In this document: in pieces, positions 1-64,000 of the stretch
How positions within the stretch are numbered: the stretch's first letter is position 1
How the letters are laid out: each line of letters opens with the position of its first letter
Assembly: GCA_964543035.1 (NCBI GenBank)
Contig: CAZIVL010000001.1
Coordinates: 45,714-109,713 of the forward strand
Reading direction: 5' to 3'
DNA length: 64,000 nucleotides
Origin: an uncultured Gammaproteobacteria bacterium
Lineage (GTDB): Bacteria > Patescibacteriota > Microgenomatia > CAZETR01 > Amesbacteraceae
Translations under genes and position numbers: made by a program
The notes under the pieces: model-generated
What the model saw: the letters and a program-made list of their open reading frames with translations, nothing else
Databases searched by the model: none
Told to the model about the DNA's origin: nothing

Positions 1-427
1 CGTGTACGGCAGTTCCCACTGGAATATTGGAGAGAGGCAATGTATTTCCGACTGTGAGTGGGGCGTCTTTCGAGGCCACAATGGCTTGTCCGATCTTCAT
101 CCCTTCAGTGGACAAGATATATCTGCGGTCGCCATCTTCGTATTGGACCAAAGCCAGATTCGCAGTTCTGTTTGGATCATATTCAAATGCAATTACTCGA
201 CCGAGGGCGCCGTCTTTGTTTCTCTTCCAATCAATGGTTCTCAAAAATCTCTTTTGTCTCCCACCTTGGTGTCTCGTGGTAACCACACCACTCGAATTTC
301 GACCGGAGTTCTTTTTCAGGATTTGTGTCAGCCTCTTCTCGGGTCTCTTGCTGTCCAGATCCGAATAATCAAGAGTTGAGGAAAAGCGTAGTCCCGCAGT
401 AGTTGGTTTGTAGAATTTAAGTGACAT
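1..427 (-). CDS. rplB: 50S ribosomal protein L2 (N-terminal part; runs off window edge)
   Basis: Reverse-complement of 425-427 is ATG; translation MSLKFYKPTTAGLRFSSTLDYS matches L2 N-terminus; position after rplW in S10 operon order. Not in ORF track because no stop in window. Confidence 0.8.
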   Translation of the reverse strand, partial: MSLKFYKPTTAGLRFSSTLDYSDLDSKRPEKRLTQILKKNSGRNSSGVVTTRHQGGRQKRFLRTIDWKRNKDGALGRVIAFEYDPNRTANLALVQYEDGDRRYILSTEGMKIGQAIVASKDAPLTVGNTLPLSNIPVGTAVH

Positions 428-429
428 AT

Positions 430-711
430 TTATTTGACGTCAAAAAGATCAATTCTTTGACCCTTTTGTAAAGTAACAATCGCTTTCTTCATATTAGATT
501 TCTGCCTATATATCCATCTTTTTCCGGTTCGATAGGATTTTCCTGGCACTGTGATTGTCTGCACTTTTAGTACTTTTACTCCAAAAGTTTTTTGTACATC
601 ATTTTTTACTTGAGTCTTATTGGCATCTGGATTCACCAAAAATACAAACCTGTTCTCATGGGTGAGTTTGGTAGTTTTTTCAGTAATAACTGGTCTGATT
701 AGATTAGACAT
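430..711 (-). CDS. rplW: 50S ribosomal protein L23
   Basis: ORF 430..783(-); conserved L23 sequence begins MSNLIRPVITEKTTKL...; start trimmed to internal Met that overlaps rplD stop by 8 nt. Confidence 0.85.
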   Translation of the reverse strand: MSNLIRPVITEKTTKLTHENRFVFLVNPDANKTQVKNDVQKTFGVKVLKVQTITVPGKSYRTGKRWIYRQKSNMKKAIVTLQKGQRIDLFDVK

Positions 712-1309
712 ATCTTTTAGAAAGCTCCTCCAAAGCCTCAGGTGTAAAGTAAACTGTAGGATGCGAAAACACGTGATAAGCATTCAGCTGCATAGCCGTC
801 ATCAAAGACACTCGGTCGAGATTCCGCAAAAACTTACCATTTTCCAATTGAGCCTCAGATATTACTATCAGTTTTCGTCCTTCAAGTGCTTTTGCATCTT
901 TGGTTTTTTTGATTTTAGACAACCCTTCTAGGACAAATATTTGTTTTGCTTCAGCCTTTTTGTTCAAAGCAGTTAAAAGTGCCAGTCTACCCATAGACTT
1001 CGTCAGACTCATTTTGTGGTTTTGTAATCCATCCGGTCCAAAAGCGATTCCTCCACCTACAAAGATTGGAGCCGCATAAGATCCGTGTCTGGCTCGTCCA
1101 GTACCTTTTTGTCTATACATTTTGGCCGTTGTCTTGGAGACTTCCGCCCGAGTCTTGGTCTTGGCCACGGCTCTCCTTTGATTGGACAAATGCGTTCTCA
1201 CCGCTTGAGCCACTATTGCGGGTTTGCCCTTTATTCCAAAGACTGCCTTAGGGAGTGTGACTTTTTCACCTTCTTTTCCGTCAATATTGATACTATTTGC
1301 GGTGCTCAT
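704..1309 (-). CDS. rplD: 50S ribosomal protein L4
   Basis: 201-aa ORF; L4-like sequence (…KGTGRARHGSYAAPIFVGGGIAFGP…); operon context between rplC and rplW. Confidence 0.9.
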   Translation of the reverse strand: MSTANSINIDGKEGEKVTLPKAVFGIKGKPAIVAQAVRTHLSNQRRAVAKTKTRAEVSKTTAKMYRQKGTGRARHGSYAAPIFVGGGIAFGPDGLQNHKMSLTKSMGRLALLTALNKKAEAKQIFVLEGLSKIKKTKDAKALEGRKLIVISEAQLENGKFLRNLDRVSLMTAMQLNAYHVFSHPTVYFTPEALEELSKRYV

Positions 1310-1875
1310 GAGATCTTTTTGACAGTAAGTAACGTATATCTACTGGCTCCGGGGACAGAACCTCCCACAGTTACAGTCTTTTTGTCTGCGTCTACCTCTA
1401 GGACTTTTAGATTCTTGATCATGACCGTATCTACTCCCATATGTCCAGCTCTCCTCTTGCCTTTATACACGCGTCCAGGAGTGGTTGTGGATCCAGATGA
1501 TCCTGGGGCTCTTTCGCGGTCCGATTGACCGTGGGTTCGAGGTCCCCCACGAAATCCATGTCTTTTGACAGCTCCGGCAAATCCATGTCCTTTAGTAATT
1601 CCAGTAACACTCACCATATCTCCGACTTGTACCATTTCTGATACAGAAAGCTCAGTTCCAGGCTCCATCACTTCATCAGTTCTGATCTCAGAAATAACCG
1701 TTTTTTTGTTATTTTGAATCGAAAGTCGTAAGGCCGAATACTTATGCTTTTCAGTCGTTCGCAAGTCCAAAACGCGGGTGGGTAGTACCTGCAAAACCGA
1801 GGATCCCACCTGGGCTCCTGCCTCAGTATATTTACTGGTCATCCCGATTCTTTTTGCAAAAAAAGTTGTAATCAT
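1306..1875 (-). CDS. rplC: 50S ribosomal protein L3
   Basis: ORF 1306..1908(-); L3-like (…FAKRIGMTS…GHGFAGAVKRHGF…); start placed at MITTFFAKRIGM because the upstream 33 nt form a hairpin/U-run. Confidence 0.85.
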   Translation of the reverse strand: MITTFFAKRIGMTSKYTEAGAQVGSSVLQVLPTRVLDLRTTEKHKYSALRLSIQNNKKTVISEIRTDEVMEPGTELSVSEMVQVGDMVSVTGITKGHGFAGAVKRHGFRGGPRTHGQSDRERAPGSSGSTTTPGRVYKGKRRAGHMGVDTVMIKNLKVLEVDADKKTVTVGGSVPGASRYTLLTVKKIS

Positions 1876-1882
1876 TATAGAA

Positions 1883-1905
1883 ACAAAAAAAGCGCCATTG
1901 GCGCT
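1883..1905 (-). terminator. Hairpin (AGCGC-CAATG-GCGCT) followed by U-run on minus strand, between rpsJ and rplC; candidate intrinsic terminator/attenuator
   Basis: Seen directly: minus-strand reads gagcgccaatggcgcttttttt immediately 5' of the rplC start codon. Confidence 0.35.
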
Positions 1906-1994
1906 CATCTAAATCTTTAGAGTAGCCAATGTCAAAGCGGAGCAATAATCTGGCAATTTCGTCTGCTCACGTCTGAAGCTGATTATACCACAGC

Positions 1995-2303
1995 TTACAT
2001 TTTTACCTCAATGTCCACGCCGGCTGGCAGATCCAGGTTGGAAAGAGATTCAATGGTTTTGGGGGTTGGATCGTGGATATCAATCAGGCGCTTGTGGACT
2101 AGCATTTCGTAGTGATCCCGGGCGTTTTTGTCCACGTGAGGAGAAGTAGTGACAACGATTAGTTTGCGAGAAGTAGGCAAGGGGATAGGTCCTATAACTT
2201 TGGCCCCGGTTGACAGTGCCGTGTCCAATATTTTGGCCGCCGCTTCATCAATGACGCGATGGTCAAAAGCTTTTAGCTTTACTCGTAGTCGTCCCTTTGC
2301 CAT
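1995..2303 (-). CDS. rpsJ: 30S ribosomal protein S10
   Basis: ORF 1995..2315(-); S10-like (MAKGRLRVKLKAFDHRVIDEAAAKI…); start trimmed to MAKG. Confidence 0.9.
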   Translation of the reverse strand: MAKGRLRVKLKAFDHRVIDEAAAKILDTALSTGAKVIGPIPLPTSRKLIVVTTSPHVDKNARDHYEMLVHKRLIDIHDPTPKTIESLSNLDLPAGVDIEVKM

Positions 2304-2321
2304 ATTAAAGAGCAAGAATTA

Positions 2322-3500
2322 TTAAGCGATGACTTTAGTCACCACTCCCGCGCCGACGGTTTTTCCGCCTTCGCGAATTGCAAATCTCAAACCTTCTTCG
2401 ATAGCAACCGGTACAATCAGTTTCACCTTGATGCTGGCATTGTCTCCTGGCATGACCATTTCAGTTCCAGCAGCCAGTGTGACCTCGCCGGTTACGTCAG
2501 TTGTTCGGATATAGAATTGTGGTCTATATCCTGAGAAGAATGAAGTGTGGCGTCCCCCCTCTTCCTTCTTAAGGACATAGATATTAGCTTCAAATTCAGT
2601 GTGAGGAGTAATAGATCCAGCCTTAGCCAGTACTTGTCCACGTTCAACTGCTTCTTTTTCTACGCCGCGAAGCAAAAGCCCAACGTTGTCTCCAGCTTGT
2701 CCCTCTTCTAATTGTTTTCTAAACATCTCGACTCCAGTTACCACGGTTGAGGAAGTAGCTTTGATACCCACAATTTCAATAGGATCGTTGATCTTCACGA
2801 TTCCGCGCTCAATTCGGCCTGTGACCACAGTTCCACGACCCTTGATCGAGAAGACGTCTTCGACAGGCATCAAAAATGGCTTGTCTAGCTCGCGGACTGG
2901 TGTGGGGATATATTCGTCCACTTTAGCCATGAGCTCGAGAATCTTTTCTTCGTACTTAGCATCACCTTCAGCCGCTTTTAGAGCAGATCCACGGACGATC
3001 GGTACATCGTTTCCGGGATATCCATACTTGGTCAGCAGTTCGCGCACTTCCATCTCGACGAGGTCCAAGAGAGAGTCGTCGTCTACCATGTCACACTTGT
3101 TGAGGAAGACTACGATTGCTGGCACATTGACCTGCTTGGCCAAAAGGATGTGTTCGCGAGTTTGAGGCATCGGTCCGTCTGCCGCGGATACGACCAGGAT
3201 CGCTCCGTCCATTTGAGCAGCTCCGGTAATCATATTCTTGATGTAGTCGGCGTGGCCTGGAGCATCGATGTGTGCATAGTGTCTCTTTTCTGTCTCATAC
3301 TCTTGGTGAGAAAGATTGATGGTTACTCCTCGTGCCTTTTCTTCTGGAGCAGAATCAATGTCTTCGTATTTCTTAGCAACAGCCCAACCCTTTTTGGAAA
3401 GAACGGTAGTAATAGCGGAAGTCAAAGTGGTCTTACCATGGTCGACGTGACCAATAGTACCAATGTTGACGTGAGGTTTACTGCGGACAAATGTTGCCAT
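2322..3500 (-). CDS. tuf: Elongation factor Tu
   Basis: 392-aa ORF with [22 protein letters not shown] GTPase motifs and full-length EF-Tu similarity. Confidence 0.95.
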
Positions 3501-3511
3501 ATGTAAAAGGA

Positions 3512-3540
3512 ATTCTATCTGAGGCTAAATACTTTTGCAA
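3512..3540 (-). promoter_or_regulatory. Candidate sigma70-type promoter for tuf (TTGCAA-N17-TAGAAT on minus strand) embedded in the 3' end of the upstream LTD gene
   Basis: Minus-strand reading: TTGCAAaagtatttagcctcagaTAGAATtccttttacatATG; only 14 nt separate the LTD stop from the tuf start. Confidence 0.35.
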
Positions 3541-4369
3541 GGGGGAAGTTGCGACATTTTTTATATACGTGTCTCATGACAAACTTCATTAGCTCGGATT
3601 TTTTATATTTTTTGTACTCACCTAGCACTTGTGGAATCGGGATTGCAGTTGGAGTGATGGTTGGGATTGGCGCCGTAGTCGGGGCAATTGTTGGTGTTGG
3701 TGTCTGTGTCGGAATTGGAGTTTCTGTAGGAGATGGGCTTGGTGTCAGAGTAGGCTCCAAAGTGGGTGTTGGTGTGACAGTCGGTGTCGCCGTAGGCGTC
3801 ATAGTTGGGACTGGAGTAGTTGCGACAAACAAACTATTCTGTGGGTCAGGTATATCTCGCAACGAAAAATCCACCGAGTTGTCATCGGTATCATCTTCTA
3901 CAGGGAGTCTCTCAATACTTTTGCCAGCAGCGGGTGCAGCCACAGCAGTTCCCTCAAATGTCGTAGCCGTCCCCATACCCACCAGATCTTCAGTAGAGTA
4001 GCTGCTCGTGCCGGTTTTTTTCTGTAGAGATATGAAACTGTTTGCAGTGATAGAGCTGCTACTCGCAGAATATACAAAGTCGGGTGTAACTGGAATAGTC
4101 GCATAGGCAGGATTGCCAATCAGCAGATAGCCCTGTGCTTTTATAACTCCAGTCATCGACGCTACCAGGTTAGTGCTCGCTCCCACTCGCAGCCTCCACC
4201 CAGTCAGGTCCACATCAGACAAAGTTGGGTTATATAGCTCTACAAACTCGTCCGACGCAACCCCTCCCCCTACCTGAATTTCTGAAATGACTACATGGTT
4301 TGTTGCTGCCCTCGCAACCCCCGGAAGCAAAAGAAGCACTATAAGAAAAACGGGCAATATTTTTCTCAC
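3515..4369 (-). CDS. Secreted lamin-tail-domain (LTD) protein with Pro/Thr-rich linker
   Basis: N-terminal signal peptide ([21 protein letters not shown]); LTD-like segment [12 protein letters not shown]…EFVELYNPT…DLTGWRL; long PT-rich low-complexity tail. Confidence 0.6.
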
Positions 4370-4429
4370 TAAGATTTATGCTAACCCCTTTTTTCAATTG
4401 TCGTCAACAACTAAAACCTAAAAACGTAA

Positions 4430-4804
4430 TTATTTATCCTTCCACTCGTCAAACACACCGACACACCTATTTTCTATACATCTAGGAGAAGTTGCAAGGC
4501 AGAGGACAGAGCAAGTTGGTCCGCCAAAGCTTTTACAGTTATCTCCAATCTCGGACAAATATTTATCTTTGAAATTTTTATTTATATATGTTCCACAATT
4601 GCACTCATCGCAAGTATTAGCTCGCACTCGCACACACTCCGAGTCGCTGTTGCAGCTTTTATATCCTTCATACTGATCAGGAAGAACAAAATCGTAAATC
4701 TTATCTTGAATCACATCTTTTCTCTGAGATCTCAAGATTATGGCTCCTAGTCCCACTCCTAGAATCAAAAGAACGGCAACCAAAACGGATACTGTTTTCC
4801 CCAC
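4430..4804 (-). CDS. Small Cys-rich membrane-anchored protein (hypothetical)
   Basis: 124-aa ORF, one N-terminal TM helix, 10 Cys in the ectodomain; no family recognised. Confidence 0.45.
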   Translation of the reverse strand: MGKTVSVLVAVLLILGVGLGAIILRSQRKDVIQDKIYDFVLPDQYEGYKSCNSDSECVRVRANTCDECNCGTYINKNFKDKYLSEIGDNCKSFGGPTCSVLCLATSPRCIENRCVGVFDEWKDK

Positions 4805-4833
4805 AAATTATTTATAGCCCAAAAATCCCTAAC

Positions 4834-5085
4834 TTACCAAGCAATGATTACTCGAGATGGGTCCTCGGTACTAGTTTCAAATTTTTCGCCCGCTCCTCCT
4901 ACTCCCACATAACTCGCTCCCGCACCTGGAATGTTCAACCAAACAGCAGTTCCCGGTTCTAGATTATCAGTCAAAAAATCTGCAGCACCCTTATAGCCAC
5001 GGGCTGCGATACGAGGATCATCAACTGGCAAGTCAACAGTGACTTTTCCAACCACTTTTAACTGATGAATTGTTTCACCGTTCAT
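4834..5085 (-). CDS. Hypothetical 84-aa protein
   Basis: ORF 4834..5124 trimmed to MNGETIHQL… to avoid overlap with fusA; tight spacing within the fusA–tuf transcription unit. Confidence 0.4.
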   Translation of the reverse strand: MNGETIHQLKVVGKVTVDLPVDDPRIAARGYKGAADFLTDNLEPGTAVWLNIPGAGASYVGVGGAGEKFETSTEDPSRVIIAW

Positions 5086-5089
5086 ATTT

Positions 5090-7234
5090 CTATGCAGCAG
5101 CCTGCACTTTTCCACTCTTTGCAATTATCCCCTCAGCAATGTTTCTAGGCACTTCGTCATAGTGAGATGGTTCCATATAGTAGGAGGCGCGGCCTTGGGA
5201 CAGTGAGCGCAGCTTGGTGGCATAACCAGACAGTTCAGCCAGAGGCACATGAGCATTGATGATAGTCAGATGTCCGCGCTTATCTGTGCCTTGAATAGCA
5301 GCTCTCTTAGATGATAGATCTCCAATCACGTCTCCCATAAATTCGTCTGGAGTGGAGACCTCCACTTTCATGACTGGTTCTAGGATGGTAGGTTCTGCGA
5401 TCTTGGCCGTGTGTTGGAAAGCCATGGATCCGGCGATCTTAAAGGCCATTTCTGAAGAGTCCACATCGTGGTAGGTTCCGTCAAAGAGGGTGATCTTGGT
5501 GTCAACGGTTGGGAATCCGGCCAAGACTCCGTTTTCCATGGCTTCCACGATTCCTTTTTCGATAGGAGCAATAAACTCTCCTGGAATAGCTCCACCTTTG
5601 ATTGCGTTTACAAACTCAAATCCTGCTCCGCGAGGTAGGGGCTCCATCTTGATCCAACAATGTCCATACTGTCCGCGACCTCCAGATTGGCGAATAAATT
5701 TACCCTCTCCTTCGGCGGCCTTTTTCACAGTTTCCTTGTAGGCCACTTGTGGAGCGCCGGTGGACGCTTCCACGTTAAACTCTCGCTTCATGCGGTCCAC
5801 CAGGATCTCCAGATGCAGCTCACCCATTCCAGAGATGATTGTCTGCCCTGTCTCGTGATTGGACTTGATGCGGAAAGTCGGATCTTCGTCAGACAGTTTG
5901 TTTAGAGCCAGACCCATCTTTTCTTGATCGGACTTTGTTTTTGGCTCAATAGCCAGTGAGATGACGGGTTCCGGGAAAGAGATTGACTCGAGTACAATTG
6001 GTGCCGCTTTTTCACACAGGGTGTTTCCGGTAGTTGTTTCACGCAGTCCCACGAGCGCCACGATCTCTCCCGCATAAGCAGCGTCGATCTCTTCGCGTTT
6101 GTTGGCGTGCATGAGAAGCATTCGGGAGATTCTTTCTTCTTTTTGTTTCGAGGCGTTCCACAGAGATTGTCCAGCCTTGAGTGATCCCGAGTATATTCGG
6201 ACATATGTCAGTCGTCCTACGTGGGGATCAGTCTGGATCTTGAAAGCCAGTCCAGCAAATTTTTCTTCATTGATAGTCTTGCGGCTTACTTCTTCTCCGG
6301 TTTGAGGATTAGTGCCACGGACATGATCCACATCGACTGGCGATGGCAGATATTCGACTACCGCGTCCAGCATTGGTTGCACACCTTTGTTGCGAAGTGA
6401 TGCTCCTGCATATACCGGGACAAGCTTGTAGGCAATCACGGCTCTTCGCATAGCCGCTTTCAGCTCAGCAACAGTGGGCTCTTCGCCGGCTAGGAATTTG
6501 TTCAAGAGGTCATCGTCAGTCTCAGAGATTTGCTCGATTAGTTTGGTTCGCCACTTTTCTACCGTATCTTTCAGGTCTTCGGGAATTGGTTGTTCTTCGT
6601 ATTTAGCACCAGTTTCATCACCCAGCCAGACCAAGGCTTTTCTCTCGAGTAGTAACACCACTCCTCTAAAAGTATTTTCAGCCCCGATCGGGTAAGCCAT
6701 GACAGCGGGGTTTGCTCCCAGTCTATCAATGATGGCTTTGATCGTGCCTTCAAAATTGGCTCCGAGCTTGTCGTTCTTATTGATAAATATAATTCGTGGT
6801 ACTTTGTATTTGTCGGCCTGTCTCCACACTGTTTCAGTCTGTGACTGCACTGTTTCTTCTGCGTCGAGTACCGTGACGGCTCCGTCCAAGACGCGTAGTG
6901 AGCGCTCGACTTCGGCCGTAAAGTCCACGTGTCCGGGAGTGTCGATCAGGTTGATGCGATATGAGCCGTGTTCTACTGGGCTGTTTACATCAGATACTGA
7001 CCAGAAGGTGGTTGTGGCCGCAGATACGATTGTGATTCCGCGCTCTTTTTCCTGAGCCATCCAGTCCATTTGCGTGTCACCTTCGTCGATGTCTCCGATC
7101 TTGTAGGATTTGCCAGTATAAAAAAGAATTCGTTCCGAAGTAGTCGTCTTTCCAGCGTCAATGTGCGCGATTATTCCAATATTACGCACCCGATCTTGCG
7201 GGACAATTCGATTTGTTGTTTTAATATCTGCCAT
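5090..7234 (-). CDS. fusA: Elongation factor G
   Basis: 714-aa ORF; AHIDAGKTT, DTPGHVDF, NKMD motifs; full EF-G domain order. Confidence 0.95.
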   Translation of the reverse strand: MADIKTTNRIVPQDRVRNIGIIAHIDAGKTTTSERILFYTGKSYKIGDIDEGDTQMDWMAQEKERGITIVSAATTTFWSVSDVNSPVEHGSYRINLIDTPGHVDFTAEVERSLRVLDGAVTVLDAEETVQSQTETVWRQADKYKVPRIIFINKNDKLGANFEGTIKAIIDRLGANPAVMAYPIGAENTFRGVVLLLERKALVWLGDETGAKYEEQPIPEDLKDTVEKWRTKLIEQISETDDDLLNKFLAGEEPTVAELKAAMRRAVIAYKLVPVYAGASLRNKGVQPMLDAVVEYLPSPVDVDHVRGTNPQTGEEVSRKTINEEKFAGLAFKIQTDPHVGRLTYVRIYSGSLKAGQSLWNASKQKEERISRMLLMHANKREEIDAAYAGEIVALVGLRETTTGNTLCEKAAPIVLESISFPEPVISLAIEPKTKSDQEKMGLALNKLSDEDPTFRIKSNHETGQTIISGMGELHLEILVDRMKREFNVEASTGAPQVAYKETVKKAAEGEGKFIRQSGGRGQYGHCWIKMEPLPRGAGFEFVNAIKGGAIPGEFIAPIEKGIVEAMENGVLAGFPTVDTKITLFDGTYHDVDSSEMAFKIAGSMAFQHTAKIAEPTILEPVMKVEVSTPDEFMGDVIGDLSSKRAAIQGTDKRGHLTIINAHVPLAELSGYATKLRSLSQGRASYYMEPSHYDEVPRNIAEGIIAKSGKVQAAA

Positions 7235-7258
7235 AGTGAGAAACTTCAGTTTCGAGAT

Positions 7259-7307
7259 ATATGAAAGGATCCATGAGCGTCAGCGAATGGTAGGTTTCCT
7301 TTCATAT
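7259..7307. repeat. Perfect 11-bp inverted repeat (ATATGAAAGGA / TCCTTTCATAT) around GGATCCATGAGCGTCAGCGAA; rearranged variant of the GTCATCCTGA/GGATCCAG repeat family
   Basis: Seen directly in the fusA–dnaJ divergent spacer; core TGAGCGTCAGCGAA resembles the family core TGAGCGAAGCGAA. Confidence 0.5.
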
Positions 7308-7431
7308 AAAACCTATCATTCAAAAAAATAAAGCTCTTCAGCTCTTTGTGATTCTACCAGAAGCTCAAGCTAGTCACAATCCTCATCAACACTAGAATCT
7401 TTAGCACTCCCGCGTTACAATTGCCACATAT

Positions 7432-8307
7432 ATGGCCACTAAGCGCGACTACTACGATATTTTAGGCGTCCAAAAGACAGCCACCGCCGCCGAGTTAAAG
7501 TCAGCTTATCGCAAGATGGCTCTCGAATGGCATCCAGATAGAAACAAATCCGCCGAGGCCGAAGCCAAGTTCAAAGAGATCAACGAAGCGTATCAAGTTT
7601 TATCAGATGCCAAGAAAAAAGCTACCTACGACCAGTTTGGTCATGCAGCCTTTGACCCAGCAGCAGGCGGCGGTTACAGCGGTGGCAATCCTTTTGCCGG
7701 CGGTTTCCGCCAGGGCCCCTTTACCTATTCATATAGTACTGGGGGAGACAATCCGTTCGGCGACATGGGCGGATTTTCCGATCCCTTCGAAATTTTTGAA
7801 CAATTTTTTGGCGGCCAAAATCCCTTTGGTAGACAAGCTCCCAGAAAAGCTCATTATTCACTTCGCATTCCTTTCATGACTGCAGTCAAAGGTGGCACAG
7901 AGGAAGTAAAAATAGATGGCAAGTCACATACGATCAAGATTCCCGCCGGCGCCGATACCGGCACCCACCTTAGGTTTACAGATTTTGATATCACTTTCCA
8001 AGTCGACGAGAGTCCCGACTTCAAAAGAGATGGCGCAGATGTCTATGTAGATCATCCCATTTCTTTTACCAAAGCCATTTTGGGAGGCGATACGACTACC
8101 AAGACTTTGGATGGCACTCTGAAGATCAAGATCCGCCCCGGCACTCAGCCCGGTACTGTAGTGAGACTTTCAGGCAAGGGGATAACCAAGATCAGTTCCT
8201 TCAAAAAAGACGATCACGGAGATCTCTATATTAGACTTATTATCAAAATGCCCGAACAGCTGTCCAAAAAACAAAAGCAACTTCTAGAGGAGTTTGACCA
8301 TAGTTAA
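7432..8307 (+). CDS. DnaJ-class co-chaperone lacking the zinc-finger domain (CbpA-like)
   Basis: N-terminal J domain (DYYDILGV…HPDRN), G/F-rich region, C-terminal DnaJ substrate-binding domains; no CxxCxGxG repeats. Confidence 0.8.
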
Positions 8308-8334
8308 TTTGTAAGTTAGATTACAATCAATCAA

Positions 8335-8535
8335 ATGGAATATCCACTGGGTTCTGTAGAAAAAGGCTTGATCGTAATCGCAATCGCAATCCCTCTTGCA
8401 ATATTTGGCACATTCATCGCAAATCCGCCAGATGTTGGAAAATGGTTCGTTGGTGAAGGCATAGCGGAAATGGTGGTATTAGCATCACTTTTAGTGGCAA
8501 TAGCGAGAACAGAACACAAGTTGGACATTGGTTAA
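8335..8535 (+). CDS. Small putative membrane protein
   Basis: 66-aa ORF with two hydrophobic helices; overlaps an equally long antisense ORF, so uncertain. Confidence 0.25.
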   Translation: MEYPLGSVEKGLIVIAIAIPLAIFGTFIANPPDVGKWFVGEGIAEMVVLASLLVAIARTEHKLDIG

Positions 8536-9008
8536 CGTTTGATAGATCTTAAGATCTCCACCCCACCCATTTCTGCTCGAAGGAGATTTTCATCATTAAT
8601 TTCTTCTATTTTTATCCACTCGGGCGCTTGAGCATCCCCATCTTCGACCTCATCAACAGTCAGCAGCTCAAAAGTTAATGGTTTACATAAAAAATAATAG
8701 ACATAAAAATTGGCTGCCACATTAGACGGATTCCAATAATAATTGCCCTCGCTAAATCTAACAAGTTTTACTATTTCGACTTCAATTCCAGTCTCTTCTT
8801 TTATTTCCCTTTTTAACCCTTCCTCAATTTCCTCACCTTCATCTATTGCCCCTCCTGGGAAGTTATATTTTTGAGCCGCCCGAGATTTGGCCACTAAAAC
8901 CTTTCCGTCGTGGATTATTACGCTATAAGCGGTCGGGCGGAAATACACTTCCGACTCCGGAATGTCCTTCGTCTTCTTGGGCCCGTACAACGTCAAACAC
9001 TGCACCAT
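8532..9008 (-). CDS. NUDIX hydrolase
   Basis: Nudix box GGAIDEGEEIEEGLKREIKEETG. Confidence 0.8.
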   Translation of the reverse strand: MVQCLTLYGPKKTKDIPESEVYFRPTAYSVIIHDGKVLVAKSRAAQKYNFPGGAIDEGEEIEEGLKREIKEETGIEVEIVKLVRFSEGNYYWNPSNVAANFYVYYFLCKPLTFELLTVDEVEDGDAQAPEWIKIEEINDENLLRAEMGGVEILRSIKR

Positions 9009-9082
9009 TCGTACATCTTACCAGCCTCGCTAGTACTCTCACTTCGAACCTGATATAATCCCTTCAGTTAAGTGTTTTTCAG

Positions 9083-10201
9083 ATGGGGCGGGACGAAAAA
9101 CCCGCCTTTGTTTTGAAAACAAAAAATATGCAACGCTCAAATACCGCCAGATCCGATTTTGCCCTAGCCGTGGCCCAGATTGCCCACGAGAGGGGTCTGG
9201 ATTCACAGATCATCTTGGATTCTATCAAGTCAGCCCTCGTTGCCGCCTTCAAAAAAGATCATCCCGAATCATACAAAGAAGACCACGTTTATGACGTAGA
9301 CCTAGATTCTAGTTCTGGTGAGGCTCATGTCTTTGAAACAGAAGGTGACGTAACTGAAGAAGATGGCGTTATCACAGTCACTCCCAAAAAGGGCGCAAAG
9401 AGAGTAGACATCACTCCTCCAGGTTACGGCCGCATCGCCGCCCAGACCGCCAAGCAAGTCATCCTCCAAAAAGTTCGCGAAGCCGAAAAATCTCACATCG
9501 TAGACGAATATCAAAAGCGCATGGGAACGTTGGTCTCCGGCATGATCATTCGCTTTGTAGGCCAAGAGATAGTGGTGGACATTGGCAAGGCCGAGGCCGT
9601 CATGCCCAAGGAAGAGCAAGTCCACTCCGAGGATTACAGATTGAGTGCACGCATGAACTTCTTGGTTCACAGTATTCGTGACTCCGTTCGCGGCCAAGAG
9701 GTTGTGGTTTCCCGAGCCGACGCGGGTATAATTCGCGAGCTCTTCAAAAGAGAAGTCCCCGAGGTCAATTCCGGTGCTGTCGAGATCAAAGCTGTCGCCC
9801 GTGACCCCGGTTCCAGGACCAAGATCGCCGTTTACTCAAACCAAAATGGCGTCGATCCCGTGGGTTCATGTGTGGGTCAAAAAGGTGTTCGAGTACAAGC
9901 TGTCATCAGCGAGCTCAACGGTGAAAAGATCGATATCGTTCAATTCAGTGAAGACCAAGAAAAGTTTGTCGCCTCAGCCCTTTCTCCCGCCGCAGGCCTA
10001 TCTGTGAAAATAAACGCTGCAGCCGGTATCGCCCAAGTGACTGCTCCCCAAGACCAGCTCTCTTTGGCCATCGGTCGTGAGGGTCAAAATGCCAAGCTAG
10101 CCGGCAAGCTCGTGGGTCTGCACATCGATATCAAGGGCGGAGATGCTCCAAAAGAAGAGTCCCCAACAAATGATCAAGTCCAAACCCAAAATGACCAGTA
10201 A
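9083..10201 (+). CDS. nusA: Transcription termination/antitermination factor NusA
   Basis: NusA N-terminal domain, S1 and two KH domains; immediately upstream of infB; an alternative start is the Met at 9128. Confidence 0.9.
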   Translation: MGRDEKPAFVLKTKNMQRSNTARSDFALAVAQIAHERGLDSQIILDSIKSALVAAFKKDHPESYKEDHVYDVDLDSSSGEAHVFETEGDVTEEDGVITVTPKKGAKRVDITPPGYGRIAAQTAKQVILQKVREAEKSHIVDEYQKRMGTLVSGMIIRFVGQEIVVDIGKAEAVMPKEEQVHSEDYRLSARMNFLVHSIRDSVRGQEVVVSRADAGIIRELFKREVPEVNSGAVEIKAVARDPGSRTKIAVYSNQNGVDPVGSCVGQKGVRVQAVISELNGEKIDIVQFSEDQEKFVASALSPAAGLSVKINAAAGIAQVTAPQDQLSLAIGREGQNAKLAGKLVGLHIDIKGGDAPKEESPTNDQVQTQNDQ

Positions 10202-10287
10202 TCACGTTTCGTCATCAAAAAGGGTTTTGTAATTTAGGATTTGGAATTTGTTTGGAGCTTAGAATTTAGTTTTTAGTATTTAATTTT

Positions 10288-11688
10288 ATGTTGACCAATC
10301 GTCCTCCCATCGTAGTCATCTTGGGCCATGTCGATCACGGCAAGACCTCTCTTCTGGATTATCTGCGAAAGACTTCAGTAGTCTCCCGTGAAGCCGGCGG
10401 CATCACCCAGCACATCAGCTCCTTTCAACTAATCACCAATAACCAATCACTAATCACTTTCATAGATACTCCCGGTCACGCCGCCTTTTCTAATATTAGA
10501 AGCCGGGGATCAAAGATCGCCGATATTGCTATCCTCGTTGTCGCCTCAGGTGATGGTGTCATGCCTCAGACAAAAGAGTCAATTCAATTTATCAAAGACT
10601 CAAAAATTCCCTTCATAGTCGCCCTCACCAAGTCCGATCTCGATACCGCATCTCCCGATCGTGTGAAAACTCAGCTCACTGAAGTAGATGTCATAGTCGA
10701 GGATTATGGCGGCACCGTTCCTTGTGTCGCAGTTTCAGCAAAAACTGGCGCCGGGATACCCGATCTTTTAGAGATGATCGATCTGGTAAACAGCATGAAT
10801 CCCGCCCAGGCCGACCCCGAAGCCTCATTGGAAGCAGTCGTCTTAGAAAGTAGCCTCGATCCCAAAAAAGGGCCTCTAGCCACAGTTATCGTCAGGTCTG
10901 GCACACTGTCCGTAGGACTTACGCTTTTCCAAAAATCTCAAGTTGGCAAAGTTCGCTCACTTATCGATTCAGATGGAAATCAGATCAAGTCCGCTCTTCC
11001 CTCCACTCCAGTCGAGATCATAGGTCTCTCCGAAGTTTTGGAAGTAGGTTCCATTATCTCCACCCAACCCATCCTCACAACCAATCCCACTACTCACCAC
11101 TCACAACCCGCTACCTCAAAATCAGGTTTAGTGAACCTGATTTTGAAAAGTGATGTCCTTTCATCGCAAGAAGCTATTTTGAGTAGTCTGCCCAAGGGAG
11201 TAAATGTTGTCTCATTCTCAACTGGCGATGTAAACGAGTCCGATGTCGCAACCGCCCAGTCGTCAGGCGCCACTATCCTGGCCTTCAATGTCAAAGCTCC
11301 CAGTGGGGTAGCCAAGCTCGCCGAAGTCGACCATGTTTCGATAAAATCATTCAAAATAATTTATGAGCTTCTCGATACAGTTGCTCGAATGTTTGCTCCA
11401 GTAGTCACGGAGACGGTTTTGGGTAGGGCTACTGTCGCCGCCGAATTCAAGATCAATGCCGATCGTATTGCCGGCGCTCGTTGCACCGAAGGGGTTATTT
11501 CCAAAGGGGATCAGATCAAGATCCAAAGAGGGGAGACTGTAGTCGGGACGAGTAGACTCAAGTCTCTAAAAACCAGCAAAACCGAAATTCCCTCTATCAA
11601 GTCCGGAGGCGAGTTTGGCGCTGTCTTTAGCCCTTATGTTGACTTTAAGGTCGGCGACATTATAATCGCCTTCAAAGTCACATCATGA
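10288..11688 (+). CDS. infB: Translation initiation factor IF-2 (short form, G-domain onward)
   Basis: [21 protein letters not shown] motifs; 466 aa only (no long N-terminal region). Confidence 0.9.
   Translation: MLTNRPPIVVILGHVDHGKTSLLDYLRKTSVVSREAGGITQHISSFQLITNNQSLITFIDTPGHAAFSNIRSRGSKIADIAILVVASGDGVMPQTKESIQFIKDSKIPFIVALTKSDLDTASPDRVKTQLTEVDVIVEDYGGTVPCVAVSAKTGAGIPDLLEMIDLVNSMNPAQADPEASLEAVVLESSLDPKKGPLATVIVRSGTLSVGLTLFQKSQVGKVRSLIDSDGNQIKSALPSTPVEIIGLSEVLEVGSIISTQPILTTNPTTHHSQPATSKSGLVNLILKSDVLSSQEAILSSLPKGVNVVSFSTGDVNESDVATAQSSGATILAFNVKAPSGVAKLAEVDHVSIKSFKIIYELLDTVARMFAPVVTETVLGRATVAAEFKINADRIAGARCTEGVISKGDQIKIQRGETVVGTSRLKSLKTSKTEIPSIKSGGEFGAVFSPYVDFKVGDIIIAFKVTS
10431..10458 (+). 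repeat. Heptamer tandem array AATCACC-AATAACC-AATCACT-AATCACT inside infB
   Basis: Seen directly; encodes …ITNNQSLIT… just before the conserved ITFIDTPGH. Confidence 0.8.
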
Positions 11689-12557
11689 GTACATTAGACA
11701 CTTCCCTCATCCAGCCCGTCCTAAACAGTTCCCAGACCTTTACTATTCTTATTCCCAAAAATCCTCTTTATGACCACGTGGCCTCAGGTCTGGCTCTCAA
11801 ATTGAGCCTAGAAACAGCCGGCAAGAGAGTGACTGTCGCCTGTCCCGACCCCATGACCGTGGAGTTCAACCGTCTGGTAGGTGTAGACGCCATTACTAGT
11901 AATCTCGGTGGCAGAAATCTCCTCATCACTTTCGGTAGTCAGACCGACGTAGTAGACAAGATCAGCTATCACGTCGAAAATGGCGATCTCAGGCTCGTCA
12001 TTACTCCCAAAGAGGGCGCCCCAAATGTAGATCACAGTCAGCTCCAGTTTGTTCCTGGCACGGCCAAACCCGAAGTTCTCATCTTAGTCGGTGCCCTCGA
12101 TCTTACCGATTTTGGCCACATCTATACCAACACCAAAGAGCATTTCCAAGCCTCCAATGTCATCGCTCTTTCCCACACTCCTCCTACCAATCAGTTTGCC
12201 CATTATCATTTTTCCGACGCTGGAGTCTCATCTTTGTGTGAGCTCACCACTCATTTTCTAAACACTTTGACCCTGACTGTGTCTGACGATGCAGCCACCA
12301 ATTTATTATCTGGCATTGAAATAACCACCGCTGACTTTAAGTCTCCGGCTGTTTCCGCCGGTACTTTTGAAGCCGCCGCCAGTCTGCTCAAAAAGGGCGC
12401 CAGGAGACACAATCCCATCAAGCCCTCCGATTTCCCAGCTGGCGCCATTCCCCAAGGGGATAGTACTCCCGGTACAGCCGAAAGAGTCCAAGAAATAAAA
12501 TCTCCTCCAGCCGATTGGGTCGGCCCCAAGATTTACAACAACCCACCACTAATCTAG
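11685..12557 (+). CDS. Hypothetical protein (possible degenerate DHH/NrnA-like fold)
   Basis: 290-aa ORF overlapping the infB stop (ATGA); weak resemblance to DHH-family N-terminus but catalytic Asp/His motifs not evident. Confidence 0.4.
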   Translation: MSTLDTSLIQPVLNSSQTFTILIPKNPLYDHVASGLALKLSLETAGKRVTVACPDPMTVEFNRLVGVDAITSNLGGRNLLITFGSQTDVVDKISYHVENGDLRLVITPKEGAPNVDHSQLQFVPGTAKPEVLILVGALDLTDFGHIYTNTKEHFQASNVIALSHTPPTNQFAHYHFSDAGVSSLCELTTHFLNTLTLTVSDDAATNLLSGIEITTADFKSPAVSAGTFEAAASLLKKGARRHNPIKPSDFPAGAIPQGDSTPGTAERVQEIKSPPADWVGPKIYNNPPLI

Positions 12558-12558
12558 T

Positions 12559-12897
12559 ATGGCCAAAGTCTTATCATTTGAGGACGATTCAGACATGCGA
12601 AGTCTTGTTCGACATGTTATCAAATCAAGTGGGCACGAATTAATAGCAGAGGCAGATAATCCTTTCTCCGCCGTTGATGTAATAGCTAGATTTGCAGCCC
12701 AAGCTGGCATTGCTATCGTAGATGGAAATTTGGGATTCGGAAAAGACGATGGAAGTTTAGTGATCCAAGATTTGAAAGCTGCCAATTCAAAAATTATCAC
12801 AGTGGGGAATTCTCTTGATAGAGATGTTTTTGGGGCTGACCGCCAAGCTCAAAAAAACTTCAATTTGTTGAAAACTATACTGCAAGGTATAAGATAA
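12559..12897 (+). CDS. Receiver-like (CheY-fold) domain protein, hypothetical
   Basis: 112 aa; alternating beta/alpha pattern with acidic N-terminus (SFEDDSD) and an AIVDGNL segment reminiscent of receiver domains. Confidence 0.3.
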   Translation: MAKVLSFEDDSDMRSLVRHVIKSSGHELIAEADNPFSAVDVIARFAAQAGIAIVDGNLGFGKDDGSLVIQDLKAANSKIITVGNSLDRDVFGADRQAQKNFNLLKTILQGIR

Positions 12898-12901
12898 CAT
12901 C

Positions 12902-13183
12902 ATGGCAGAGCGATGGCAGAGTAGTGCCCAAACATTAGTCAATCATGGAGCAGAGGCAGATGACAATGGGACAATTAGAGTAAGGCTTCCAATGGAACCT
13001 GTCCCAGTACAAGCTACACGCCCAACTCCACCAGAAATACCTGGCTTTGAAATTATTAGACGCGAAGGCGATTTCCCATTGCTAGTCAGGGATGGATCTT
13101 CGATCAAGCCCCCACCCGCCAAAGTCGTAGAGCCCCCTGCTCCCAGAGAACGCCAATACGTCGAAATGGAACATATATCCTAA
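12902..13183 (+). CDS. Hypothetical Pro-rich protein
   Basis: 93-aa ORF. Confidence 0.3.
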   Translation: MAERWQSSAQTLVNHGAEADDNGTIRVRLPMEPVPVQATRPTPPEIPGFEIIRREGDFPLLVRDGSSIKPPPAKVVEPPAPRERQYVEMEHIS

Positions 13184-13195
13184 GCACATTTAACA

Positions 13196-13204
13196 TGGTA
13201 TAAT
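13196..13204 (+). promoter_or_regulatory. Extended -10 promoter element TGGTATAAT upstream of rpsO
   Basis: Seen directly; followed by a long AT-rich leader containing the TTAGGATTT…TAGAATTTAG motif. Confidence 0.4.
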
Positions 13205-13335
13205 ACCCACAGTCAAAAAGAGAACTAGCGTTAGTCGGTCTGGTTGCAGCACTCACTAACTCGCCCAATCTCTTTTTTTTCTAATTCTTTAGGATTTAGA
13301 TATTAGAATTTAGAATTTAAAATCATTTTATAAAT

Positions 13336-13605
13336 ATGGCTCTAAACACAGACGCAAAAAAACAAGTCATCAACAAATTTGCCCAAGGCAAAGGGGACAC
13401 CGGATCTCCCGAAGTCCAAGCCGCTCTTCTGACCGAAAAGATTTTGAAGCTCGTTGAGCACTTAAAGGAGCACAAGAAAGACAATCACTCACGTCGTGGT
13501 TTGGTAAGTATGGTCAGTAAGCGCAGACGCTTGCTCTACTATCTCCAAAAGAAAGACGCCCCCAGACACAAAGAAATCGCCAAGAAGCTAGGATTATCGA
13601 AATAA
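13336..13605 (+). CDS. rpsO: 30S ribosomal protein S15
   Basis: 89 aa, S15-like (…[15 protein letters not shown]…); rpsO-pnp arrangement. Confidence 0.9.
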
Positions 13606-13609
13606 GTCT

Positions 13610-13900
13610 ATGATCGGGCTGTTAAGAGCTAGGGAATCAGCCGAAAGAGAACTTGGCAGAAGTGACATTGATCATCCTGTAGCACAACGAGTAAAAGACT
13701 TAAGTGTTGCAGATGCCCTCCTAACTGCTCTTAAAGAAGGAGTTAGGTCAGATGCAGCATTAGGTCTCGCACAAGACTCATTGGCACGTTTGAATACAGA
13801 GCTCACAGCCGAAGAAAAGCTCGTTCTCTCGCCCAAGGCGCGAGCAAAACTAGAAGCAGATGAACAGGAAATTAAACAAAAATTACAAAATATTAGTTAA
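13610..13900 (+). CDS. Hypothetical helical protein
   Basis: 96-aa ORF between rpsO and pnp. Confidence 0.4.
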   Translation: MIGLLRARESAERELGRSDIDHPVAQRVKDLSVADALLTALKEGVRSDAALGLAQDSLARLNTELTAEEKLVLSPKARAKLEADEQEIKQKLQNIS

Positions 13901-14002
13901 TACTGTATAATACCAACTAACTCGAAGATTCGAGAGGTGCGAAGAGAACATTTTTTCTTCAGACTTCTTGAAAACAAACGCTTCGACAAAGAGTAAAAAG
14001 TA

Positions 14003-16225
14003 ATGAACAAAAATATAGTAACAAAAAAATTAACCGTAGCCGGTCGTGAACTATCTTTCGAAGTAGGTCGTTTGGCTGCTCAAGCCACGAGTTCAGTCCT
14101 GGCTCGTTACGGTGATTCCACCGTGCTAGCCACAGTCGTAGTCGGAAAAGAAGATCTCAAAAAAGATTACTTCCCCCTATCTGTCGAATATCAAGAAAAG
14201 TTATACGCAGGTGGTCGCATCAAAGGTTCCAAGTGGGTCAAGCGCGAGAGAAATACCGACGAAGATACTCTTTCAGCCAGACTCATTGATCGCTCGATTA
14301 GACCTCTCTTCCCAAAGAGTTTCAAAAACGAAGTCCAAGTCATCGTCATGGTCTTGTCCACCGACACAGACAACGATACTGATGTCCTAGGTATAAATGC
14401 AGTTTCCGCAGCTCTCGCCATCTCACCCATTCCTTTCGAAGGTCCAGTGGCAGCAGTCCGCATGGGACTCGAGAATGGCACTTTGGTTGTAAATCCCAAA
14501 AATGGCAATGCTGAAGGCGTAGATCTAGATTTGGTAGTCACTAGTACCGAGTCTCTCATCCCCATGATCGAAGCCGGAGCCAGCCAAGTATCCGAAGAAG
14601 TGATGTATCAGGGATTAGAGCAAGCCGTCGCCCAAAACAAGCTCATCATCGGCACTATCAACGAGCTCGTCTCGGAAGTCGGCAAATCAAAGATTGTTCT
14701 AAATAGAGCCGGTCCCGATACCAGTTTCGTAGCCGAAGTTGAGAAGATCGCCACTCCTCTTGTAGAAGAGTATTTAAAATCAGCCTCTCAAAAAGAAGGC
14801 AACAGTTTAGAAGATATCGTTTCTCAGCTAGCCGCCAAATATGAAGCAGCTCAAAAAAGCGAGATCCCAGGCATCATCGAAAACTTGGTGTACAAAGTTT
14901 TGCGCACCAATGTTCTGGAAAAAGATTTGCGTGCCGATGGTCGCAAACTAGATGAGATTAGACCCCTAGACGTCCAAGTGGGAGTTCTTCCCAGAGTCCA
15001 TGGATCGGCCATCTTCCAGAGAGGCCAGACTCAGGCTTTGACTGTTACTACCCTTGGGGCCCCGTCTCTTGGTCAGTCTACCGAGAGTGCCGAAGGAGAG
15101 GGCAACAAGCGCTACATGCATCACTACAATTTCCCTCCCTTTAGTACCGGCGAGACTGGCAAAGTGGGCAGTCCCAAGAGACGTGAGATTGGTCATGGCG
15201 CCTTAGCCGAGAGAGCTCTCATCCCAGTTATTCCATCCGAAGCCGAATTTCCGTACGCCATTCGCGTAGTTTCCGAAATTATGAGTTCCAATGGATCATC
15301 TAGTATGGCCTCCTCATGTGGATCCACCATGTCTCTTATGGACGCCGGAGTTCCCTTGAAGGCTCCCGTCTCTGGTATCTCGACTGGTCTTATCACCGGT
15401 TCAGACTATCCCAAGAATCCAAATAGTTACAAGCTGATCACGGACATTATTGGTCTTGAGGATCACTATGGCGATATGGATTTCAAAGTAGCAGGTACTA
15501 GTACAGGCATCACAGCTATTCAGCTGGATACCAAAGTTGCCGGTCTTACCCTGGACATTTGTAAAGAGACTTTTACCCGCGCCAAGGCCGCTCGTGCCGA
15601 AGTGCTGAAAGCCATGTTGGCAGTTCTGGCCGAGCCCCGAAAAGAAGTAGCCGCTACCGCTCCCAAGATCAGTACTGTTCAGATCCCAGTGGACAAAATC
15701 GGTGAATTGATTGGCCCCGGAGGCAAAAATATCAAAAAACTCATGGCCGACACCGGGACAACTGTAGATGTAAATGATGCTGGCAACGTCTTTATCTCAG
15801 GCGTAGATGCAGTTGGTACTGCCAAAGCTATTGCTTTTGTGACAGGTCTTGGCAAAGAGGCTCAGCCCGGAGAGATCTACGAAGGTACAGTCGAGCGCAT
15901 TCAGCCATTCGGTGCATTTGTAAACATTCTTCCCGGCAAAGACGGTTTACTGCATGTCTCCCAGATGGCCGAAGGCTTTGTCTCAGATCCAAATCAATAT
16001 GTAAAAGAAGGTCAGACGATCAAAGTCTGGGTCGTCAGTGTGGATGACCAAGGCAAGATTGCGCTATCCAGTTTGTTCGACGAAGCAGGAGTCCCAAAGC
16101 CCAAAGCTCGTGAAGAGCGCGCTCCTCGCCAGGACTTTGCTCCCCGCGGCGACCGTGGTGATCGTGGTGACTTCAGACCTCGCCCCCAAGGCCACTTCTC
16201 AGCCCCCCGCCGCCGTGGATTCTAA
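14003..16225 (+). CDS. pnp: Polyribonucleotide nucleotidyltransferase (PNPase) with RGD/RG-rich C-terminal tail
   Basis: Two RNase PH domains, KH and S1 domains; ends …PRGDRGDRGDFRPRPQG…RRRGF. Confidence 0.95.
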   Translation: MNKNIVTKKLTVAGRELSFEVGRLAAQATSSVLARYGDSTVLATVVVGKEDLKKDYFPLSVEYQEKLYAGGRIKGSKWVKRERNTDEDTLSARLIDRSIRPLFPKSFKNEVQVIVMVLSTDTDNDTDVLGINAVSAALAISPIPFEGPVAAVRMGLENGTLVVNPKNGNAEGVDLDLVVTSTESLIPMIEAGASQVSEEVMYQGLEQAVAQNKLIIGTINELVSEVGKSKIVLNRAGPDTSFVAEVEKIATPLVEEYLKSASQKEGNSLEDIVSQLAAKYEAAQKSEIPGIIENLVYKVLRTNVLEKDLRADGRKLDEIRPLDVQVGVLPRVHGSAIFQRGQTQALTVTTLGAPSLGQSTESAEGEGNKRYMHHYNFPPFSTGETGKVGSPKRREIGHGALAERALIPVIPSEAEFPYAIRVVSEIMSSNGSSSMASSCGSTMSLMDAGVPLKAPVSGISTGLITGSDYPKNPNSYKLITDIIGLEDHYGDMDFKVAGTSTGITAIQLDTKVAGLTLDICKETFTRAKAARAEVLKAMLAVLAEPRKEVAATAPKISTVQIPVDKIGELIGPGGKNIKKLMADTGTTVDVNDAGNVFISGVDAVGTAKAIAFVTGLGKEAQPGEIYEGTVERIQPFGAFVNILPGKDGLLHVSQMAEGFVSDPNQYVKEGQTIKVWVVSVDDQGKIALSSLFDEAGVPKPKAREERAPRQDFAPRGDRGDRGDFRPRPQGHFSAPRRRGF

Positions 16226-16228
16226 ACC

Positions 16229-16756
16229 TTGCCCCCAATTATGTCCGAGGTTTTAAACCATTTATTTCAAGCATTTACCCCGGATGAAAATCAGTTACGC
16301 TTCGTTGGAAACGCATTTGCTATTCAGGGCAGAGACCAAAGATTGTTGATCACTGCCAAGCACGTAGTCAAAAAAAAGAGACCTTTAGTTTTCAAAGCGT
16401 GGAAGTCGGATGAAACCTTCGATGATTTACGGTTTACCGGTCGGGGCTATTGGAACGACATTGCTCACGCAGTAATTGGAGGTTTCGGAGGTTTAGAAAT
16501 AGAGAGAAAACTCAAGATCTATCAAACATTGTCTTTAGTATCTCTAATTGACCATAGTTTGTATGAATCCACTTTAGCTATTCAGTATTTAAGGGGGTCT
16601 CAAATCGGATATTCGAGATCAAGCGGAAATCGTATTGGTATCCCAGGATCCTCAGGATCCCCAGTTCTTGACGAGCAAAACAACGTGGTTGGAGTACATT
16701 GTGGAGCTATTGATCTGGCCTCCGTCGTATGGGGAGTGGCCTACAGATTGAGATAA
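16229..16756 (+). CDS. Small trypsin-like serine protease (chymotrypsin fold)
   Basis: TAKHVV (His), D near residue 87, GSSGSPV (Ser) in canonical order; 175 aa. Confidence 0.55.
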   Translation: MPPIMSEVLNHLFQAFTPDENQLRFVGNAFAIQGRDQRLLITAKHVVKKKRPLVFKAWKSDETFDDLRFTGRGYWNDIAHAVIGGFGGLEIERKLKIYQTLSLVSLIDHSLYESTLAIQYLRGSQIGYSRSSGNRIGIPGSSGSPVLDEQNNVVGVHCGAIDLASVVWGVAYRLR

Positions 16757-16786
16757 TTAAGTTGTCAATTGTAGTAAACTAATTAC

Positions 16787-17830
16787 GTGGAAGATCAACT
16801 CACAGCGGATATCGCAAAACTAAAAGCCCGTGTGGACGGCATCAAGCTCCCAGATGATTTGAGAGAAAAAGTAGACCTGATGTTGGCTCGTCTTGAGCGC
16901 CAGGCCAAATACGGTGGATATTCTCTGGAGTATGAGCAAGTCAGTCATTACATCGACTGGGTAGCGAGTCTCCCCTGGGACATTTCTACCAAAGATATTT
17001 TGGATCTCGGTCACGCCAAGCAAGTTCTGGACTCACATCACTTTGGTCTAGAAGATGTCAAGCAAAGATTTTTAGAATATCTCTCGGTACTTTTATTAAA
17101 CGAGCAAACCAATCCCAATTATCACGCCCCCATATTACTTATGGTGGGCCTTGTGGGTACTGGTAAGACGACTCTAGCCAAAAGTCTGGCCGAGTCCATC
17201 GGTCGCAAATTTGTCCGTATCCCGTTTGGAGGCATGAGTTCAGCTCTAGATCTCAGAGGTCTCTCTCGCACTCATCCCGAGGCCGAGCCAGGTCAGATCA
17301 TCAAGGCCTTAAAGCGTGCTGGTTCCAAAAATCCAGTCATTCTCTTAGATGAGATCGATCGTATCGCCCCCTCAGCCCACGGCGAGATCATGGGTGTACT
17401 TGTAGAGCTTCTGGACCCCGAGCAAAACGCTGGTTTTGTAGATCATTATCTCGATTATCCAGTCGACTTGTCTCAGGTGTTGTTTATAGCCACCGGCAAC
17501 AATACGACAAATATCAGTACCGCCGTCATGGACCGCCTGGAGCCCATCACCATGCCTTCTTATACCGATGAAGAAAAGATTAGGATTGCCAAAGATTATA
17601 TTTTCCCCTCCGAAGTAAAAAGTTCCGGTCTCCCAGAAGGCGCTCTTACCATTGACGAAGCTGTTTGGCCCAAGATAGTGAGACCCTTAGGTTTTGACGC
17701 CGGTATTCGCACGCTGGAGAGGACCATCCAGGGCATGACCAGAAAAGTCGCTATGCAAATAGTTGAGGGCAAAGCCCAAAAGATTCATATCAACGACCAA
17801 AACGTAAAAACCTTCCTGCCCAGTTATTAG
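16787..17830 (+). CDS. Lon-like AAA+ ATPase module without S16 protease domain
   Basis: GTG start; Lon-specific segment (…YLDWVASLPWD…), Walker A GLVGTGKTT, LLDEIDR, LLDPEQN, sensor region; ORF stops right after the AAA+ domain. Confidence 0.75.
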   Translation: MEDQLTADIAKLKARVDGIKLPDDLREKVDLMLARLERQAKYGGYSLEYEQVSHYIDWVASLPWDISTKDILDLGHAKQVLDSHHFGLEDVKQRFLEYLSVLLLNEQTNPNYHAPILLMVGLVGTGKTTLAKSLAESIGRKFVRIPFGGMSSALDLRGLSRTHPEAEPGQIIKALKRAGSKNPVILLDEIDRIAPSAHGEIMGVLVELLDPEQNAGFVDHYLDYPVDLSQVLFIATGNNTTNISTAVMDRLEPITMPSYTDEEKIRIAKDYIFPSEVKSSGLPEGALTIDEAVWPKIVRPLGFDAGIRTLERTIQGMTRKVAMQIVEGKAQKIHINDQNVKTFLPSY

Positions 17831-17841
17831 TAAATAAACTT

Positions 17842-17880
17842 GTCATCCTGACCCCGCAGCTGCGGGGGAAGGATCCAGTA
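17842..17880 (+). repeat. Repeat family copy R1: GTCATCCTGA-CCCCGCAGCTGCGGGGG-AAGGATCCAGTA
   Basis: Seen directly, 12 nt after the Lon-like stop. Confidence 0.85.
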
Positions 17881-17887
17881 TCACCAA

Positions 17888-18109
17888 ATGAAAATAGTCC
17901 AGAACAAAAAATTACTCATAGGCTTAATCATTTACTTGCTGATTGGCATAATTTGGATGTGGACTGGATATACAAAATCAAACGCTCTGTTAATCGGTAT
18001 AGGCGCCGAGCCTGCTCCACTCGCCCAACTTATTACTAGTCCGTACATATATCTTTATATCCTCTTCTGGCCATTTTTTGTGTTTACCAATTTTCTGCAA
18101 ACTATATGA
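17888..18109 (+). CDS. Small membrane protein (hypothetical)
   Basis: 73 aa, two TM helices. Confidence 0.35.
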   Translation: MKIVQNKKLLIGLIIYLLIGIIWMWTGYTKSNALLIGIGAEPAPLAQLITSPYIYLYILFWPFFVFTNFLQTI

Positions 18110-18606
18110 AAATCGCCATTCTGTCAGACATTCACGACAATATTTGGAATCTTGAAAAAGCCCTTCCGCTTATCAAGTCCGCTTCCTGCAAAGCTCTGAT
18201 TTTTTGTGGTGACTTTGTCGCCCCATTTACTGCCAATCTAGTTTTCGAAATAGGCCTTCCCATTTATGCCTGTTTCGGCAATAACGACGAGGACCACCAC
18301 GCGATCGCTAGAAGATTAAATGCAACTCAATTATTTGCTTTAACTGATGAATTCGGAGAAGTCGAATTAGACGGCAAAAAGATTGCTTTCTGTCATTATC
18401 CAAAACTAGGAGAGTTACTAGCAGGTACTGGGGAGTACGCAGCCGTTTTTCATGGCCACACTCACGATGCTTATAACAAAAAAGTAGGGGAAACAATCCT
18501 AGCCAATCCCGGTAGCATCTGCGGTATCCAGGGTGGCAAGCCAGGTCTCGCCTCCTTCGGCATCTACGACACGACTGCTCATTCTTACGAGCAGATCACC
18601 CTATGA
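18106..18606 (+). CDS. Metallophosphoesterase (YfcE/MJ0936-like phosphodiesterase)
   Basis: Motifs SDIHDN, GDFVAP, GNND, GHTH. Confidence 0.75.
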   Translation: MKIAILSDIHDNIWNLEKALPLIKSASCKALIFCGDFVAPFTANLVFEIGLPIYACFGNNDEDHHAIARRLNATQLFALTDEFGEVELDGKKIAFCHYPKLGELLAGTGEYAAVFHGHTHDAYNKKVGETILANPGSICGIQGGKPGLASFGIYDTTAHSYEQITL

Positions 18607-18860
18607 AACTAATTCTGGCTATCCTTCTATGTATCAGCATAGTAGTTTTTTCTATCACACTTTTTATGAATAGCAGTTTCAAAACAGTTACCTACAAAAA
18701 AGCCAATCCAAAAGTAATTGATGCGTACAAAAAGCTAGAGGAAGAGCGTTCCAAGGGGAAAAGCATCTTTTTTACCCCAGTCCCAGATGATGTTTGCTTC
18801 GCCAAAGAAATATTTGGGAAAAGACTATTCGAAAGATGTATCAGCTACACTGATCTATGA
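18603..18860 (+). CDS. Small membrane-anchored protein (hypothetical)
   Basis: 85 aa, N-terminal TM. Confidence 0.35.
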   Translation: MKLILAILLCISIVVFSITLFMNSSFKTVTYKKANPKVIDAYKKLEEERSKGKSIFFTPVPDDVCFAKEIFGKRLFERCISYTDL

Positions 18861-18880
18861 CCACCAAACAATTCACCACC

Positions 18881-18956
18881 GTCATCCTGACCCCGCAGCA
18901 GCGGGGGAAGGATCCAGCTTATTTGTCCTATTCGACCCAACCGACCTATTTGTCAT
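18881..18956 (+). repeat. Repeat family copy R2 (GTCATCCTGA-CCCCGCAGCAGCGGGGG-AAGGATCCAGC) plus T-rich tail ending CTATTTGTCATATG fused to the udg start codon
   Basis: Seen directly; tail resembles the one after R4 (26114-26165). Confidence 0.85.
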
Positions 18957-19598
18957 ATGACCACACAGCAAAAGATTGAGGAACTAAACAAGATTGCCCA
19001 GGAGATCAGAGCCTTTAAGGGCTTGGATATCGCCAAAAATGCCAAAAATGCCGTTCCCGGCGAGGGCAGTCCTGATGCCAAGATTTTATTTATCGGCGAG
19101 GCCCCCGGCCAGGTAGAGGACGATTCTGGTCGCCCGTTTGTAGGCCGGTCTGGCCAGATGATGCGCACTGTTTTGACTGAGACTACTGGCATCAAACCGG
19201 AGGAAGTATTTATCACCAATATTGTGAAATACCGCCCTCCAGACAACCGGGATCCGTTTGATAATGAGATCGAGGCCTGTCGAGACTGGCTAGATCGCCA
19301 GATTGCCATCATTGCTCCCAAGATCATTGTCACCCTCGGGCGTTTCAGCATGGCCAAGTTCATCCCCGGCGTCACTATTTCAAAAGTCCACGGAATCCCT
19401 CACAACTCACAACTCACAACTGACAACCTACAACTAAAATTTATCGTCTTCCCCATGTTCCATCCCGCGGCTGCACTTCGCGGAACTGGCACCATGATGC
19501 AATTTAAGGGAGATTTTGTTAAACTGTACACACTTATCAACCCGCCCGCTCCTACCACTTCCCTAATTCAAGAAACAGTAGAAGAAGTACTCGCCTAA
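18957..19598 (+). CDS. Uracil-DNA glycosylase, family 4
   Basis: GEGSPDAKILFIGEAPG…GRPFVGRSGQ motif; HPAAALR near C-terminus. Confidence 0.85.
   Translation: MTTQQKIEELNKIAQEIRAFKGLDIAKNAKNAVPGEGSPDAKILFIGEAPGQVEDDSGRPFVGRSGQMMRTVLTETTGIKPEEVFITNIVKYRPPDNRDPFDNEIEACRDWLDRQIAIIAPKIIVTLGRFSMAKFIPGVTISKVHGIPHNSQLTTDNLQLKFIVFPMFHPAAALRGTGTMMQFKGDFVKLYTLINPPAPTTSLIQETVEEVLA
19401..19435 (+). repeat. Heptamer tandem array CACAACT x3-GACAACC-TACAACT inside the UDG gene
   Basis: Seen directly; encodes HNSQLTTDNLQL inserted between …KVHGIP and KFIVFPMFHP. Confidence 0.85.
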
Positions 19599-19603
19599 AT
19601 TTT

Positions 19604-21292
19604 ATGCAATTCACAAATCGTAATTTCAAGACTCAACCCGGCAGTCTCCAGATCTTTTCTCTCGGTGGCTTTGGTCGCGTGACCTCAAACATGTTTGTCT
19701 ACGAATACGAGTCAGACATTCTGCTTGTGGACTGTGGCATGGGCTTCCCCACCGAAGATATGTTGGGTGTGGACATCCTGATTCCAGACATCACCTATCT
19801 CCAGGATCGCATAGGCAAAATCCGGGGATTGGTCTTCACTCACGGCCACGAGGATCACACCGGCGCTCTCCCCTACATTCTCCCCAAGCTAGGCAAGATC
19901 CCGCTTTACGGCAGCAACTTAACAGCTCATCTGATCATGGAGAAATTGGCCGAATACGAAGGCATGCCCAAGCAGGTCAATGTCCTCCAGCCCGGCACTG
20001 TTTTACAGCTGGGCAAATTTACCGTGGAATCGGTCCGCATTTCTCATTCTATTCCCGATGCCACCAATCTTATTATCAAGACTCCCGCGGGCACCGTCTA
20101 TCATGGCTCGGATTTCAAATTCGATTTCACTCCAGTCGACGGCATTTTGCCAGACGTGGGCCGCATCGGTATGGCCGGTATTCAAGGCATCGATTTATTA
20201 CTCTCAGATTCACTCGGTTCCGAGAGGCGCGGTCTGACACCCTCCGAAAAGACTCTCGAAGGCATGTTCGAAAAAGAGATTGCAAAGTGCGAGGGTCGTT
20301 TTATTGTGACCACCATGGGCAGTAACATCAGTCGCTGGCGCCAGGCCGCCGAGGCCGCCATCCGTCACGGCAGACGTGTTGCCATTTCCGGCCGCAGCAT
20401 CGAGCGAAATATTGAAGTCGCGACCAAGCTTGGTTTCATAAATATCCCCAAGTCAGCTTTTGTCGAAGTGCGAGATGTAAAAAAGCTCAACCCAAAAAAT
20501 GTCTGTATTTTGATAGCAGGTTCTCAGGCCCAGCCAGGCTCTGCTCTAGAGCGTATGGCCACCGGAGATCATAGGGATCTCAAGTTGGCAGCCGGCGACA
20601 AAGTCGTGTTTTCCTCGGACTACATCCCAGGCAACGAGACTGCAGTCCAAGCCCTCATCGATTTGATAGCCAAGCTAGGTGTGGACGTGGTTTACTCCGG
20701 CATGACCGACAATCTTCATGTCTCCGGCCACGGCAGTCAGCAGGATCTGCTTCTTATGTTGGCACTCACCAAGCCCAAGTTTGCACTTCCCATAGGTGGT
20801 ACTTATCGCCACATGATCCAGTACGGAAGACTAGCCGAAGCCATGGGTTATGCCAAAGAGCGGATTTTACTTCCTGAGCACAATCAATCTATTATCGTGA
20901 CTCCTGGAAAAGCCGTCATGGGTCCAGTCATCGAGATGAAGAGTGTCATGGTCGATGGCTTGGGTGTTGGCGACGTGGGCAGTGTTGTTCTCAGAGATCG
21001 CAAGTCCCTGGCCGAAGAGGGTGTGGTCGTCGCCGTAGTCCAGCTCAGTCAGGCCAATTTGTCCAAAGTAGAAAATGTCGAGCTATTATCTCGCGGTTTC
21101 GTATTCGACAAGTACAATACGGGACTACTAGCCGAAGCCAGTGCCAAAGTGCGCCAGACTCTGGCCGCCAAATCTGGCAAGATCGAGTCTACAGTTCAGG
21201 CCCGCCAATACGTCTCAGATACTCTCGAGAGATTCTTGTTCGACAAGACTCACCGCCGCCCCATGATCCTCCCCGTCATTGTAGAGGTGTAG
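19604..21292 (+). CDS. rnj: Ribonuclease J (beta-CASP metallo-beta-lactamase)
   Basis: HGHEDH motif, beta-CASP region, 562 aa. Confidence 0.9.
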   Translation: MQFTNRNFKTQPGSLQIFSLGGFGRVTSNMFVYEYESDILLVDCGMGFPTEDMLGVDILIPDITYLQDRIGKIRGLVFTHGHEDHTGALPYILPKLGKIPLYGSNLTAHLIMEKLAEYEGMPKQVNVLQPGTVLQLGKFTVESVRISHSIPDATNLIIKTPAGTVYHGSDFKFDFTPVDGILPDVGRIGMAGIQGIDLLLSDSLGSERRGLTPSEKTLEGMFEKEIAKCEGRFIVTTMGSNISRWRQAAEAAIRHGRRVAISGRSIERNIEVATKLGFINIPKSAFVEVRDVKKLNPKNVCILIAGSQAQPGSALERMATGDHRDLKLAAGDKVVFSSDYIPGNETAVQALIDLIAKLGVDVVYSGMTDNLHVSGHGSQQDLLLMLALTKPKFALPIGGTYRHMIQYGRLAEAMGYAKERILLPEHNQSIIVTPGKAVMGPVIEMKSVMVDGLGVGDVGSVVLRDRKSLAEEGVVVAVVQLSQANLSKVENVELLSRGFVFDKYNTGLLAEASAKVRQTLAAKSGKIESTVQARQYVSDTLERFLFDKTHRRPMILPVIVEV

Positions 21293-21304
21293 TAAAATAT
21301 ATTT

Positions 21305-21490
21305 ATGGCACCCAAAAACAAGCTCATCAAAGGCAGTAGTATCCCTGTCGCATACCTTATTGATTACATCAAAGATGGATACACCATATCGGAGTTTCTT
21401 TCTTCCTATCCCTGGCTCAAAAGACAAAATGTGGAGAAGATTCTGGACGAGATAAAGCACAAGGAATTCTCGTTCGGACATGCCCAGTAA
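21305..21490 (+). CDS. DUF433-family small protein (putative antitoxin)
   Basis: 61 aa; …IPVAYLIDYIKDGYTISEFLSSYPWLKRQNVEKILDEI matches the DUF433 pattern. Confidence 0.55.
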   Translation: MAPKNKLIKGSSIPVAYLIDYIKDGYTISEFLSSYPWLKRQNVEKILDEIKHKEFSFGHAQ

Positions 21491-21869
21491 AAAGTCAGAT
21501 CTTCAACTATACGCCGATGAGTGTTTTCCGATTCCTTCCGTAACTTTTCTAAAATCACTTGGGTATTCAGTTATTCATGCATCAGATTTGGGTCACACTG
21601 CAGAGTCAGACAAATTTCACTACAAATTAACCCAAAAAATAAACCGTACACTAATTACTTTTGACCGAGATTTTTTAATATATAAGAATTCAAATCCCAT
21701 AAATCACCCAGGGATAATAGTCATATCCTGTGCACCATCGGAAATAAATCTCGTATGCAAAAAGTTTTTGTCAAAAATTTCAAAAAGCTCAGTCTCCGAC
21801 GCTTTATTGATAGTCACCAAAGACAAGATCACCAAATCAAAGCATGACGTCAAATCAGAAATAAAATAA
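21480..21869 (+). CDS. DUF5615/PIN-like (Mut7-C type) protein (putative toxin)
   Basis: 129 aa; LYADECFP…LGY start typical of DUF5615; 11-nt overlap with the DUF433 gene; AT-rich islet. Confidence 0.5.
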   Translation: MPSKKSDLQLYADECFPIPSVTFLKSLGYSVIHASDLGHTAESDKFHYKLTQKINRTLITFDRDFLIYKNSNPINHPGIIVISCAPSEINLVCKKFLSKISKSSVSDALLIVTKDKITKSKHDVKSEIK

Positions 21870-21895
21870 AAAGGATCCAGTATAATTTCTAGTTT

Positions 21896-22192
21896 GTGAA
21901 ATCAGTTTTCAAAAAAGACCGCTTCCAGAAAGCCCGTGGTCCATCCAAGCTTCTTCAGATTATTTGCGCTTCATGTAGTCACAATATTTGTCTCTACCAA
22001 AAAGACGGCCCAGGTCTTCTCAAGCGCATGTACTATGACCGTATAACTGGATTAAATAATTTTCCCGATCAATTAGCTTGTCCCAACTGTAAAAAAGTTC
22101 TAGGGACAAAAATGATTTACGCCAAAGAAAACCGCCTAGCGTACCGCCTACTTATTGGTTCCGTAGCCAAAAAAATCACCAAAACAACATGA
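21896..22192 (+). CDS. Zn-ribbon small protein (hypothetical)
   Basis: 98 aa with CxxC…CPNC. Confidence 0.35.
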   Translation: MKSVFKKDRFQKARGPSKLLQIICASCSHNICLYQKDGPGLLKRMYYDRITGLNNFPDQLACPNCKKVLGTKMIYAKENRLAYRLLIGSVAKKITKTT

Positions 22193-22214
22193 TTCTTCCT
22201 GGTATAGTGAGCAT

Positions 22215-23876
22215 ATGAAGCGAGCATTTATATTCTTCTTCATCTCCCTTCTTTTTCTCACTCTCGCCCTGATTATCACTACTCCTCGTTATCCCCGACC
22301 AGATCAAAAAAAGTCTTCAGTTATCACCATTACAGACAGCAGAGAATGGGCAAATTGCAACAATATCAGACAATCCATCGAGTACGACTCAAAGCGCTAT
22401 CTTGCCTGTTACGGCGGAGTCTTAGTGTTAGATTCAAACAATCAGGTAGTTGACCAGATTACGATGGCCGATGGACTAGGAAACCCGATAGTAAATTCCC
22501 TAGTCATAAAGAACAATCGTCTTTTTATGGGCACCCAAGATGGAGTAACCGTTTTTGACTTATCGTCTCGCAAGGCCCAAAAAATTAGCGTCTCCGAAGG
22601 ATTGGTAAACGGATCAAATATTTTTCTCAAAGAGGATGGAGAATCGCTATGGGTGGGGACTTTTAATGGTGTGAGTAAAATCAACTCAAAAGATTTATCA
22701 ATAAAAAACTACACCACCGAGTTAGGAATTAGTCCGGTGCACAATATCAGAGATATTCTTGTCACTCCTGTATCTGTTTATTTCACTTACGTAGGGGGAG
22801 GGGGATCAGCGGGAGGTGTGGCCAGGTATGACAAGCTCCAAGACCAATGGGAAAGTTTTTCACCTTCTGACTTTATATATCAGGACACATCAGAAGACCG
22901 TCTAGATTTTTCTAGTCTCACCCAAAAAGACGGCCAAATCTTGCTCGGAAATCCCTCAGAGGTCTGGCAAACTACCAATTCACCTCATAGCACATGGACA
23001 AAAGTGTCCAATCCAGAGGGAATCTTTTCCTACGACATAGACCCCTCTCCGGAGTTAACGGGCAGGCCAAACACGTTTGACAAGCTTTTGGCAATAATAG
23101 ACTCACACCTTTTCTTTTCTTCCGGATCCCAAATCTGGCAGCTAGATCTAAATACTTTTTCATTTCAAGATATCCTCACACTGTCACTGAGCCCTCATTC
23201 AAACAACATCTCTTTCGTTCCGGTAACGGGTTCGACCAAAGTTCTCATATTTGGTCAAAGTTGCGGTATGTTTTGCTCAGAGCCGGAGTTTGTCCTATAT
23301 GATTATTTAGCAAAAACGACAGAAACAATTGGGTGGCCACAAGAGTTAAAAACAGATCCGACTATGCCGGACTACGAATATCTCGATCCTCAATTCACAG
23401 TAGCAAGCCAGGGTGTCCCTCTGCCGTTTCTGTCAAACAATCAAGGAACATTTTTTCTTGACTTGCAAGACTTGAGTTGGAGCAACAGTAGCGATTTAAA
23501 ACCGACTCATATTCCCCCAAATGACAACCCTTGCCTACCAAATTATCTTTTTTCAGACATGGATGGCTTTGTAGCTATTTCCCACTGTACGCTTTCTACC
23601 ATAAATCACCCTTCACTACCCGTGGCTCCGCCCAAATACAGCCCTTTTCCAGATTGGCCAGCCACAGTGTATGCCCAGCCTGCAGTATTCTCACAGGATC
23701 TCGTTTGGACCGGCACAAATCGTGGCCTCATCGTATATTCACCCCAAACTCAAAAAACTCAACTTATATCCACCACCGATGGTCTGACATCAAATGAAAT
23801 AACCAAATACGTGGTATTAGACAAGTTGCTCATAGTTGCCACAGATGCAGGTCTATCAGTGCTCAAGTACAAATAA
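22215..23876 (+). CDS. Secreted/anchored beta-propeller protein with Reg_prop (two-component-regulator propeller) repeats
   Basis: N-terminal TM/signal; repeated …DGLxN…VxxDxxGxLWxGT… motifs. Confidence 0.55.
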   Translation: MKRAFIFFFISLLFLTLALIITTPRYPRPDQKKSSVITITDSREWANCNNIRQSIEYDSKRYLACYGGVLVLDSNNQVVDQITMADGLGNPIVNSLVIKNNRLFMGTQDGVTVFDLSSRKAQKISVSEGLVNGSNIFLKEDGESLWVGTFNGVSKINSKDLSIKNYTTELGISPVHNIRDILVTPVSVYFTYVGGGGSAGGVARYDKLQDQWESFSPSDFIYQDTSEDRLDFSSLTQKDGQILLGNPSEVWQTTNSPHSTWTKVSNPEGIFSYDIDPSPELTGRPNTFDKLLAIIDSHLFFSSGSQIWQLDLNTFSFQDILTLSLSPHSNNISFVPVTGSTKVLIFGQSCGMFCSEPEFVLYDYLAKTTETIGWPQELKTDPTMPDYEYLDPQFTVASQGVPLPFLSNNQGTFFLDLQDLSWSNSSDLKPTHIPPNDNPCLPNYLFSDMDGFVAISHCTLSTINHPSLPVAPPKYSPFPDWPATVYAQPAVFSQDLVWTGTNRGLIVYSPQTQKTQLISTTDGLTSNEITKYVVLDKLLIVATDAGLSVLKYK

Positions 23877-23915
23877 TTTTCCAAAAGTCTTCAAAGTCGG
23901 GGTATAATATTCGAG

Positions 23916-26093
23916 ATGCCCAGAAGTAGGTCTATTTTTGGCCGGCGTAAATTCCAGGTCAAGCTCAAACAATCCACAGTCAATTCTATTGGCGCCTCTA
24001 TCCTCTTCGCCATTTCTGGCCTCATCTGGCTCTCATTTATTCGCCAGGGCACTCTCCTTATTAGTCTCAACGATTTTCTGGTCACCAATCTCGGTTTTAT
24101 TCCCACGCTTTATTTCCCCCTCATTCCCATCTTTGGGGGACTGATGATTACCAAGATCAAGACTTCTCTTTCTTCTGCCAATGTTTTTGTGGGTAGTATT
24201 TTGACCCTCGCTGCCCTCATCGGTCTTTTTCACGATGGCTTTGTGGGTGCCCAAGTCTGGCAAAATCTCACCACTCTTATCTATTACCCCGGCGCCTTTT
24301 TGTTCTTGGTCGCCACTCTTGGCATTGGTCTCATTATTTCTTTCAACATTCCTTTTGAGGACGTTGTAAATTTTGTTTTGGATCTTCTTCGCAAGCTGTT
24401 TGGCATCTTTAGTCGGTTCAAAGGTCCAGACCTGGCCAATACTCCCTTAAATCGCCCCATCAAATTGGGTGGCCTTACGGGCAAACCTGCCGTTGTTCCC
24501 GCCAAACAAGCCTCGCTCTTTTCCAGTAAGCCAGTGGAGATCAAGGGCATGGGCACCAAGCCCGTTAACCAATCACCAATCACCAATAACCAAAAACCAA
24601 TAACCCCTCTCCCAGCCGCCGCCACCGACACTGTCTGGCATTATCCACCTCTTACTTTGTTGTCCGAAAATATTTCTGGTAAGGCCGACCGGGGAAATAT
24701 AAACAACAATGCCGCCATCATCGAAAAGACTCTCGAGGCTTTTGGCATTACGGCCAAAGTCATCGAGGTAAACATGGGTCCCGCCGTCACCCAATATGCC
24801 CTCGAAGTCGCCATCGGTACTAAGCTCTCCAAGATTTCGGCCTTAGGGTCTGACTTGGCTTTGGCCCTCGCCGCTCCCACGGGACAGATTCGCATCGAAG
24901 CCCCGATTCCCGGAAGGTCTCTGGTGGGTATCGAGTTACCTAACCGTTCTCCCGAGTTTGTCAGCCTGCGAAAGATCCTGGAGTCGGATAATGCCAAAAA
25001 TCACAAGTCCAAGCTGGCAGTTGCCATGGGTCTGGACGTCTCCGGCGAGCCTATTGTCGCCGATATCGCCAAGATGCCCCACGTTTTGATAGCAGGGAGC
25101 ACCGGTTCCGGAAAATCAGTCGCCATCAACTCATTTATCGCCTCTCTGCTCTTCAGAGCCAGTCCTCAGGAGGTCAATCTCATTATGGTGGATCCCAAGC
25201 GTGTGGAGCTGACGGGTTACAATGGCATTCCTCATCTTTTGAGTCCTGTGATCGTCGAGCCCGAAAAAGTCTTGTCCGCTCTCAAGTGGGCCACCGGCGA
25301 GATGGAACGCCGCTACAAGCTCTTTGCCGAGGTGGGAGTCAGAAATCTCGAGGGTTACAACGAGCTCTCCGGCTTCCAGGCCCTTCCTTACATAGTTATC
25401 GTGATAGACGAGCTCGCCGATATCATGTTGTTTGCCCAAGTTGAGGTAGAAGACACTATTACTCGTATCGCCCAGATGGCCCGAGCCACCGGTATTCACC
25501 TCGTGTTGGCCACTCAGCGCCCGTCTGTGGATATCATCACGGGTCTTATAAAGGCAAACATCCCGACTCGCATCGCCTTCTCAGTCTCTTCCATGATCGA
25601 TTCAAAAGTGGTCTTGGATCAGCCCGGAGCCGAGAAATTGTTGGGCAAAGGGGACATGCTTTATATTCCCCCAGATGCTGCCAAGCCTACTCGCATCCAG
25701 GGTTCATTTGTGTCAGACAAGGAGATCAAGAGCCTGATCGAGTTTTTGAAAAAGCAGGGTGTGGCTCCGCATTACACTGAAGAAGTGACCAATACTCCGA
25801 TCGGAAAGATTGGTGGTCGTGGCGGCCGGGGTAGCAGCTTCATCGCTCCCAATGGTGAGGACCGGGATGAATTGTTTGAGGATGCCCTCAGGCTCATCGT
25901 CCAGCACAACACCGCATCTGCTTCTTTCTTACAAAGAAAGCTCAGTATTGGTTACGCCCGTGCGGCTCGAGTCCTCGATGAGCTCTACGGAGCCGGCGCC
26001 ATTGGTCCAGCCGACGGGGCCAAGCCCCGCGACATCATGGTCTCCGACGTAACCTCATTCCTCAATCCAGCGCCTCAAGAACAGTCATCCTGA
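23916..26093 (+). CDS. ftsK: DNA translocase FtsK/SpoIIIE
   Basis: N-terminal TM helices; Walker A GSTGSGKS; winged-helix gamma domain at C-terminus. Confidence 0.9.
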   Translation: MPRSRSIFGRRKFQVKLKQSTVNSIGASILFAISGLIWLSFIRQGTLLISLNDFLVTNLGFIPTLYFPLIPIFGGLMITKIKTSLSSANVFVGSILTLAALIGLFHDGFVGAQVWQNLTTLIYYPGAFLFLVATLGIGLIISFNIPFEDVVNFVLDLLRKLFGIFSRFKGPDLANTPLNRPIKLGGLTGKPAVVPAKQASLFSSKPVEIKGMGTKPVNQSPITNNQKPITPLPAAATDTVWHYPPLTLLSENISGKADRGNINNNAAIIEKTLEAFGITAKVIEVNMGPAVTQYALEVAIGTKLSKISALGSDLALALAAPTGQIRIEAPIPGRSLVGIELPNRSPEFVSLRKILESDNAKNHKSKLAVAMGLDVSGEPIVADIAKMPHVLIAGSTGSGKSVAINSFIASLLFRASPQEVNLIMVDPKRVELTGYNGIPHLLSPVIVEPEKVLSALKWATGEMERRYKLFAEVGVRNLEGYNELSGFQALPYIVIVIDELADIMLFAQVEVEDTITRIAQMARATGIHLVLATQRPSVDIITGLIKANIPTRIAFSVSSMIDSKVVLDQPGAEKLLGKGDMLYIPPDAAKPTRIQGSFVSDKEIKSLIEFLKKQGVAPHYTEEVTNTPIGKIGGRGGRGSSFIAPNGEDRDELFEDALRLIVQHNTASASFLQRKLSIGYARAARVLDELYGAGAIGPADGAKPRDIMVSDVTSFLNPAPQEQSS
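24571..24605 (+). repeat. Heptamer tandem array AATCACC x2-AATAACC-AAAAACC-AATAACC inside the ftsK linker
   Basis: Seen directly; encodes NQSPITNNQKPIT. Confidence 0.85.
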
Positions 26094-26165
26094 GCGAAGC
26101 GAAGGATCCAGTACATTTCATTTTATTCGTCTTATCTGACTTATCGGTCTTATTTGTCATATTGC
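26085..26165 (+). repeat. Repeat family copy R4 (GTCATCCTGAGCGAAGCGAAGGATCCAGTA; supplies the ftsK TGA stop) plus T-rich tail ending CTTATTTGTCATAT
   Basis: Seen directly; tail followed by TATAAT and the rodZ-like start. Confidence 0.85.
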
Positions 26166-26182
26166 ATATATAATCACCTCAA

Positions 26183-26824
26183 ATGAAAACCGCCGGCCAA
26201 ATGTTACAAGAGACTCGTCTTGCCAAAAGACTGGATTACTCAGACGTAGCCAGGATTACCAAGATCAGGCCGCAGTTTTTGGAGATTATTGAGAATGACA
26301 ATTACAAACAGCTCCCCAGTGGCGCCGTAGCCAAGGGCTTCATCAGAAACTACGCCGAATTTTTAGGCTTGAAGCCCGATTACATTTCCGCCATATTCAG
26401 AAGAGATTTTGTGGAAAACGAGCGGGGAGAGATCATTCCTCGCGGTATGGCGAGTCCCATAAATAAGATTAGTATCTGGACTCCAAAGACGACCGTGATT
26501 GCAGGCGTCATAGCTCTCTTTTTGTCCCTGGGCGTTTATTTGATTTATCAGTTCAATGTTTTGGTCGGCCCTCCTAGTCTAAAGCTTTCCGAGCCCCAAG
26601 AGTCACAGGTCGTAGACACTGAGACCATAGTCGTCTCAGGGACTACCGATCCCGAGGCCACCATTAGAGTAAACGATCAGCCCATAGCCCTCGACAAGGG
26701 TGGTTCATTTTTTGTCCGCCTGCCCCTCGTTTCCGGGGAAAACAAGATTGTAGTAGTGGCCACCAGCAAATCAAAAAAATCAACGACCCTTGAGCGTGTC
26801 GTTACCTTGACATCCCGGCCGTAA
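26183..26824 (+). CDS. RodZ-like membrane protein (N-terminal XRE-type HTH, single TM)
   Basis: HTH segment …DYSDVARITKIRPQFLEIIEND…; TM; periplasmic C-terminus. Confidence 0.55.
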   Translation: MKTAGQMLQETRLAKRLDYSDVARITKIRPQFLEIIENDNYKQLPSGAVAKGFIRNYAEFLGLKPDYISAIFRRDFVENERGEIIPRGMASPINKISIWTPKTTVIAGVIALFLSLGVYLIYQFNVLVGPPSLKLSEPQESQVVDTETIVVSGTTDPEATIRVNDQPIALDKGGSFFVRLPLVSGENKIVVVATSKSKKSTTLERVVTLTSRP

Positions 26825-26846
26825 AAAAATATAGTAAGCAAACAAT

Positions 26847-27191
26847 ATGTTAACGACGCTAGTTCAGCTTCTTCTCGTCTCAGTCATCTGCACACTCACC
26901 GTGCTCACAGTCGTAGCGGGCATTCAGGTCTTTCACATACTGCATGAGTTTCGCCAGATTCTCAAGAGGATGAATCTCATTTTGGACAATACCAGGACTA
27001 TTTCTGACTCCGCAGCCAAGCCCATTAGTGCCGTCAACGAATTTTTCTCCGAAGTAAAGGGATTGGTCAATGAAACCCAGGATCAGATCGTCGACTCCAC
27101 CCCCGACCGTGTCATCACGCAGGCTGCATCCCAGCCATCCGCTGCCCGTCGCTTCTTCCACCGCGCCGGCCTGTCTCTGCGCGCCTCTTAG
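26847..27191 (+). CDS. Hypothetical membrane-anchored protein
   Basis: 114 aa, N-terminal TM. Confidence 0.35.
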   Translation: MLTTLVQLLLVSVICTLTVLTVVAGIQVFHILHEFRQILKRMNLILDNTRTISDSAAKPISAVNEFFSEVKGLVNETQDQIVDSTPDRVITQAASQPSAARRFFHRAGLSLRAS

Positions 27192-27222
27192 CTCTTATTC
27201 ACTTCAGTGGTAAAATTGGCCA

Positions 27223-29028
27223 ATGATTTCCGGCTCTGATGTTAGGAAAAAATATCTCGATTTTTTTGCAGTTCGCGGCCATGTCGTCATTCCTTCAGCG
27301 CCATTAGTTCCCGAAAACGACCCCACCACACTTTTTACCGGCTCCGGCATGCAGCCCATGTTGCAGTATTTACTAGGGGCTCCATATCCCGAGGGCAAGA
27401 CCAGGATTGTCGATTCCCAAAAATGTTTCAGATCCCAAGACATCGAAGAAGTGGGGGACAATCGTCACACCACTTCGTTTGAGATGTTGGGCAACTGGTC
27501 ACTTGGAGACTACTTCAAAAAAGAGCAGTTGACTTGGATGTGGGAGTTTTTTACACAAGAATTAGGTTTGGACAAAAACCACATTTTTGTCTCCGTTTTC
27601 GAAGGCGACACCGAGATTCCCAGAGATGATGAAGCAGTCGAGATTTGGAAAAGTTTGGGGGTCCCGGAAGAAAGAATTTTTTACTACAGCGACAAAAAAA
27701 ATTGGTGGAGCAGATCAGGTCCTAAGGCAAATATGCCAGTGGGTGAGCCCGGAGGCCCAGATTCCGAAATCTTTTACGACTTCGGAGAAGAGCATCAGTT
27801 TCATGAAAATTCCCAGTGGAAAAATGAAGAGTGTCATCCCAATTGTGATTGCGGTCGATTTATAGAAATTGGCAACAACGTGTTTATGACCTATGTAAAA
27901 ACAGATTCGGGATTTGAACCATTAAAGAAGAAAAATATCGATTACGGCGGGGGACTGGAGCGCATTGCTGCAGCCGTCCACGGCGTCCCCGATATTTTTG
28001 TGACCAGTCTTTACAAAAAGATTATTGCCGAGGTAGAAGAAATGTCAGGAAAATCATACGCCGATAACACAACGGCGTTCAGAATCATCGCCGATCATCT
28101 CAAAGCCTCAGTGTTTCTCATTGCCGACGGCGTTACTCCGTCAAACAAATCTCAAGGATATTTCTTGCGTAGACTCCTGCGAAGGAGTCTGGTGAAGTTG
28201 CAACAGCTTGGTATCTCCACTACCGATTTTACACCAATAATAAAAGCAATTATTGATACTTATTCAGACACCGACTATTTCAAAAATTCCCAAGTTACAG
28301 TTATTAGTTCAGAGATTTCGTCAGAAGCCGAAAAATTTGCCAAGACTTTAAAAGATGGGTTAAAAAGAATTGGTGATACCACACCTTTTGATCTCTTCCA
28401 GACCTATGGCTTCCCGCCCGAAGTCACCGAGGAATTACTCAAGCAAGAAGGCAAGTCTTTGGACTGGGACGAGTTCAACAAAGAAAAATCCCAGCATCAG
28501 GATTTGTCCCGTACTGCTGGAAAAGGCATGTTCAAAGGCGGGCTTCAGGATCAGTCGGAGATCACGACTCGCTATCACACTGCCACACATTTATTACATG
28601 CCTCACTGCGAAAGATATTGGGAGATCACGTCCAGCAAAAGGGTTCCAACATTACGGCCGATCGGTTACGTTTTGATTTTTCCCACGACTCCAAATTAAC
28701 TAATTCACAAATTCACGAGATTGAAGACCTGGTAAATCAACAGATTATTAAGGATCTTCCTGTCACTAAAGTAGAAATGCGCAAAACGGACGCACTCGCC
28801 CAAGGCGCTCTCGCCTTTTTCCCCGAAAAATATCCCGATGTTACCAATGTTTATTCTATTGGCGACCCTTCGACAGGCTCAGGGCAAGTTTTTTCAAAAG
28901 AGCTTTGTGGTGGTCCGCACGTGAATTCGACTGGTATTATTGGTAAGATAAAAATAACCCGTGAAGAATCCGCGGGTGCTGGCATCCGCCGCATATATGC
29001 AACTGCCCTTCCTCAAAAAGAAAACTGA
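27223..29028 (+). CDS. alaS: Alanine--tRNA ligase (compact, lacks C-Ala domain)
   Basis: Class II AlaRS catalytic core; editing-domain HxxxH (TATHLLH) and CGGPHV; only 601 aa. Confidence 0.9.
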   Translation: MISGSDVRKKYLDFFAVRGHVVIPSAPLVPENDPTTLFTGSGMQPMLQYLLGAPYPEGKTRIVDSQKCFRSQDIEEVGDNRHTTSFEMLGNWSLGDYFKKEQLTWMWEFFTQELGLDKNHIFVSVFEGDTEIPRDDEAVEIWKSLGVPEERIFYYSDKKNWWSRSGPKANMPVGEPGGPDSEIFYDFGEEHQFHENSQWKNEECHPNCDCGRFIEIGNNVFMTYVKTDSGFEPLKKKNIDYGGGLERIAAAVHGVPDIFVTSLYKKIIAEVEEMSGKSYADNTTAFRIIADHLKASVFLIADGVTPSNKSQGYFLRRLLRRSLVKLQQLGISTTDFTPIIKAIIDTYSDTDYFKNSQVTVISSEISSEAEKFAKTLKDGLKRIGDTTPFDLFQTYGFPPEVTEELLKQEGKSLDWDEFNKEKSQHQDLSRTAGKGMFKGGLQDQSEITTRYHTATHLLHASLRKILGDHVQQKGSNITADRLRFDFSHDSKLTNSQIHEIEDLVNQQIIKDLPVTKVEMRKTDALAQGALAFFPEKYPDVTNVYSIGDPSTGSGQVFSKELCGGPHVNSTGIIGKIKITREESAGAGIRRIYATALPQKEN

Positions 29029-31072
29029 AACAAAACGCGAGTATTTATTCGCGCTTGAGGTCAGTCACTCCGTCGTAAAAAGTGCTATCTGGACCGTAGC
29101 CAACAATCATCCTCAAGCAGTTTCAGTCAGCAGCTGTTTTTCTTGGGATGATGCCTCAGACGACAGTCTCATAGAAGCAGCCGACCAAGCTCTTACCGAG
29201 AGTAGCTTGCATCTCGATCATGCCGGCAAGATTCAGCCCGAAAAAGTGATTTTCGGCCTCCCCTCGGACTGGATTACTTCAGAAGAAAAGATTGTTCCCG
29301 AAAAGCTGCCAATTCTAAAAAAGCTTACCACCAAGCTGTCGCTCACGGCTATCGGTTTTGTTGTTACCCAAGAAGCCATTGTCCGTTTTATTCATAGCCA
29401 AGAAGGCGTCCCCACGACTGCTATTTTAGTCGGTGTCCGCCCTCATATTATTGAGCTGTCTCTCGTCAAGCTGGGCAAGATTCTCGGAACTCACATCATC
29501 AAGCGCGGGCAGGATATTGCCGAAGACGTCATCGAAGGACTATCTCGTTTTCCTCACCAGGATATGTTGCCGTCCCGCATTCTGCTTTACGACTCATCCC
29601 TGGATCTAAATGAAATAAAACAGCAATTACTTTCCCATCAGTGGCTCTCACATCATACTAAGTTGCCCTTTTTACACTTTCCCAAAGTAGAGATCTTGCC
29701 AGAAGATCATACTGTAAAAGCCATCGCTCTCTCAGGTGGCTCCGAAGTCGCAGTTTCACTAGGTCTTATGTCAGAGCCAGCGACGATCGAACCTGAAGCC
29801 CCTCCAGTGATTCCTGAAGTATCCGCCCCAGATGACAACTTAGGTTTTATCGAACACGAGGTCCAAGAAGAGGAGGTGCCAGAGGTAGTAAAATCACGTC
29901 TGACTATGCCCCAGATTTCTCTGCCCAAGTTTTCTGCCTCTCCCATTATCATCATTGTGGTTCTTCTCATTTTGGTGATCGGCTCTTCAGCTGCTTTGTG
30001 GTTCTTGCCGAGGGCTACAGTGGATCTGACTATTGAACCCAAAAAGACCGAGGTCAGTTTTGATCTTGTAGTGGACCCCAAAGGAAACGCCACCAGCTCC
30101 GGCTCTCCTATTATCTTGGGCAAACTCATGGAGACCCTGGCCTCTTCCCAAAAGACTACTGACGCCACCGGCTCAAAATTAGTCGGTGACCGCGCCAAGG
30201 GAGAAGTAACTATGATAAACGGCACGACTGCGACCCGGTCTTTCCCAGCCGGGACCGTCATCATTTCTCCAAGTGGGCTGAAGTTTACTCTCGACGCCGC
30301 AGTTTCTGTTGCATCGGCCTCAGGGACCGCTGATCCAAATTCATATCAGCCCGGCAAATCCAATGTAAAAGTGACCGCAGAAGCCATCGGCACCGACTCA
30401 AATATTTCCGCCGGCACCTCATTTAGAGTCGGCACTTTTTCCACCCTAGATTATGTGGCAAAAAATGACGCCGCTTTTGGGGGCGGCAGCAGTAGGCAAG
30501 CCAAGGCCATTTCAAAAACCGATATCGAGAGTCTGAGGTCTTCTCTTTCCGATTCCCTAAAGACTCAAGCCCAAGAGGATCTTGAAGCCAAGATTGATGA
30601 TGACAACAAAATAATTTTGGAGACTATTGTCTTAACGACTACTTCCGAAAAGTTCAATCACAAAGAAGGCGATATCGCAGACAATGTCACCCTCGAGCTG
30701 TCAGTGAAGGCTTCAGCCGTCAGCATTGCCAAAGCGGATCTCGATGCCGTGGTGGAAGAACAATTGGGTCCCAAGATTCCCGAAGGCTTTACTCCCACAG
30801 ATTCCGTCACTCCCCATTTTGTTTTCAAGTCCACCAAAGATGGCCTAACCAGTCTTACAACCACTGTGGAAGCAGAGCTCATTCCTGTATATGACCAGGT
30901 GCAAATCGCAAAAAATATCGTAGGCAAAAGGCCAGCCACGGCCCAGGAATATCTTTTGAGCCTGCCCCAAGTCAGAGACGTCCAGATGTCATACTTCCCG
31001 CCAGCTCCCGGGTTTCTCGTTACGCTTCCTCACGTGGCCAAAAATATTAAGCTAAATCTGGTCTCTCCCTAA
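28997..31072 (+). CDS. Actin-fold (FtsA/PilM-like) cytoplasmic domain - single TM - large extracytoplasmic domain fusion protein
   Basis: N-terminal ~330 aa align in pattern to FtsA/PilM (YLFALEV…, …TAILVGVRPHIIELSLV…) but nucleotide-binding glycine motifs are degenerate; TM at ~aa 320-345; start overlaps alaS 3' end. Confidence 0.5.
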   Translation: MQLPFLKKKTETKREYLFALEVSHSVVKSAIWTVANNHPQAVSVSSCFSWDDASDDSLIEAADQALTESSLHLDHAGKIQPEKVIFGLPSDWITSEEKIVPEKLPILKKLTTKLSLTAIGFVVTQEAIVRFIHSQEGVPTTAILVGVRPHIIELSLVKLGKILGTHIIKRGQDIAEDVIEGLSRFPHQDMLPSRILLYDSSLDLNEIKQQLLSHQWLSHHTKLPFLHFPKVEILPEDHTVKAIALSGGSEVAVSLGLMSEPATIEPEAPPVIPEVSAPDDNLGFIEHEVQEEEVPEVVKSRLTMPQISLPKFSASPIIIIVVLLILVIGSSAALWFLPRATVDLTIEPKKTEVSFDLVVDPKGNATSSGSPIILGKLMETLASSQKTTDATGSKLVGDRAKGEVTMINGTTATRSFPAGTVIISPSGLKFTLDAAVSVASASGTADPNSYQPGKSNVKVTAEAIGTDSNISAGTSFRVGTFSTLDYVAKNDAAFGGGSSRQAKAISKTDIESLRSSLSDSLKTQAQEDLEAKIDDDNKIILETIVLTTTSEKFNHKEGDIADNVTLELSVKASAVSIAKADLDAVVEEQLGPKIPEGFTPTDSVTPHFVFKSTKDGLTSLTTTVEAELIPVYDQVQIAKNIVGKRPATAQEYLLSLPQVRDVQMSYFPPAPGFLVTLPHVAKNIKLNLVSP

Positions 31073-31747
31073 ATGGCAAAAAAATGGGCCTTGGGTTTTA
31101 TCTTCTTGGGTAGTGTGGTTTTAGGCAGTGTCACTTTTCCGATATTGGCTTCCTGGGTCAGCTTTCAGATAGATCGTATGACCGCCCTCGTCGATCCATC
31201 GGCCACCTCGCATTTGATTACCACCCGTGAGCCAGTGTTCATAAATGTCTTGGGTTTTGCCACCACCGATTATTCTCTGCCGGCCAATTGGTTTCCCAGT
31301 GTCCAGTATGGTTCTCAGACTACTTCTACTCAAGTCAAATTTTTTTCCCTATCCATCCCCGACCTAGATATGTTTGACGTAGCAGTTGAAGTAAATGGCA
31401 ACGATCTCAAAAAAAACGCCATTCACTATCCCGGCACTTCACTCCCAGGCACTTATGGCAACTCAGTTATTTTCGGCCACTCGGCTCTGCCCCAGTTTTA
31501 CAAGTCAGGCAATCCTCTGACGATTTTCAATCCTTTGGTAAAAGCCCAGGTGGGACAAAGAGTAGTCGTCAGTTTTGACGGCGCCGTCTACACATATATG
31601 ATAAAAAAGATTCAGGAAGTGACTCCTGACAAAGTCGAGGTTTTGGGCCAGGCCTTCGACCGCCATACCTTGACTCTCATCACTTGTACTCCCCTTGGTA
31701 CTTACTGGCACCGCCTAGTGGTCACCGCCGAGCTGCTAGACGAATAG
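31073..31747 (+). CDS. Sortase-family cysteine transpeptidase
   Basis: N-terminal TM; His motif IFGHSA; catalytic TLITC; C-terminal Arg. Confidence 0.75.
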   Translation: MAKKWALGFIFLGSVVLGSVTFPILASWVSFQIDRMTALVDPSATSHLITTREPVFINVLGFATTDYSLPANWFPSVQYGSQTTSTQVKFFSLSIPDLDMFDVAVEVNGNDLKKNAIHYPGTSLPGTYGNSVIFGHSALPQFYKSGNPLTIFNPLVKAQVGQRVVVSFDGAVYTYMIKKIQEVTPDKVEVLGQAFDRHTLTLITCTPLGTYWHRLVVTAELLDE

Positions 31748-31791
31748 CCACGTTGTTCCCGCAAACGCGGGAATCTTGTATATTTACATTT

Positions 31792-31962
31792 ATGTCTCAA
31801 GAAGAAGAAAAATCTGATCAAACCAAAGGCTTTGCGCCGAGTGTGACTGGTGCACTTCTTACAGCACTAGTCAGAGATAATGAAGCAAGAGAGGATCCTC
31901 CTATCCAAATTGTGTTGGCCTCTGAAAAGACACGCGAGCCTCTAGATACTTCGTCATCCTGA
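31792..31962 (+). CDS. Small hypothetical protein whose stop lies in repeat R5
   Basis: 57-aa ORF (MSQEEEKSDQ…); weak. Confidence 0.2.
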   Translation: MSQEEEKSDQTKGFAPSVTGALLTALVRDNEAREDPPIQIVLASEKTREPLDTSSS

Positions 31963-31992
31963 CCCCGCAGCTGCGGGGGAAGGATCCAGTAC
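31953..31992 (+). repeat. Repeat family copy R5: GTCATCCTGA-CCCCGCAGCTGCGGGGG-AAGGATCCAGTA
   Basis: Seen directly; identical to R1. Confidence 0.85.
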
Positions 31993-32013
31993 CATTAAGA
32001 TATAATTCTGATC

Positions 32014-32367
32014 ATGAACATTCTTGGACTTGACTACGGTGCAAAATATATTGGTGTGGCCCTCGCCACGAGTCCCTTAGCAGAGCCACTGACGACAATT
32101 CCCACAGACCGATTTTTTGCCGAACTACCGGCCCTTATTGAGAAGCATCAGGTCACCCACATAATAATAGGTGATCAAACTCCACAGGAATTCATCGCCC
32201 AACTAAAAACTAATAACCAAGAACTAATAACCATTGACGAGACACTTTCATCTCACGACGCCCGCCAGTCTCTTCTGCACACCACCCAGACTAGAAGAAA
32301 AGAAAACGAGCACTCAGTCGCCGCCGCCATCATCCTCCAATCCTGGCTTGACTCCACCACTAAATGA
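32014..32367 (+). CDS. YqgF/RuvX-like putative pre-16S rRNA nuclease (Holliday-junction-resolvase fold)
   Basis: MNILGLDYGAKYIGVA… and …ITIDETLSSHDA motifs; contains the heptamer array at 32203-32237 (KTNNQELIT). Confidence 0.8.
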   Translation: MNILGLDYGAKYIGVALATSPLAEPLTTIPTDRFFAELPALIEKHQVTHIIIGDQTPQEFIAQLKTNNQELITIDETLSSHDARQSLLHTTQTRRKENEHSVAAAIILQSWLDSTTK

Positions 32368-32702
32368 TCGATAATACGGCCATGTCAGGTATCGAAACAA
32401 AAATCCAAGCTCGAAATGCAGACTCAGAGCTCTTGGGACAAGAATTTAAATGTACCGGTAATCCTGAAGTAGGAATTGAAGTCGTCGGATTAATGATATA
32501 CTTCACAACCTTCGATGGTGAAGGAAGAATGGTCGACGATAGGTCATGGAATCCACTTGCCGGTTGTACTTATCGAGGGGCGACAGGAGAATGTCTAAAA
32601 GGGGGCGGTTATTGCAGGGTAGCTGGGGCAGCCCCTCTTGCTGAGTATCACAGAAGAGTAAGTCAACTGAAAAAACTCGATAAATTTGACCCTTCCAGAT
32701 AA
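32364..32702 (+). CDS. Hypothetical protein
   Basis: 112-aa ORF, overlaps the yqgF stop. Confidence 0.3.
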   Translation: MIDNTAMSGIETKIQARNADSELLGQEFKCTGNPEVGIEVVGLMIYFTTFDGEGRMVDDRSWNPLAGCTYRGATGECLKGGGYCRVAGAAPLAEYHRRVSQLKKLDKFDPSR

Positions 32703-32750
32703 TATTCATTTAGTATTGACTCTCCCTGTTTCACATAGTAAGGTAACTGG

Positions 32751-32945
32751 ATGTTCAAGAATGTCATTTCTCCGGTCCAGGCTTGGCTTCTTTCCCAAGG
32801 TCGTTGTGTAGGCTGCGGCACCGATCTAGGTACAGCCAAGACGGAATCCCACAAATCCGGAGAAAAAGTCACTTGTGAGAAATGTGGTCGCATCTTCATC
32901 AAGACTTCCGGAAAATACCGCCGCGCTCTCTTTGAGGAAATATAG
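32751..32945 (+). CDS. Zn-ribbon small protein (hypothetical)
   Basis: 64 aa; CVGCGT…CEKCG. Confidence 0.3.
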   Translation: MFKNVISPVQAWLLSQGRCVGCGTDLGTAKTESHKSGEKVTCEKCGRIFIKTSGKYRRALFEEI

Positions 32946-33922
32946 TGAAAAAAGCTTTTCTTCTGTTTTTTGCTCTCTCTATCGTTTCATTTGCTTTTGG
33001 ATTAGGTGGCTATCTTCTGTGGGACTTTTATACAAAAGCCCCCACTCCGGGCTCAGATAGCAAGATCAGCTTCACGATTACCAAAAACCAATCTGCAGCC
33101 CAGACTATTGAGAATCTCAAGTCCCAGCAGCTGATCAAATCCGATCTAGCAGCCAAACTTTATTTGCGAGCCACTGGATTGGACCAAAAAATCAAGCCAG
33201 GAGCGTACCTCGTTTCTCCTGGTCTTTCGCTATCAGAGATAGTAGGAGTCCTCATAGATGGCCCCCAGGATATATGGGTGACGATCCCCGAGGGTTGGCG
33301 AAGAGAGCAGGTAGCCTCGCGCCTAAGAGAGACCATTGTAGGCTTTGATATCCAAGAGTTTTTGGCCAAGACGGTCCCTCTCGAGGGCCAGCTTTTCCCC
33401 GATACTTATCTGATTCCCACCGAAGCCACGGTGGACACTGTCTTGGCCATCTTCCAAAAAAACTTTGTCAAAAAATCTGGCCTCACTCTACCCCGCGACC
33501 GGGACATCCTGATTATCGCCTCCATGATTGAGCGTGAAGCCCGTGAGGGGACTGATAGGCCAAAAGTGGCTTCCGTCATCTACAACCGCCTGGAGATCGG
33601 TATGCCCCTTCAGATCGACGCTACTGTCCAGTACGCCCGGGACTCCGCAAAAGACTGTGCAACTGGTCAACTGAGAAACTGTGAATATTGGGAACCAATT
33701 TTTGATACAAAATTCCCATCTCTCTATAACACGTACCTAAAAAACGGCCTTCCTCCCGGACCCATTGCCAGTCCCGGCCTAGCCTCGATTCAGGCTGCCC
33801 TCGTGCCTGACCAGACCGACTTTCTCTACTATCTGACCGGAAACGACGGTGTGACGTATTTTGCAAAAACCCTGTCCGAGCACAACGCAAACGTCCAAAA
33901 GTACTTGCTTGACAAGCCATGA
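32945..33922 (+). CDS. mltG: Endolytic murein transglycosylase MltG/YceG
   Basis: N-terminal TM, YceG-like domain (…LQIDATVQYAR…YNTYLKNGLPPGPIASPG…). Confidence 0.8.
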   Translation: MKKAFLLFFALSIVSFAFGLGGYLLWDFYTKAPTPGSDSKISFTITKNQSAAQTIENLKSQQLIKSDLAAKLYLRATGLDQKIKPGAYLVSPGLSLSEIVGVLIDGPQDIWVTIPEGWRREQVASRLRETIVGFDIQEFLAKTVPLEGQLFPDTYLIPTEATVDTVLAIFQKNFVKKSGLTLPRDRDILIIASMIEREAREGTDRPKVASVIYNRLEIGMPLQIDATVQYARDSAKDCATGQLRNCEYWEPIFDTKFPSLYNTYLKNGLPPGPIASPGLASIQAALVPDQTDFLYYLTGNDGVTYFAKTLSEHNANVQKYLLDKP

Positions 33923-33951
33923 TATAACTGTTATAACCAAAGCTAATTGAG

Positions 33952-34008
33952 ATCGGCAATGCAAGTTGCCGATTATTTGCGCAGCAAAAGCGCCTTTTTG
34001 TTTTTTCA
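33952..34008 (+). terminator. Two terminator-like hairpins after mltG (ATCGGCAA-tgcaag-TTGCCGAT; then GCGC-agcaaaa-GCGC + CTTTTTGTTTTTT)
   Basis: Seen directly in the spacer upstream of rpoB. Confidence 0.4.
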
Positions 34009-34047
34009 GAAAGTAGTACTCAACTCCCGCCCAAAAAACCAACAGCG

Positions 34048-37000
34048 ATGTCGCAATCACAACGCCTTTACTGGGGTAAATCCTACACCAATTTACCCAA
34101 ATTGAGTCTCAATCAAATTCAGCTGGATTCTTGGAAGTGGTTTTTGGAAGTCGGAATCAAGGATGCCATAGCGGAGATTACTCCTATCGAAGACTTCACT
34201 TCAAAAAATTGGCACCTCGAGCTAGGTGGCCACTCCATAGAAAAACCCAGTATTACTCCCAAGCACGCTCTCAAAAAAGGCCTTACCTACTCAGTACCTC
34301 TTAGAGTCCAAGCCAAGCTTACCAACAAGCAGACAAACAAAACTACCGCCGGCGAAGTCTTTTTGGGAGATCTTCCCCAGATGACGGATCGTGGTACTTT
34401 TATTATTAACGGCGTGGAACGTGCAGTCATCAACCAAATCGTCCGTTCCCCGGGCGTTTATTTTGGCTCCGAGTTAGATGCCGCCTCAGGCAGACTGTTG
34501 CACACCGCCGAGCTGCGCCCAATCAGAGGCACCTGGCTTGAGTTCGAAGTCGCCCGTGGCGACTCAGTCACAGTCAGGATTGACCGCCGCCGCAAGTTCC
34601 CAGTCACCACCCTCCTTCGCGCCATGGGTTATTCTGACAATGCCCAGATTTTGGCCCTCTTCAAAGATGTCGACACCGATTCTAGTCACACTTATCTGGA
34701 TGCCACTCTGGCCAAAGATCCTACCAAGACAACCGAAGAGGCTCTGATCGAAATCTACAAAAAGATGCGCCCCGGCGAGCCAATTGTTTTAGAAAACGCC
34801 CAAAGACTCGCATTTGATCTTTTCTTCAATCCCAGAAGATACGATCTCGGCAAAGTCGGCAGATACAAGCTCAACAAGAGACTTCAGACAGAAGCCACCC
34901 AACAGGTTCTCACTCGTGACGATCTGGTCGGTACTATCAAGTACTTGATCGGTCTCCAAAATGGCGTGGGCAAGATCGATGACATCGATCATCTGGCCAA
35001 TCGCAGACTTCGAAGAGTGGGTGAGCTAGTCGCCCAGACTGCTTTTAGAGACGGACTCTTGCGACTCGAAAGAACCATCAAAGAAAAAATGAGTTTGGTC
35101 TCCACCGAAGATTTGGTTTCTCCCACCCAGCTGGTCAACGCCAGACCCGTCATCGCCTCAGTCAACGAATTCTTCAGAAGCTCTCAGCTGTCCCAGATTC
35201 TAGAGCAGACCAACCCCTTGTCCGAGATCGATCATTTGCGAAGACTCACCGTTATGGGACGAGGCGGTATTACTCGTGAGCGTGCTTCATTTAGTATCCG
35301 CGACGTCAATTCTTCCCAATACGGCCGCATCGATCCAATTAGATCTCCCGAAGGAGCCAACATCGGTCTCGTCACCTACCTCGCTTTGTATGCCAGAGTC
35401 AATGACTATGGCTTCCTCGAAGTCCCTTACCGAAAAGTTCTCAAAGATGAAAAAGGTGGAGTAACTCGCGTCAAAGTCACAGACGAAATCGTCTACCTGA
35501 CCGCCGACGATGAAGAGAGCTATCGCATTAGTCACGGCGATGTCCAGACCGACGAAAATGGTTACATTTTGGATACTTGGCTTCCTATCCGTTACCAAAA
35601 CGCTTTTTCAGAAGGACCCGCCGGTCAAATTGATTTCATCGACGCAGTTCCCAGGCAGCTTGTGGGAGCTTCCGCTTCACTCATTCCTTTTGTCGCCAAT
35701 GACGCTGCCAACCGCGCACTCATGGGTTCAAACATGCAGACTCAAGCCGTCCCACTTCTCAAGTCAGAGAGTCCAGTCGTGGGAACCGGCATGGAGATCG
35801 ATGTTGCCAAATCCCTAGGCTGGTGTGTCTACGCCAGACACGGTGGTGTAGTCTCATATGTAGACGCCGAAAAGATCAGTATCAAGCTCGACAAAAAGCC
35901 CGAAAGATTTGACGCCGCCGAAAACATTACTGTCAAAGGTGACGTCGAGACTTATCACCTCGAGAAGTTCAAGCGCACTTCCCAAAGCTCTTGTTTCAAT
36001 CAGGTTCCAGTCGTCACCATGGGCCAAAAGATCACAGCCGGCCAATTGCTAATCGACGGTCCCTCTACCCAAAATGGTGAGATCGCTTTAGGTCAAAATC
36101 TGACTATCGCCTACGCATCCCTCGATGGACTCGGGTACGAAGACGCCATCGTCATCTCAGATCGTCTAGTCTCCCAAGATCTTCTCACTTCCATCCATGT
36201 CGAAGAGCACGAAGCCGACGTCGTGGATACCAAGCTTGGCCCCGAAGAGCTGACTCGCGATATTCCCAATGTCGGTGAAGTGTATCTGGCTCATCTAGAT
36301 GCCGAAGGTATCATCACCGTCGGTTCCGAAGTCGGTCCCAACGATATTTTGGTCGGAAAAATTGCTCCCAAAGGCGAGACTGAGCTGTCTGCAGAAGAGA
36401 GATTGCTACGCGCCATCTTCGGAGAAAAAGCTCGCGATGTTCGAGACACTTCACTCCGCATGCCCCATGGTGAGCGCGGCACAGTCATCGATGTCCATGT
36501 CTTAGACCGGGATGCCGGCGACGAGCTTCCTCCTGGTGTAAACAAGCGCGTGGTCATCAAAGTAGCTCAGATCCGAAAGATCAGTGTGGGAGACAAATTG
36601 GCCGGTCGTCACGGAAACAAAGGCGTCATCAGTAAGATCGTCCCAGTCGCCGACATGCCTCATCTTGAGGACGGCACTCCTGTCGACATCATGATGTCTA
36701 CCCTCTCAGTTCTCTCTCGTATGAACTTGGGTCAGCTGTGGGAAGCCAGACTCGGTTGGGCCATGGAGAAGCTTGGTAAAAAAGTGGCCGTCCCCGTCTT
36801 TGAAAAGATCTCCGAAGACAAGATAGCAGACGTTATGACCCAAGCCGGACTCCCCGTATCTGGCAAGGCCTATCTATACGATGGTCGCACCGGTCAGCGC
36901 TGGATCGAGCCCACAGTTGTGGGAGTGGGCTACATCTTGAAGCTCCATCACATGGTCGAGGACAAGACTCACGCCAGGTCCACTGGACCATACTCTCTTG

Positions 37001-37428
37001 TTACCCAGCAACCTTTGGGAGGCAAGGCCCAAATGGGAGGTCAAAGACTCGGAGAAATGGAAGTCTGGGCGCTCGAGGCTCACAAGGCTTCTCATACTCT
37101 GCAAGAGATGTTGACCATCAAGTCCGACGACGTCGTCGGCCGTGCCAAAGCCTTCGAGGCCATCGTCAAGGGTACTGATATCCCGACCAGTTCTGTGCCC
37201 GAATCCTTCAACGTTTTGGTCAAAGAGCTCCAGAGTTTGGGTCTGCAGATTATTCCCCAAGGCGTCAAGATCAAGCCCGCAGACGATCCAGCTGCCAAGA
37301 CTGCTACTACTACATCTTCCACGCCCGCAGACGATGCCTCAGATGATGCTGTACAATTAGGAGCCGAAGATGCGGTGGCTACCGGCGAGTTAAAGATCGT
37401 CGAGGAAGGATCAGAAAACAATGAGTAA
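34048..37428 (+). CDS. rpoB: DNA-directed RNA polymerase subunit beta
   Basis: 1126 aa; full-length RpoB conservation. Confidence 0.97.
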
Positions 37429-40400
37429 AAAAGACGAAATCAAAATCGATCACATCCGCGATTCATTCAAAAATATCGCAGATTTTACAAGCTTGCAGAT
37501 CAAGCTGGCTTCCGATGAGGTCATAAAAGCCTGGTCCCACGGTGAGGTAACCAAGCCCGAGACCATCAACTACCGCACGCTGCGCCCCGAAAAAGACGGT
37601 CTGTTCGACGAGCGCATTTTTGGTCCCGTCAAAGACTGGGAATGTTACTGTGGCAAGTACAAGAGAATCCGCTACAAAGGTATCATCTGCGACAAATGTG
37701 GAGTCGAAGTCACTCACAGTCGAGTTCGTCGCGAGCGCATGGGTCACATCACTCTCGCTTGTCCCGTCGCCCACGTCTGGTATTTCAAGGGCGCTCCCTC
37801 CAAGCTGTCTCTTCTCATGGACGTCTCTCCCAAGAGCTTGGAATCAGTAGTCTACTTTGCCCAATACATCGTCACTTCAGTGGATCTCAAGCAGCAAGAA
37901 AAGACCGTGGAGATGCTAAAAAAGCAGGCCGAGGAAAAACGCGGAGAGATCAAAAAAGATTACGATGCTCGCATTGCCAAAATTCAAAAAGAAGGCGACG
38001 AATTATTACGTGATATCAAATCCCAAAAGATGGGGGACGATGCCAGGGCCTTGAGTCTCGACCAGTCAGGCCTCAAGCTCAAGCAAACAATTCAAGCCAT
38101 GCGCGAGCAAGAGATCTTGGAAGCAGACAAGACCGTCAGTATTTATCAGCTTCTTTCCGATATTGTTTCCTCCATTCGTCTGGCCAGTATCATCTCCGAG
38201 GATGAGTATGCCAAGTTGGTCGAATATGATTGTCTCGAGTTTGCCACTGTGGGTATGGGAGCCGAGAGTATCTTGGACGTCATAAAAAACATCGATTTAT
38301 CCAAGCTAGGTGCAGATCTTCGGGCCGAAGTCGGCAGTTCCACCGGTCAAAGACATATCAAAGCCACCAAGAGACTCAGAGTAGTCGACGGCCTAAAAAG
38401 ATCCGGTGTCAATCCCGCATGGATGGTTCTTCTCACCGTTCCCGTCATCCCACCCGATCTCCGCCCTATGGTTCAGCTTTCTGGTGGTCGCTTTGCTTCA
38501 TCTGATCTGAACGATCTCTACCGCCGCGTCATAAACAGAAACAATCGCTTAAAGCATCTTATGGATCTGGGCGCTCCCGAGATCATTTTGCGAAACGAAA
38601 AGCGCATGTTGCAAGAAGCAGTCGACGCTTTGATCGATTCTACTCAGAGAGCGACCAGAACTACCAGACTCCCCGCCGCGGCCAAATCCAAGTCGCTGTC
38701 AGATATGTTGCGAGGCAAGCAAGGCCGCTTCAGACAAAATCTCTTGGGTAAGCGCGTCGATTACTCAGGAAGATCAGTCATCGTAGTCGGACCTGAGCTC
38801 AAGATCAATCAATGTGGTCTCCCCAAAGACATGGCTCTTGAGATGTTCAAGCCATTTGTTTTGCGCCAGATGATCGTCCAAGGTCTAGCACCAAACGTAA
38901 AATCCGCCAAAAACTTGCTGGAGTCCAGACCTCCCGAAGTCTTTGATATCTTGGAAGAGATAACCAAGAATCACCCCGTGCTCCTAAATCGTGCTCCCAC
39001 CTTGCACAAGCTGTCTATCCAAGCTTTCTATCCTATTTTGGTCGAAGGTTCCGCCATCAAGATTCACCCCTGTATCTGTGCTGGTTTCAACGCCGACTTC
39101 GACGGAGATCAGATGGCAGTCCACGTGCCACTTAGTGAAAAATCCATCGAGGAAGTAAAGACTCTCATGACTCCCGAGAACAATCTGCGAAAGCCTTCCG
39201 ACAGTACTCCCATCAGTATTCCCTCCACCAAGGATATCGCTTTGGGTAACTACTATCTGACTTCCATCGATGCAGCCATTCCCGCCCACCCATCCGCTCT
39301 TTCCAATGCTTCTGAAGCCGTCCTCGCATATCACACTGGCAACATTCAGTTGCGCCAAGCCATCAAAGTCAATTTAGAAGGAACCATTATAGACACCACC
39401 GTCGGCCGCATTCTCTTCAACGAGATTTTGCCCAAAGAGCTACAATTTGTAAACGAAGACGTCAGAAGAGGTGTCATTGTGGGTCTGTTTAGAAAAGCCT
39501 TCAAGATCTATGACGCCGAAACTATCGTCAAGATGATCGACGATGTCAAGAATACTGGTTTCTGGGCCGGCACCATCTCCGGTCTCTCAGTTGGTATCAC
39601 CGACTGTGTGGTTTCCCCCGAAAAAGAGGCTGTTATCACCGCTGCCAACGGTCGCATCAGTGAAGTCGAGAGCAACTACGGCATGGGTCTTATCACCCAA
39701 GAGGAAAAGAGGAGACTGTCTCAAGAAATCTGGATCGAGACCACCGAAAAATTGGCCGACAAAACTTGGGATCTCTTTGACGCCGCCAACCACATTCGTC
39801 TCATCATCGACGCCCAAGTGGGTCGTGCATCTCGTGACCAGGTCCGTCAGATTTCCGCCATGCGTGGACTCGTGGTTGACCCATCAGGACGCATCGTCGA
39901 TCTGCCCATCAAGAGCAACTATCGCCAGGGCTTCTCATCTTTTGAGTACGTGACCGCCGCCCGCGGAGAACGAAAAGGTCTCTCCGATACCGCCATCCGT
40001 ACCGCAGACGCCGGATACTTGACCAGAAGACTAGTCGACGTAGCCCACGATGCCATCATTAGACTCGAAGATTGTAAGACAGCTACAGGACTTTCCATCT
40101 ACAAACCAGGTCGAAGATCCAAGCTCTTTGGGGCTCGCATCTACGGTCGCTACACAGCCGCCGATGTCGTGACCAAAGACGGTACAGTCTTAGTAGGAGC
40201 AGGCCAGATGATCGACGAAGCCGAGGTCAAAGCCATCGAAGAAGCCGGTGTCGAGGAAGTCATTGTCAGATCGCCTCTCACCTGTAATGCCAAGTATGGT
40301 CTCTGTGCCAAGTGTTATGGATTCAGTCTTGCTACTCTCAAGTCCGCAGACATTGGTGATCCAGTCGGAGTCATTGCCGCCCAAAGTATCGGAGAGCCAG

Positions 40401-41167
40401 GAACGCAAATGACCCTGCACGGAAAGCAAGGCGCCAAGACTCTAGGAAACGTCGACGTGACCCAAGGACTTCCCAGGATCGAAGAGCTATTCGAAGCCAG
40501 AATGCCCAAGATGGTTTCTCCTCTGGCCGAGATCCCCGGAACCGTCGAGGTCACCGAGACCGAAGATGGTTATAAGCTCAGAGTTCGAAATACTTCAGTC
40601 AAGCCAGTCGAAGAGCGCGAATACATCATTCCTCTAGCCGCCGAGCTCAGAGTTTCCGAAGGGGATCTGATCGCAGCTGGTAGCCAGCTGGCAGCCGGCA
40701 GTCTGGATGTAAAAGAGGTCCTAGAAGTCAGAGGCCTACGTGGCACCCAAGAATATCTGGTCGACGAGATCCAAGCGGTCTACGAATCCCAAGGTGTCTC
40801 CATTCACGACAAGCACTTTGAAGTTATCGTCAGAAAGATGAGTGACCGCGTCCGCATCTTGACTCAAGGAGACACGGCTTTGCTTCCCGGAGACATCATC
40901 GATCGCGCTCTCTTTGAAGACGAAAATGCCAAGGTCATAGCCGCCGGCGGTGAGCCAGCCACAGGTCAAGTGATTGTCTTGGGTATTACGAGAGCCGCCC
41001 TCAAGACCGGATCATGGCTCTCAGCCGCCTCCTTTATCGAGACCACTTCTCAGCTGTCTGACGCCGCTGTCGAAGGTCGCGTAGATCCTCTCTTGGGTCT
41101 CAAGGAAAACGTCATCATCGGTAGGTTAATTCCGGTTTCAGCGGCAGCCGCAGCCATTGCCCAATAG
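37421..41167 (+). CDS. rpoC: DNA-directed RNA polymerase subunit beta'
   Basis: 1248 aa; Zn-binding CxxC…CxxC, NADFDGD catalytic motif; 8-nt overlap with rpoB. Confidence 0.97.
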
Positions 41168-41191
41168 ATTTTGGTATAATTAGCCTCAAAT

Positions 41192-41626
41192 ATGCCAACA
41201 ATCAATCAGCTCATCAGAAAAGGTCGCAAAGCCAAAGGCTTCAAAGTCAAAGCGACCGCACTACGCAGGTCTTTCAATGCCAAGGATCGCCGGTTTGTGG
41301 ATACCAAGAGCCCCTTCAAAAGGGGAGTTTTAACCGTCGTTCGTACCATGACTCCTCGTAAGCCAAATTCAGCTTTGCGCAAGGTAGCCCGTGTCAGACT
41401 CTCAAACAAATACGAAGTTACCGCCTACATCCCAGGCATTGGTCACAACCTAGCCGAGCACGGTATAGTCTTGGTCAGAGGTGGTCGGGTAAAAGATCTT
41501 TCCGGAGTAAAATATCACATCGTCCGTGGCAAGTACGATTCCGCCGGAGTCGAGACCAGACGTCAAGGTCGCTCCCGTTATGGCACCAAAGCAGTTAGTG
41601 GACCCAAAGGCGCCGCAGCCAGTTAA
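41192..41626 (+). CDS. rpsL: 30S ribosomal protein S12
   Basis: [12 protein letters not shown]…[13 protein letters not shown]…. Confidence 0.95.
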
Positions 41627-41627
41627 T

Positions 41628-41669
41628 CATTAAACATTAAACATTAAACATTAAACATTAAACATTAAA
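41628..41669 (+). repeat. (CATTAAA)6 perfect heptamer tandem repeat filling the rpsL–rpsG spacer
   Basis: Seen directly, starts 2 nt after the rpsL stop. Confidence 0.9.
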
Positions 41670-41675
41670 GAAAGT

Positions 41676-42152
41676 ATGAGATCAAAAACCAAATCAATCA
41701 GAACCGTGTCCGCCGATCCAGTGTATAACTCGGTTACCGTGACCAAAGTTATAAACAGATCCATGATCGATGGCAAAAAGTCCGTCGCCCAAAAACAGAT
41801 CTACAAGACCATCGATATTCTGAAGGAAAAAACCGGCAAAGATGGCCTAGAAGTTTTCGAGCAAGCTTTGGAAAACATCAAGCCTCAGATGGAAGTTCGA
41901 GCGCGGCGCGTGGGTGGTGCCGCTTACCAAGTCCCTTCTCCCGTGCGTGGAGTCCGTCGTGATGCTTTGAGTATCCGCTGGCTAGTCACAGCAGCGAGAG
42001 CCAGATCAAACTCTGATTTTCACTCATACGCCGAAAAGTTAGCCGCCGAGCTCTTGGACGCCCTCAACAATTCTGGTGCCGCCATAAAAAAGAAGTTAGA
42101 TACTCACAGAATGGCCGAAGCAAACAAAGCCTTCGCCCATTTCAGATGGTAA
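41676..42152 (+). CDS. rpsG: 30S ribosomal protein S7
   Basis: S7-like 158 aa. Confidence 0.95.
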
Positions 42153-42199
42153 TTTTTATAAATACTTAATACTTTATACATAATACGTAATACAAATTT

Positions 42200-42799
42200 A
42201 TGTCACACTACACAGGACCAAAAAACCGATTATCCAGAAGAGAAGGCCTAGATCTCTTTGGCAAAGGCAACAAGCTCAGAAGGGCCGCCCAAGCTCCCGG
42301 CCAGCACGGCGCCAAGATGGTCAGACGCAAGTCCAACTATGGCATTCAGCTTCGCGAAAAGCAAAAGACCAGGAGATTGTACGGACTGGTCGAAGGCCAG
42401 TTCAGTGGCCTCTTTGCCAAGGCTTTGGAAGAAAAAGGCAAGACCGGTGAGATCTTGCTTCGCCTGCTAGAAACCAGGCTCGACAACGTAGTCTACCGCC
42501 TAGGTTTTGCCCCCACTCGTAGTATGGCCCGCCAGCTAGTTTCGCACAATCATGTCAAAGTAGACGGTAGGGTTGTAAATATCCCCTCCTTTCTGGTAAA
42601 ATCAGGTCATAAGATTTCTCTAGACGAAAAAGCTGTCCTGATTCCAGCCGTCAAGACTCGCCTAGAAAATAAAGACGTTGCACTCCCTGCCTGGTTGCAA
42701 AGACTTGATTCAACTGGTACCATTGAGCGCTTCCCCACAAGAAGCGAAATCGATACCCCAGTGAACGAGCAATTAATTGTTGAATATTATTCAAGATAA
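42200..42799 (+). CDS. rpsD: 30S ribosomal protein S4
   Basis: MSHYTGPKNRLSRREG…; S4 domain. Confidence 0.9.
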   Translation: MSHYTGPKNRLSRREGLDLFGKGNKLRRAAQAPGQHGAKMVRRKSNYGIQLREKQKTRRLYGLVEGQFSGLFAKALEEKGKTGEILLRLLETRLDNVVYRLGFAPTRSMARQLVSHNHVKVDGRVVNIPSFLVKSGHKISLDEKAVLIPAVKTRLENKDVALPAWLQRLDSTGTIERFPTRSEIDTPVNEQLIVEYYSR

Positions 42800-43716
42800 T
42801 GACTAAACCACAATTTACAGTAGTTTCCGAAAATGCATCTGCAAATTTTGCAAAGTTCGTCATCGAACCTCTACCTCAAGGTTTTGGTCACACTCTAGGC
42901 AATTCTCTTCGCCGTGTTCTATATAGCTCTATCCCAGGCGCAGCTATTACTAGTATTACCATAAATGGCGCCACTCACCAATTCACCAGTATCGAAGGCG
43001 TCCAAGAGGACGTCATTCAATTGGTTTTGAATCTAAAGCAGGTTCGCGTTTCTTACACTGGTGACAAGCCCGCTCATATCACTCTTTCCGCCAAGGGTCC
43101 AGGCGAGGTAAAAGCCGGAGATTTTGAGTTGACGACTGGTGTCACTATTGCCAATCCAGAGTTAGTCATTGCTCATCTTTCTGACAAGTCCGCCAAGTTA
43201 GAGCTCGAAGCCACTGTGGAAGCCGGACTTGGCTATTCTCCCGCCGAAGATCGCAGAAGTGCCACCGTGGGAGTCATCCCCATGGACGCCACCTTCACCC
43301 CAGTTAGTCGGGTAAATTACACAGTCGAAGCCACTCGCGTCGGCCGTGTTACCAATTTTGACAAACTGCTTCTCGAAGTAACGACCGATGGTACCGTATC
43401 TCCCAAGGCCGCTCTTTCCACTGCTTCCGCCACATTGGTCGAATACTTCTCAGCCATCTCAAATCCCGAGTCAGATGACGTCTCTTCTCCTGCTACTTCT
43501 TCTACCAAGACGACAGTTGGTAGTACCGTCGCCGTCGAAGAGTTAGATCTCCCAACTCGCATTGCCAATGCACTTCAAAAAGCAGGTTTCGCGACCGTTG
43601 CCGATCTGTTGTCTACTCCAAAAGAGACACTCGCTAAGGTAAAAAATCTTGGTGGCAAATCGGTCAAGATTATTGAAGTCGCGCTCAGGGAGCGTGGGTT
43701 TGAAATGACCCTGTAA
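42799..43716 (+). CDS. rpoA: DNA-directed RNA polymerase subunit alpha
   Basis: 305 aa; NTD dimerisation and CTD (…LDLPTRIANALQKAGF…). Confidence 0.9.
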   Translation: MTKPQFTVVSENASANFAKFVIEPLPQGFGHTLGNSLRRVLYSSIPGAAITSITINGATHQFTSIEGVQEDVIQLVLNLKQVRVSYTGDKPAHITLSAKGPGEVKAGDFELTTGVTIANPELVIAHLSDKSAKLELEATVEAGLGYSPAEDRRSATVGVIPMDATFTPVSRVNYTVEATRVGRVTNFDKLLLEVTTDGTVSPKAALSTASATLVEYFSAISNPESDDVSSPATSSTKTTVGSTVAVEELDLPTRIANALQKAGFATVADLLSTPKETLAKVKNLGGKSVKIIEVALRERGFEMTL

Positions 43717-43717
43717 C

Positions 43718-44176
43718 ATGTCTCACAATGTATTTGGAAAAAAACTCAATCGTGACACTGGACAACGCCAAGCTCTTCTAAAAGGGCTCGCGGGGGCTAT
43801 CATTCGCTCCGAGAGTATCGAGACTACCGAGGCCAAAGCCAAAGCCGCCAAAGATCTGATCGAAAAGCTCATTACCCAAGCCAAGCGGGGATCAGTGAGT
43901 GACTTGCGCCAGATCGAGTCCACCATAGTCAGCAAAGATCTTATAGACAAACTAGTGCACGACATCGCCCCCAGATTCAAGACCAGAAACGGTGGCTATC
44001 TTAGACTCATCAAGACTGGTATCAGAGCTGGAGACAACGCATCTTTAGTTCGCATGGAATTTGTGGCCGCTTCAGTCGCAGTCGCTCCGGAAGCCCCCAA
44101 AGCCAAAGCCCCCGCCAAAAAGACCACCCCTGTTAAAAAAGTTTCTTCAAAGAAAAAAGCGTCATCCCGAGTGTAA
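43718..44176 (+). CDS. rplQ: 50S ribosomal protein L17 (C-terminus extended through repeat R11)
   Basis: L17-like core; last codons …SSRV* are encoded by the GTCATCCCGAGTGTAA repeat variant. Confidence 0.9.
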   Translation: MSHNVFGKKLNRDTGQRQALLKGLAGAIIRSESIETTEAKAKAAKDLIEKLITQAKRGSVSDLRQIESTIVSKDLIDKLVHDIAPRFKTRNGGYLRLIKTGIRAGDNASLVRMEFVAASVAVAPEAPKAKAPAKKTTPVKKVSSKKKASSRV

Positions 44177-44191
44177 CGAGGGACCAGTACC
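44161..44191 (+). repeat. Repeat family variant R11: GTCATCCCGAGTGTAACGAGGGACCAGTACC between rplQ and rplM
   Basis: Seen directly; supplies the rplQ stop. Confidence 0.6.
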
Positions 44192-44192
44192 T

Positions 44193-44645
44193 ATGAAAAC
44201 ATACTCAATAAAATCTGGCGAGATCACCCGCAAGTGGCATCTTATTGATGCTAAGACTGGGAGATTAGGCAGGCTCGCGACTCAGATCGCGATTTTTTTG
44301 ATGGGCAAGCACAAGCCCGAGTTCACAGCTCACTTAGACATGGGTGATCATGTGGTAGTTATCAATGCAGCAGATGTAGAGGTCACTGGTCGCAAAGAAT
44401 TGCAAAAGGTCTATCACAGACATTCAGGTTTCCCAGGGGGCAAGAGAGAGACTCCACTTTTCAGAATGCGTGCCACTTTCCCAGAGAGAATTATTCTCAA
44501 AGCAGTCAGCGGCATGTTGCCAGATAACAAGCTCAAGGCAAAAAGACTTCTCCACCTCCATATCTTCAAAGACTCAAATCACCCATATACCAAAAACTTT
44601 AAAAAAATCACATCCGAATTAACTAATTCACAAATCACTAATTAA
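44193..44645 (+). CDS. rplM: 50S ribosomal protein L13 (with N/Q/T-rich C-terminal tail)
   Basis: ORF 44061.. trimmed to MKTYSIKSGEITRKWHLIDA; tail …ELTNSQITN is encoded by AACTAAT/TCACAAA/TCACTAA heptamer-like repeats. Confidence 0.85.
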   Translation: MKTYSIKSGEITRKWHLIDAKTGRLGRLATQIAIFLMGKHKPEFTAHLDMGDHVVVINAADVEVTGRKELQKVYHRHSGFPGGKRETPLFRMRATFPERIILKAVSGMLPDNKLKAKRLLHLHIFKDSNHPYTKNFKKITSELTNSQITN

Positions 44646-44653
44646 CTAAAACA

Positions 44654-45058
44654 ATGACAGACACCAAGCCAAAAATCGTAGCTTCCGCCATCGGTCGTCG
44701 CAAGTCGGCTATCGCTTCAGTGCGCCTGATTCCCGGAAACGGTGAGCTGACAGTCAATGGCAAGCCCGGGACTGAATATTTCCCAGGTCTTCACGCCGCT
44801 CCCAAGTACAATTCTCCTTTCAAGACTCTCGATGTCTCAAAGTACGCAGTCAGTGTCCGCGTGCATGGCGGCGGCCCCGCAGGTCAGCTAGACGCAGTTG
44901 TTTTGGGTATCGCCAGAGCGCTCGTTGAAGTAAAAGAAGCATTCAAAAAGCCTCTTCGCGACGCCGGTCTTCTGACCCGCGATTCCCGTGAGCGCCAGAG
45001 ACGCCACATCGGCACTGGTGGTAAGGCCCGCAGGCGCAAGCAATCCCCCAAGCGATAA
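44654..45058 (+). CDS. rpsI: 30S ribosomal protein S9
   Basis: …GRRKSAIASVRL…KARRRKQSPKR. Confidence 0.9.
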   Translation: MTDTKPKIVASAIGRRKSAIASVRLIPGNGELTVNGKPGTEYFPGLHAAPKYNSPFKTLDVSKYAVSVRVHGGGPAGQLDAVVLGIARALVEVKEAFKKPLRDAGLLTRDSRERQRRHIGTGGKARRRKQSPKR

Positions 45059-45063
45059 TTTTT

Positions 45064-45211
45064 GTCATCCTGAACGCACCCCTGTCATCCTGAGCGTCCT
45101 GTACCACTCATATCACACTCGCTTTTTTATTGTCATCCTGGACGCCCTGTACCACTCATATCACACTCGCTTTTTTATTGTCATCCTGAACGCAGTGAAG
45201 GATCCAGTACC
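45064..45211 (+). repeat. Cluster of four GTCATCCTG[A/G] heads including a tandem 48-bp duplication (GTCATCCTGRGCGYCCTGTACCACTCATATCACACTCGCTTTTTTATT x2), ending in …GAAGGATCCAGTACC
   Basis: Seen directly; begins 5 nt after the rpsI stop; the 3' part encodes the C-terminus and stop of the minus-strand GIY-YIG gene. Confidence 0.85.
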
Positions 45212-45486
45212 GCCAGATCATTCCATCCAGGATTATTCATTTCAATCAATTCCAGTTTCTTTTGTCTCTTCCACCCCTTAATTTTTTTCTCCACTTCAAT
45301 CGCTTCCATCGGCCTATCAAACTCCTCAAAATAAACTAACATCTTCAAACTATATTTACTAGTAAACTCCGAAAACCCTCCCTGTCTGTGCTGCCAAATT
45401 CGCTTTACTAGATCTCCTGTCATCCCTACATACAACGTTCCGTTTCTCTTGTTAGTTACAATATATACCCAATATTTTTTATCCAC
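45181..45486 (-). CDS. GIY-YIG nuclease family protein (YhbQ/UPF0213-like)
   Basis: YWVYIV…NGTLYVGMTGDLVKRIWQH…; 101 aa; GTG start; flanked on both sides by repeat clusters. Confidence 0.7.
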   Translation of the reverse strand: MDKKYWVYIVTNKRNGTLYVGMTGDLVKRIWQHRQGGFSEFTSKYSLKMLVYFEEFDRPMEAIEVEKKIKGWKRQKKLELIEMNNPGWNDLAVLDPSLRSG

Positions 45487-45514
45487 ATTTTCATTATGTC
45501 ACCCCAGTCGAACC

Positions 45515-45597
45515 TGTCATTCTGAACCGCAGTGAAGAATCCAGCTCATCCCCTTGTCATCCTGACCCCGCAGCTGCGGGGGAAGGATCCAGTACCA
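45515..45597 (+). repeat. Two adjacent repeat copies (GTCATTCTGAACCGCAGTGAAGAATCCAGC and GTCATCCTGACCCCGCAGCTGCGGGGGAAGGATCCAGTACC)
   Basis: Seen directly, between two minus-strand genes. Confidence 0.85.
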
Positions 45598-45598
45598 G

Positions 45599-46291
45599 TT
45601 ACAGATACCTAAAAGTAGTCAGAGCCTTTTCTATATACTCCGGCAGTTTTATGAGTCCAGTCGCGTCATCCCGGCTATAGATATTAGAAGAAATCAATAT
45701 CATTTGGTTGCCGTCCGGGATCATGACATAAGTCTCTCCCCATGACCCACAGTTACTAGTCGCAATCAGGGCGTTTTTATTCATAACGACGATATCTTGG
45801 TAGTAGCGCACACAAGCCGTAGTCGGTGGTTTATTTCGAGTCAGCCACACTCTTCTCGATCCGTTTTCATAGTTGTTGTAGACCTCGACTTTGTACAGAT
45901 CTTTACACAACTTATTTTCTTCGTTTGCTCCCCGGGGTAGGTAGCATTCCAAGATTGTTACATTCACTCCAGCTTTATAGTTACCCAGATCTTGTCTATT
46001 ACTAAATATTCCTCTCATGGTCGTGTCGTATTGGATAGAGAACCCCGCTTGATTATCTGTATATGTTTTCCAGCTCGGCTGAGTTTTGTATTGGATTATT
46101 TTTGATAGTGCGGCACTCGTGGGTTCCGGCATGTCCGTTTCAGGTGCGGGCGTTGGCGTCACGACCACCGTGTTTGTCACTACTTGTTTTGAGGTCGTAT
46201 ATCTACCAATGAGAAATCCACTAAACGTACACACCACACTCACCCCAAAAAACAAAAAGTATCTCAGTAGCTCTTTATGATGATTTTCCAC
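45599..46291 (-). CDS. Membrane-anchored hypothetical protein
   Basis: 230 aa; N-terminal TM, PT-rich linker, Cys-containing ectodomain. Confidence 0.4.
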   Translation of the reverse strand: MENHHKELLRYFLFFGVSVVCTFSGFLIGRYTTSKQVVTNTVVVTPTPAPETDMPEPTSAALSKIIQYKTQPSWKTYTDNQAGFSIQYDTTMRGIFSNRQDLGNYKAGVNVTILECYLPRGANEENKLCKDLYKVEVYNNYENGSRRVWLTRNKPPTTACVRYYQDIVVMNKNALIATSNCGSWGETYVMIPDGNQMILISSNIYSRDDATGLIKLPEYIEKALTTFRYL

Positions 46292-46317
46292 TTCTCCACA
46301 AGTTTATCAGATTTGTC

Positions 46318-47052
46318 TTATTTCAACACTATATTTCCATTAGTTCCAAGCTCCAAGGCTTTCCCAAACGATTCGGCCGTTTGTCCAAATCCAGTAGTCA
46401 TCCTGCCCGCCAGATGGTCGGGGTCCTTTCCATAAACCTTGCTATTATAATCACCCCACATCACAGTCGGTTGTTCAGGTCTAATCTTCGAGTAATCGCC
46501 CTCATTCTTCCAGTGGCCATCTGTTTTAAGTGGGGGCTTAGGAAAGGGAGCTTCGTGTCCTGCGGCCAAATCTCTCATAACTTCGCCAAATCTGGCCAAC
46601 ACTTCCACCGGCGCAGCCAGCTGCTTTGAGGAAAGTGGAAAGCTATCCGATCCAGGATGAAGTTTTCTATCATCCAAACTCATAGTCGCATGCTGAACTT
46701 GTACACCATCCGTATCTTCCGGACGAACCAGAAGTACCACGGGTATGTCGTAGGTTTTTCCATCTATATCTTTGAATTTTGCTTTATGATATGACACCCC
46801 TCGATTAGCTATTTTTGGTCGTTTACCGTCGCGACTTCCAGCAAGTGACAATTCTGGAGTGTGGACTACAGTTTTGGGATGGTATTGCTCTTCCATCTCC
46901 GCGCGTTCCTCAGGAGTAATGTTTCGATCGCCCCATATCTTAATAGCCGTAGTTAGACTACCTAAATTCACTTGTGTTTCAGAATTCAGTCCAGCCCAAG
47001 GATCTTCCACAGCTTTCACTCTCACCTCAGCCCCTATAGTTTCATCAGCCAT
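46318..47052 (-). CDS. Hypothetical protein
   Basis: 244-aa ORF, no recognised motifs. Confidence 0.4.
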   Translation of the reverse strand: MADETIGAEVRVKAVEDPWAGLNSETQVNLGSLTTAIKIWGDRNITPEERAEMEEQYHPKTVVHTPELSLAGSRDGKRPKIANRGVSYHKAKFKDIDGKTYDIPVVLLVRPEDTDGVQVQHATMSLDDRKLHPGSDSFPLSSKQLAAPVEVLARFGEVMRDLAAGHEAPFPKPPLKTDGHWKNEGDYSKIRPEQPTVMWGDYNSKVYGKDPDHLAGRMTTGFGQTAESFGKALELGTNGNIVLK

Positions 47053-47082
47053 AACCAGATTCTACCAAAATGCTAGACTAAA

Positions 47083-47727
47083 TTGGTGATTAAGAAATTT
47101 CTTATTCTTCTTGGCATTATTTTATTTCTAGTCTGGTTTGTCCCCACCACATCTAGGTTTCCTGTCCAAGATCTCGCTCCCGAAGATCTGGTGAAGGTCC
47201 AAGAGCTATTTGCAAAAAACAAATTAGATTTAGACAATTTTTACCCAACCCGAGTAATATCAAGCGAGTATGGCAACTTTCACGTCCGGGGGCATCAGGT
47301 CTTCAAAGGTGTGACAGTCTACCAAGATTTGATTTTTCATTTTGATGACAACGGAGACTACGAGTCTATTTCAGGATATCCAGCCGCAAATATTTCCTTT
47401 TCAAACAATCCCCAGATTACTCTTCCAGACACATTCGGATATCAGTATTTTCGTCCGATCCCGTTCACCCCAAAGCCATTCATACCTTCATATATAGCCA
47501 GTCTTAGATCCCGCTTTCTCATGGGCTTTCCCTACTTCTTCTTTCCTCAGCATGCGTCTCTTGCGATTTATGATCGTCATTCTGGAGAAAGTTACATGAG
47601 CCAAGACTGGACTCTGGTATGGGAGATCGTACCCTTTAAATTCGGCAATTACCCCCAAGTCTTGATCGATGCCTTTTCAGGCAAAGTTCTTTACTACGAC
47701 AACGGCATTCGGACTGGTACTTATTGA
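47083..47727 (+). CDS. Membrane-anchored hypothetical protein
   Basis: 214 aa; N-terminal TM. Confidence 0.4.
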   Translation: MVIKKFLILLGIILFLVWFVPTTSRFPVQDLAPEDLVKVQELFAKNKLDLDNFYPTRVISSEYGNFHVRGHQVFKGVTVYQDLIFHFDDNGDYESISGYPAANISFSNNPQITLPDTFGYQYFRPIPFTPKPFIPSYIASLRSRFLMGFPYFFFPQHASLAIYDRHSGESYMSQDWTLVWEIVPFKFGNYPQVLIDAFSGKVLYYDNGIRTGTY

Positions 47728-48410
47728 CTGGGTACTGCTACACTAAATACGTGTCCAAGAAGTTTGGTTTGGCAGTACTGACTGCTGGAGTAATGGCCGC
47801 AGCCGGCATGGGATTTAAGAATTTTGTAAACCCTTATGAGACAGTTTACAAAATAGCCGATGGGGACACTGTGATATTAGAAAACAACAAACAAGCAGTC
47901 AGATTATTTGGTATAGATTCCCCCGAACCAGAGTATTGTTACGGCGCTGAGTCGACGCGAAGACTTGACCAGCTTCTAAAGAAACGCAAAGTTCAGATCA
48001 AAGAACCGGTCGTGGACAAGTTTGGTCGCATTGTGGCGCTGGTTTATGTAGACGGCAAATCCATAAATGAGGCCATGATTCGAGAAGGTTTTGCCGCTTA
48101 CAGGAGCGAGCCGGGGAGTGAAAAAGAGACCATGAAAGCGGCGCACGAATATGCCAAGACAAACAAGATTGGTATTTATTCCAGTGCTTGTTCAGACGAG
48201 GCGCCAACAGATCCCAAATGTGATATCAAAGGCAACCACGATTTAGATCGCAACGAATTTGTATATCTTTTACCTGAATGTCCATATTATGGAGTGGTAA
48301 ATGTTCGTCGTTTCGAAGGGGACCAGTGGTTCTGTAGTGAGAAGGAAGCGAGAAAAGCCGGCTTCACCATTTCCCCCGCCTGCTCCATGGGCACAAATCG
48401 CTCAAATTAA
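47724..48410 (+). CDS. Membrane-anchored thermonuclease (SNase-like) with Cys-rich C-terminal extension
   Basis: SNase motifs (…DGDTV…RLFGIDSPE…, …GRIVALVYVDGKSINEAMIREGFA); N-terminal TM; C-terminal ~70 aa with 5 Cys. Confidence 0.7.
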   Translation: MTGYCYTKYVSKKFGLAVLTAGVMAAAGMGFKNFVNPYETVYKIADGDTVILENNKQAVRLFGIDSPEPEYCYGAESTRRLDQLLKKRKVQIKEPVVDKFGRIVALVYVDGKSINEAMIREGFAAYRSEPGSEKETMKAAHEYAKTNKIGIYSSACSDEAPTDPKCDIKGNHDLDRNEFVYLLPECPYYGVVNVRRFEGDQWFCSEKEARKAGFTISPACSMGTNRSN

Positions 48411-49169
48411 CTTCAACTGCTTCGTCTCGGTCGTGCGATAACTACTTAGTACACTCAACACCTCGTGCAACTTATTTTCAGGAAATAAGTGTTTTGGATA
48501 TATCTCGATTATTTCGATGTTATGTTTCTTGGCCAGTTCCAGTTTTCTATTCTTTAGCTGAGAATAAGCAGCAAGCTGTCCATCGAGTCCAAAAAATTCA
48601 ATCCATTTATCTCCAACTACAAAATCTACAGTAAATCCTTCGTCACCAGGATACGGAGCCCATCTTTGGTGATTAATTTTCTTACAACTCAACCAGTCGT
48701 CAATAATCATTTCAGATACTGAATCGCATACATGTCCATCCCGGGCTATATACTTTTTCGAAAATAATACCGGGTTTGGATCAAATCCTGCAGCCACAAT
48801 AGCCTTATTCCAAGTCCCAAAACGCCCTCTGGTTGCATGATAGTACTTAAACTCTCTTTTTAGAGGGATCCTCCCATTAGCCTTATAAAATTCTTGTATT
48901 CCATGTAGGATCACTTCTTTTGGGACGATCTGACTGTCACTATGACACTTGGCTGAACAATATCTTTTCCTACTTACAAACTCCTTGTTACAAAACTCAC
49001 ACTTTTTTCTCACCCCTGGATGCTTTGGGAATTTTGTGTTATTCACAGTTACAGCGCAACTACGCGAACAGTAATAGGAAACACACCTCAAGTCACTCAC
49101 TTTTCTATAAAAAACATTGCCACAATTTGGCCTACTACATACCAGGGTAATTCCATTACTTTTCCTCAT
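48402..49169 (-). CDS. Zn-finger protein with homing-endonuclease-associated (GRFGTWNKAIVAAGF) motif and C-terminal PD-(D/E)xK-like domain; putative nuclease
   Basis: Multiple CxxC pairs at N-terminus; C-terminal …VDFVVGDKWIEFFG… resembles restriction-endonuclease-like fold. Confidence 0.4.
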   Translation of the reverse strand: MRKSNGITLVCSRPNCGNVFYRKVSDLRCVSYYCSRSCAVTVNNTKFPKHPGVRKKCEFCNKEFVSRKRYCSAKCHSDSQIVPKEVILHGIQEFYKANGRIPLKREFKYYHATRGRFGTWNKAIVAAGFDPNPVLFSKKYIARDGHVCDSVSEMIIDDWLSCKKINHQRWAPYPGDEGFTVDFVVGDKWIEFFGLDGQLAAYSQLKNRKLELAKKHNIEIIEIYPKHLFPENKLHEVLSVLSSYRTTETKQLKLI

Positions 49170-49364
49170 AACCTATCACGTCCTACTTCCACACCGATCT
49201 CAATATTCAGTATAAAACCAAACAAAACCCCAAGTCAATATCCTATTTTAGTCGGGGAGCGGAGAGTCGCACTCCGGCCTCATGACCCCCAGCCACGAAT
49301 TCTACTGTTAAACTACTCCCCGATGTTTGTATTTTAGCTTATCTCAGGCTAAAATTTAAGCTCA

Positions 49365-50147
49365 ATGCTAGCCACTTTCAAAGAAACTCTAAAAAGTCTC
49401 CAGGACAAGACATACGGGGGAGAAATAATAAAAAAATCATTAAGCCAAGTCATCTGGTATTGGACCAAGTATCTTTTACTCTTCGCCCTCATCCCTCTTA
49501 TTTTGACCATCGGCAGTCTGACCTACTCAGTACCCCAGTTGCCCAATACTCTAAGAAACCAGCTACCCGAGTTTGTAGGTGGCATCAAAGATCACCAGTT
49601 TTTTACAAAAAATACTGAACCCTTGAGATTTCAGGATCCCAATTTTCTATTTGTTTTAGACCCATCAGCCTCCGAGAGTGCTCTCGCCTCAGTTTCAGCT
49701 GGCGTCGTCATTTCGCAGGATCAGATGTTTTTCAAAGACAATGGGACCACCAGATCCCAGGATTATTCCGACATTCCCGATTTTGAGATTGCAAAAAATC
49801 AATTAGTAGATTGGACCAATTCCAATCAGCTTCTCATCTGGGCAGTTCTCATGGGTATTGTAATCGTCTTAGGTATTATCCTGGTCGTTTTGTACTGGGC
49901 TTATCGTTTTATTACCTTTTGGATTTGGGCAGCAGTAGTTTGGTTACTGGCCCGGATTTTGAAAAAGACTCTCGTCTACACCGACGCTTTCAAACTAGTA
50001 GTTTACGCCTCCGTCTTACCCCTTCTCATCTCAGCCGTTTTGTTTGTCGCCCCGAGTGACGTCATGAGTCTCATTGGCTTTGGAGTGTTTATATTCTTTA
50101 CAGTCAGCTGGATAATTAATTTGAAACAGAGTACTATAAAGTCATGA
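49365..50147 (+). CDS. Integral membrane protein (hypothetical)
   Basis: 260 aa, several TM helices. Confidence 0.4.
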   Translation: MLATFKETLKSLQDKTYGGEIIKKSLSQVIWYWTKYLLLFALIPLILTIGSLTYSVPQLPNTLRNQLPEFVGGIKDHQFFTKNTEPLRFQDPNFLFVLDPSASESALASVSAGVVISQDQMFFKDNGTTRSQDYSDIPDFEIAKNQLVDWTNSNQLLIWAVLMGIVIVLGIILVVLYWAYRFITFWIWAAVVWLLARILKKTLVYTDAFKLVVYASVLPLLISAVLFVAPSDVMSLIGFGVFIFFTVSWIINLKQSTIKS

Positions 50148-50845
50148 TGCAGGAAGCTTGGAAGTTATTCAAAGAGTCTCTAAATATTCTTAAGGCTCAC
50201 TGGAAATATGCCCTCAAGACTTATGTTCTCATCAGTCTTCTCATGTTTCTTATTTTAGGAGTAGCCGGTTTAGTATTTGCTCTGTTGTACGCTCTTCTCA
50301 AAAGTTTCGCATTTCTCATCTTTATTGCAGCTCTCATAGGCTTTATAGTCCTGATCTTTTGGTTGGCTCCGGTATATCTATTGATTGCAAAACATTTGAT
50401 CGCCGGTGAAGAAGTAGGTTTGCAGACACTGTTTTCAGAAGCCAAGCCATTTATTGTTCCCCTGGGTTGGACTAGTCTAGTCACAGGAGTAATCACTATG
50501 TTGGGATTCTTCCTGTTTATTATTCCCGGATTGATTCTGGCGGTTTGGTATATGTTTACCCAGTTCATAGTCATCGAACAAAAATTGTCCGGCTTCAAAG
50601 CCATGGGTGCTAGTAAGTCTTTGGTAAAAGGACGTTTTTGGGAGGCAGCCTGGTTTATTTCTTTCGTCTCCCTCTTGTCCATCGTCATCAGTTTTCTAAG
50701 TAACATTGTCGAAGCTTCCCCCGCAGACATTCGATTGGCCGGCTCTCTAGTAGTGGCCGCAATTTCGTTTGTGATTAGCGCCGCCGCTCCCATCTACACA
50801 TATCTCGTTTACCGTCGATTTTCCTCCACTCCCGCAAAATCCTAA
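50144..50845 (+). CDS. Integral membrane protein (hypothetical)
   Basis: 233 aa, 5-6 TM helices; overlaps the previous gene by 4 nt. Confidence 0.4.
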   Translation: MMQEAWKLFKESLNILKAHWKYALKTYVLISLLMFLILGVAGLVFALLYALLKSFAFLIFIAALIGFIVLIFWLAPVYLLIAKHLIAGEEVGLQTLFSEAKPFIVPLGWTSLVTGVITMLGFFLFIIPGLILAVWYMFTQFIVIEQKLSGFKAMGASKSLVKGRFWEAAWFISFVSLLSIVISFLSNIVEASPADIRLAGSLVVAAISFVISAAAPIYTYLVYRRFSSTPAKS

Positions 50846-50896
50846 GGCAACACCCTCTTGCAATTCCGTACCTCATCTGCGATATTTGGCCCACGT

Positions 50897-51940
50897 ATGA
50901 CCGCTCAAGCCGATGCAAAAAATCAAGCGATAAAAATCGCTATGCAGCAGATTGAAAAACAGTTTGGTGTAGGTTCCATCATGAAGTTAGGGGAAAAAGC
51001 GGACAAATTTGTAGTGGATGTTATCCCGACAGGTTCTATCGCCCTGGATGTAGCTCTTGGCATCGGCGGCTTTCCCAGAGGTCGCATCGTCGAGATCTAT
51101 GGTCCAGAAGCATCTGGTAAGACGACTCTAGCACTTCATTGTATAGCAGCCGCCCAAGCCTCAGGAGGGACTGCCGCTTTCATCGATGCCGAGCATGCCC
51201 TAGATCCGGCTCGCGCCGAAGCCATTGGTGTAGATCTAGACAATCTCTACATTTCTCAGCCAGACACCGGTGAGCAAGCCCTCGAAATCGTAGAGACTCT
51301 TATCAGATCCGGCGCATTAGATGTCATCGTTATTGATTCGGTAGCAGCCCTAGTCCCGAGGGCTGAGATCGAAGGTGAAATGGGGGATTCTGTCATGGGG
51401 GTTCAGGCCCGCCTCATGTCCCAGGCTTTGCGAAAGATCACCGGAGCCATTTCCAAGAGTAAGACTGTCGTCATCTTCACCAATCAGTTGCGTATGAAGA
51501 TCGGCGTGATGTTTGGCAATCCCGAGACCACGACCGGTGGCATGGCTCTCAAGTTTTATTCTTCTATCAGGCTCGATATCAGAAAGATCGAGACTCTCAA
51601 AGAAGGCGATGTAGCTTATGGCTCCAGACACAGAGTCCGGGTAGTAAAAAACAAGATGGCCCCACCTTTCAGAGTCGCCGAATTAGACATTCTAAATAGC
51701 AAAGGTATTAGTAGAAGCGGCGGCCTCTTGGATGTAGGCCTCGAGCTTGGACTTCTGACCAAAAAGGGTGCCTTTGTCTATCACAACGACACTATTATCG
51801 GCCAGGGTCGGGCAGCCGCTGTCGAATATCTAGATGCCAATCCAAAGATCGCCAAACAGATCGAAGAGGCGATCTGGAAGATCATCAAAGATGGCAAGAA
51901 ACCACTTCCCAAGCAAGTCGGCGAAACAGAAGAAGAGTAA
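50897..51940 (+). CDS. recA: Recombinase RecA
   Basis: Walker [10 protein letters not shown]; full RecA similarity; start trimmed to [11 protein letters not shown]. Confidence 0.95.
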
Positions 51941-51949
51941 AATAAAGTT

Positions 51950-52393
51950 GTGGAAGAGTACAAGAGATTATTTTCCAGTTGTTTAAAACAGTTGGGGATT
52001 AGACCCAGAAGCGAAAAAGAGATCCGTGACTCGTTGTCCAAAAAGAGCTCAGACACCGATTTGATTAATCAGATTGTAGGCAAGCTCAAGTCAGAAAATC
52101 TTATTAATGATTCTGAATTTGCCACCTGGTATGTGGAATCTCGTAGTAGGTCTCGTCCCCGGGGTCTTCGTCTACTTCAATATGAGCTGAGTCAAAAAGG
52201 TGTCTCCGCTGACAACTTACAACTAACAACTGACAACGAAATCGCTTTAGCAAAAAAGGCTCTGGAGAAAAAATTGATTCTATGGTCAAACCTGCCCAAA
52301 CTGGAGTTCAAGATCAAAGCCCAGCGATTTCTCAATAGCCGTGGTTTTGGCTGGAGCGCGATTGAAGAAGCGGTCAAAAAAGCGTATAATTGA
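51950..52393 (+). CDS. recX: RecA regulator RecX
   Basis: Three-helix repeat architecture, position after recA; GTG start; contains heptamer array. Confidence 0.7.
   Translation: MEEYKRLFSSCLKQLGIRPRSEKEIRDSLSKKSSDTDLINQIVGKLKSENLINDSEFATWYVESRSRSRPRGLRLLQYELSQKGVSADNLQLTTDNEIALAKKALEKKLILWSNLPKLEFKIKAQRFLNSRGFGWSAIEEAVKKAYN
52211..52238 (+). repeat. Heptamer tandem array GACAACT-TACAACT-AACAACT-GACAACG inside recX
   Basis: Seen directly; encodes ADNLQLTTDNE. Confidence 0.85.
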
Positions 52394-52424
52394 TACATGT
52401 TAGTTCGCACACATACTTCATTTT

Positions 52425-53561
52425 ATGGCCGCAAACACACCATCGGACGAGGATAAGAAACAGCTTCTATCTCAGTGGGAAAAGTATCTCTCAGACGATA
52501 TTGCCAAGCTCATTGATCAGGCCCGAGTGGATTACACGGCCAGGGCTTCCGAGCTCGCCCAAGAGATCATAGTCGAGGCCATGCTTCATGGCGCCACCGA
52601 TTACACCGCCGAATACACAGTTTCTGTAGTCCAGCTTCCCAATGATTCTGTAAAAGGCGGCATCATCGGCAAAGGCGGGGCAAATATCGCCGCTTTCGAG
52701 AGAGCCACCGGTGTTGAGATCGAGATCGAAGAAGGCAATTCTATTAGGCTTTCTTGTTTCGATTCTACCCGCCGTGAGATTGCCAGACGAGCCCTGGAAT
52801 TTCTTATCAAAGACGGTCGTATTCAGCCCAGTCGTATTGAGGAAGTCGTCGCCCAGACCCGAAAGCAGATGGACACCATTTTGATGGACGAAGGTCGCAA
52901 GATCTGTGCCGCTTGTGGCGTCTACAATCTCGATCCCGAGCTGGTAAAGATCATTGGCAAGTATCGCTTCCGATTCTCATATGGCCAAAACCTAGGCATC
53001 CATACTATTGAGGAGACCAAGATTGGAGTTCAGATTGCCCATGACTTGGGACTTTCCGAGGAAGATATTCTCCACGTCCGCTTGGGATGTCTTCTGCATG
53101 ATGTAGGCAAGGTAGTCACCGACGAAGAGGGTACTCATGTTCAGCTAGGTGTCCAGCTCTTAAAAAAATATGGTCTCCACGATCTCGTCGTCAATGCTGT
53201 CGCCGAGCATCACGAGGACAAGCCATTTTCATCTACTATCTCCAGAGTCGTCTGGGTCTCAGATGCTATTTCCGGTTCCAGACCAGGTGCTCGCTATGAA
53301 CCCCACGAAGCATACGTCAAGCGTTTGACCCAGATCGAAGACATTGGCAAGTCGTTTCCCGAAGTCCTTGAGGTTTTTGCTTTCCAATCCGGCCGTGATG
53401 TGCGTATTCTAGTTCGCCCAGACATGGTTTCCGATTCGGAGTTGACGGTCTTGGTTTCCAAGATGAAGCAGAGGCTCGAGAAAGAAGTCCAGTACGTAGG
53501 TCAAATAAAAATCAGTGCTATTCGCGAAGTCAGAGCTACAGATATCACAAAAGCCAGGTAA
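52425..53561 (+). CDS. rny: Ribonuclease Y (KH + HD domains; lacks the usual N-terminal TM/coiled-coil)
   Basis: KH GGIIGKGGANI; HD motif LLHDVGK; recA-rny linkage. Confidence 0.85.
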   Translation: MAANTPSDEDKKQLLSQWEKYLSDDIAKLIDQARVDYTARASELAQEIIVEAMLHGATDYTAEYTVSVVQLPNDSVKGGIIGKGGANIAAFERATGVEIEIEEGNSIRLSCFDSTRREIARRALEFLIKDGRIQPSRIEEVVAQTRKQMDTILMDEGRKICAACGVYNLDPELVKIIGKYRFRFSYGQNLGIHTIEETKIGVQIAHDLGLSEEDILHVRLGCLLHDVGKVVTDEEGTHVQLGVQLLKKYGLHDLVVNAVAEHHEDKPFSSTISRVVWVSDAISGSRPGARYEPHEAYVKRLTQIEDIGKSFPEVLEVFAFQSGRDVRILVRPDMVSDSELTVLVSKMKQRLEKEVQYVGQIKISAIREVRATDITKAR

Positions 53562-53568
53562 CATCATT

Positions 53569-53598
53569 GTCATCCTGAGTCGCAGCGAAGGATCCAGT
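53569..53598 (+). repeat. Repeat family copy R8: GTCATCCTGAGTCGCAGCGAAGGATCCAGT
   Basis: Seen directly, 7 nt after the rny stop. Confidence 0.85.
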
Positions 53599-53740
53599 CT
53601 TCTCTCCATAATTCATAATTCCAGATTCATAATTCAAATTTAATCCCATATATCCATTTTTTCTCTTGACATCACTTCGGCTTTAATGTAACTTCACCAA
53701 CAGAAATGATATACAGATTTTTGAGAGGGGGTGAGCGTAA

Positions 53741-54013
53741 GTGACAAAACAACAAATGTTTGAGGTCGTCGCCCGCAAAGCTCACCTGACAAAAAAAGGT
53801 GCTCGTGAGGCAGTCGAGACTTTTTTGGAAGAAGTAAAAAAAGCTTTGAGCAAAGGTGAAAAAGTAGTTCTCTCAGGCTTTGGTACCTTTCAGGTAAAAA
53901 CGGTCAAAGACAAACCAGTGATAGTTCCTTTTACAAAAGAGCGAAAGATCGTAAAAGGTCACCGCAAAGCGACCTTTACCGCCGGCAAGACTCTGAAAAA
54001 GGCCGTCAAGTAA
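53741..54013 (+). CDS. hup: DNA-binding protein HU
   Basis: 90 aa HU/IHF fold (…GFGTFQVK…); GTG start after GGGGG RBS; TTGACA -35 upstream. Confidence 0.9.
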   Translation: MTKQQMFEVVARKAHLTKKGAREAVETFLEEVKKALSKGEKVVLSGFGTFQVKTVKDKPVIVPFTKERKIVKGHRKATFTAGKTLKKAVK

Positions 54014-54018
54014 AAGTT

Positions 54019-54049
54019 GTCATCCTGAGCCGCCGCGAAGGATCCAGGC
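54019..54049 (+). repeat. Repeat family copy R9: GTCATCCTGAGCCGCCGCGAAGGATCCAGGCTCAGG (with CCTGAGCC/GGCTCAGG inverted repeat)
   Basis: Seen directly, 5 nt after the hup stop. Confidence 0.85.
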
Positions 54050-54178
54050 TCAGGCAATAAATATCAGATACACATTGCCAAGAGATAATGGCATTGTAGA
54101 ATAAGCAAGTTCCCACGAAAGAATATAAAAACGAGGCGCAAGCCTCGTTTTTGGTCCCAGATAGAATAAAATAGATCC

Positions 54179-54970
54179 ATGCGCTTATTCCTCACTTTTT
54201 GCCACGCCACTTTTCAAGACGCTTCAGCATACCGTCTAGAAAGTTTGTTGTGGTTTGTCATTGAGTCCATTCCCATCCTTATCATGACTAGCTTGTGGAA
54301 GAGTCTGGAGATCTCAGGCCACATTTCCCCCGCTCAAGCCGGAAATCTCATTCTCTACTACGTCTTGTCGCTTTTGATAGCCAGACTCGCTTCAACTCAT
54401 TTTGAAGAATGGTTTTCTCTGGAGATCAAAGATGGCAAGATCAATTCAAGGTTGGTAAAGCCTTTCGCTTTCAAGACTTATCTACTAGCCGATTCCACAA
54501 TCTATCGATTAATGGGGACTTTCTACACTCTGCCTATATTTGTCCTCTTGGCTCCCTTGTATCTCCCCGCATTGACAGAAAATTTTTCGCCTGTAAAAAC
54601 ATTTTTATTTTTCTTTTTGATACTAGTATCTTTTTTCCAGAAATTTTTTATCAGCTGGCTCATTGGAATTTCGGCCTTTTGGTTTGACCAGACATATTTT
54701 TTGACCCATCTCAAATGGTTGTTAGAGGGTCTCATGGGAGGCGGATGGCTACCTATGACCTTTTTCCCTCTCTGGTGGCAGACAGTTTCCAGATTTACCC
54801 CTTTTTATTACTGGTATTTTTTCCCCATCCAAGTCTACATTACCCCCATGCCCAATTCAGAAATTATTGAAGGGATATTTATCAGTCTTGTGTGGCTTAC
54901 GATATTGATTTGGTTTGGCAGAGTTATTTGGCAGTCTGGTCTCAAGCGCCATTCCGCAGTCAGTGGTTAG
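54179..54970 (+). CDS. ABC-2 family transporter permease, type A paralog 1
   Basis: 6-TM pattern; LVKP motif; conserved C-terminal …GLKRHSAVSG; paralogous to 55784 and 59027 ORFs. Confidence 0.65.
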   Translation: MRLFLTFCHATFQDASAYRLESLLWFVIESIPILIMTSLWKSLEISGHISPAQAGNLILYYVLSLLIARLASTHFEEWFSLEIKDGKINSRLVKPFAFKTYLLADSTIYRLMGTFYTLPIFVLLAPLYLPALTENFSPVKTFLFFFLILVSFFQKFFISWLIGISAFWFDQTYFLTHLKWLLEGLMGGGWLPMTFFPLWWQTVSRFTPFYYWYFFPIQVYITPMPNSEIIEGIFISLVWLTILIWFGRVIWQSGLKRHSAVSG

Positions 54971-54973
54971 TAT

Positions 54974-55771
54974 ATGAATTTGACTCGATATCCAAAAATA
55001 TTATTCTTCTTTATTCGTCAGTCTTGGATGGCTGCGGCCGAATATCGAATAAACTACATCATTTGGTTGGTCATAGATATCGCATGGACACTCATGGATC
55101 TGATCATTACGACGGCTTTGCTAGGAACAACACAAGTCGTTGGTACCTGGGATCTTCCCAGAGCACTTATCGCCATAGGTGTATTTCGAATTATGGTTCT
55201 TCCTATTTGGAGTTGGTTTTTCCCGGCCTTTTCAGAGCTTCCCAGATTAGTTAGCGAAGGCAGGCTAGACCTGTTACTCAGTAAGCCCATCAATTCTCAG
55301 TTTCTAGCCTCTATTCAGAAGTTTAGTTTCAACCAATGGCCGTCAGTCTTGATTGGCATTGCCTACATTTATCACGGGGCCCAAACCGGGGGAATAGCTA
55401 TCACTTTGTCCCAGATATTCTTATTTATTTTGCTCATGATCATATCCTCGATTCTGGTTTATGGGGTTTATTTTTCCACCATGACATTGGTGTTATATGT
55501 TCAGAGACTGAACAATATTCCCTATCTTTTTACCGAGAGTTATTATGCTGCCGGCCGCTATCCGCCCCAGATCTACGGAGACCTATTACGTCGCGCGTTA
55601 GTCAGCGTTTTCCCACTGGCTCTCATTACGACTATTCCCGCCGAAAGTCTCTTCTTTCCCATAAACATTTCCCAGATCATGTATTTCAACTTACTGGCCG
55701 TAGTCTTTCTCCTAGTCAGCAGTTTCCTCTGGCACAACGGCCTCCGCCACTACTCTTCTGCCTCTTCATAG
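54974..55771 (+). CDS. ABC-2 family transporter permease, type B paralog 1
   Basis: Paralogous to 56584 and 59829 ORFs; ends …HNGLRHYSSASS. Confidence 0.65.
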   Translation: MNLTRYPKILFFFIRQSWMAAAEYRINYIIWLVIDIAWTLMDLIITTALLGTTQVVGTWDLPRALIAIGVFRIMVLPIWSWFFPAFSELPRLVSEGRLDLLLSKPINSQFLASIQKFSFNQWPSVLIGIAYIYHGAQTGGIAITLSQIFLFILLMIISSILVYGVYFSTMTLVLYVQRLNNIPYLFTESYYAAGRYPPQIYGDLLRRALVSVFPLALITTIPAESLFFPINISQIMYFNLLAVVFLLVSSFLWHNGLRHYSSASS

Positions 55772-55783
55772 TAATATTAGAGG

Positions 55784-56581
55784 ATGAAAAGTTTGCGTAT
55801 TCTTGTGGTCCTCATCAAAGCCAATTGGCAGAGCTATCTCCAGTATCGCCTCCATTCACTTCTGTGGGTCATAAACGGATCCATTGGCCCATTTTTGGCC
55901 ATGGCTATCTGGATACTTATTTCGACCAGTAGAGACGTAGGTTTGAATTCCACTCAGATCGGCACCTACTTTTTCATGAGCTTGTTAGTCTCCCGACTTA
56001 CCCAAGTCTGGACTTTGGACAAAGTTGGGCATTGGATCAAGGATGGTCATATCTCAAATGTATTGGTCAAGCCTCATAGCTATGTATTAGAAAATCTAGC
56101 CGAGCAGTTTGGTCAAAAATCGTCTCGTCTATCCATGATATTTATTTTCATGCTCGCCGCCTGGCCGCTACTATCCAGACACGTCAGTTTGAGTTTTGAC
56201 GCGGGTAGGCTTTGGTTGTCTGTCCTCGCCGTCATTCTGGGTTTTATCCTATTGTTTTCATTTGAACATGTCTTGGCCTTGCTCGCCTTCTGGACCGACG
56301 AGATAACAGGGGTTGCCAGAGTCCACGACACTCTCCAGGGATTATTTAGTGGGTATCTGGTCCCCATCGCTTTTATGCCGGCAGTTCTAAAAAGCATCAT
56401 GACCTATTACCCAGCCAGATTTGTATTGTCTTTCCCTTTGGAGATTCTGATCATCGAGATTCCATATCCCGAGATCATAAAGGGGTTTCTCATCTGTGTA
56501 TCCTGGATAGTAGGACTCGTAATTACATATAGGTTGGTGTTCAAAATCGCTGTTAAAAAATATAGTTCCGTCGGCACATAA
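55784..56581 (+). CDS. ABC-2 family transporter permease, type A paralog 2
   Basis: Same architecture; ends …KKYSSVGT. Confidence 0.65.
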   Translation: MKSLRILVVLIKANWQSYLQYRLHSLLWVINGSIGPFLAMAIWILISTSRDVGLNSTQIGTYFFMSLLVSRLTQVWTLDKVGHWIKDGHISNVLVKPHSYVLENLAEQFGQKSSRLSMIFIFMLAAWPLLSRHVSLSFDAGRLWLSVLAVILGFILLFSFEHVLALLAFWTDEITGVARVHDTLQGLFSGYLVPIAFMPAVLKSIMTYYPARFVLSFPLEILIIEIPYPEIIKGFLICVSWIVGLVITYRLVFKIAVKKYSSVGT

Positions 56582-56583
56582 CC

Positions 56584-57369
56584 ATGACTGCAAAAAGAGT
56601 GATCAAATTGCTGTTTGTATATTCCAGGATTAGTCAGATGACGGCCTGGCAGCATCGTTTTGGTTATTTTTTCCGTCTATTCAGAGTCGTCCTCGATCTG
56701 GGTATTTCGCTCATTTTTATAAACATTATTTTCCTAAAGACTCCCATGCTTGGCACTTGGTCCCAGCCCGAGGCCTTTCTGATCTACGCGCTTTATCAGA
56801 TCGTCGATTGCATATATGTATTTTTCTGCGGAGACAGCTTCCGAAATATGGGGATAGATATCAGGAGAGGCAATCTCGATGGATTTTTTACAAAGCCTGT
56901 CGACAGCCAGTTCATTGTCAGTTTCCGGACTATCTTTCCCTCAAGTATTTATAGAGTGATGTTGGCATTTGGTATCTTGTACTACGCCCTCGCAAAGCTG
57001 GCAGTGAATCCAGATATAAATAGCATCATCTGGTTCATCGTTAGCATGATCTCTGCCGTTCTTATCCACTATGCTCTAGTGTTCATGGCCGCGACCACAG
57101 CTTTCTGGTCCAGTGGGGGAGAAGCAGCAGAGATTATGAATACCGTCTTTTCCATTAGTAAATATCCCCTCGATGTCTTCAAGCGCCACACTATACTATT
57201 GCTCACCGTAATTCCTCTAATATTTATTACAACTGTTCCCGCAAAAGTTTTGTTAGACAAGCCAGGTCAGCTCCACTATTTCGCACCCTTCCTCGCAATT
57301 ATTTTATTGATTCTCTCGCGCAAGTTCTGGCACCACGCCCTCCGCCATTATTCTTCCGCCTCGTCTTAA
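56584..57369 (+). CDS. ABC-2 family transporter permease, type B paralog 2
   Basis: Ends …HHALRHYSSASS. Confidence 0.65.
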   Translation: MTAKRVIKLLFVYSRISQMTAWQHRFGYFFRLFRVVLDLGISLIFINIIFLKTPMLGTWSQPEAFLIYALYQIVDCIYVFFCGDSFRNMGIDIRRGNLDGFFTKPVDSQFIVSFRTIFPSSIYRVMLAFGILYYALAKLAVNPDINSIIWFIVSMISAVLIHYALVFMAATTAFWSSGGEAAEIMNTVFSISKYPLDVFKRHTILLLTVIPLIFITTVPAKVLLDKPGQLHYFAPFLAIILLILSRKFWHHALRHYSSASS

Positions 57370-57623
57370 TAGACATCATCGTGGGATCCCACATCAATTA
57401 GTATCACTTCATTCTCAGAAGCAAAAACAAAAATTACCCGTTTCTTATATGATATCGAAAAAGAAAATTGCCCCCTTAGTTTGCCAGTCAAAGCATGGGT
57501 TTTTAGTTTAGGATTGTATACGTCTTTAGATAACCAGCCCACTCTCTCGTCCAAGTTCTTTCTTTCCTCGTTCGATAATTTCCTCGCACTTTTTTTAAAA
57601 TGCGAAGAGACGCCAATCTTCAT
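57366..57623 (-). CDS. RelE/ParE-superfamily toxin
   Basis: 85 aa; …LKTHALTGKLRGQFSFSISYKKRVIFVF…ILIDVGSHDDVY pattern. Confidence 0.65.
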   Translation of the reverse strand: MKIGVSSHFKKSARKLSNEERKNLDERVGWLSKDVYNPKLKTHALTGKLRGQFSFSISYKKRVIFVFASENEVILIDVGSHDDVY

Positions 57624-57629
57624 ATTTGG

Positions 57630-57914
57630 TTACTTCAATAGATCAGAAACTTTCTGGCCAGGCTTTAGCCAGGTAGTTTTACCCTTTTTGTATTCAGATA
57701 TAGCCTCGTCGCGAACTCTGAGAAGATAATCCTCTTCTAAATGTTTCAACCTTTCAGCCTGAGCATTGTATGCACTAGGAGACATCAGAACCACATCGGG
57801 TACACCATTACTGACCACAACCATAGGTTCAGAAGTAGCTCTGACTTTATCAGCAAGCGTTCTATACTTCCTTTGCAGATCGGCTACAGTTGTAATCATG
57901 GGTATCAAGTTCAT
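57630..57914 (-). CDS. Phd/YefM-family antitoxin
   Basis: 94 aa; N-terminal …TVADLQRKYRTLADKV…EPMVVVSNGVPDVVLMSPSAYN… typical of Phd/YefM; upstream of toxin with 6-nt spacing. Confidence 0.65.
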   Translation of the reverse strand: MNLIPMITTVADLQRKYRTLADKVRATSEPMVVVSNGVPDVVLMSPSAYNAQAERLKHLEEDYLLRVRDEAISEYKKGKTTWLKPGQKVSDLLK

Positions 57915-58000
57915 ATAATTATCATATTACTATATATATGACCAATCGTCAATATTTGCCTAGTTGATAAACTAACAGTTTGAAGTGATAATCAATCTAC

Positions 58001-58984
58001 ATGCCAGTCATTGAAGTCAAAGGTCTCCAAAAGCACTTCCAGGTTCATCAAAAAGAGCCCGGTTTGGCCGGCTCCTTTAAGTCTCTGTTTCACAGAAAGT
58101 ACAATCTCGTAAAGGCCGTAGACAATGTGTCTTTTGAGATCGGCGAGGGCGAGCTAGTAGGCTTCATAGGTCCAAATGGCGCCGGCAAGACCACGACTTT
58201 GAAGACCTTATCCGGTCTTCTATACCCCAGTGCTGGTCACGTCTCAGTCTTGGGCTACACACCCTGGGACCGAAAGCCCGCATTTCAAAAGCAGTTTTCT
58301 CTGGTCATGGGCCAAAAAAATCAGCTCTGGTGGGATCTGCCAGCTATTGAGTCGTTTATCCTAAACAAAGAAATATACGAAGTCCCAGACGCTCAGTACA
58401 AAAAGACCCTAGACGAGTTAGTGGAGCTTTTGGATGTCAAAGATATTTTAAAGGTCCAGGTACGCAAATTGTCTTTGGGCCAAAGGATGAAAATGGAGCT
58501 CATAGCCGCCCTCATTCATTCTCCCAAGATTCTCTTTTTAGACGAGCCCACCATCGGTCTAGACGTAGTCATGCAAAAAAAGATGCGTGATTTCATAAAA
58601 GCATATAACCAAAAGTTCAACGCCACTATCATCCTGACTAGTCACTACATGGACGATGTCAAAGAATTATGTGAGCGCGTCATCATCATCGATCACGGTC
58701 GCATTCTCTTCGATGGCAAGCTGGCAGACATTATCAAGAAGTTTGCCGATCACAAGCTGATTACGGTTGTGTTCAGTAAAGCCGTAGACGAAAAAGTTTT
58801 GGCAAAGATGGGAACCGTCAAAGAGTTTGAGGCTCCCCGGGCTGTCATTTCTGTAAAAAGAGACAAAGCCACCAAGATTGCCGCCAAGCTTTTGGAGGAT
58901 CTTCCCGTGGAGGATCTCAACATCGAAGAACCCAAGATCGAAGACATCATCCGTGAAGTCTTCACCGGCAAGGATTTTGCCTAA
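58001..58984 (+). CDS. ABC transporter ATP-binding protein
   Basis: Walker A GPNGAGKTT, signature LSLGQRMK, Walker B LFLDEP. Confidence 0.85.
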   Translation: MPVIEVKGLQKHFQVHQKEPGLAGSFKSLFHRKYNLVKAVDNVSFEIGEGELVGFIGPNGAGKTTTLKTLSGLLYPSAGHVSVLGYTPWDRKPAFQKQFSLVMGQKNQLWWDLPAIESFILNKEIYEVPDAQYKKTLDELVELLDVKDILKVQVRKLSLGQRMKMELIAALIHSPKILFLDEPTIGLDVVMQKKMRDFIKAYNQKFNATIILTSHYMDDVKELCERVIIIDHGRILFDGKLADIIKKFADHKLITVVFSKAVDEKVLAKMGTVKEFEAPRAVISVKRDKATKIAAKLLEDLPVEDLNIEEPKIEDIIREVFTGKDFA

Positions 58985-58991
58985 CAGTTGT

Positions 58992-59024
58992 GTCATCCTG
59001 AGCCTCAGCGAAGGATCCAGGCTC
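58992..59024 (+). repeat. Repeat family copy R10: GTCATCCTGAGCCTCAGCGAAGGATCCAGGCTCAT
   Basis: Seen directly, 7 nt after the ATPase stop and ending 2 nt before the next start. Confidence 0.85.
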
Positions 59025-59026
59025 AT

Positions 59027-59827
59027 ATGAAAAAATATTTCACAATCTTCTCTCTCTCCTTTCAAAACGAATTTACATATCGCCTAAATTTTATTCTCTG
59101 GCGTCTTAGAAATGTCCTTCGCATTCTCATGGTTATCACTCTCTGGAACGTAGTTCTTGCGGGCAGAGGTCATGCTTTTGGTTACACTTCTGACCAACTG
59201 ATTGCTTATGTTTTTCTGGCCTCCGTAGTCCAGACATTAGTCATGGCCTCTCCTTCAAATGACAATATAGGTGGAGAGATATCAGGAGGAGATCTATCCA
59301 ACTATTTAGTTAAGCCCATCAGCTACATCAAATATTGGTTCACCAGAGACATGGCCAGCAAGCTTCTCAATATTATTTTTGCAGTTGCCGAGCTTACAAT
59401 TCTTCTTGCTTTATTCCGACCAGATATCACTTTCCCATTCACAGTGAATAACTTTTTTCTCGGTGTTCTTGCTTTGGGCTTAGCCATTACCTCTTATTTC
59501 TTTATCTCAAAAATGGCAGTATTCATCGCTTTTTGGATTCCCGAAAACACCTGGGGTTTTATGTTTATAGTTCTAGTATTTCTGGAGATGCTGTCAGGAG
59601 TCATCTTTCCTCTCGATGTTTTACCTACTGCGATTCGCTCAATAGTCGATCTCACCCCATTTCCATATCTCATTTATTATCCCATCGGTATTTATGTAGG
59701 CAAATTTACATCACCTCAAGTATTTTGGATCATATTAAAATCGATGATTTGGGTTGCCGCCGGCTTGTTCTTATCCAGTCGTATCTGGCGAAAGGGCTTA
59801 AAAGTTTATGCATCGGAGGGAAAGTAG
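59027..59827 (+). CDS. ABC-2 family transporter permease, type A paralog 3
   Basis: ORF 58988.. trimmed to MKKYFTIFSL (upstream part is the repeat). Confidence 0.65.
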   Translation: MKKYFTIFSLSFQNEFTYRLNFILWRLRNVLRILMVITLWNVVLAGRGHAFGYTSDQLIAYVFLASVVQTLVMASPSNDNIGGEISGGDLSNYLVKPISYIKYWFTRDMASKLLNIIFAVAELTILLALFRPDITFPFTVNNFFLGVLALGLAITSYFFISKMAVFIAFWIPENTWGFMFIVLVFLEMLSGVIFPLDVLPTAIRSIVDLTPFPYLIYYPIGIYVGKFTSPQVFWIILKSMIWVAAGLFLSSRIWRKGLKVYASEGK

Positions 59828-59828
59828 T

Positions 59829-60608
59829 ATGAGATATTTAAAAATTATCAATATATATTTTGTAAATTCACTTCAATCAATCATTGCAAATCCTATGGCA
59901 TTCTGGATATTTTTCATTAGTAAGTTTATTCGTTACGGATTATTTTTTATGTTTCTCTTTTTCCTGTCCTCATCTATTGGTTCTGTGGGTGGATATACCT
60001 CCACACAGATGCTTACTTTTTATCTAGTCTTCAGTTTGATAGACACCACCGGACAGATGTTTTACCGCGAGGTCTACCGATTTCGCCCATTAGTCCTCAA
60101 TGGGGGATTTGATGGTGTCTTGGCAAAGCCATTTCCTGTATTACTTAGAGTTCTGGTTGGGGGACCAGATTTTATAGATATGGGGATATTGGCTATCCTT
60201 GTTTTAGTTCTACTCTACATGTTGGCATTCGTCATTCATCCCACTGCTACCCATCTGTTTATCTTTATTTTGCTGTTTCTCAATTCGCTCATTATTTCTA
60301 CTGCTATTCACATCTTTGTCTTGGGTATCGGCATCATGACTTTATCCGTGGATCATCTCATCATGATTTACAGAGACCTATCAGCCTTACTTCGTATTCC
60401 CATCGATTTTTTCTCTGATTCTATGCGAGCTCTTTTCACTTTTGTTATCCCACTGGGCGTAATGTTTACATTTCCCGCCAAAGGACTCATGGGTCTTCTC
60501 TCGTGGCAAAACATCATTCTGTCAGTAACTATTTCAGTTGCAGTTCTTTATCTATCCCTTCGATTTTGGAAGTACTCCCTCAAGCATTACCAATCCGCCA
60601 GCAGCTAG
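59829..60608 (+). CDS. ABC-2 family transporter permease, type B paralog 3
   Basis: Start MRYLKIIN; ends …KHYQSASS. Confidence 0.65.
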   Translation: MRYLKIINIYFVNSLQSIIANPMAFWIFFISKFIRYGLFFMFLFFLSSSIGSVGGYTSTQMLTFYLVFSLIDTTGQMFYREVYRFRPLVLNGGFDGVLAKPFPVLLRVLVGGPDFIDMGILAILVLVLLYMLAFVIHPTATHLFIFILLFLNSLIISTAIHIFVLGIGIMTLSVDHLIMIYRDLSALLRIPIDFFSDSMRALFTFVIPLGVMFTFPAKGLMGLLSWQNIILSVTISVAVLYLSLRFWKYSLKHYQSASS

Positions 60609-60823
60609 CGAGTATCCCCTTGAGATAGAGCATGTCCAAGTTTGTTCAAAGCTGTTTCAATGCCCTTCACCACACCCTCAGCTAAATAAAACGGTAGACG
60701 GATTAAAAAACATGCGACCTGAGCAGTAGCCCTCTCTTGTTCCATCGCTTCTCCCGCTCTTAGTGTAGCGTTTGTAACTTCCGGATCAAGTCGTTCACTC
60801 ATGCGAGAGATTATAATACCAAT

Positions 60824-61699
60824 ATGCAAAAAGTGCTCATAATCTGTGGTCCGACTGCGACCGGGAAGACGGCGTTTGGGATAGAGATGGCAAAGCGGTT
60901 AAATGGCGAGATTGTCTCCGCGGATTCTCGCCAGGTCTACGTAGGTCGTGACCTGATCACAGGCAAAGACTTACCTCACAACTCTCAACCCACTACCTCA
61001 AATCTGATTTGGAAAGACCATGAGCTCAAATATTATTTAGTTAACGGGACCCCAACATGGCTCTACGACGTAGTAGATCCGGGAGAGGATTTCAACGTCT
61101 CTTTTTGGAAAGAGTGTGCAGACATCGTGATTTCGGACATCGTGTCTCGAGGAAAGCTCCCAATCGTAGTTGGTGGCACCGGATTATTTATAAAATCTCT
61201 CACCCAGCCGCTAAACAATATCTCTATAAAATCAGACCCCGAGCTTCGAAAAAAACTTGAGTCCATGTCAGTTGGCGATCTCTTTGATTATTTACAGTCC
61301 CTAGACCGGAATCGGTCTATGGGACTCAACGAGTCCGATGCAAAAAACCCCCGAAGATTAATTCGGGCAATAGAAATTTCAAAATTCAAACCGTCAAATT
61401 CTACCCACAACTCACAACCCACTACCTATAACTATTTGCCCATCTGCCTCTCCGCTCCCACTGCATATCTGTTTCCTCGTATCGACAAGCGAGTAGAAGA
61501 CCGTATTGCCGCAGGTGCTGCTCTCGAAGACCCAGTTCTGGCGTCAGATCCTCAGAAGTGGAAATATCACGAGCACGATCTGGCCAGACGCCAAATTACC
61601 TGGTTCAAAAAGCAGCCCGATTTGCTCTCGTTTGACATCTCAACTCCTGATTGGCAAGAAAATGCAATATCATTAGTCACAACTTGGTATAATAAATAG
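60824..61699 (+). CDS. miaA: tRNA dimethylallyltransferase
   Basis: P-loop GPTATGKT; DSRQVY motif; contains two heptamer-type insertions (60975-61002, 61401-61435). Confidence 0.85.
   Translation: MQKVLIICGPTATGKTAFGIEMAKRLNGEIVSADSRQVYVGRDLITGKDLPHNSQPTTSNLIWKDHELKYYLVNGTPTWLYDVVDPGEDFNVSFWKECADIVISDIVSRGKLPIVVGGTGLFIKSLTQPLNNISIKSDPELRKKLESMSVGDLFDYLQSLDRNRSMGLNESDAKNPRRLIRAIEISKFKPSNSTHNSQPTTYNYLPICLSAPTAYLFPRIDKRVEDRIAAGAALEDPVLASDPQKWKYHEHDLARRQITWFKKQPDLLSFDISTPDWQENAISLVTTWYNK
60975..61002 (+). repeat. Period-7 array CTCACAA-CTCTCAA-CCCACTA-CCTCAAA inside miaA
   Basis: Seen directly; encodes PHNSQPTTSN. Confidence 0.7.
61401..61435 (+). repeat. Period-7 array CTACCCA-CAACTCA-CAACCCA-CTACCTA-TAACTAT inside miaA
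   Basis: Seen directly; encodes STHNSQPTTYNY; near-duplicate of the 60975 array. Confidence 0.7.
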
Positions 61700-61701
61700 C
61701 G

Positions 61702-62697
61702 ATGCATAGAAGAGTAGAAATTTCTCATAAAACCATTGTATTTATCGCGGCTTTTTGCGCTTCCTTGTGGTTCTTGTTCCAGATTAGAGACATCTTGTTT
61801 CTTCTGTTCATATCTTTCATTCTTATGTCCGCTCTCAATCCGTTTGTAGATAGACTGGAAAAGCTTCGTGTCCCCAGAGCCGTAGGCATCGCTCTTCTTT
61901 ATATAGTTTTGTGGGGCTTTTTTGGCGGTCTCATAGCCGGTATCATTCCAGGATTTGTGGAGCAGACCAGTAGACTCGTAAGTCTTCTCCCAGAGACATT
62001 GTCCCAGATCGATTTTTTCAACAACAATCAGCAACAGTTTTCAGAGCAGATTATAACCAGGATTGGTGCCCTTCCCGAAAATGTCCTAAAAGTCATCGTA
62101 AGTCTATTTGGCAATATTTTAGGCGTCTTTACCACTCTAGTTGTGACCTTTTATCTGCTCCTTGAGCGCAAGCATTTGGACAAATACTTTGCCTTGTTAC
62201 TAGGAGAGGCCCATCACCCCAAAGCGACGAGAGTCGTCAATGAGATCGAAAAGAGATTAGGTGGCTGGGTCCGCGGCCAGTTGGTTCTCATGTTAATAGT
62301 CGGCATGCTTACCTACTCAGGCTTGATTGTTCTGGGGATAGATATTGCCATCCCGCTGGCGATTCTGGCCGGACTTTTGGAGATTATCCCCAACATTGGT
62401 CCCACCATTTCAGCCGTCCCCGCAGTTCTTATCGGTCTATCCATAAATCCTCTCATGGGAGCAGCCACTGCTGCCTTGTACTTCCTGGTTCAGTTCTTGG
62501 AAAACAATCTTTTGGTCCCCAACGTGATGAAAAAAGCCACCGGGGTAAACCCCATCGTCAGTATCATTTCTCTTATGATCGGCTTCAAGATGGCAGGCCC
62601 CCTGGGAGCCATCCTCTCCATCCCCACAGTTCTTATTATCCAGACCATTGGCCTGGAGTTTTTCTCCCTAAAGCACCTCGAAAACCTCTCTGAATAA
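61702..62697 (+). CDS. AI-2E family transporter (UPF0118/PerM-like permease)
   Basis: 8-TM topology and family-typical segments (…IPNIGPTISAVP…). Confidence 0.8.
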   Translation: MHRRVEISHKTIVFIAAFCASLWFLFQIRDILFLLFISFILMSALNPFVDRLEKLRVPRAVGIALLYIVLWGFFGGLIAGIIPGFVEQTSRLVSLLPETLSQIDFFNNNQQQFSEQIITRIGALPENVLKVIVSLFGNILGVFTTLVVTFYLLLERKHLDKYFALLLGEAHHPKATRVVNEIEKRLGGWVRGQLVLMLIVGMLTYSGLIVLGIDIAIPLAILAGLLEIIPNIGPTISAVPAVLIGLSINPLMGAATAALYFLVQFLENNLLVPNVMKKATGVNPIVSIISLMIGFKMAGPLGAILSIPTVLIIQTIGLEFFSLKHLENLSE

Positions 62698-62720
62698 GCA
62701 GGCAGTGATAACATTAGTTA

Positions 62721-63173
62721 GTGATTGTAGAGATCGATCAAAGTGGTCGTTTGGAACATCTGGATACTGATACGGTAATAGCTTACTCGAATGGCAAATC
62801 CAGGGCAGTCTTAATAAAAGTCACAGAAAAGCGAAAAATAATTCAAATCCTCAAAAAATCAGTTGTCTCCAGGGATCAGCTCATGCCTTTATTATTTGCA
62901 GTTACAATCTACGCGTTGGTTAAAGATTTACCCACAAGTGTGGTATTGGAAATCGATGAAGAATATACCGGTAAAGAAAAAATTATCTCCAGCTCTTTAA
63001 CCAGATTGCTAGGTTCAAGATGGAATGGACAAATTAGATTTAGACGGATAGGCAAACAAAGCCCCGCCCACAAGTTAGCTTGGGGAGTCCATGAATCGCA
63101 GGTTAAGAAGAGAAAAATTCAGAAGCTTGATCATAAGCAAATTTTAGGTATATTTTTTGGGGAAAAACACTAA
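62721..63173 (+). CDS. Hypothetical protein
   Basis: 150-aa ORF. Confidence 0.35.
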   Translation: MIVEIDQSGRLEHLDTDTVIAYSNGKSRAVLIKVTEKRKIIQILKKSVVSRDQLMPLLFAVTIYALVKDLPTSVVLEIDEEYTGKEKIISSSLTRLLGSRWNGQIRFRRIGKQSPAHKLAWGVHESQVKKRKIQKLDHKQILGIFFGEKH

Positions 63174-63175
63174 AA

Positions 63176-63245
63176 AAGTCGGGACTTGGCACACCTCTCG
63201 CTTTTACGAGGGGGGTCCAAGGCTTCCCCGACTTTGTACGTTTAT
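63176..63245 (+). terminator. Long imperfect hairpin (AAGTCGGG…CCCGACTT with nested CTTGG/CCAAG and CCTCTCG/CGAGGGG) followed by T-rich tract
   Basis: Seen directly downstream of the 62721 ORF and upstream of rnpB. Confidence 0.35.
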
Positions 63246-63293
63246 TATAGCAAACAGAGGCAATACCATGACCTGGAAGGGTATAATAGACCC

Positions 63294-63556
63294 GCCTGGA
63301 GATGGGCGACTACGCCGTCTTTTGACGGTGAGGAAAGTCCAGACAGCAGAAAGCAGGGTGTCCAGCATAAGCTGGAGCGGGTAACCGCCAGTTAGAGCAA
63401 CAGTGACGAACCGAGGTAAAGCTCGGGTGAAACGGGCAATCCTCCCCGCTGCAATCTCCGAATTGGCCGTTTGAGGTAGCTTTCCCAAGGCCTAAAGCAT
63501 GAGAGCATCAGAAAGATTGTCGCTGACAACAGAATCTGGCTTACTATTCTCCAGGC
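63294..63556 (+). ncRNA. rnpB: RNase P RNA (bacterial type A, compact ~263 nt)
   Basis: P4 strands GAGGAAAGUCC…GCAGGGUG and ACAGAAUCUGGCUUA; GGGUGAAAC and GGUAGC…GGCCUAAAGCAUGAG regions align to E. coli M1 RNA; P1 pairing GCCUGGAGA/UCUCCAGGC; TATAAT 5 nt upstream. Confidence 0.8.
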
Positions 63557-63590
63557 AAAATATAAATTTTTAGGGGTGTATAATAAATTT

Positions 63591-63752
63591 ATGCTCACAA
63601 ACATTTTGTCAGACGCTTCCGCCTTTAGAGGCCTGGTTTCTCTCATCTTTGGCGTTTTGATCCTCATGTTCCCCAAGATCCTGAATTATCTCATCGCCTT
63701 TTATTTCATCATCACCGGTCTGTCCCTGGTTGGTCCACTCCTATTTAGATAA
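63591..63752 (+). CDS. DUF3096-family small membrane protein
   Basis: 53 aa (below the ORF-track cutoff): MLTNILSDASAFRGLVSLIFGVLILMFPKILNYLIAFYFIITGLSLVGPLLFR matches the DUF3096 pattern. Confidence 0.6.
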   Translation: MLTNILSDASAFRGLVSLIFGVLILMFPKILNYLIAFYFIITGLSLVGPLLFR

Positions 63753-64000
63753 TGCCCTTCTTGCTGGATCCCACCGGCCCCGACTTCAGAAGCAGACCCA
63801 TTTTATTTATCGACCTCGAGGTTACAGGGCTTGATCGGCACAGACACGAAATCATCGAGATCGCAGCTCTCCGAGTCGACCAACCCACATTTGAGGTTAC
63901 CAATTCTTTTTATACAAAAGTAATTCCTTCGCACATCGAGACGGCCGATCCCAAGGCTCTCCAGATAAACAACTATTCCAAAGATGCCTGGACAGATGCC
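63752..64000 (+). CDS. DnaQ-like 3'-5' exonuclease (DEDDh), partial at window end
   Basis: Exo I motif ILFIDLEVTGLD…HEIIEIAA; ATG overlaps the previous stop (TAATG). Confidence 0.6.
   Translation, partial: MPFLLDPTGPDFRSRPILFIDLEVTGLDRHRHEIIEIAALRVDQPTFEVTNSFYTKVIPSHIETADPKALQINNYSKDAWTDA

Follow-up and report, generated by a model that had tools for sequence, protein, structure and literature searches.

A predicted transmembrane fusion of actin-fold and baseplate-J-like domains is conserved in Microgenomatia and may act in wall remodelling or division

Between the alanyl-tRNA synthetase gene and a sortase gene on a Microgenomatia contig lies a long reading frame whose product seems to join an actin-like half to a large extracytoplasmic half. 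What is this protein, where did it come from and what might it do at the cell envelope? We analysed the locus within a 64,000-nucleotide stretch of DNA (the window). The initial annotation had described the product as a single-frame fusion of an FtsA/PilM-like actin fold, a transmembrane (TM) helix and a large ectodomain, and AlphaFold2 (AF2) models, Foldseek searches and hydropathy agree on that architecture. The features are as follows.

23916-26093, plus strand: ftsK, in an upstream block conserved in Microgenomatia.
26183-26824, plus strand: RodZ-like gene (HTH_25, TM, Ig-like ectodomain), same conserved block.
26847-27191, plus strand: gene for a 114-aa membrane protein, same conserved block.
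27223-29028, plus strand: alaS, encoding a short, 601-aa AlaRS; upstream neighbour, supported as an ORF and by synteny in 81 fused and about 78 unfused loci.
28961/28997-31072, plus strand: target ORF, uninterrupted; 691-aa product from the ATG at 28997.
28997-29020, plus strand: nearly invariant N-terminal peptide M-x-L-P-F-F/L-K-K (conservation in 47 sequences).
28997-29776 (aa 1-260), plus strand: predicted cytoplasmic ASKHA (actin-fold) domain (AF2, Foldseek, hhalign).
29777-29932 (aa 261-312), plus strand: variable Pro/Glu-rich cytoplasmic linker (composition, alignment).
29837-29848 (aa 281-284), plus strand: invariant (D/N)-L-G-F motif inside the linker (alignment).
29933-30001 (aa ~313-335), plus strand: single TM helix (Kyte-Doolittle 2.9).
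30002-31072 (aa 336-691 plus stop), plus strand: predicted extracytoplasmic baseplate-J/gp47-like module (AF2, Foldseek, profiles).
30170-30511 (aa ~392-505), plus strand: beta-barrel of the ectodomain (AF2 model).
31073-31747, plus strand: membrane-anchored sortase, 224 aa (PF04203, E 7e-25; TLITC).
32014-32367, plus strand: ruvX, conserved downstream neighbour; the RuvX-YceG pair also lies 3' of the unfused module described below.
32945-33922, plus strand: mltG/yceG, conserved downstream neighbour and second member of that pair.

The ATG at 28997 is the start at which homologue alignments begin, and M1, L3, P4 and F5 are nearly invariant, being at least 90% conserved in the 47 aligned sequences. 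From this start the frame shares 32 nt with the 3' end of alaS, and it closes with a TAA at 31070-31072. The residues from about 313 to 335 are the sole strongly hydrophobic segment, occupy a position conserved across the family and separate the cytoplasmic ASKHA domain from a 356-aa ectodomain. Because the domain on the N-terminal side has a cytoplasmic ATPase fold, the predicted topology is N-terminus in, C-terminus out. The N-terminal peptide, which AF2 modelled with low confidence (pLDDT 52), is a candidate docking motif. Within the linker, G283 and F284 are invariant, and the neighbouring alignment columns are gapped and highly variable.

The AF2 model of the N-terminal domain (pLDDT 90.7) comprises, by DSSP, two RNase-H-like halves of the order beta-beta-beta-alpha-beta-alpha-beta-alpha. 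When this model was searched against the PDB with Foldseek, we obtained 730 matches at E<=1e-3, led by PilM (5eq6, E 7e-10), BT_3980, EutJ, PPX and FtsA, and the top 50 were all ASKHA proteins. By its modelled fold, the domain belongs to the ASKHA (actin/Hsp70/sugar-kinase) superfamily. The actin-fold assignment of the initial annotation was thus clear in structure space but drew a blank in direct sequence searches: neither the whole protein nor an N-domain profile matched an actin-fold entry in Pfam, NCBIfam or PDB sequences, and there were zero matches to the FtsA models TIGR01174 and PF14450 or to the PilM_2 and TIGR01175 (pilM) models. The nature of this domain was revealed only by structure prediction and by unfused homologues, against whose FtsA-like family it aligned with hhalign at a probability of 92% (E 5.9e-7, 224 columns), with deletions of ~95 aa and ~55 aa relative to the FtsA-like partner. 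Like FtsA, the protein has an ASKHA fold, is membrane-associated and sits in a neighbourhood with wall and division genes, and its link to FtsA is indirect, in that profile-profile comparison shows homology to a CPR FtsA-like paralogue, which in turn matches FtsA models and structures. It differs from FtsA in that the 1A and 2A cores make up its whole modelled actin fold, with no 1C- or 2B-type subdomain, and in that the C-terminal amphipathic helix of FtsA is replaced by a true TM helix and an ectodomain. The ATP motifs, whose phosphate-binding loops had been described as degenerate, are indeed so in the alignments, reading ALE-I-x, LGFWPxxLE and LLYDSG where the partner family has ALDIGT, DxGGGTTD and LLCGGGA.

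The ectodomain, modelled at pLDDT 88, is built from membrane-proximal beta strands, the beta-barrel, a long helix and two alpha/beta subdomains. Foldseek matched it in the PDB to baseplate wedge chains of phi812, XM1, A-1(L), diffocin TRI-2 and Mu gp47 (probability 1.0), as well as to the GlxA barrel, and the top BFVD matches were Baseplate J-like proteins. In profile searches, Pfam PF04865 scored 15.2 bits against the target (E 0.013), under its 21.1 cut-off, the 'baseplate wedge subunit' family PHROG 6 reached E 1.6e-5 against the ectodomain, and a precomputed PF04865 match is present in many orthologues. The barrel and, in a 3Di alignment, the order of domains over ~335 columns are common to the ectodomain and to baseplate wedge J, gp47, T4 gp6 and TssF (PF04865, PHROG 6). 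Only the barrel superposes well, with an rmsd of 4-6 A over ~110 residues at 17-25% identity. We conclude from the models that the ectodomain has the predicted fold of a wedge protein, with a whole-chain TM-score of only ~0.2. This changes how the region, previously called Ser/Thr/Gly-rich, is best described. Ser, Thr and Gly together make up 27% of it and 20% of the N-domain, which is only a mild enrichment, and the region is a multi-domain baseplate-J/gp47-like module.

To whom does this architecture belong? The fusion is real and conserved in Microgenomatia: the full-length form recurs in 489 homologues and in 80 species-representative genomes. The fused family has at least 1,282 clusters at 50% identity (E<=1e-10), and nearly all of the 150 matches listed among these are full-length fusions, mostly 660-820 aa long. 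The gene order FtsK, RodZ-like, AlaRS, target, sortase, RuvX, MltG, RpoB is found in 81 loci from Ames-, Shapiro-, Davies-, Gottesman- and Chisholmbacteria. A 112-aa ORF between ruvX and mltG in the window is not conserved.

The same two modules are also encoded outside Microgenomatia, which is at odds with an apparatus specific to this lineage, as had been proposed; only the fused form is confined to this class. In Saccharimonadia-like and Nomurabacteria-like CPR, among others, an FtsA-like gene adjoins a gene for a bitopic baseplate-J-like (BPJ) protein at the same alaS/ruvX-mltG position. The order AlaRS, FtsA-like, BPJ, RuvX, MltG, (LysM/CHAP) holds in 78/78 informative unfused loci, with gaps of ~5 bp between the FtsA-like and BPJ genes. 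The two polypeptides are homologous to the halves of the target. The ectodomain aligned to unfused BPJ proteins by hhalign over 355 columns at E 4.5e-39, and tblastn of the FtsA-like partner gave its best match inside the fused N-domain, with E down to 3e-6. The FtsA-like protein (415-421 aa) retains canonical DIGT, DxGGGTTD and GGGA motifs; it is full-size and apparently a competent ATPase. It matches TIGR01174 ftsA at 1.2e-33 and PDB FtsA at 4.9e-15, scoring 116.7 bits against the FtsA model, whose cut-off is 175.85. The BPJ partner, with at least 4,095 clusters at 90% identity, differs from the fused ectodomain in carrying its own cytoplasmic head of ~95 aa at the N-terminus, for which we found no Pfam or PDB match. 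Distant unfused relatives were exposed by a word-index search with the ectodomain profile, despite few matches. In one lineage (L164) the BPJ gene adjoins alaS without an FtsA-like neighbour. We considered whether the 269-aa gene upstream of it might be a second reduced actin domain and rejected this, as it is a genuine cupin-type glucose-6-phosphate isomerase.

The comparison suggests how the protein may have arisen. The ancestral pair would have been an FtsA-like actin-fold ATPase and a membrane protein folded, outside the cytoplasm, like phage baseplate wedge protein J. The two would have fused in the class Microgenomatia, the FtsA-like part taking the place of the ~95-aa cytoplasmic head of its membrane partner and shrinking to a nucleotide-free ASKHA core that lost 1C, 2B and the ATP motifs. 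Because of these losses, the fused actin domain is probably a structural docking or oligomerisation domain and not an enzyme, which makes it comparable to the nucleotide-free actin-like domain of GspL or to PilM tethered to PilN. We count the fold assignments, topology, conservation, origin by fusion and fixed position between alaS and ruvX-mltG as demonstrated; function is the step that we infer.

The most likely function, going by the gene neighbourhood, is that of a bitopic scaffold spanning the envelope within the machinery for wall remodelling or division, and fused from a two-gene operon that other Patescibacteria conserve; we put the probability of this reading at roughly 0.55. Wall and division genes lie nearby: ftsK and the RodZ-like gene on the upstream side, mltG on the downstream side and, where the module is unfused, a gene for a LysM-CHAP hydrolase. 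Because housekeeping genes are widely conserved in this alaS-ruvX-mltG arrangement, position inside it is weak functional evidence. FtsZ and FtsA were not found among the 27 larger flanking ORFs of the window that we scanned with profiles, nor did tblastn of the window with the FtsA-like protein find any. In the scaffold that we envisage, a cytoplasmic partner, cytoskeletal or part of the divisome, would be coupled, possibly through the MxLPFFKK and DLGF peptides, to a baseplate-like and putatively oligomeric platform at the outer surface of the membrane, which might place wall-remodelling enzymes or control their activity and, in most Microgenomatia, do so also for a translationally coupled sortase. 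A bitopic membrane protein that links an actin-fold protein inside to the wall side is a concept shared with RodZ-MreB, and the RodZ-like gene lies 2 kb upstream of the target; the target is, however, unrelated to them in sequence and fold, and its actin-fold module is covalently built into the bitopic chain. A bolder and more tentative extension is that Patescibacteria possess a core trans-envelope machine, in which a filament or scaffold of the FtsA paralogue at the cytoplasmic face is mechanically coupled through its bitopic partner to a putatively oligomeric baseplate-like platform outside the membrane that organises septal or wall remodelling (MltG, LysM-CHAP, sortase), and that Microgenomatia have hard-wired this coupling into one polypeptide.

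In searches of the literature on CPR pili and sortases, on baseplate J in Patescibacteria or Saccharibacteria or with FtsA, on CPR FtsA, FtsZ, FtsQ and MreB, and on Southlakia Tn-seq, we found no account of the family, and the two-module arrangement in CPR suggests a machine of the envelope or of cell division that has yet to be described. Much of bacterial diversity falls within CPR, or Patescibacteria, about whose cell biology almost nothing is known. The family defined here is unnamed, very large and strongly conserved, and the natural fusion serves as 'Rosetta-stone' evidence that the FtsA-like and extracellular baseplate-like proteins work as one unit. Two 'hypothetical proteins' are thereby turned into a testable hypothesis on how the cytoplasm is coupled to wall remodelling or division in ultra-small bacteria. 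Saccharimonadia-like contigs commonly carry the unfused module, so orthologues are expected in cultivable Saccharibacteria, for which genetics exist. If the proposal of a core machine is true, this would be the first transmembrane actin-fold/baseplate-fold protein, and cells and tailed phages would have exchanged the wedge-protein fold in ancient times.

In a different reading, the protein serves the adjacent sortase as its dedicated membrane platform, presenting substrates to the enzyme or localising it for the anchoring of surface proteins or pili. The neighbouring gene had been called a sortase with a TLITC motif, and its sequence bears this out: it scored 64 bits against TIGR01076 (cut-off 39), and it is a sortase domain with a predicted His-Cys-Arg catalytic triad, of which H136, C205 and R214 are conserved at 97-100% in 70 orthologues. 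It stays under every NCBIfam class cut-off (best, class C, 68 bits against 160), so that it is not assignable to any of classes A-F. The sortase ATG at 31073 directly abuts the TAA of the target (junction cccTAAATGgca), a sortase lies directly 3' of the fusion in 69 of the 79 informative Microgenomatia loci, and sortases are near-ubiquitous in Microgenomates (PMC6744442). The remaining ten loci, however, keep the fusion without an adjacent sortase, and a sortase follows the unfused pair in 0 of 78 informative loci. In the ~6 kb flanks of 80 unfused loci from metagenomes we detected no sortase-like sequence; the sole exception is L083, where one adjoins the unfused pair just upstream. The association is lineage-specific and not intrinsic to the module. 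No LPXTG substrate had been seen in the window, and our motif scan found no credible LPXTG-type or other sorting-signal substrate there or across 81 related loci; a C-terminal sorting signal is also missing from the target itself. We considered a conserved 'LP-K/R-A-T' just after the TM helix and a C-terminal 'LPH' as sortase motifs and rejected both, as they are in the wrong orientation and without a hydrophobic tail; LP-x-AT also occurs in relatives that have no adjacent sortase. On balance, a dedicated sortase partnership is improbable.

Slightly less probable still is that the protein is an alignment component of a type IV pilus (T4P) or type II secretion-like system, an analogue of PilM-PilN or GspL, in which an assembly ATPase or a platform protein would dock on the actin-like domain and the ectodomain would contact the pilus or wall. 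GspL corresponds to a fusion of PilM and PilN, and in both designs an actin-like domain, which in GspL is nucleotide-free, leads through a TM helix into an ectodomain. The target likewise is cytoplasmic and actin-like on one side of its single TM helix and extracytoplasmic on the other, and its origin by fusion of FtsA-like and BPJ proteins would parallel that of GspL from PilM and PilN. The best Foldseek matches of the N-domain are Pseudomonas aeruginosa PilM structures and not FtsA, and some unfused loci have a pilin-like gene on the upstream side of alaS. CPR bacteria depend on T4P (PMC6744442; PMC11623550). Against this, pilB, pilC, pilN, pilO and pilD are absent from the window and from ~160 related loci, whereas the true PilM proteins of Saccharibacteria, such as those of TM7x, are encoded within self-contained T4P loci with PilN, PilO, PilB and PilC (PMC11623550). 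The unfused partner matches FtsA models far better than PilM models (2e-13), and the ectodomain is baseplate-J-like, without a ferredoxin-like domain of the PilN, PilO or GspL type. The target resembles GspL in design but is not a GspL, as its ectodomain fold differs and no T4P or T2SS genes surround it, and the gene context favours the divisome or wall over the pilus. The CPR 'Pam' pilus system, which has chaperone-usher-like components (bioRxiv 10.64898/2026.03.03.709456), is unrelated.

The locus is very unlikely to be a relic of a prophage tail or of the baseplate of a contractile injection system, despite the similarity of the ectodomain to Baseplate_J, PHROG 6 and gp47. Some database records of relatives are named 'baseplate J/gp47 family protein'. 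Baseplate wedge proteins differ from the target, which is anchored in the cytoplasmic membrane, is fused to a cytoplasmic actin-fold domain and is encoded among housekeeping genes, with no sheath, tube, spike or other wedge genes around it. Its position is fixed throughout a whole bacterial class, it has no BLAST-level similarity to phage proteins, and no relatives turned up among 2.9 M IMG/VR contigs or, by tblastn, in 50,697 INPHARED phage genomes. A 'baseplate J/gp47' annotation in a CPR genome is thus not evidence of a prophage. An assembly or sequencing error joining two genes near 29950-30000, which had been raised as a concern, can be dismissed with near certainty, given that hundreds of independent assemblies share the same full-length architecture at 30-89% identity and that the supposed junction is the conserved TM helix.

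The initial annotation had proposed two adjacent genes at 28997-31747, the second a sortase, and both the gene boundaries and a profile match agree with this:

28997-31072, plus strand: fused protein, 691 aa, ATG start
31073-31747, plus strand: sortase, 224 aa (PF04203, E 7e-25; TLITC)

The sortase ATG immediately follows the TAA of the fused gene. Because every homologue of the fused protein starts at 'M-x-L-P-F', we took ATG 28997 as its start rather than the in-frame GTG upstream, at 28961. A short AlaRS gene (27223-29028, plus strand, 601 aa) overlaps this start by 32 nt at its 3' end. On either side of the only strong hydrophobic segment (aa ~313-335) lie a 260-aa N-domain, extended by a Pro/Glu-rich linker, and 356 aa of C-terminal sequence, consistent with the single transmembrane (TM) helix and large region beyond it that were first described.

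Direct profile and sequence searches (Pfam, NCBIfam, PDB sequences) gave no match to the N-domain. AlphaFold2, given 23 family members, produced a confident model (pLDDT 90.7, pTM 0.86) in which both beta-beta-beta-alpha-beta-alpha-beta-alpha halves, the defining feature of the ASKHA/actin fold, are present; the domain is predicted to be a minimal core lacking the 1C and 2B subdomains. Searching the PDB with this model using Foldseek returned 730 matches at E<=1e-3, led by P. aeruginosa PilM (E 7e-10, TM-score 0.54) and followed by BT_3980, EutJ, PPX/GppA, FtsA and sugar kinases, in support of the FtsA/PilM-like fold originally assigned. Two cytoplasmic peptides outside the fold are nearly invariant: the N-terminal M-x-L-P-F-F/L-K-K (MxLPFFKK-type; 28997-29020) and (D/N)-L-G-F (29837-29848), which lies within the otherwise hypervariable Pro/Glu-rich linker. 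Both are candidate short linear docking motifs.

The large ectodomain, recognized previously but left without an identity, was matched by its AlphaFold2 model (pLDDT 88, pTM 0.55) to J/gp47-family baseplate wedge proteins in the PDB (phi812, XM1, A-1(L), diffocin TRI-2 and Mu gp47), as well as to the related GlxA barrel, and the BFVD structure library returned the same identity. Over the whole chain, ~335 columns aligned at a TM-score of only ~0.2, a low value that would be expected of a long chain made of several domains, and a barrel of ~110 residues superposed on the wedge proteins at 4-6 A (17-25% identity). Agreement from sequence profiles was weak: Pfam Baseplate_J scored E 0.013, under its cut-off, PHROG 6 'baseplate wedge subunit' scored E 1.6e-5, diffocin TRI-2 was a PDB profile match and many orthologues carry a precomputed PF04865 match. 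We found no BLAST-level similarity to phages in 50,697 phage genomes and no relatives in IMG/VR. In phages, the baseplate-J-type fold forms oligomeric wedges. Family alignments of the ectodomain lack catalytic-type conserved residues, the invariant positions being mostly Gly, Asn and Pro.

Proteins of 546-634 aa that are distantly related to the ectodomain have no actin domain. Their annotations read 'hypothetical' or 'baseplate J/gp47 family protein', and those assigned to a named taxon come from Nomurabacteria, Chromulinivoraceae and Saccharimonadales. Ahead of the TM helix, where the fused protein has its actin domain, these bitopic baseplate-J-like (BPJ) membrane proteins have an invariant cytoplasmic head of ~95 aa (consensus KDxIYIDxxDDIT...VALVPPKR...LQSxVNLRLL; aa 1-95 of relative P0279, at 7001-7285 of locus L082, and homologues), which had no Pfam or PDB match. 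Their genes occupy the same chromosomal place as the fusion, with a separate 415-421-aa FtsA-like gene immediately upstream; the order AlaRS, FtsA-like, BPJ, RuvX, MltG, (LysM-CHAP) was kept in 78/78 loci with sufficiently long contigs among 80 further metagenomic loci, where ~5 bp separate the FtsA-like and BPJ genes. The head is presumably a docking site for the FtsA-like partner. Conservation of this partner is extreme (mean column identity 81%). It retains canonical ALDIGT, DxGGGTTD and LLCGGGA motifs, and matched TIGR01174 ftsA at 1.2e-33 (116.7 bits, under the 175.85 cut-off), the PDB entry for Vibrio FtsA at 4.9e-15 and the pilM model at only 2e-13. In one lineage (L164, 5187-7641), a BPJ gene comes after alaS and a gene for a cupin-type glucose-6-phosphate isomerase; an FtsA-like gene is missing, as are RuvX and MltG on the downstream side, so the two genes are not paired without exception. 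A 634-aa, high-GC, Ala/Arg/Pro-rich relative (P0280, JGI 3300041967 contig) shares this architecture of head, TM helix and Baseplate_J region and lies directly 5' of RuvX-YceG; the module may be present outside typical low-GC CPR lineages. In a subset of Saccharimonadia-like loci, a type IV pilin-like gene (weak N_methyl / T2SSG matches) lies just 5' of alaS (L082 3051-3653; also L084, L096-L100, L127 and L149). On the Nomurabacteria-like contig L083 (3171-5712), two camelysin/TasA-like (Peptidase_M73) genes and then a 367-aa protein with a weak signal-peptidase S26 region and a sortase domain directly precede the FtsA-like/BPJ pair.

Both halves of the fused protein aligned with this gene pair. 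Profile-profile comparison matched the N-domain to the FtsA-like partner over 224 columns (probability 92%, E 5.9e-7; a single-sequence comparison was also made), with two clean deletions at the 1C-like and 2B-like regions. In place of the partner's three nucleotide motifs, the N-domain has ALE-I-x, LGFWPxxLE and LLYDSG, in keeping with the degenerate phosphate-binding loops noted earlier. Plain tblastn with the partner landed within the fused N-domain (E 0.005 in the window, down to 3e-6 elsewhere). The ectodomain matched BPJ proteins from the TM helix through the C terminus (355 columns, probability 99.96%, E 4.5e-39). The Microgenomatia protein is thus a Rosetta-stone fusion: two genes that are conserved as a pair in CPR became one, and the actin-fold partner took the place of the membrane protein's cytoplasmic head, degenerating into a nucleotide-free core. 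Taken alone, this structural and evolutionary part of our reading is very likely.

All 489 homologues were full length. The N-domain profile found 1,445 50%-identity clusters (1,282 at E<=1e-10); of the 150 cluster matches listed, almost all were 660-820 aa long, with the actin domain always N-terminal. The gene occurs in 80 species-representative genomes of the class Microgenomatia (Ames-, Shapiro-, Davies-, Gottesman- and Chisholmbacteria), and in these and locus L001 the order FtsK, RodZ-like, (114-aa TM protein), AlaRS, fused protein, sortase, RuvX, MltG, RpoB is essentially fixed. A pil/gsp context is absent, which argues against the type IV pilus or type II secretion alignment component suggested by the PilM structural matches; true Saccharibacteria PilM proteins, moreover, are encoded within type IV pilus loci (PMC11623550). 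Translational coupling to the sortase gene, which lies immediately 3' in 69/79 informative loci and has catalytic H, C and R conserved at 97-100%, suggested a platform dedicated to the sortase. However, ten Microgenomatia loci have the fusion without an adjacent sortase, and nearly all unfused loci examined have the module without one (no sortase-like sequence was detected within ~6 kb flanks of the 80 metagenomic loci). Because alaS is inverted in all ten exceptions, they suggest one rearranged sub-clade. No recognizable sorting-signal substrate is encoded in 81 related loci, nor did a motif scan find one in the window, where LPXTG-type substrates had been reported absent. An assembly or sequencing artefact joining two genes, raised initially, is refuted by the recurrence of the full-length fusion and its gene order across homologues and loci; a prophage or contractile injection system relic was also excluded.

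We count the folds, topology, conservation, fusion origin and operon context as established; the functional role we infer. With a covalent 1:1 link and lost ATPase motifs, binding or scaffolding would be the cytoplasmic part's essential activity, with the MxLPFFKK and DLGF peptides as candidate docking motifs. These features, together with a wall- and division-flavoured neighbourhood (FtsK, RodZ-like, MltG, LysM-CHAP, sortase), led us to favour, at a probability of roughly 55%, a scaffold that spans the envelope and belongs to the machinery for wall remodelling or division. The N-domain would resemble the nucleotide-free actin-like domain of GspL, which corresponds to PilM fused to PilN; GspL and PilM-PilN are precedents for a design of actin-like domain, TM helix and ectodomain. 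The literature searched contained no description of the family or gene pair. Both folds are already known; what is unusual is that a core cellular protein uses a phage-baseplate fold for its ectodomain, and that a naturally occurring fusion links this fold to an FtsA paralogue. The recently described Pam pili of CPR are unrelated to this protein.

Other features of the window were also observed. The RodZ-like protein of the same block (26183-26824, plus strand; HTH_25, TM helix, Ig-like/Glucodextran_B ectodomain) adjoins ftsK throughout Microgenomatia and is a candidate further bitopic cytoskeleton linker. Between ruvX and mltG, a 112-aa Cys-containing ORF (32364-32702, plus strand) without a family match was not detected in 81 related loci and may be lineage-specific or non-coding. 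The RNase P RNA (63294-63556, plus strand) is only ~263 nt, and its best match was the archaeal model RF00373 (full length, 98 bits, E 4e-26), ahead of bacterial models, which is unusual for a bacterium; it may be a reduced CPR-type RNase P RNA.

Follow-up and report, generated by a model that had tools for sequence, protein, structure and literature searches.

A putative one-motor array of EVE/DUF990 exporters with exchangeable permease pairs in the Microgenomates (CPR)

In the 64-kb stretch of DNA analysed here (the window), a single ABC ATPase gene is embedded among three A/B permease pairs. The reading that we favour, which we hold to be somewhat better than an even bet, is a one-motor locus that encodes type V (ABC-2) exporters in modular form, members of the Ethyl Viologen Exporter (EVE)/DUF990 family, with exchangeable pair cassettes and with toxin-antitoxin (TA) modules landing at the tail borders of these cassettes. 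The conserved core transporter would consist of the NBD and the directly downstream pair A3B3 (orthogroup P3), and the upstream heterodimeric modules, A1B1 (P1) and A2B2 (P2), would most likely dock on the same NBD dimer. This would yield three alternative exporters with presumably different substrate specificities, the substrates being probably toxic cationic or amphiphilic compounds, or envelope components. Relatives of this tiny-genome bacterium share the layout, yet exchange modules and acquire TA genes where modules meet; this suggests that several interchangeable exporters are driven by one motor.

Array anatomy, permease family and predicted fold

The gene order is A1B1-A2B2-[Phd/YafQ-RelE TA, minus strand]-ATPase-A3B3, and all ORFs lie at the positions given in the first-pass annotation of this DNA:

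54179-54970, plus strand: A1, A-type EVE/DUF990 permease, 263 aa, pair P1 (variable), identified as an ORF
54974-55771, plus strand: B1, B-type permease, 265 aa, pair P1 (PF06182, 124.6 bits; B-type cluster; orthogroup P1)
55784-56581, plus strand: A2, A-type permease, 265 aa, pair P2 (PF06182, 62 bits)
56584-57369, plus strand: B2, B-type permease, 261 aa, pair P2 (PF06182, 149.3 bits; AF2 fold)
58001-58984, plus strand: ABC ATPase, 327 aa, DrrA/NatA/ABCA-like NBD plus a C-terminal domain (PF00005, 97.8 bits)
59027-59827, plus strand: A3, A-type permease, 266 aa, pair P3, the fixed core (PF06182, 69.6 bits)
59829-60608, plus strand: B3, B-type permease, 259 aa, core pair P3 (PF06182, 109.6 bits)

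All six permeases (~260 aa each) are intact, and 3 nt separate the end of A1 from the start of B1. The proposed alternation of two permease types was borne out by all-vs-all BLASTP and phmmer, which sorted the six cleanly: A proteins match one another at E 8e-16 to 1e-26 (24–27% identity) and B proteins at E 1e-7 to 5e-26, whereas E is at least 0.002 in every A-B comparison. The A and B profiles show full-length homology (hhalign 99.7%, E 4e-25) at 12% identity. A and B are two alternating types of ancient divergence. The window A tree and B tree both read ((1,2),3). Three pairs are indeed present, as the term "triplicated module" had implied; recent duplication is not what produced them, since at ~25% identity, with orthologues of their own and a number that ranges from two to four in relatives, they are old, distinct modules.

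The broad ABC-2 assignment could be sharpened by HMM search, in which five of the six permeases match PF06182 (ABC2_membrane_6, formerly DUF990) with 62–149 bits at a cut-off of 22. The permeases belong to the EVE/DUF990 family (PF06182, TCDB 3.A.1.141). A1 has no PF06182 match in the Pfam model search; it matches A2 and A3 with phmmer E 1e-22 to 1e-26, and its orthologue P0107 in L017 (63% identity) has PF06182. Further A1 orthologues occur in L002 and L004, and A2 orthologues in L002, L004, L016 and L018 (270–309 bits). B2 has 104 homologues. Homologues carry the source name 'viologen exporter family', and family members outside the CPR are just 25–33% identical to the window permeases. One ATPase with one A/B pair, presumed at first pass to be the norm, is the canonical unit of this family (TCDB 3.A.1.141; natA-COG3694-COG4587 operons) and is also found at the single-pair loci L007 and L009.

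No PDB chain with detectable sequence similarity to the permeases was found. The AF2 model of A1 (pLDDT 90.3) is Wzm/KpsM-like (TM 0.62–0.66), and that of B2 (pLDDT 93.9) has a type V exporter TMD fold; their best structural matches are Wzm, KpsM, TarG and ABCG TMDs, with a Foldseek probability of 1.0 and TM of 0.5–0.66. In the models, both types begin with an N-terminal interface helix and have six TM helices, the last two of which (TM5 and TM6) are separated by re-entrant helices. Both are therefore modelled with the type V (Wzm/KpsM/TarG/ABCG-like) exporter fold. Six columns are invariant across the six window paralogues; three of them form G-x-[LIF]-x-x-x-x-x-KP, which maps to the cytoplasmic TM2–TM3 loop of the AF2 models. 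This loop is the NBD-coupling helix site of type V exporters, a point in favour of the reading given above.

Arrays of relatives and the proposed sharing of the ATPase

Eight related CPR arrays each hold exactly one ATPase and two, three or four permease pairs, in a neighbourhood common to the relatives (recA-recX-rny-HU ... miaA). Copy-number variation is apparent from their layouts:

L017: HU-P1-Pz-[VapBC]-ATP-P3
L002/L005: P1-[insert]-P2-[insert]-ATP-P3
L004: HU-P2-P1-ATP-P3, uninterrupted
L018: HU-P2-P4-ATP-P3, uninterrupted
L016/L011: P4-[MNT/HepT]-P2-[VapBC]-Py-ATP-P3, four pairs
L019/L020: AB-[Sua5]-AB-ATP
L021/L022: HU-ATP-AB-AB

The A3 orthologue lies directly 3′ of the ATPase in the window, L017, L002, L004, L016 and L018; in L021, one other pair lies between the ATPase and the pair that holds it. 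Judged by this synteny, the place 3′ of the ATPase belongs to a fixed pair, and the pairs upstream differ among arrays in their kind, order and number, so that the latter may be regarded as exchangeable A+B cassettes of the Microgenomates (CPR) clade. At least six pair lineages exist across the clade, with two to four pairs per genome in varying order. A and B trees (simple NJ, without support values) recover the same orthogroups; this congruence indicates that the pairs evolve as units.

The array permeases are all full-length at ~50% amino-acid divergence, and so are under purifying selection. This bears on the view that P1 and P2 are redundant or in decay, without a role of their own, and that the locus works as a normal one-pair EVE exporter. 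Such a view could draw on the drift of A1 below the Pfam threshold and on the scores of P1 orthologues in the more distant L002, L004, L016 and L018 (100–240 bits vs 240–320 bits for P2/P3). Yet the six intact genes keep the family length and the invariant motifs, A1 is modelled with confidence, and P2 is the pair closest to the canonical single-pair systems. We consider decay highly improbable.

The window ATPase has drrA as its best NCBIfam match (215 bits) and ABCA NBDs and 4YER as its best PDB matches; its orthologues occur in all arrays (473–676 bits). A six-frame scan for Walker-A and the ABC signature LSxGQ found it to be the one ABC ATPase of the window. That one ATPase serves three pairs, as first proposed, is upheld as regards the single ATPase, which recurs in the eight arrays; the sharing itself we infer from gene order. 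Sharing of the ATPase by pairs 1 and 2 with A3B3 is a hypothesis that synteny supports well.

It could be, instead, that the ATPase serves A3B3 alone, with pairs 1 and 2 using an ATPase encoded elsewhere and the clustering reflecting mere adjacency of paralogues. Indeed, orphan A/B pairs with no neighbouring ATPase occur in other genomes (L006, L012, L023, L024), so family members can use trans-encoded partners, and the window TA insert stands between pairs 1–2 and the ATPase. Work by Prosecka et al. of 2009 is also said to have found Synechocystis evrA, evrB and evrC not to be in one operon, which would count for this alternative. It would, however, have to account for exactly one ATPase embedded among two to four pairs in eight independent arrays. 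Moreover, separation of the ATPase from pairs 1–2 in relatives, which the first-pass annotation named as weakening the shared-ATPase idea, is not general, and this check comes out in its favour: L004 and L018 have all four permease genes of their upstream pairs on the strand of the ATPase, with gaps of 20–24 nt before it and no insert. L019 and L021 each have two pairs and one ATPase, located at opposite ends of the array. The lack of a second ABC ATPase within 64 kb and the small size of CPR genomes argue in the same direction. We thus regard separate ATPases as unlikely, and prefer a shared one.

Toxin-antitoxin inserts and the tail of the B genes

The remaining features of the window locus are as follows:

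54126-54153, no strand assigned: A-run/T-run hairpin of the bidirectional terminator type, from the terminator-like listing
55740-55767, plus strand: B-tail motif at the B1 3′ end (..LRHYSSASS, then stop), 1 mismatch to the motif and 3 to the 20-nt clade core
57338-57365, plus strand: B-tail motif at the B2 3′ end, exact pattern match, 3 mismatches to the core
57366-57623, minus strand: type II toxin, YafQ-like, RelE/ParE superfamily, 85 aa (PF15738, YafQ_toxin, 30.9 bits, cut-off 30; TIGR00053, E 1e-6)
57630-57914, minus strand: Phd/YefM-family antitoxin, 94 aa, upstream of the toxin (PF02604, PhdYeFM, 42.2 bits, cut-off 29.8; TIGR01552)
57964-57992, plus strand: weak promoter-like candidate TTGATA-17-GATAAT bordering the TA insert on its right, in agreement with the consensus at 10 of 12 positions
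58992-59020, plus strand: intergenic repeat copy set precisely into the gap from the ATPase stop codon to the A3 start codon, from the repeat search

The inserted RelE/Phd module was correctly recognized from the outset. It abuts the end of B2, with the B2 and toxin stop codons sharing TTAA, and the toxin has no further copy in the 64-kb window. Lying on the opposite strand, the insert uncouples pairs 1–2 from the ATPase transcriptionally; an operon that was ancestrally unbroken (A-B-A-B-ATPase-A-B) would thereby have become two transcription units. The promoter-like site lies 9 nt 5′ of the ATPase ATG, and such sites in the region are not above shuffled expectation. At the upstream end of the array, the terminator-type hairpin (−17.9 kcal/mol, z = −4.0; 0 of 200 shuffles as stable) follows the HU gene, 25 nt 5′ of A1.

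Six TA or TA-like modules, of four families, occur in the arrays, solely where two pairs meet or where a pair meets the ATPase, and the TA module at the B2/ATPase junction differs from lineage to lineage. Together with the variation of pair content and order between relatives and a homology breakpoint at the B-gene tail, this supports the initial impression of a recombinationally active locus, and does so more strongly than the window letters by themselves could. Between L016 and L017, DNA identity is ~0.4 until some 50 nt short of the B stop, where it jumps to 0.78 and stays so through the shared VapBC. The repeat that had been cited in the same context is real; close copies of it also lie at 53569 and 54019 (0 expected by chance). 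It is, however, not locus-specific: the family has at least 10 intergenic copies across the window, and tells little about the locus. The copy forms a weak hairpin with no T-run and is absent from the relatives, in which A3 directly adjoins the ATPase or overlaps it.

The B genes conserve synonymous sites in their last ~8 codons (~25–33 nt) only: CTC, for example, is the codon of 15 of 18 sequences and CGC that of 14 of 15, and at 35 other conserved columns codon use stays at the background level. At three inserts, the right border carries a tail copy of 22–25 nt (each p < 0.005); the copies end at the stop codon with no B-like sequence upstream. These short flanking copies suggest recombination there. 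We infer that recombination at the tail motif is the shuffling mechanism, and the cassette borders, directly after the conserved B 3′ tail, would be the landing places of selfish TA modules. For the window TA module, no copy of the motif was found on the right (p 0.43), so the recombination-site model rests on the relatives.

A different account takes the tail copies as leftovers of pairs deleted on TA arrival and tail conservation as an RNA- or translation-level function, with the arrays varying by ordinary duplication and deletion. The motif does hold two anti-Shine-Dalgarno-like CCUCC runs, the array gene tables list no recombinase next to any array, the right-hand copy is absent at three of six inserts, and the tail peptide is in its own right a conserved feature of the whole family, so that some copies could be relics. 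Nevertheless, that random deletion would cut three independent relics to 22–33 nt at the stop is unlikely, and no conserved RNA structure is predicted for the motif (0 pairs). Furthermore, preservation of the motif follows the presence of inserts rather than the peptide: variable cassettes of insert-bearing arrays show 0–4 mismatches, whereas insert-free arrays and the fixed pair show 5–10 although the peptide is the same. The B3 tail, with 9 mismatches to the core, is not conserved at the nucleotide level. These observations, along with the L016/L017 breakpoint, make the relic account doubtful, and we retain recombination at the tail as the more probable explanation.

Comparison with known systems

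EvrABC of Synechocystis PCC 6803 (TCDB 3.A.1.141; COG4586 + COG4587 + COG3694) likewise has two DUF990 permease types and one DrrA/NatA-like ATPase. It differs in having one A/B pair per ATPase, as opposed to the three pairs of the window (two to four in relatives), which are ~25% identical and variable in content, with TA modules between them. Within the Patescibacteria, homologues of evrABC had been described before as a peculiarity of Ca. Microgenomatia.

The A and B models have the predicted TMD fold in common with Wzm-Wzt, KpsMT, TarGH, ABCG2/G25 and LanFEG-type transporters. Wzm, KpsM and TarG are homodimers from one TMD gene, unlike the window pairs; LanFEG has one ATPase and two different permeases. 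The similarity of type V structures to the window permeases is just TM 0.5–0.66, and none of them is known as a multi-pair array.

The arrays resemble integron cassette arrays, including the TA cassettes of chromosomal superintegrons, in their co-oriented modules, short conserved end, interspersed TA modules and varying content. The likeness is one of analogy only, and identity with integrons was rejected: no integrase was found, and the motif at the borders is coding sequence, namely the B-gene 3′ tail, non-palindromic and with no predicted structure.

As regards the sharing of a motor, the EcfAA'T module of group II ECF transporters is proposed to power several different membrane modules. 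The multitask NBDs MsmX, MsmK and MsiK of type I sugar importers are proposed to do likewise, as is the ATPase here. Both groups are importers of another fold, however, and the ATPase that their systems share tends to be encoded by an orphan gene, far from the permease operons. According to PMC7658222, multitask NBD use had been reported for carbohydrate importers only. The window system, by contrast, would be a type V exporter with all of its modules clustered with the ATPase.

Gene anatomy and permease family

The locus belongs to an exporter family that is known but poorly studied, and forms within it a cassette-like array of several permease pairs. Its genes run in the order A1B1-A2B2-[Phd/YafQ-RelE toxin-antitoxin (TA) module, minus strand]-ATPase-A3B3, where A and B are two types of ABC-2 permease, and in the ORF list every one of them lies where the first-pass annotation had placed it.

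Genes of the locus (permeases from the ORF list)
54179-54970, plus strand: A1 permease
54974-55771, plus strand: B1 permease
55784-56581, plus strand: A2 permease
56584-57369, plus strand: B2 permease
57366-57623, minus strand: toxin, 85 aa, YafQ_toxin PF15738, RelE/ParE superfamily
57630-57914, minus strand: antitoxin, 94 aa, PhdYeFM_antitox PF02604
58001-58984, plus strand: ABC ATPase, 327 aa, ABC_tran (Pfam)
59027-59827, plus strand: A3 permease
59829-60608, plus strand: B3 permease

Permease genes are separated by 1-12 nt, both within pairs and between adjoining pairs, and one ABC ATPase was found when all six frames of the 64-kb window were scanned for Walker A together with the ABC signature. 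All-vs-all BLASTP and phmmer separate the six permeases into the two alternating types that had been proposed from the sequence: A matches A at E 8e-16 to 1e-26 (24-27% identity) and B matches B at E 1e-7 to 5e-26, whereas A against B is never better than 0.002. By profile-profile comparison, the two types are homologous over their full length (99.7%, E 4e-25, 12% identity).

The precise ABC-2 family, which the first-pass annotation had left to an HMM search, proved to be EVE/DUF990: PF06182 (ABC2_membrane_6, former DUF990) is found in five of the six permeases at 62-149 bits (cut-off 22). A1 is the only one without a Pfam match. It belongs to the same family nonetheless, as seen from its phmmer matches to A2 and A3 (E 1e-22 to 1e-26), its 63% identical orthologue P0107, which carries PF06182, the profile-profile comparison, and a confident AlphaFold2 model with the same fold as that of B2. 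The type case of the family (TCDB 3.A.1.141) is Synechocystis EvrA (ATPase) with the permeases EvrB and EvrC (PMC5417439; PMC13366656), and the usual gene set is one natA/drrA-like ATPase with one COG4587 and one COG3694 permease (PMC6003355). This single-pair layout is seen in the non-CPR loci L007/L008 and L009 (CPR, Patescibacteria-type bacteria). A and B stand side by side in all related loci as the two permease subtypes of the family, COG4587-like and COG3694-like, an assignment made for the two as a set and not individually. As cited in PMC13366656 and PMC10469934, the function, export of viologen and quaternary ammonium cations, is known only from Synechocystis genetics. The family is widespread yet almost uncharacterised, with no solved structure and one genetic study.

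The ATPase, a candidate for the EvrA/COG4586 type, has its best NCBIfam match in the drrA subfamily, at 215 bits and below the cut-off of 312; its nearest solved structures are ABCA NBDs (ATPases) and 4YER. For the permeases, a profile searched against the PDB by sequence gave no match even at E 10. The AlphaFold2 models of B2 (pLDDT 93.9, pTM 0.91) and A1 (pLDDT 90.3) have as top Foldseek matches in the PDB the TMDs of Wzm, KpsM, TarG, ABCG2/G25, ABCH and NosY, with probability ~1.0 and TM 0.5-0.66. The predicted fold is that of a type V (ABC-2) exporter: an amphipathic interface helix at the N terminus and six TM helices, the last of them preceded by re-entrant helices. Both models put the N-terminal helix and the TM2-TM3 loop on the cytoplasmic side, and this loop holds three of the six columns invariant across the paralogues (G..L...L.KP). 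Since the NBD-coupling helix of type V exporters sits in the cytoplasmic TM2-TM3 loop, all six proteins would retain the expected docking element.

The stretch 54075-54153 holds a promoter-like TTGCCA-16-TAGAAT and, after it, an A-run/T-run hairpin of high stability (54126-54153; -17.9 kcal/mol, z -4) that lies only 25 nt ahead of the A1 start; Rfam has no match here. Either the hairpin terminates HU transcription, or it forms an attenuator-type leader of the permease genes. Because ppGpp riboswitches are known upstream of natA-COG3694-COG4587 operons (PMC6003355), a riboswitch was also looked for; Rfam at E <= 1 gave nothing relevant in the locus, for riboswitches or any other known RNA.

Related arrays and permease lineages

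The closest named relative of the window genome is Microgenomates group bacterium Gr01-1014_16, and among Patescibacteria a wastewater study found evrABC homologues only in Ca. Microgenomatia (PMC10469934). A survey of pair number returned one genome locus and seven metagenome loci. In the loci retrieved, ORFs were classified with the seven window proteins as queries; the array sample covers about nine genomes. The distribution outside the clade is drawn from loci L006, L007, L009, L012, L023 and L024.

Gene order in related arrays (L handles, loci from other genomes or metagenomes)
L017 (closest relative, A1 63% identical): HU-A1B1-AzBz-[85-aa + PIN TA]-ATPase-A3B3-miaA
L002 = L005: A1B1-[DUF5678 + aspartyl-protease-like pair]-A2B2-[like pair, minus strand]-ATPase-A3B3-miaA
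L004: HU-A2B2-A1B1-ATPase-A3..., no insert, 20-nt gap before the ATPase
L018: HU-A2B2-A4B4-ATPase-A3B3, no insert
L016/L011: A4B4-[MNT + HepT TA]-A2B2-[Phd-like + PIN TA, 225-aa gene]-AyBy-ATPase-A3B3-miaA, four pairs
L019/L020: AB-[Sua5]-AB-ATPase
L021/L022: recA-recX-rny-HU-ATPase-AB-AB

Each of eight arrays has exactly one ATPase with 2-4 pairs, and the permease genes are all full length. An ATPase standing apart from pairs 1-2 in relatives would have weakened the proposal of a shared ATPase; the relatives show no such separation. The arrays L004 and L018 are uninterrupted and, judged by gene order, look like the ancestral operon.

Neighbour-joining trees (without support values) of the A proteins and of the B proteins give the same groups.

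Pair lineages in the neighbour-joining trees
P1: window pair 1, L017-1, L002-1, L004-2
P2: window pair 2, L002-2, L004-1, L016-2, L018-1; more distantly L012, L006, L019-1
P3 (window pair 3): always downstream of the ATPase; directly abutting it in the window, L017, L002, L004, L016 and L018; second pair downstream in L021
P4: L018-2, L016-1
Singleton pairs: L017-2, L016-3, L019-2

On these trees the pairs appear to fall into at least six lineages that diverged anciently, with 2-4 of them in each genome. Three tandem pairs is therefore correct as a count for the window, but calling them a triplication is misleading, since each pair has its own orthologues. The ATPase and P3 appear to form a fixed core, and the pairs that fill the slots upstream differ in kind, order and number. 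L017 has no P2 at all and carries an unrelated pair in the P2 slot; P2 is kept at 270-320 bits in genomes much more distant than L017.

A/B pairs also occur away from the array type, as orphans in L006, L012, L023 and L024, so that partners encoded in trans are possible in the EVE/DUF990 family. In two distant CPR genomes (L006, 4631-6216; L012, 1769-3347) the contig carries one P2-like orphan pair and no ATPase; the pair sits between recA and recX in one of them and between tsaD and efp in the other. An orphan pair without ATPase is also present in a large non-CPR genome (L023, 7130-8786; contig 5.6 Mb), where it lies amid nucleotidyltransferase/HEPN (MNT-HEPN) modules and adjoins methyltransferase, ParB-like and GmrSD genes, a defence-island-like setting.

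Inserts, repeat and the tail of the B genes

Six small two-gene inserts in four genomes all lie at cassette borders and none inside a pair. They belong to the families Phd/YafQ, VapB-like/PIN, MNT/HepT and DUF5678/aspartyl-protease-like, and no similar two-gene module appears in the gene tables for the 5-10 kb of flanking sequence. The insert in the window is a putative type II module by sequence: its two genes are small and lie 6 nt apart on the minus strand with the antitoxin first, and both families are above threshold (PF02604, 42.2 bits, cut-off 29.8; PF15738, a marginal 30.9 bits against 30). It is convergent to B2, and the stop codons of both overlap in the palindrome TTAA at 57366-57369. 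On its far side, 9 nt before the ATPase ATG, is a promoter-like TTGATA-17-GATAAT, of a kind not enriched over shuffles. The convergent module and this site make it most likely that the ancestral operon has been split by the insert into two units, A1B1A2B2 and ATPase-A3B3.

The window holds one further TA-like pair, far from this locus (21305-21869; DUF433, 61 aa, overlapping the PIN-like DUF5615, 129 aa), which sits between RNase J and a 98-aa ORF. In L002, a module of two genes, for a small DUF5678 protein and a retropepsin-like aspartyl protease, occurs twice, at 1573-2197 and 3819-4424, in opposite orientations at two cassette borders. The two proteases are 25% identical; the module is of no recognised TA family and behaves as TA-like or selfish.

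Between the ATPase and A3 lies a 42-nt spacer filled by a repeat copy (58992-59020); in relatives the two genes abut or overlap. The first-pass annotation had taken this copy as a sign of a recombinationally active locus. The copy is real, but its family is genome-wide and absent from the related loci, and therefore says nothing of this locus. At least ten co-oriented (+) intergenic copies (TTGTCATCCTGAGCCNCAGCGAAGGATCCAGGCTC) lie in the window, mostly just after stop codons.

Repeat copies in the window
53566-53602, plus strand: repeat copy
54016-54052, plus strand: repeat copy
58989-59025, plus strand: repeat copy
17840, 18881, 26084, 31951, 45177, 45515, 45554, plus strand: weaker copies

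As a terminator between the ATPase and A3, the repeat was rejected, having only a weak hairpin and no T-run (z -0.2 to -2.1). A GIY-YIG nuclease gene (45181-45486, minus strand) has several copies clustered around it and might be what mobilises the repeat. Just upstream of the DUF1189/UPF0259/recA block are a staphylococcal-nuclease-like gene (47724-48410) and, at 48402-49169 on the minus strand, a gene for a protein with the homing-endonuclease-associated HNH_repeat.

In their final ~33 nt (..ALRHYSSASS*), B genes hardly differ at the DNA level, even where the paralogous proteins are ~25% identical.

Positions of the B-tail motif
Window: 55740-55767, 57338-57365
L016: 1717-1736, 3340-3359, 5001-5020, 5729-5748
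L002: 3801-3820, 4449-4468
L017: 5472-5491

Codon identity was scored in 18 B genes from six genomes among sequences with the consensus residue. In 35 conserved columns synonymous identity is what codon usage would predict; the tail alone lies far above that level (L, 0.69 vs 0.18; R, 0.87 vs 0.19; two S columns, 0.46 and 0.52 vs 0.19). The same test on A genes gave no tail-type synonymous signal. Mismatches to the 20-nt tail core number 0-4 in the variable cassettes of insert-bearing arrays, 5-7 in the insert-free L004 and L018 with the peptide unchanged, 5-10 in the fixed pair P3, and 8-15 outside the clade.

The VapBC modules of L016 and L017 share 74% and 60% amino-acid identity, and the B genes that precede them are of different orthogroups. 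Between these loci, DNA identity rises from ~0.4 in the B bodies to 0.78 about 50 nt before the B stop and stays at 0.55-0.82 through VapBC, a jump that points to a recombination breakpoint in the B tail. Three inserts have at their right border an extra tail copy (22-25 nt, preceded by nothing B-like), each at p < 0.005: an exact 20-mer after MNT/HepT (L016, 3340-3359), a degenerate copy forming the 3' end (..HSSSASS*) of the L016 PIN (VapC-like) ORF at 5336-5752, and the copy at 4449-4468 in L002. The L017 PIN orthologue ends in ..QSPSSS*, and the L016 ORF looks fused to the border motif. No significant right-hand copy was found for the window TA, the L017 VapBC or the first L002 insert.

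These patterns would make the tail conserved in B genes across the family the point at which mobile TA modules attach or cross over; whole A+B cassettes would probably use it too. A rival reading takes the short copies as relics and the tail conservation as a role at the RNA level. It could draw on the three inserts bare at the right; against it, RNAalifold gave 0 pairs, that is, no conserved RNA structure, in nine aligned tails. Larger B pseudogene remnants were rejected as the source of the right-hand copies, whose upstream translation is not B-like, and so was a phage att site, the core having no exact match in viral contigs.

Proposed working and comparison with known systems

That the pairs share one NBD we infer from gene order, namely one ATPase among 2-4 pairs in eight arrays. 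Each of the three A/B heterodimers would be able to assemble with a dimer of this NBD, giving three type V exporters of differing specificity; the P3 core would stay constant while accessory modules are swapped over evolutionary time. By analogy with EvrABC, which exports viologens and quaternary ammonium cations, and with LanFEG-type immunity transporters, the job is most likely the expulsion of toxic cationic or amphiphilic compounds. The alternative would be export of envelope lipids or glycoconjugates, as done by Wzm, KpsM and TarG. Minimal CPR genomes spend 7-9 genes on this one exporter family, with variable modules in a conserved housekeeping neighbourhood, which hints at an important, diversifying function such as toxic-compound protection or envelope export.

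It is possible, if on balance unlikely, that the arrays are a novel cassette system in which A+B pairs and TA modules are exchangeable, each delimited by a ~25-33-nt recombination site that is the coding tail of B. If so, CPR bacteria could keep one ATPase/core exporter fixed and exchange the specificity modules fitted to it, and this would be the first multitask NBD in an ABC exporter together with an integrase-less, integron-like shuffling of membrane modules. A conserved cluster of 2-4 heterodimeric type V modules sharing an NBD would be a small, naturally occurring model in which to study the recognition of several TMDs by one NBD, and the tail motif with its flanking duplicates offers a concrete example of TA homing to conserved gene ends and of operon-module shuffling.

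The documented cases of shared ('multitask') NBDs are so far all carbohydrate importers (PMC7658222), so an exporter would be a new setting for the principle. An integron was rejected on two hallmarks. First, an IntI integrase with attI was not seen: a non-exhaustive search met no recombinase domain in the gene tables of related loci or in the tested window ORFs. Second, attC is structured and imperfectly palindromic, and the B-tail motif is not palindromic and has no predicted pairs. Cassettes of integron arrays end in attC; the border motif of the array here is a non-palindromic B tail that is itself coding sequence.
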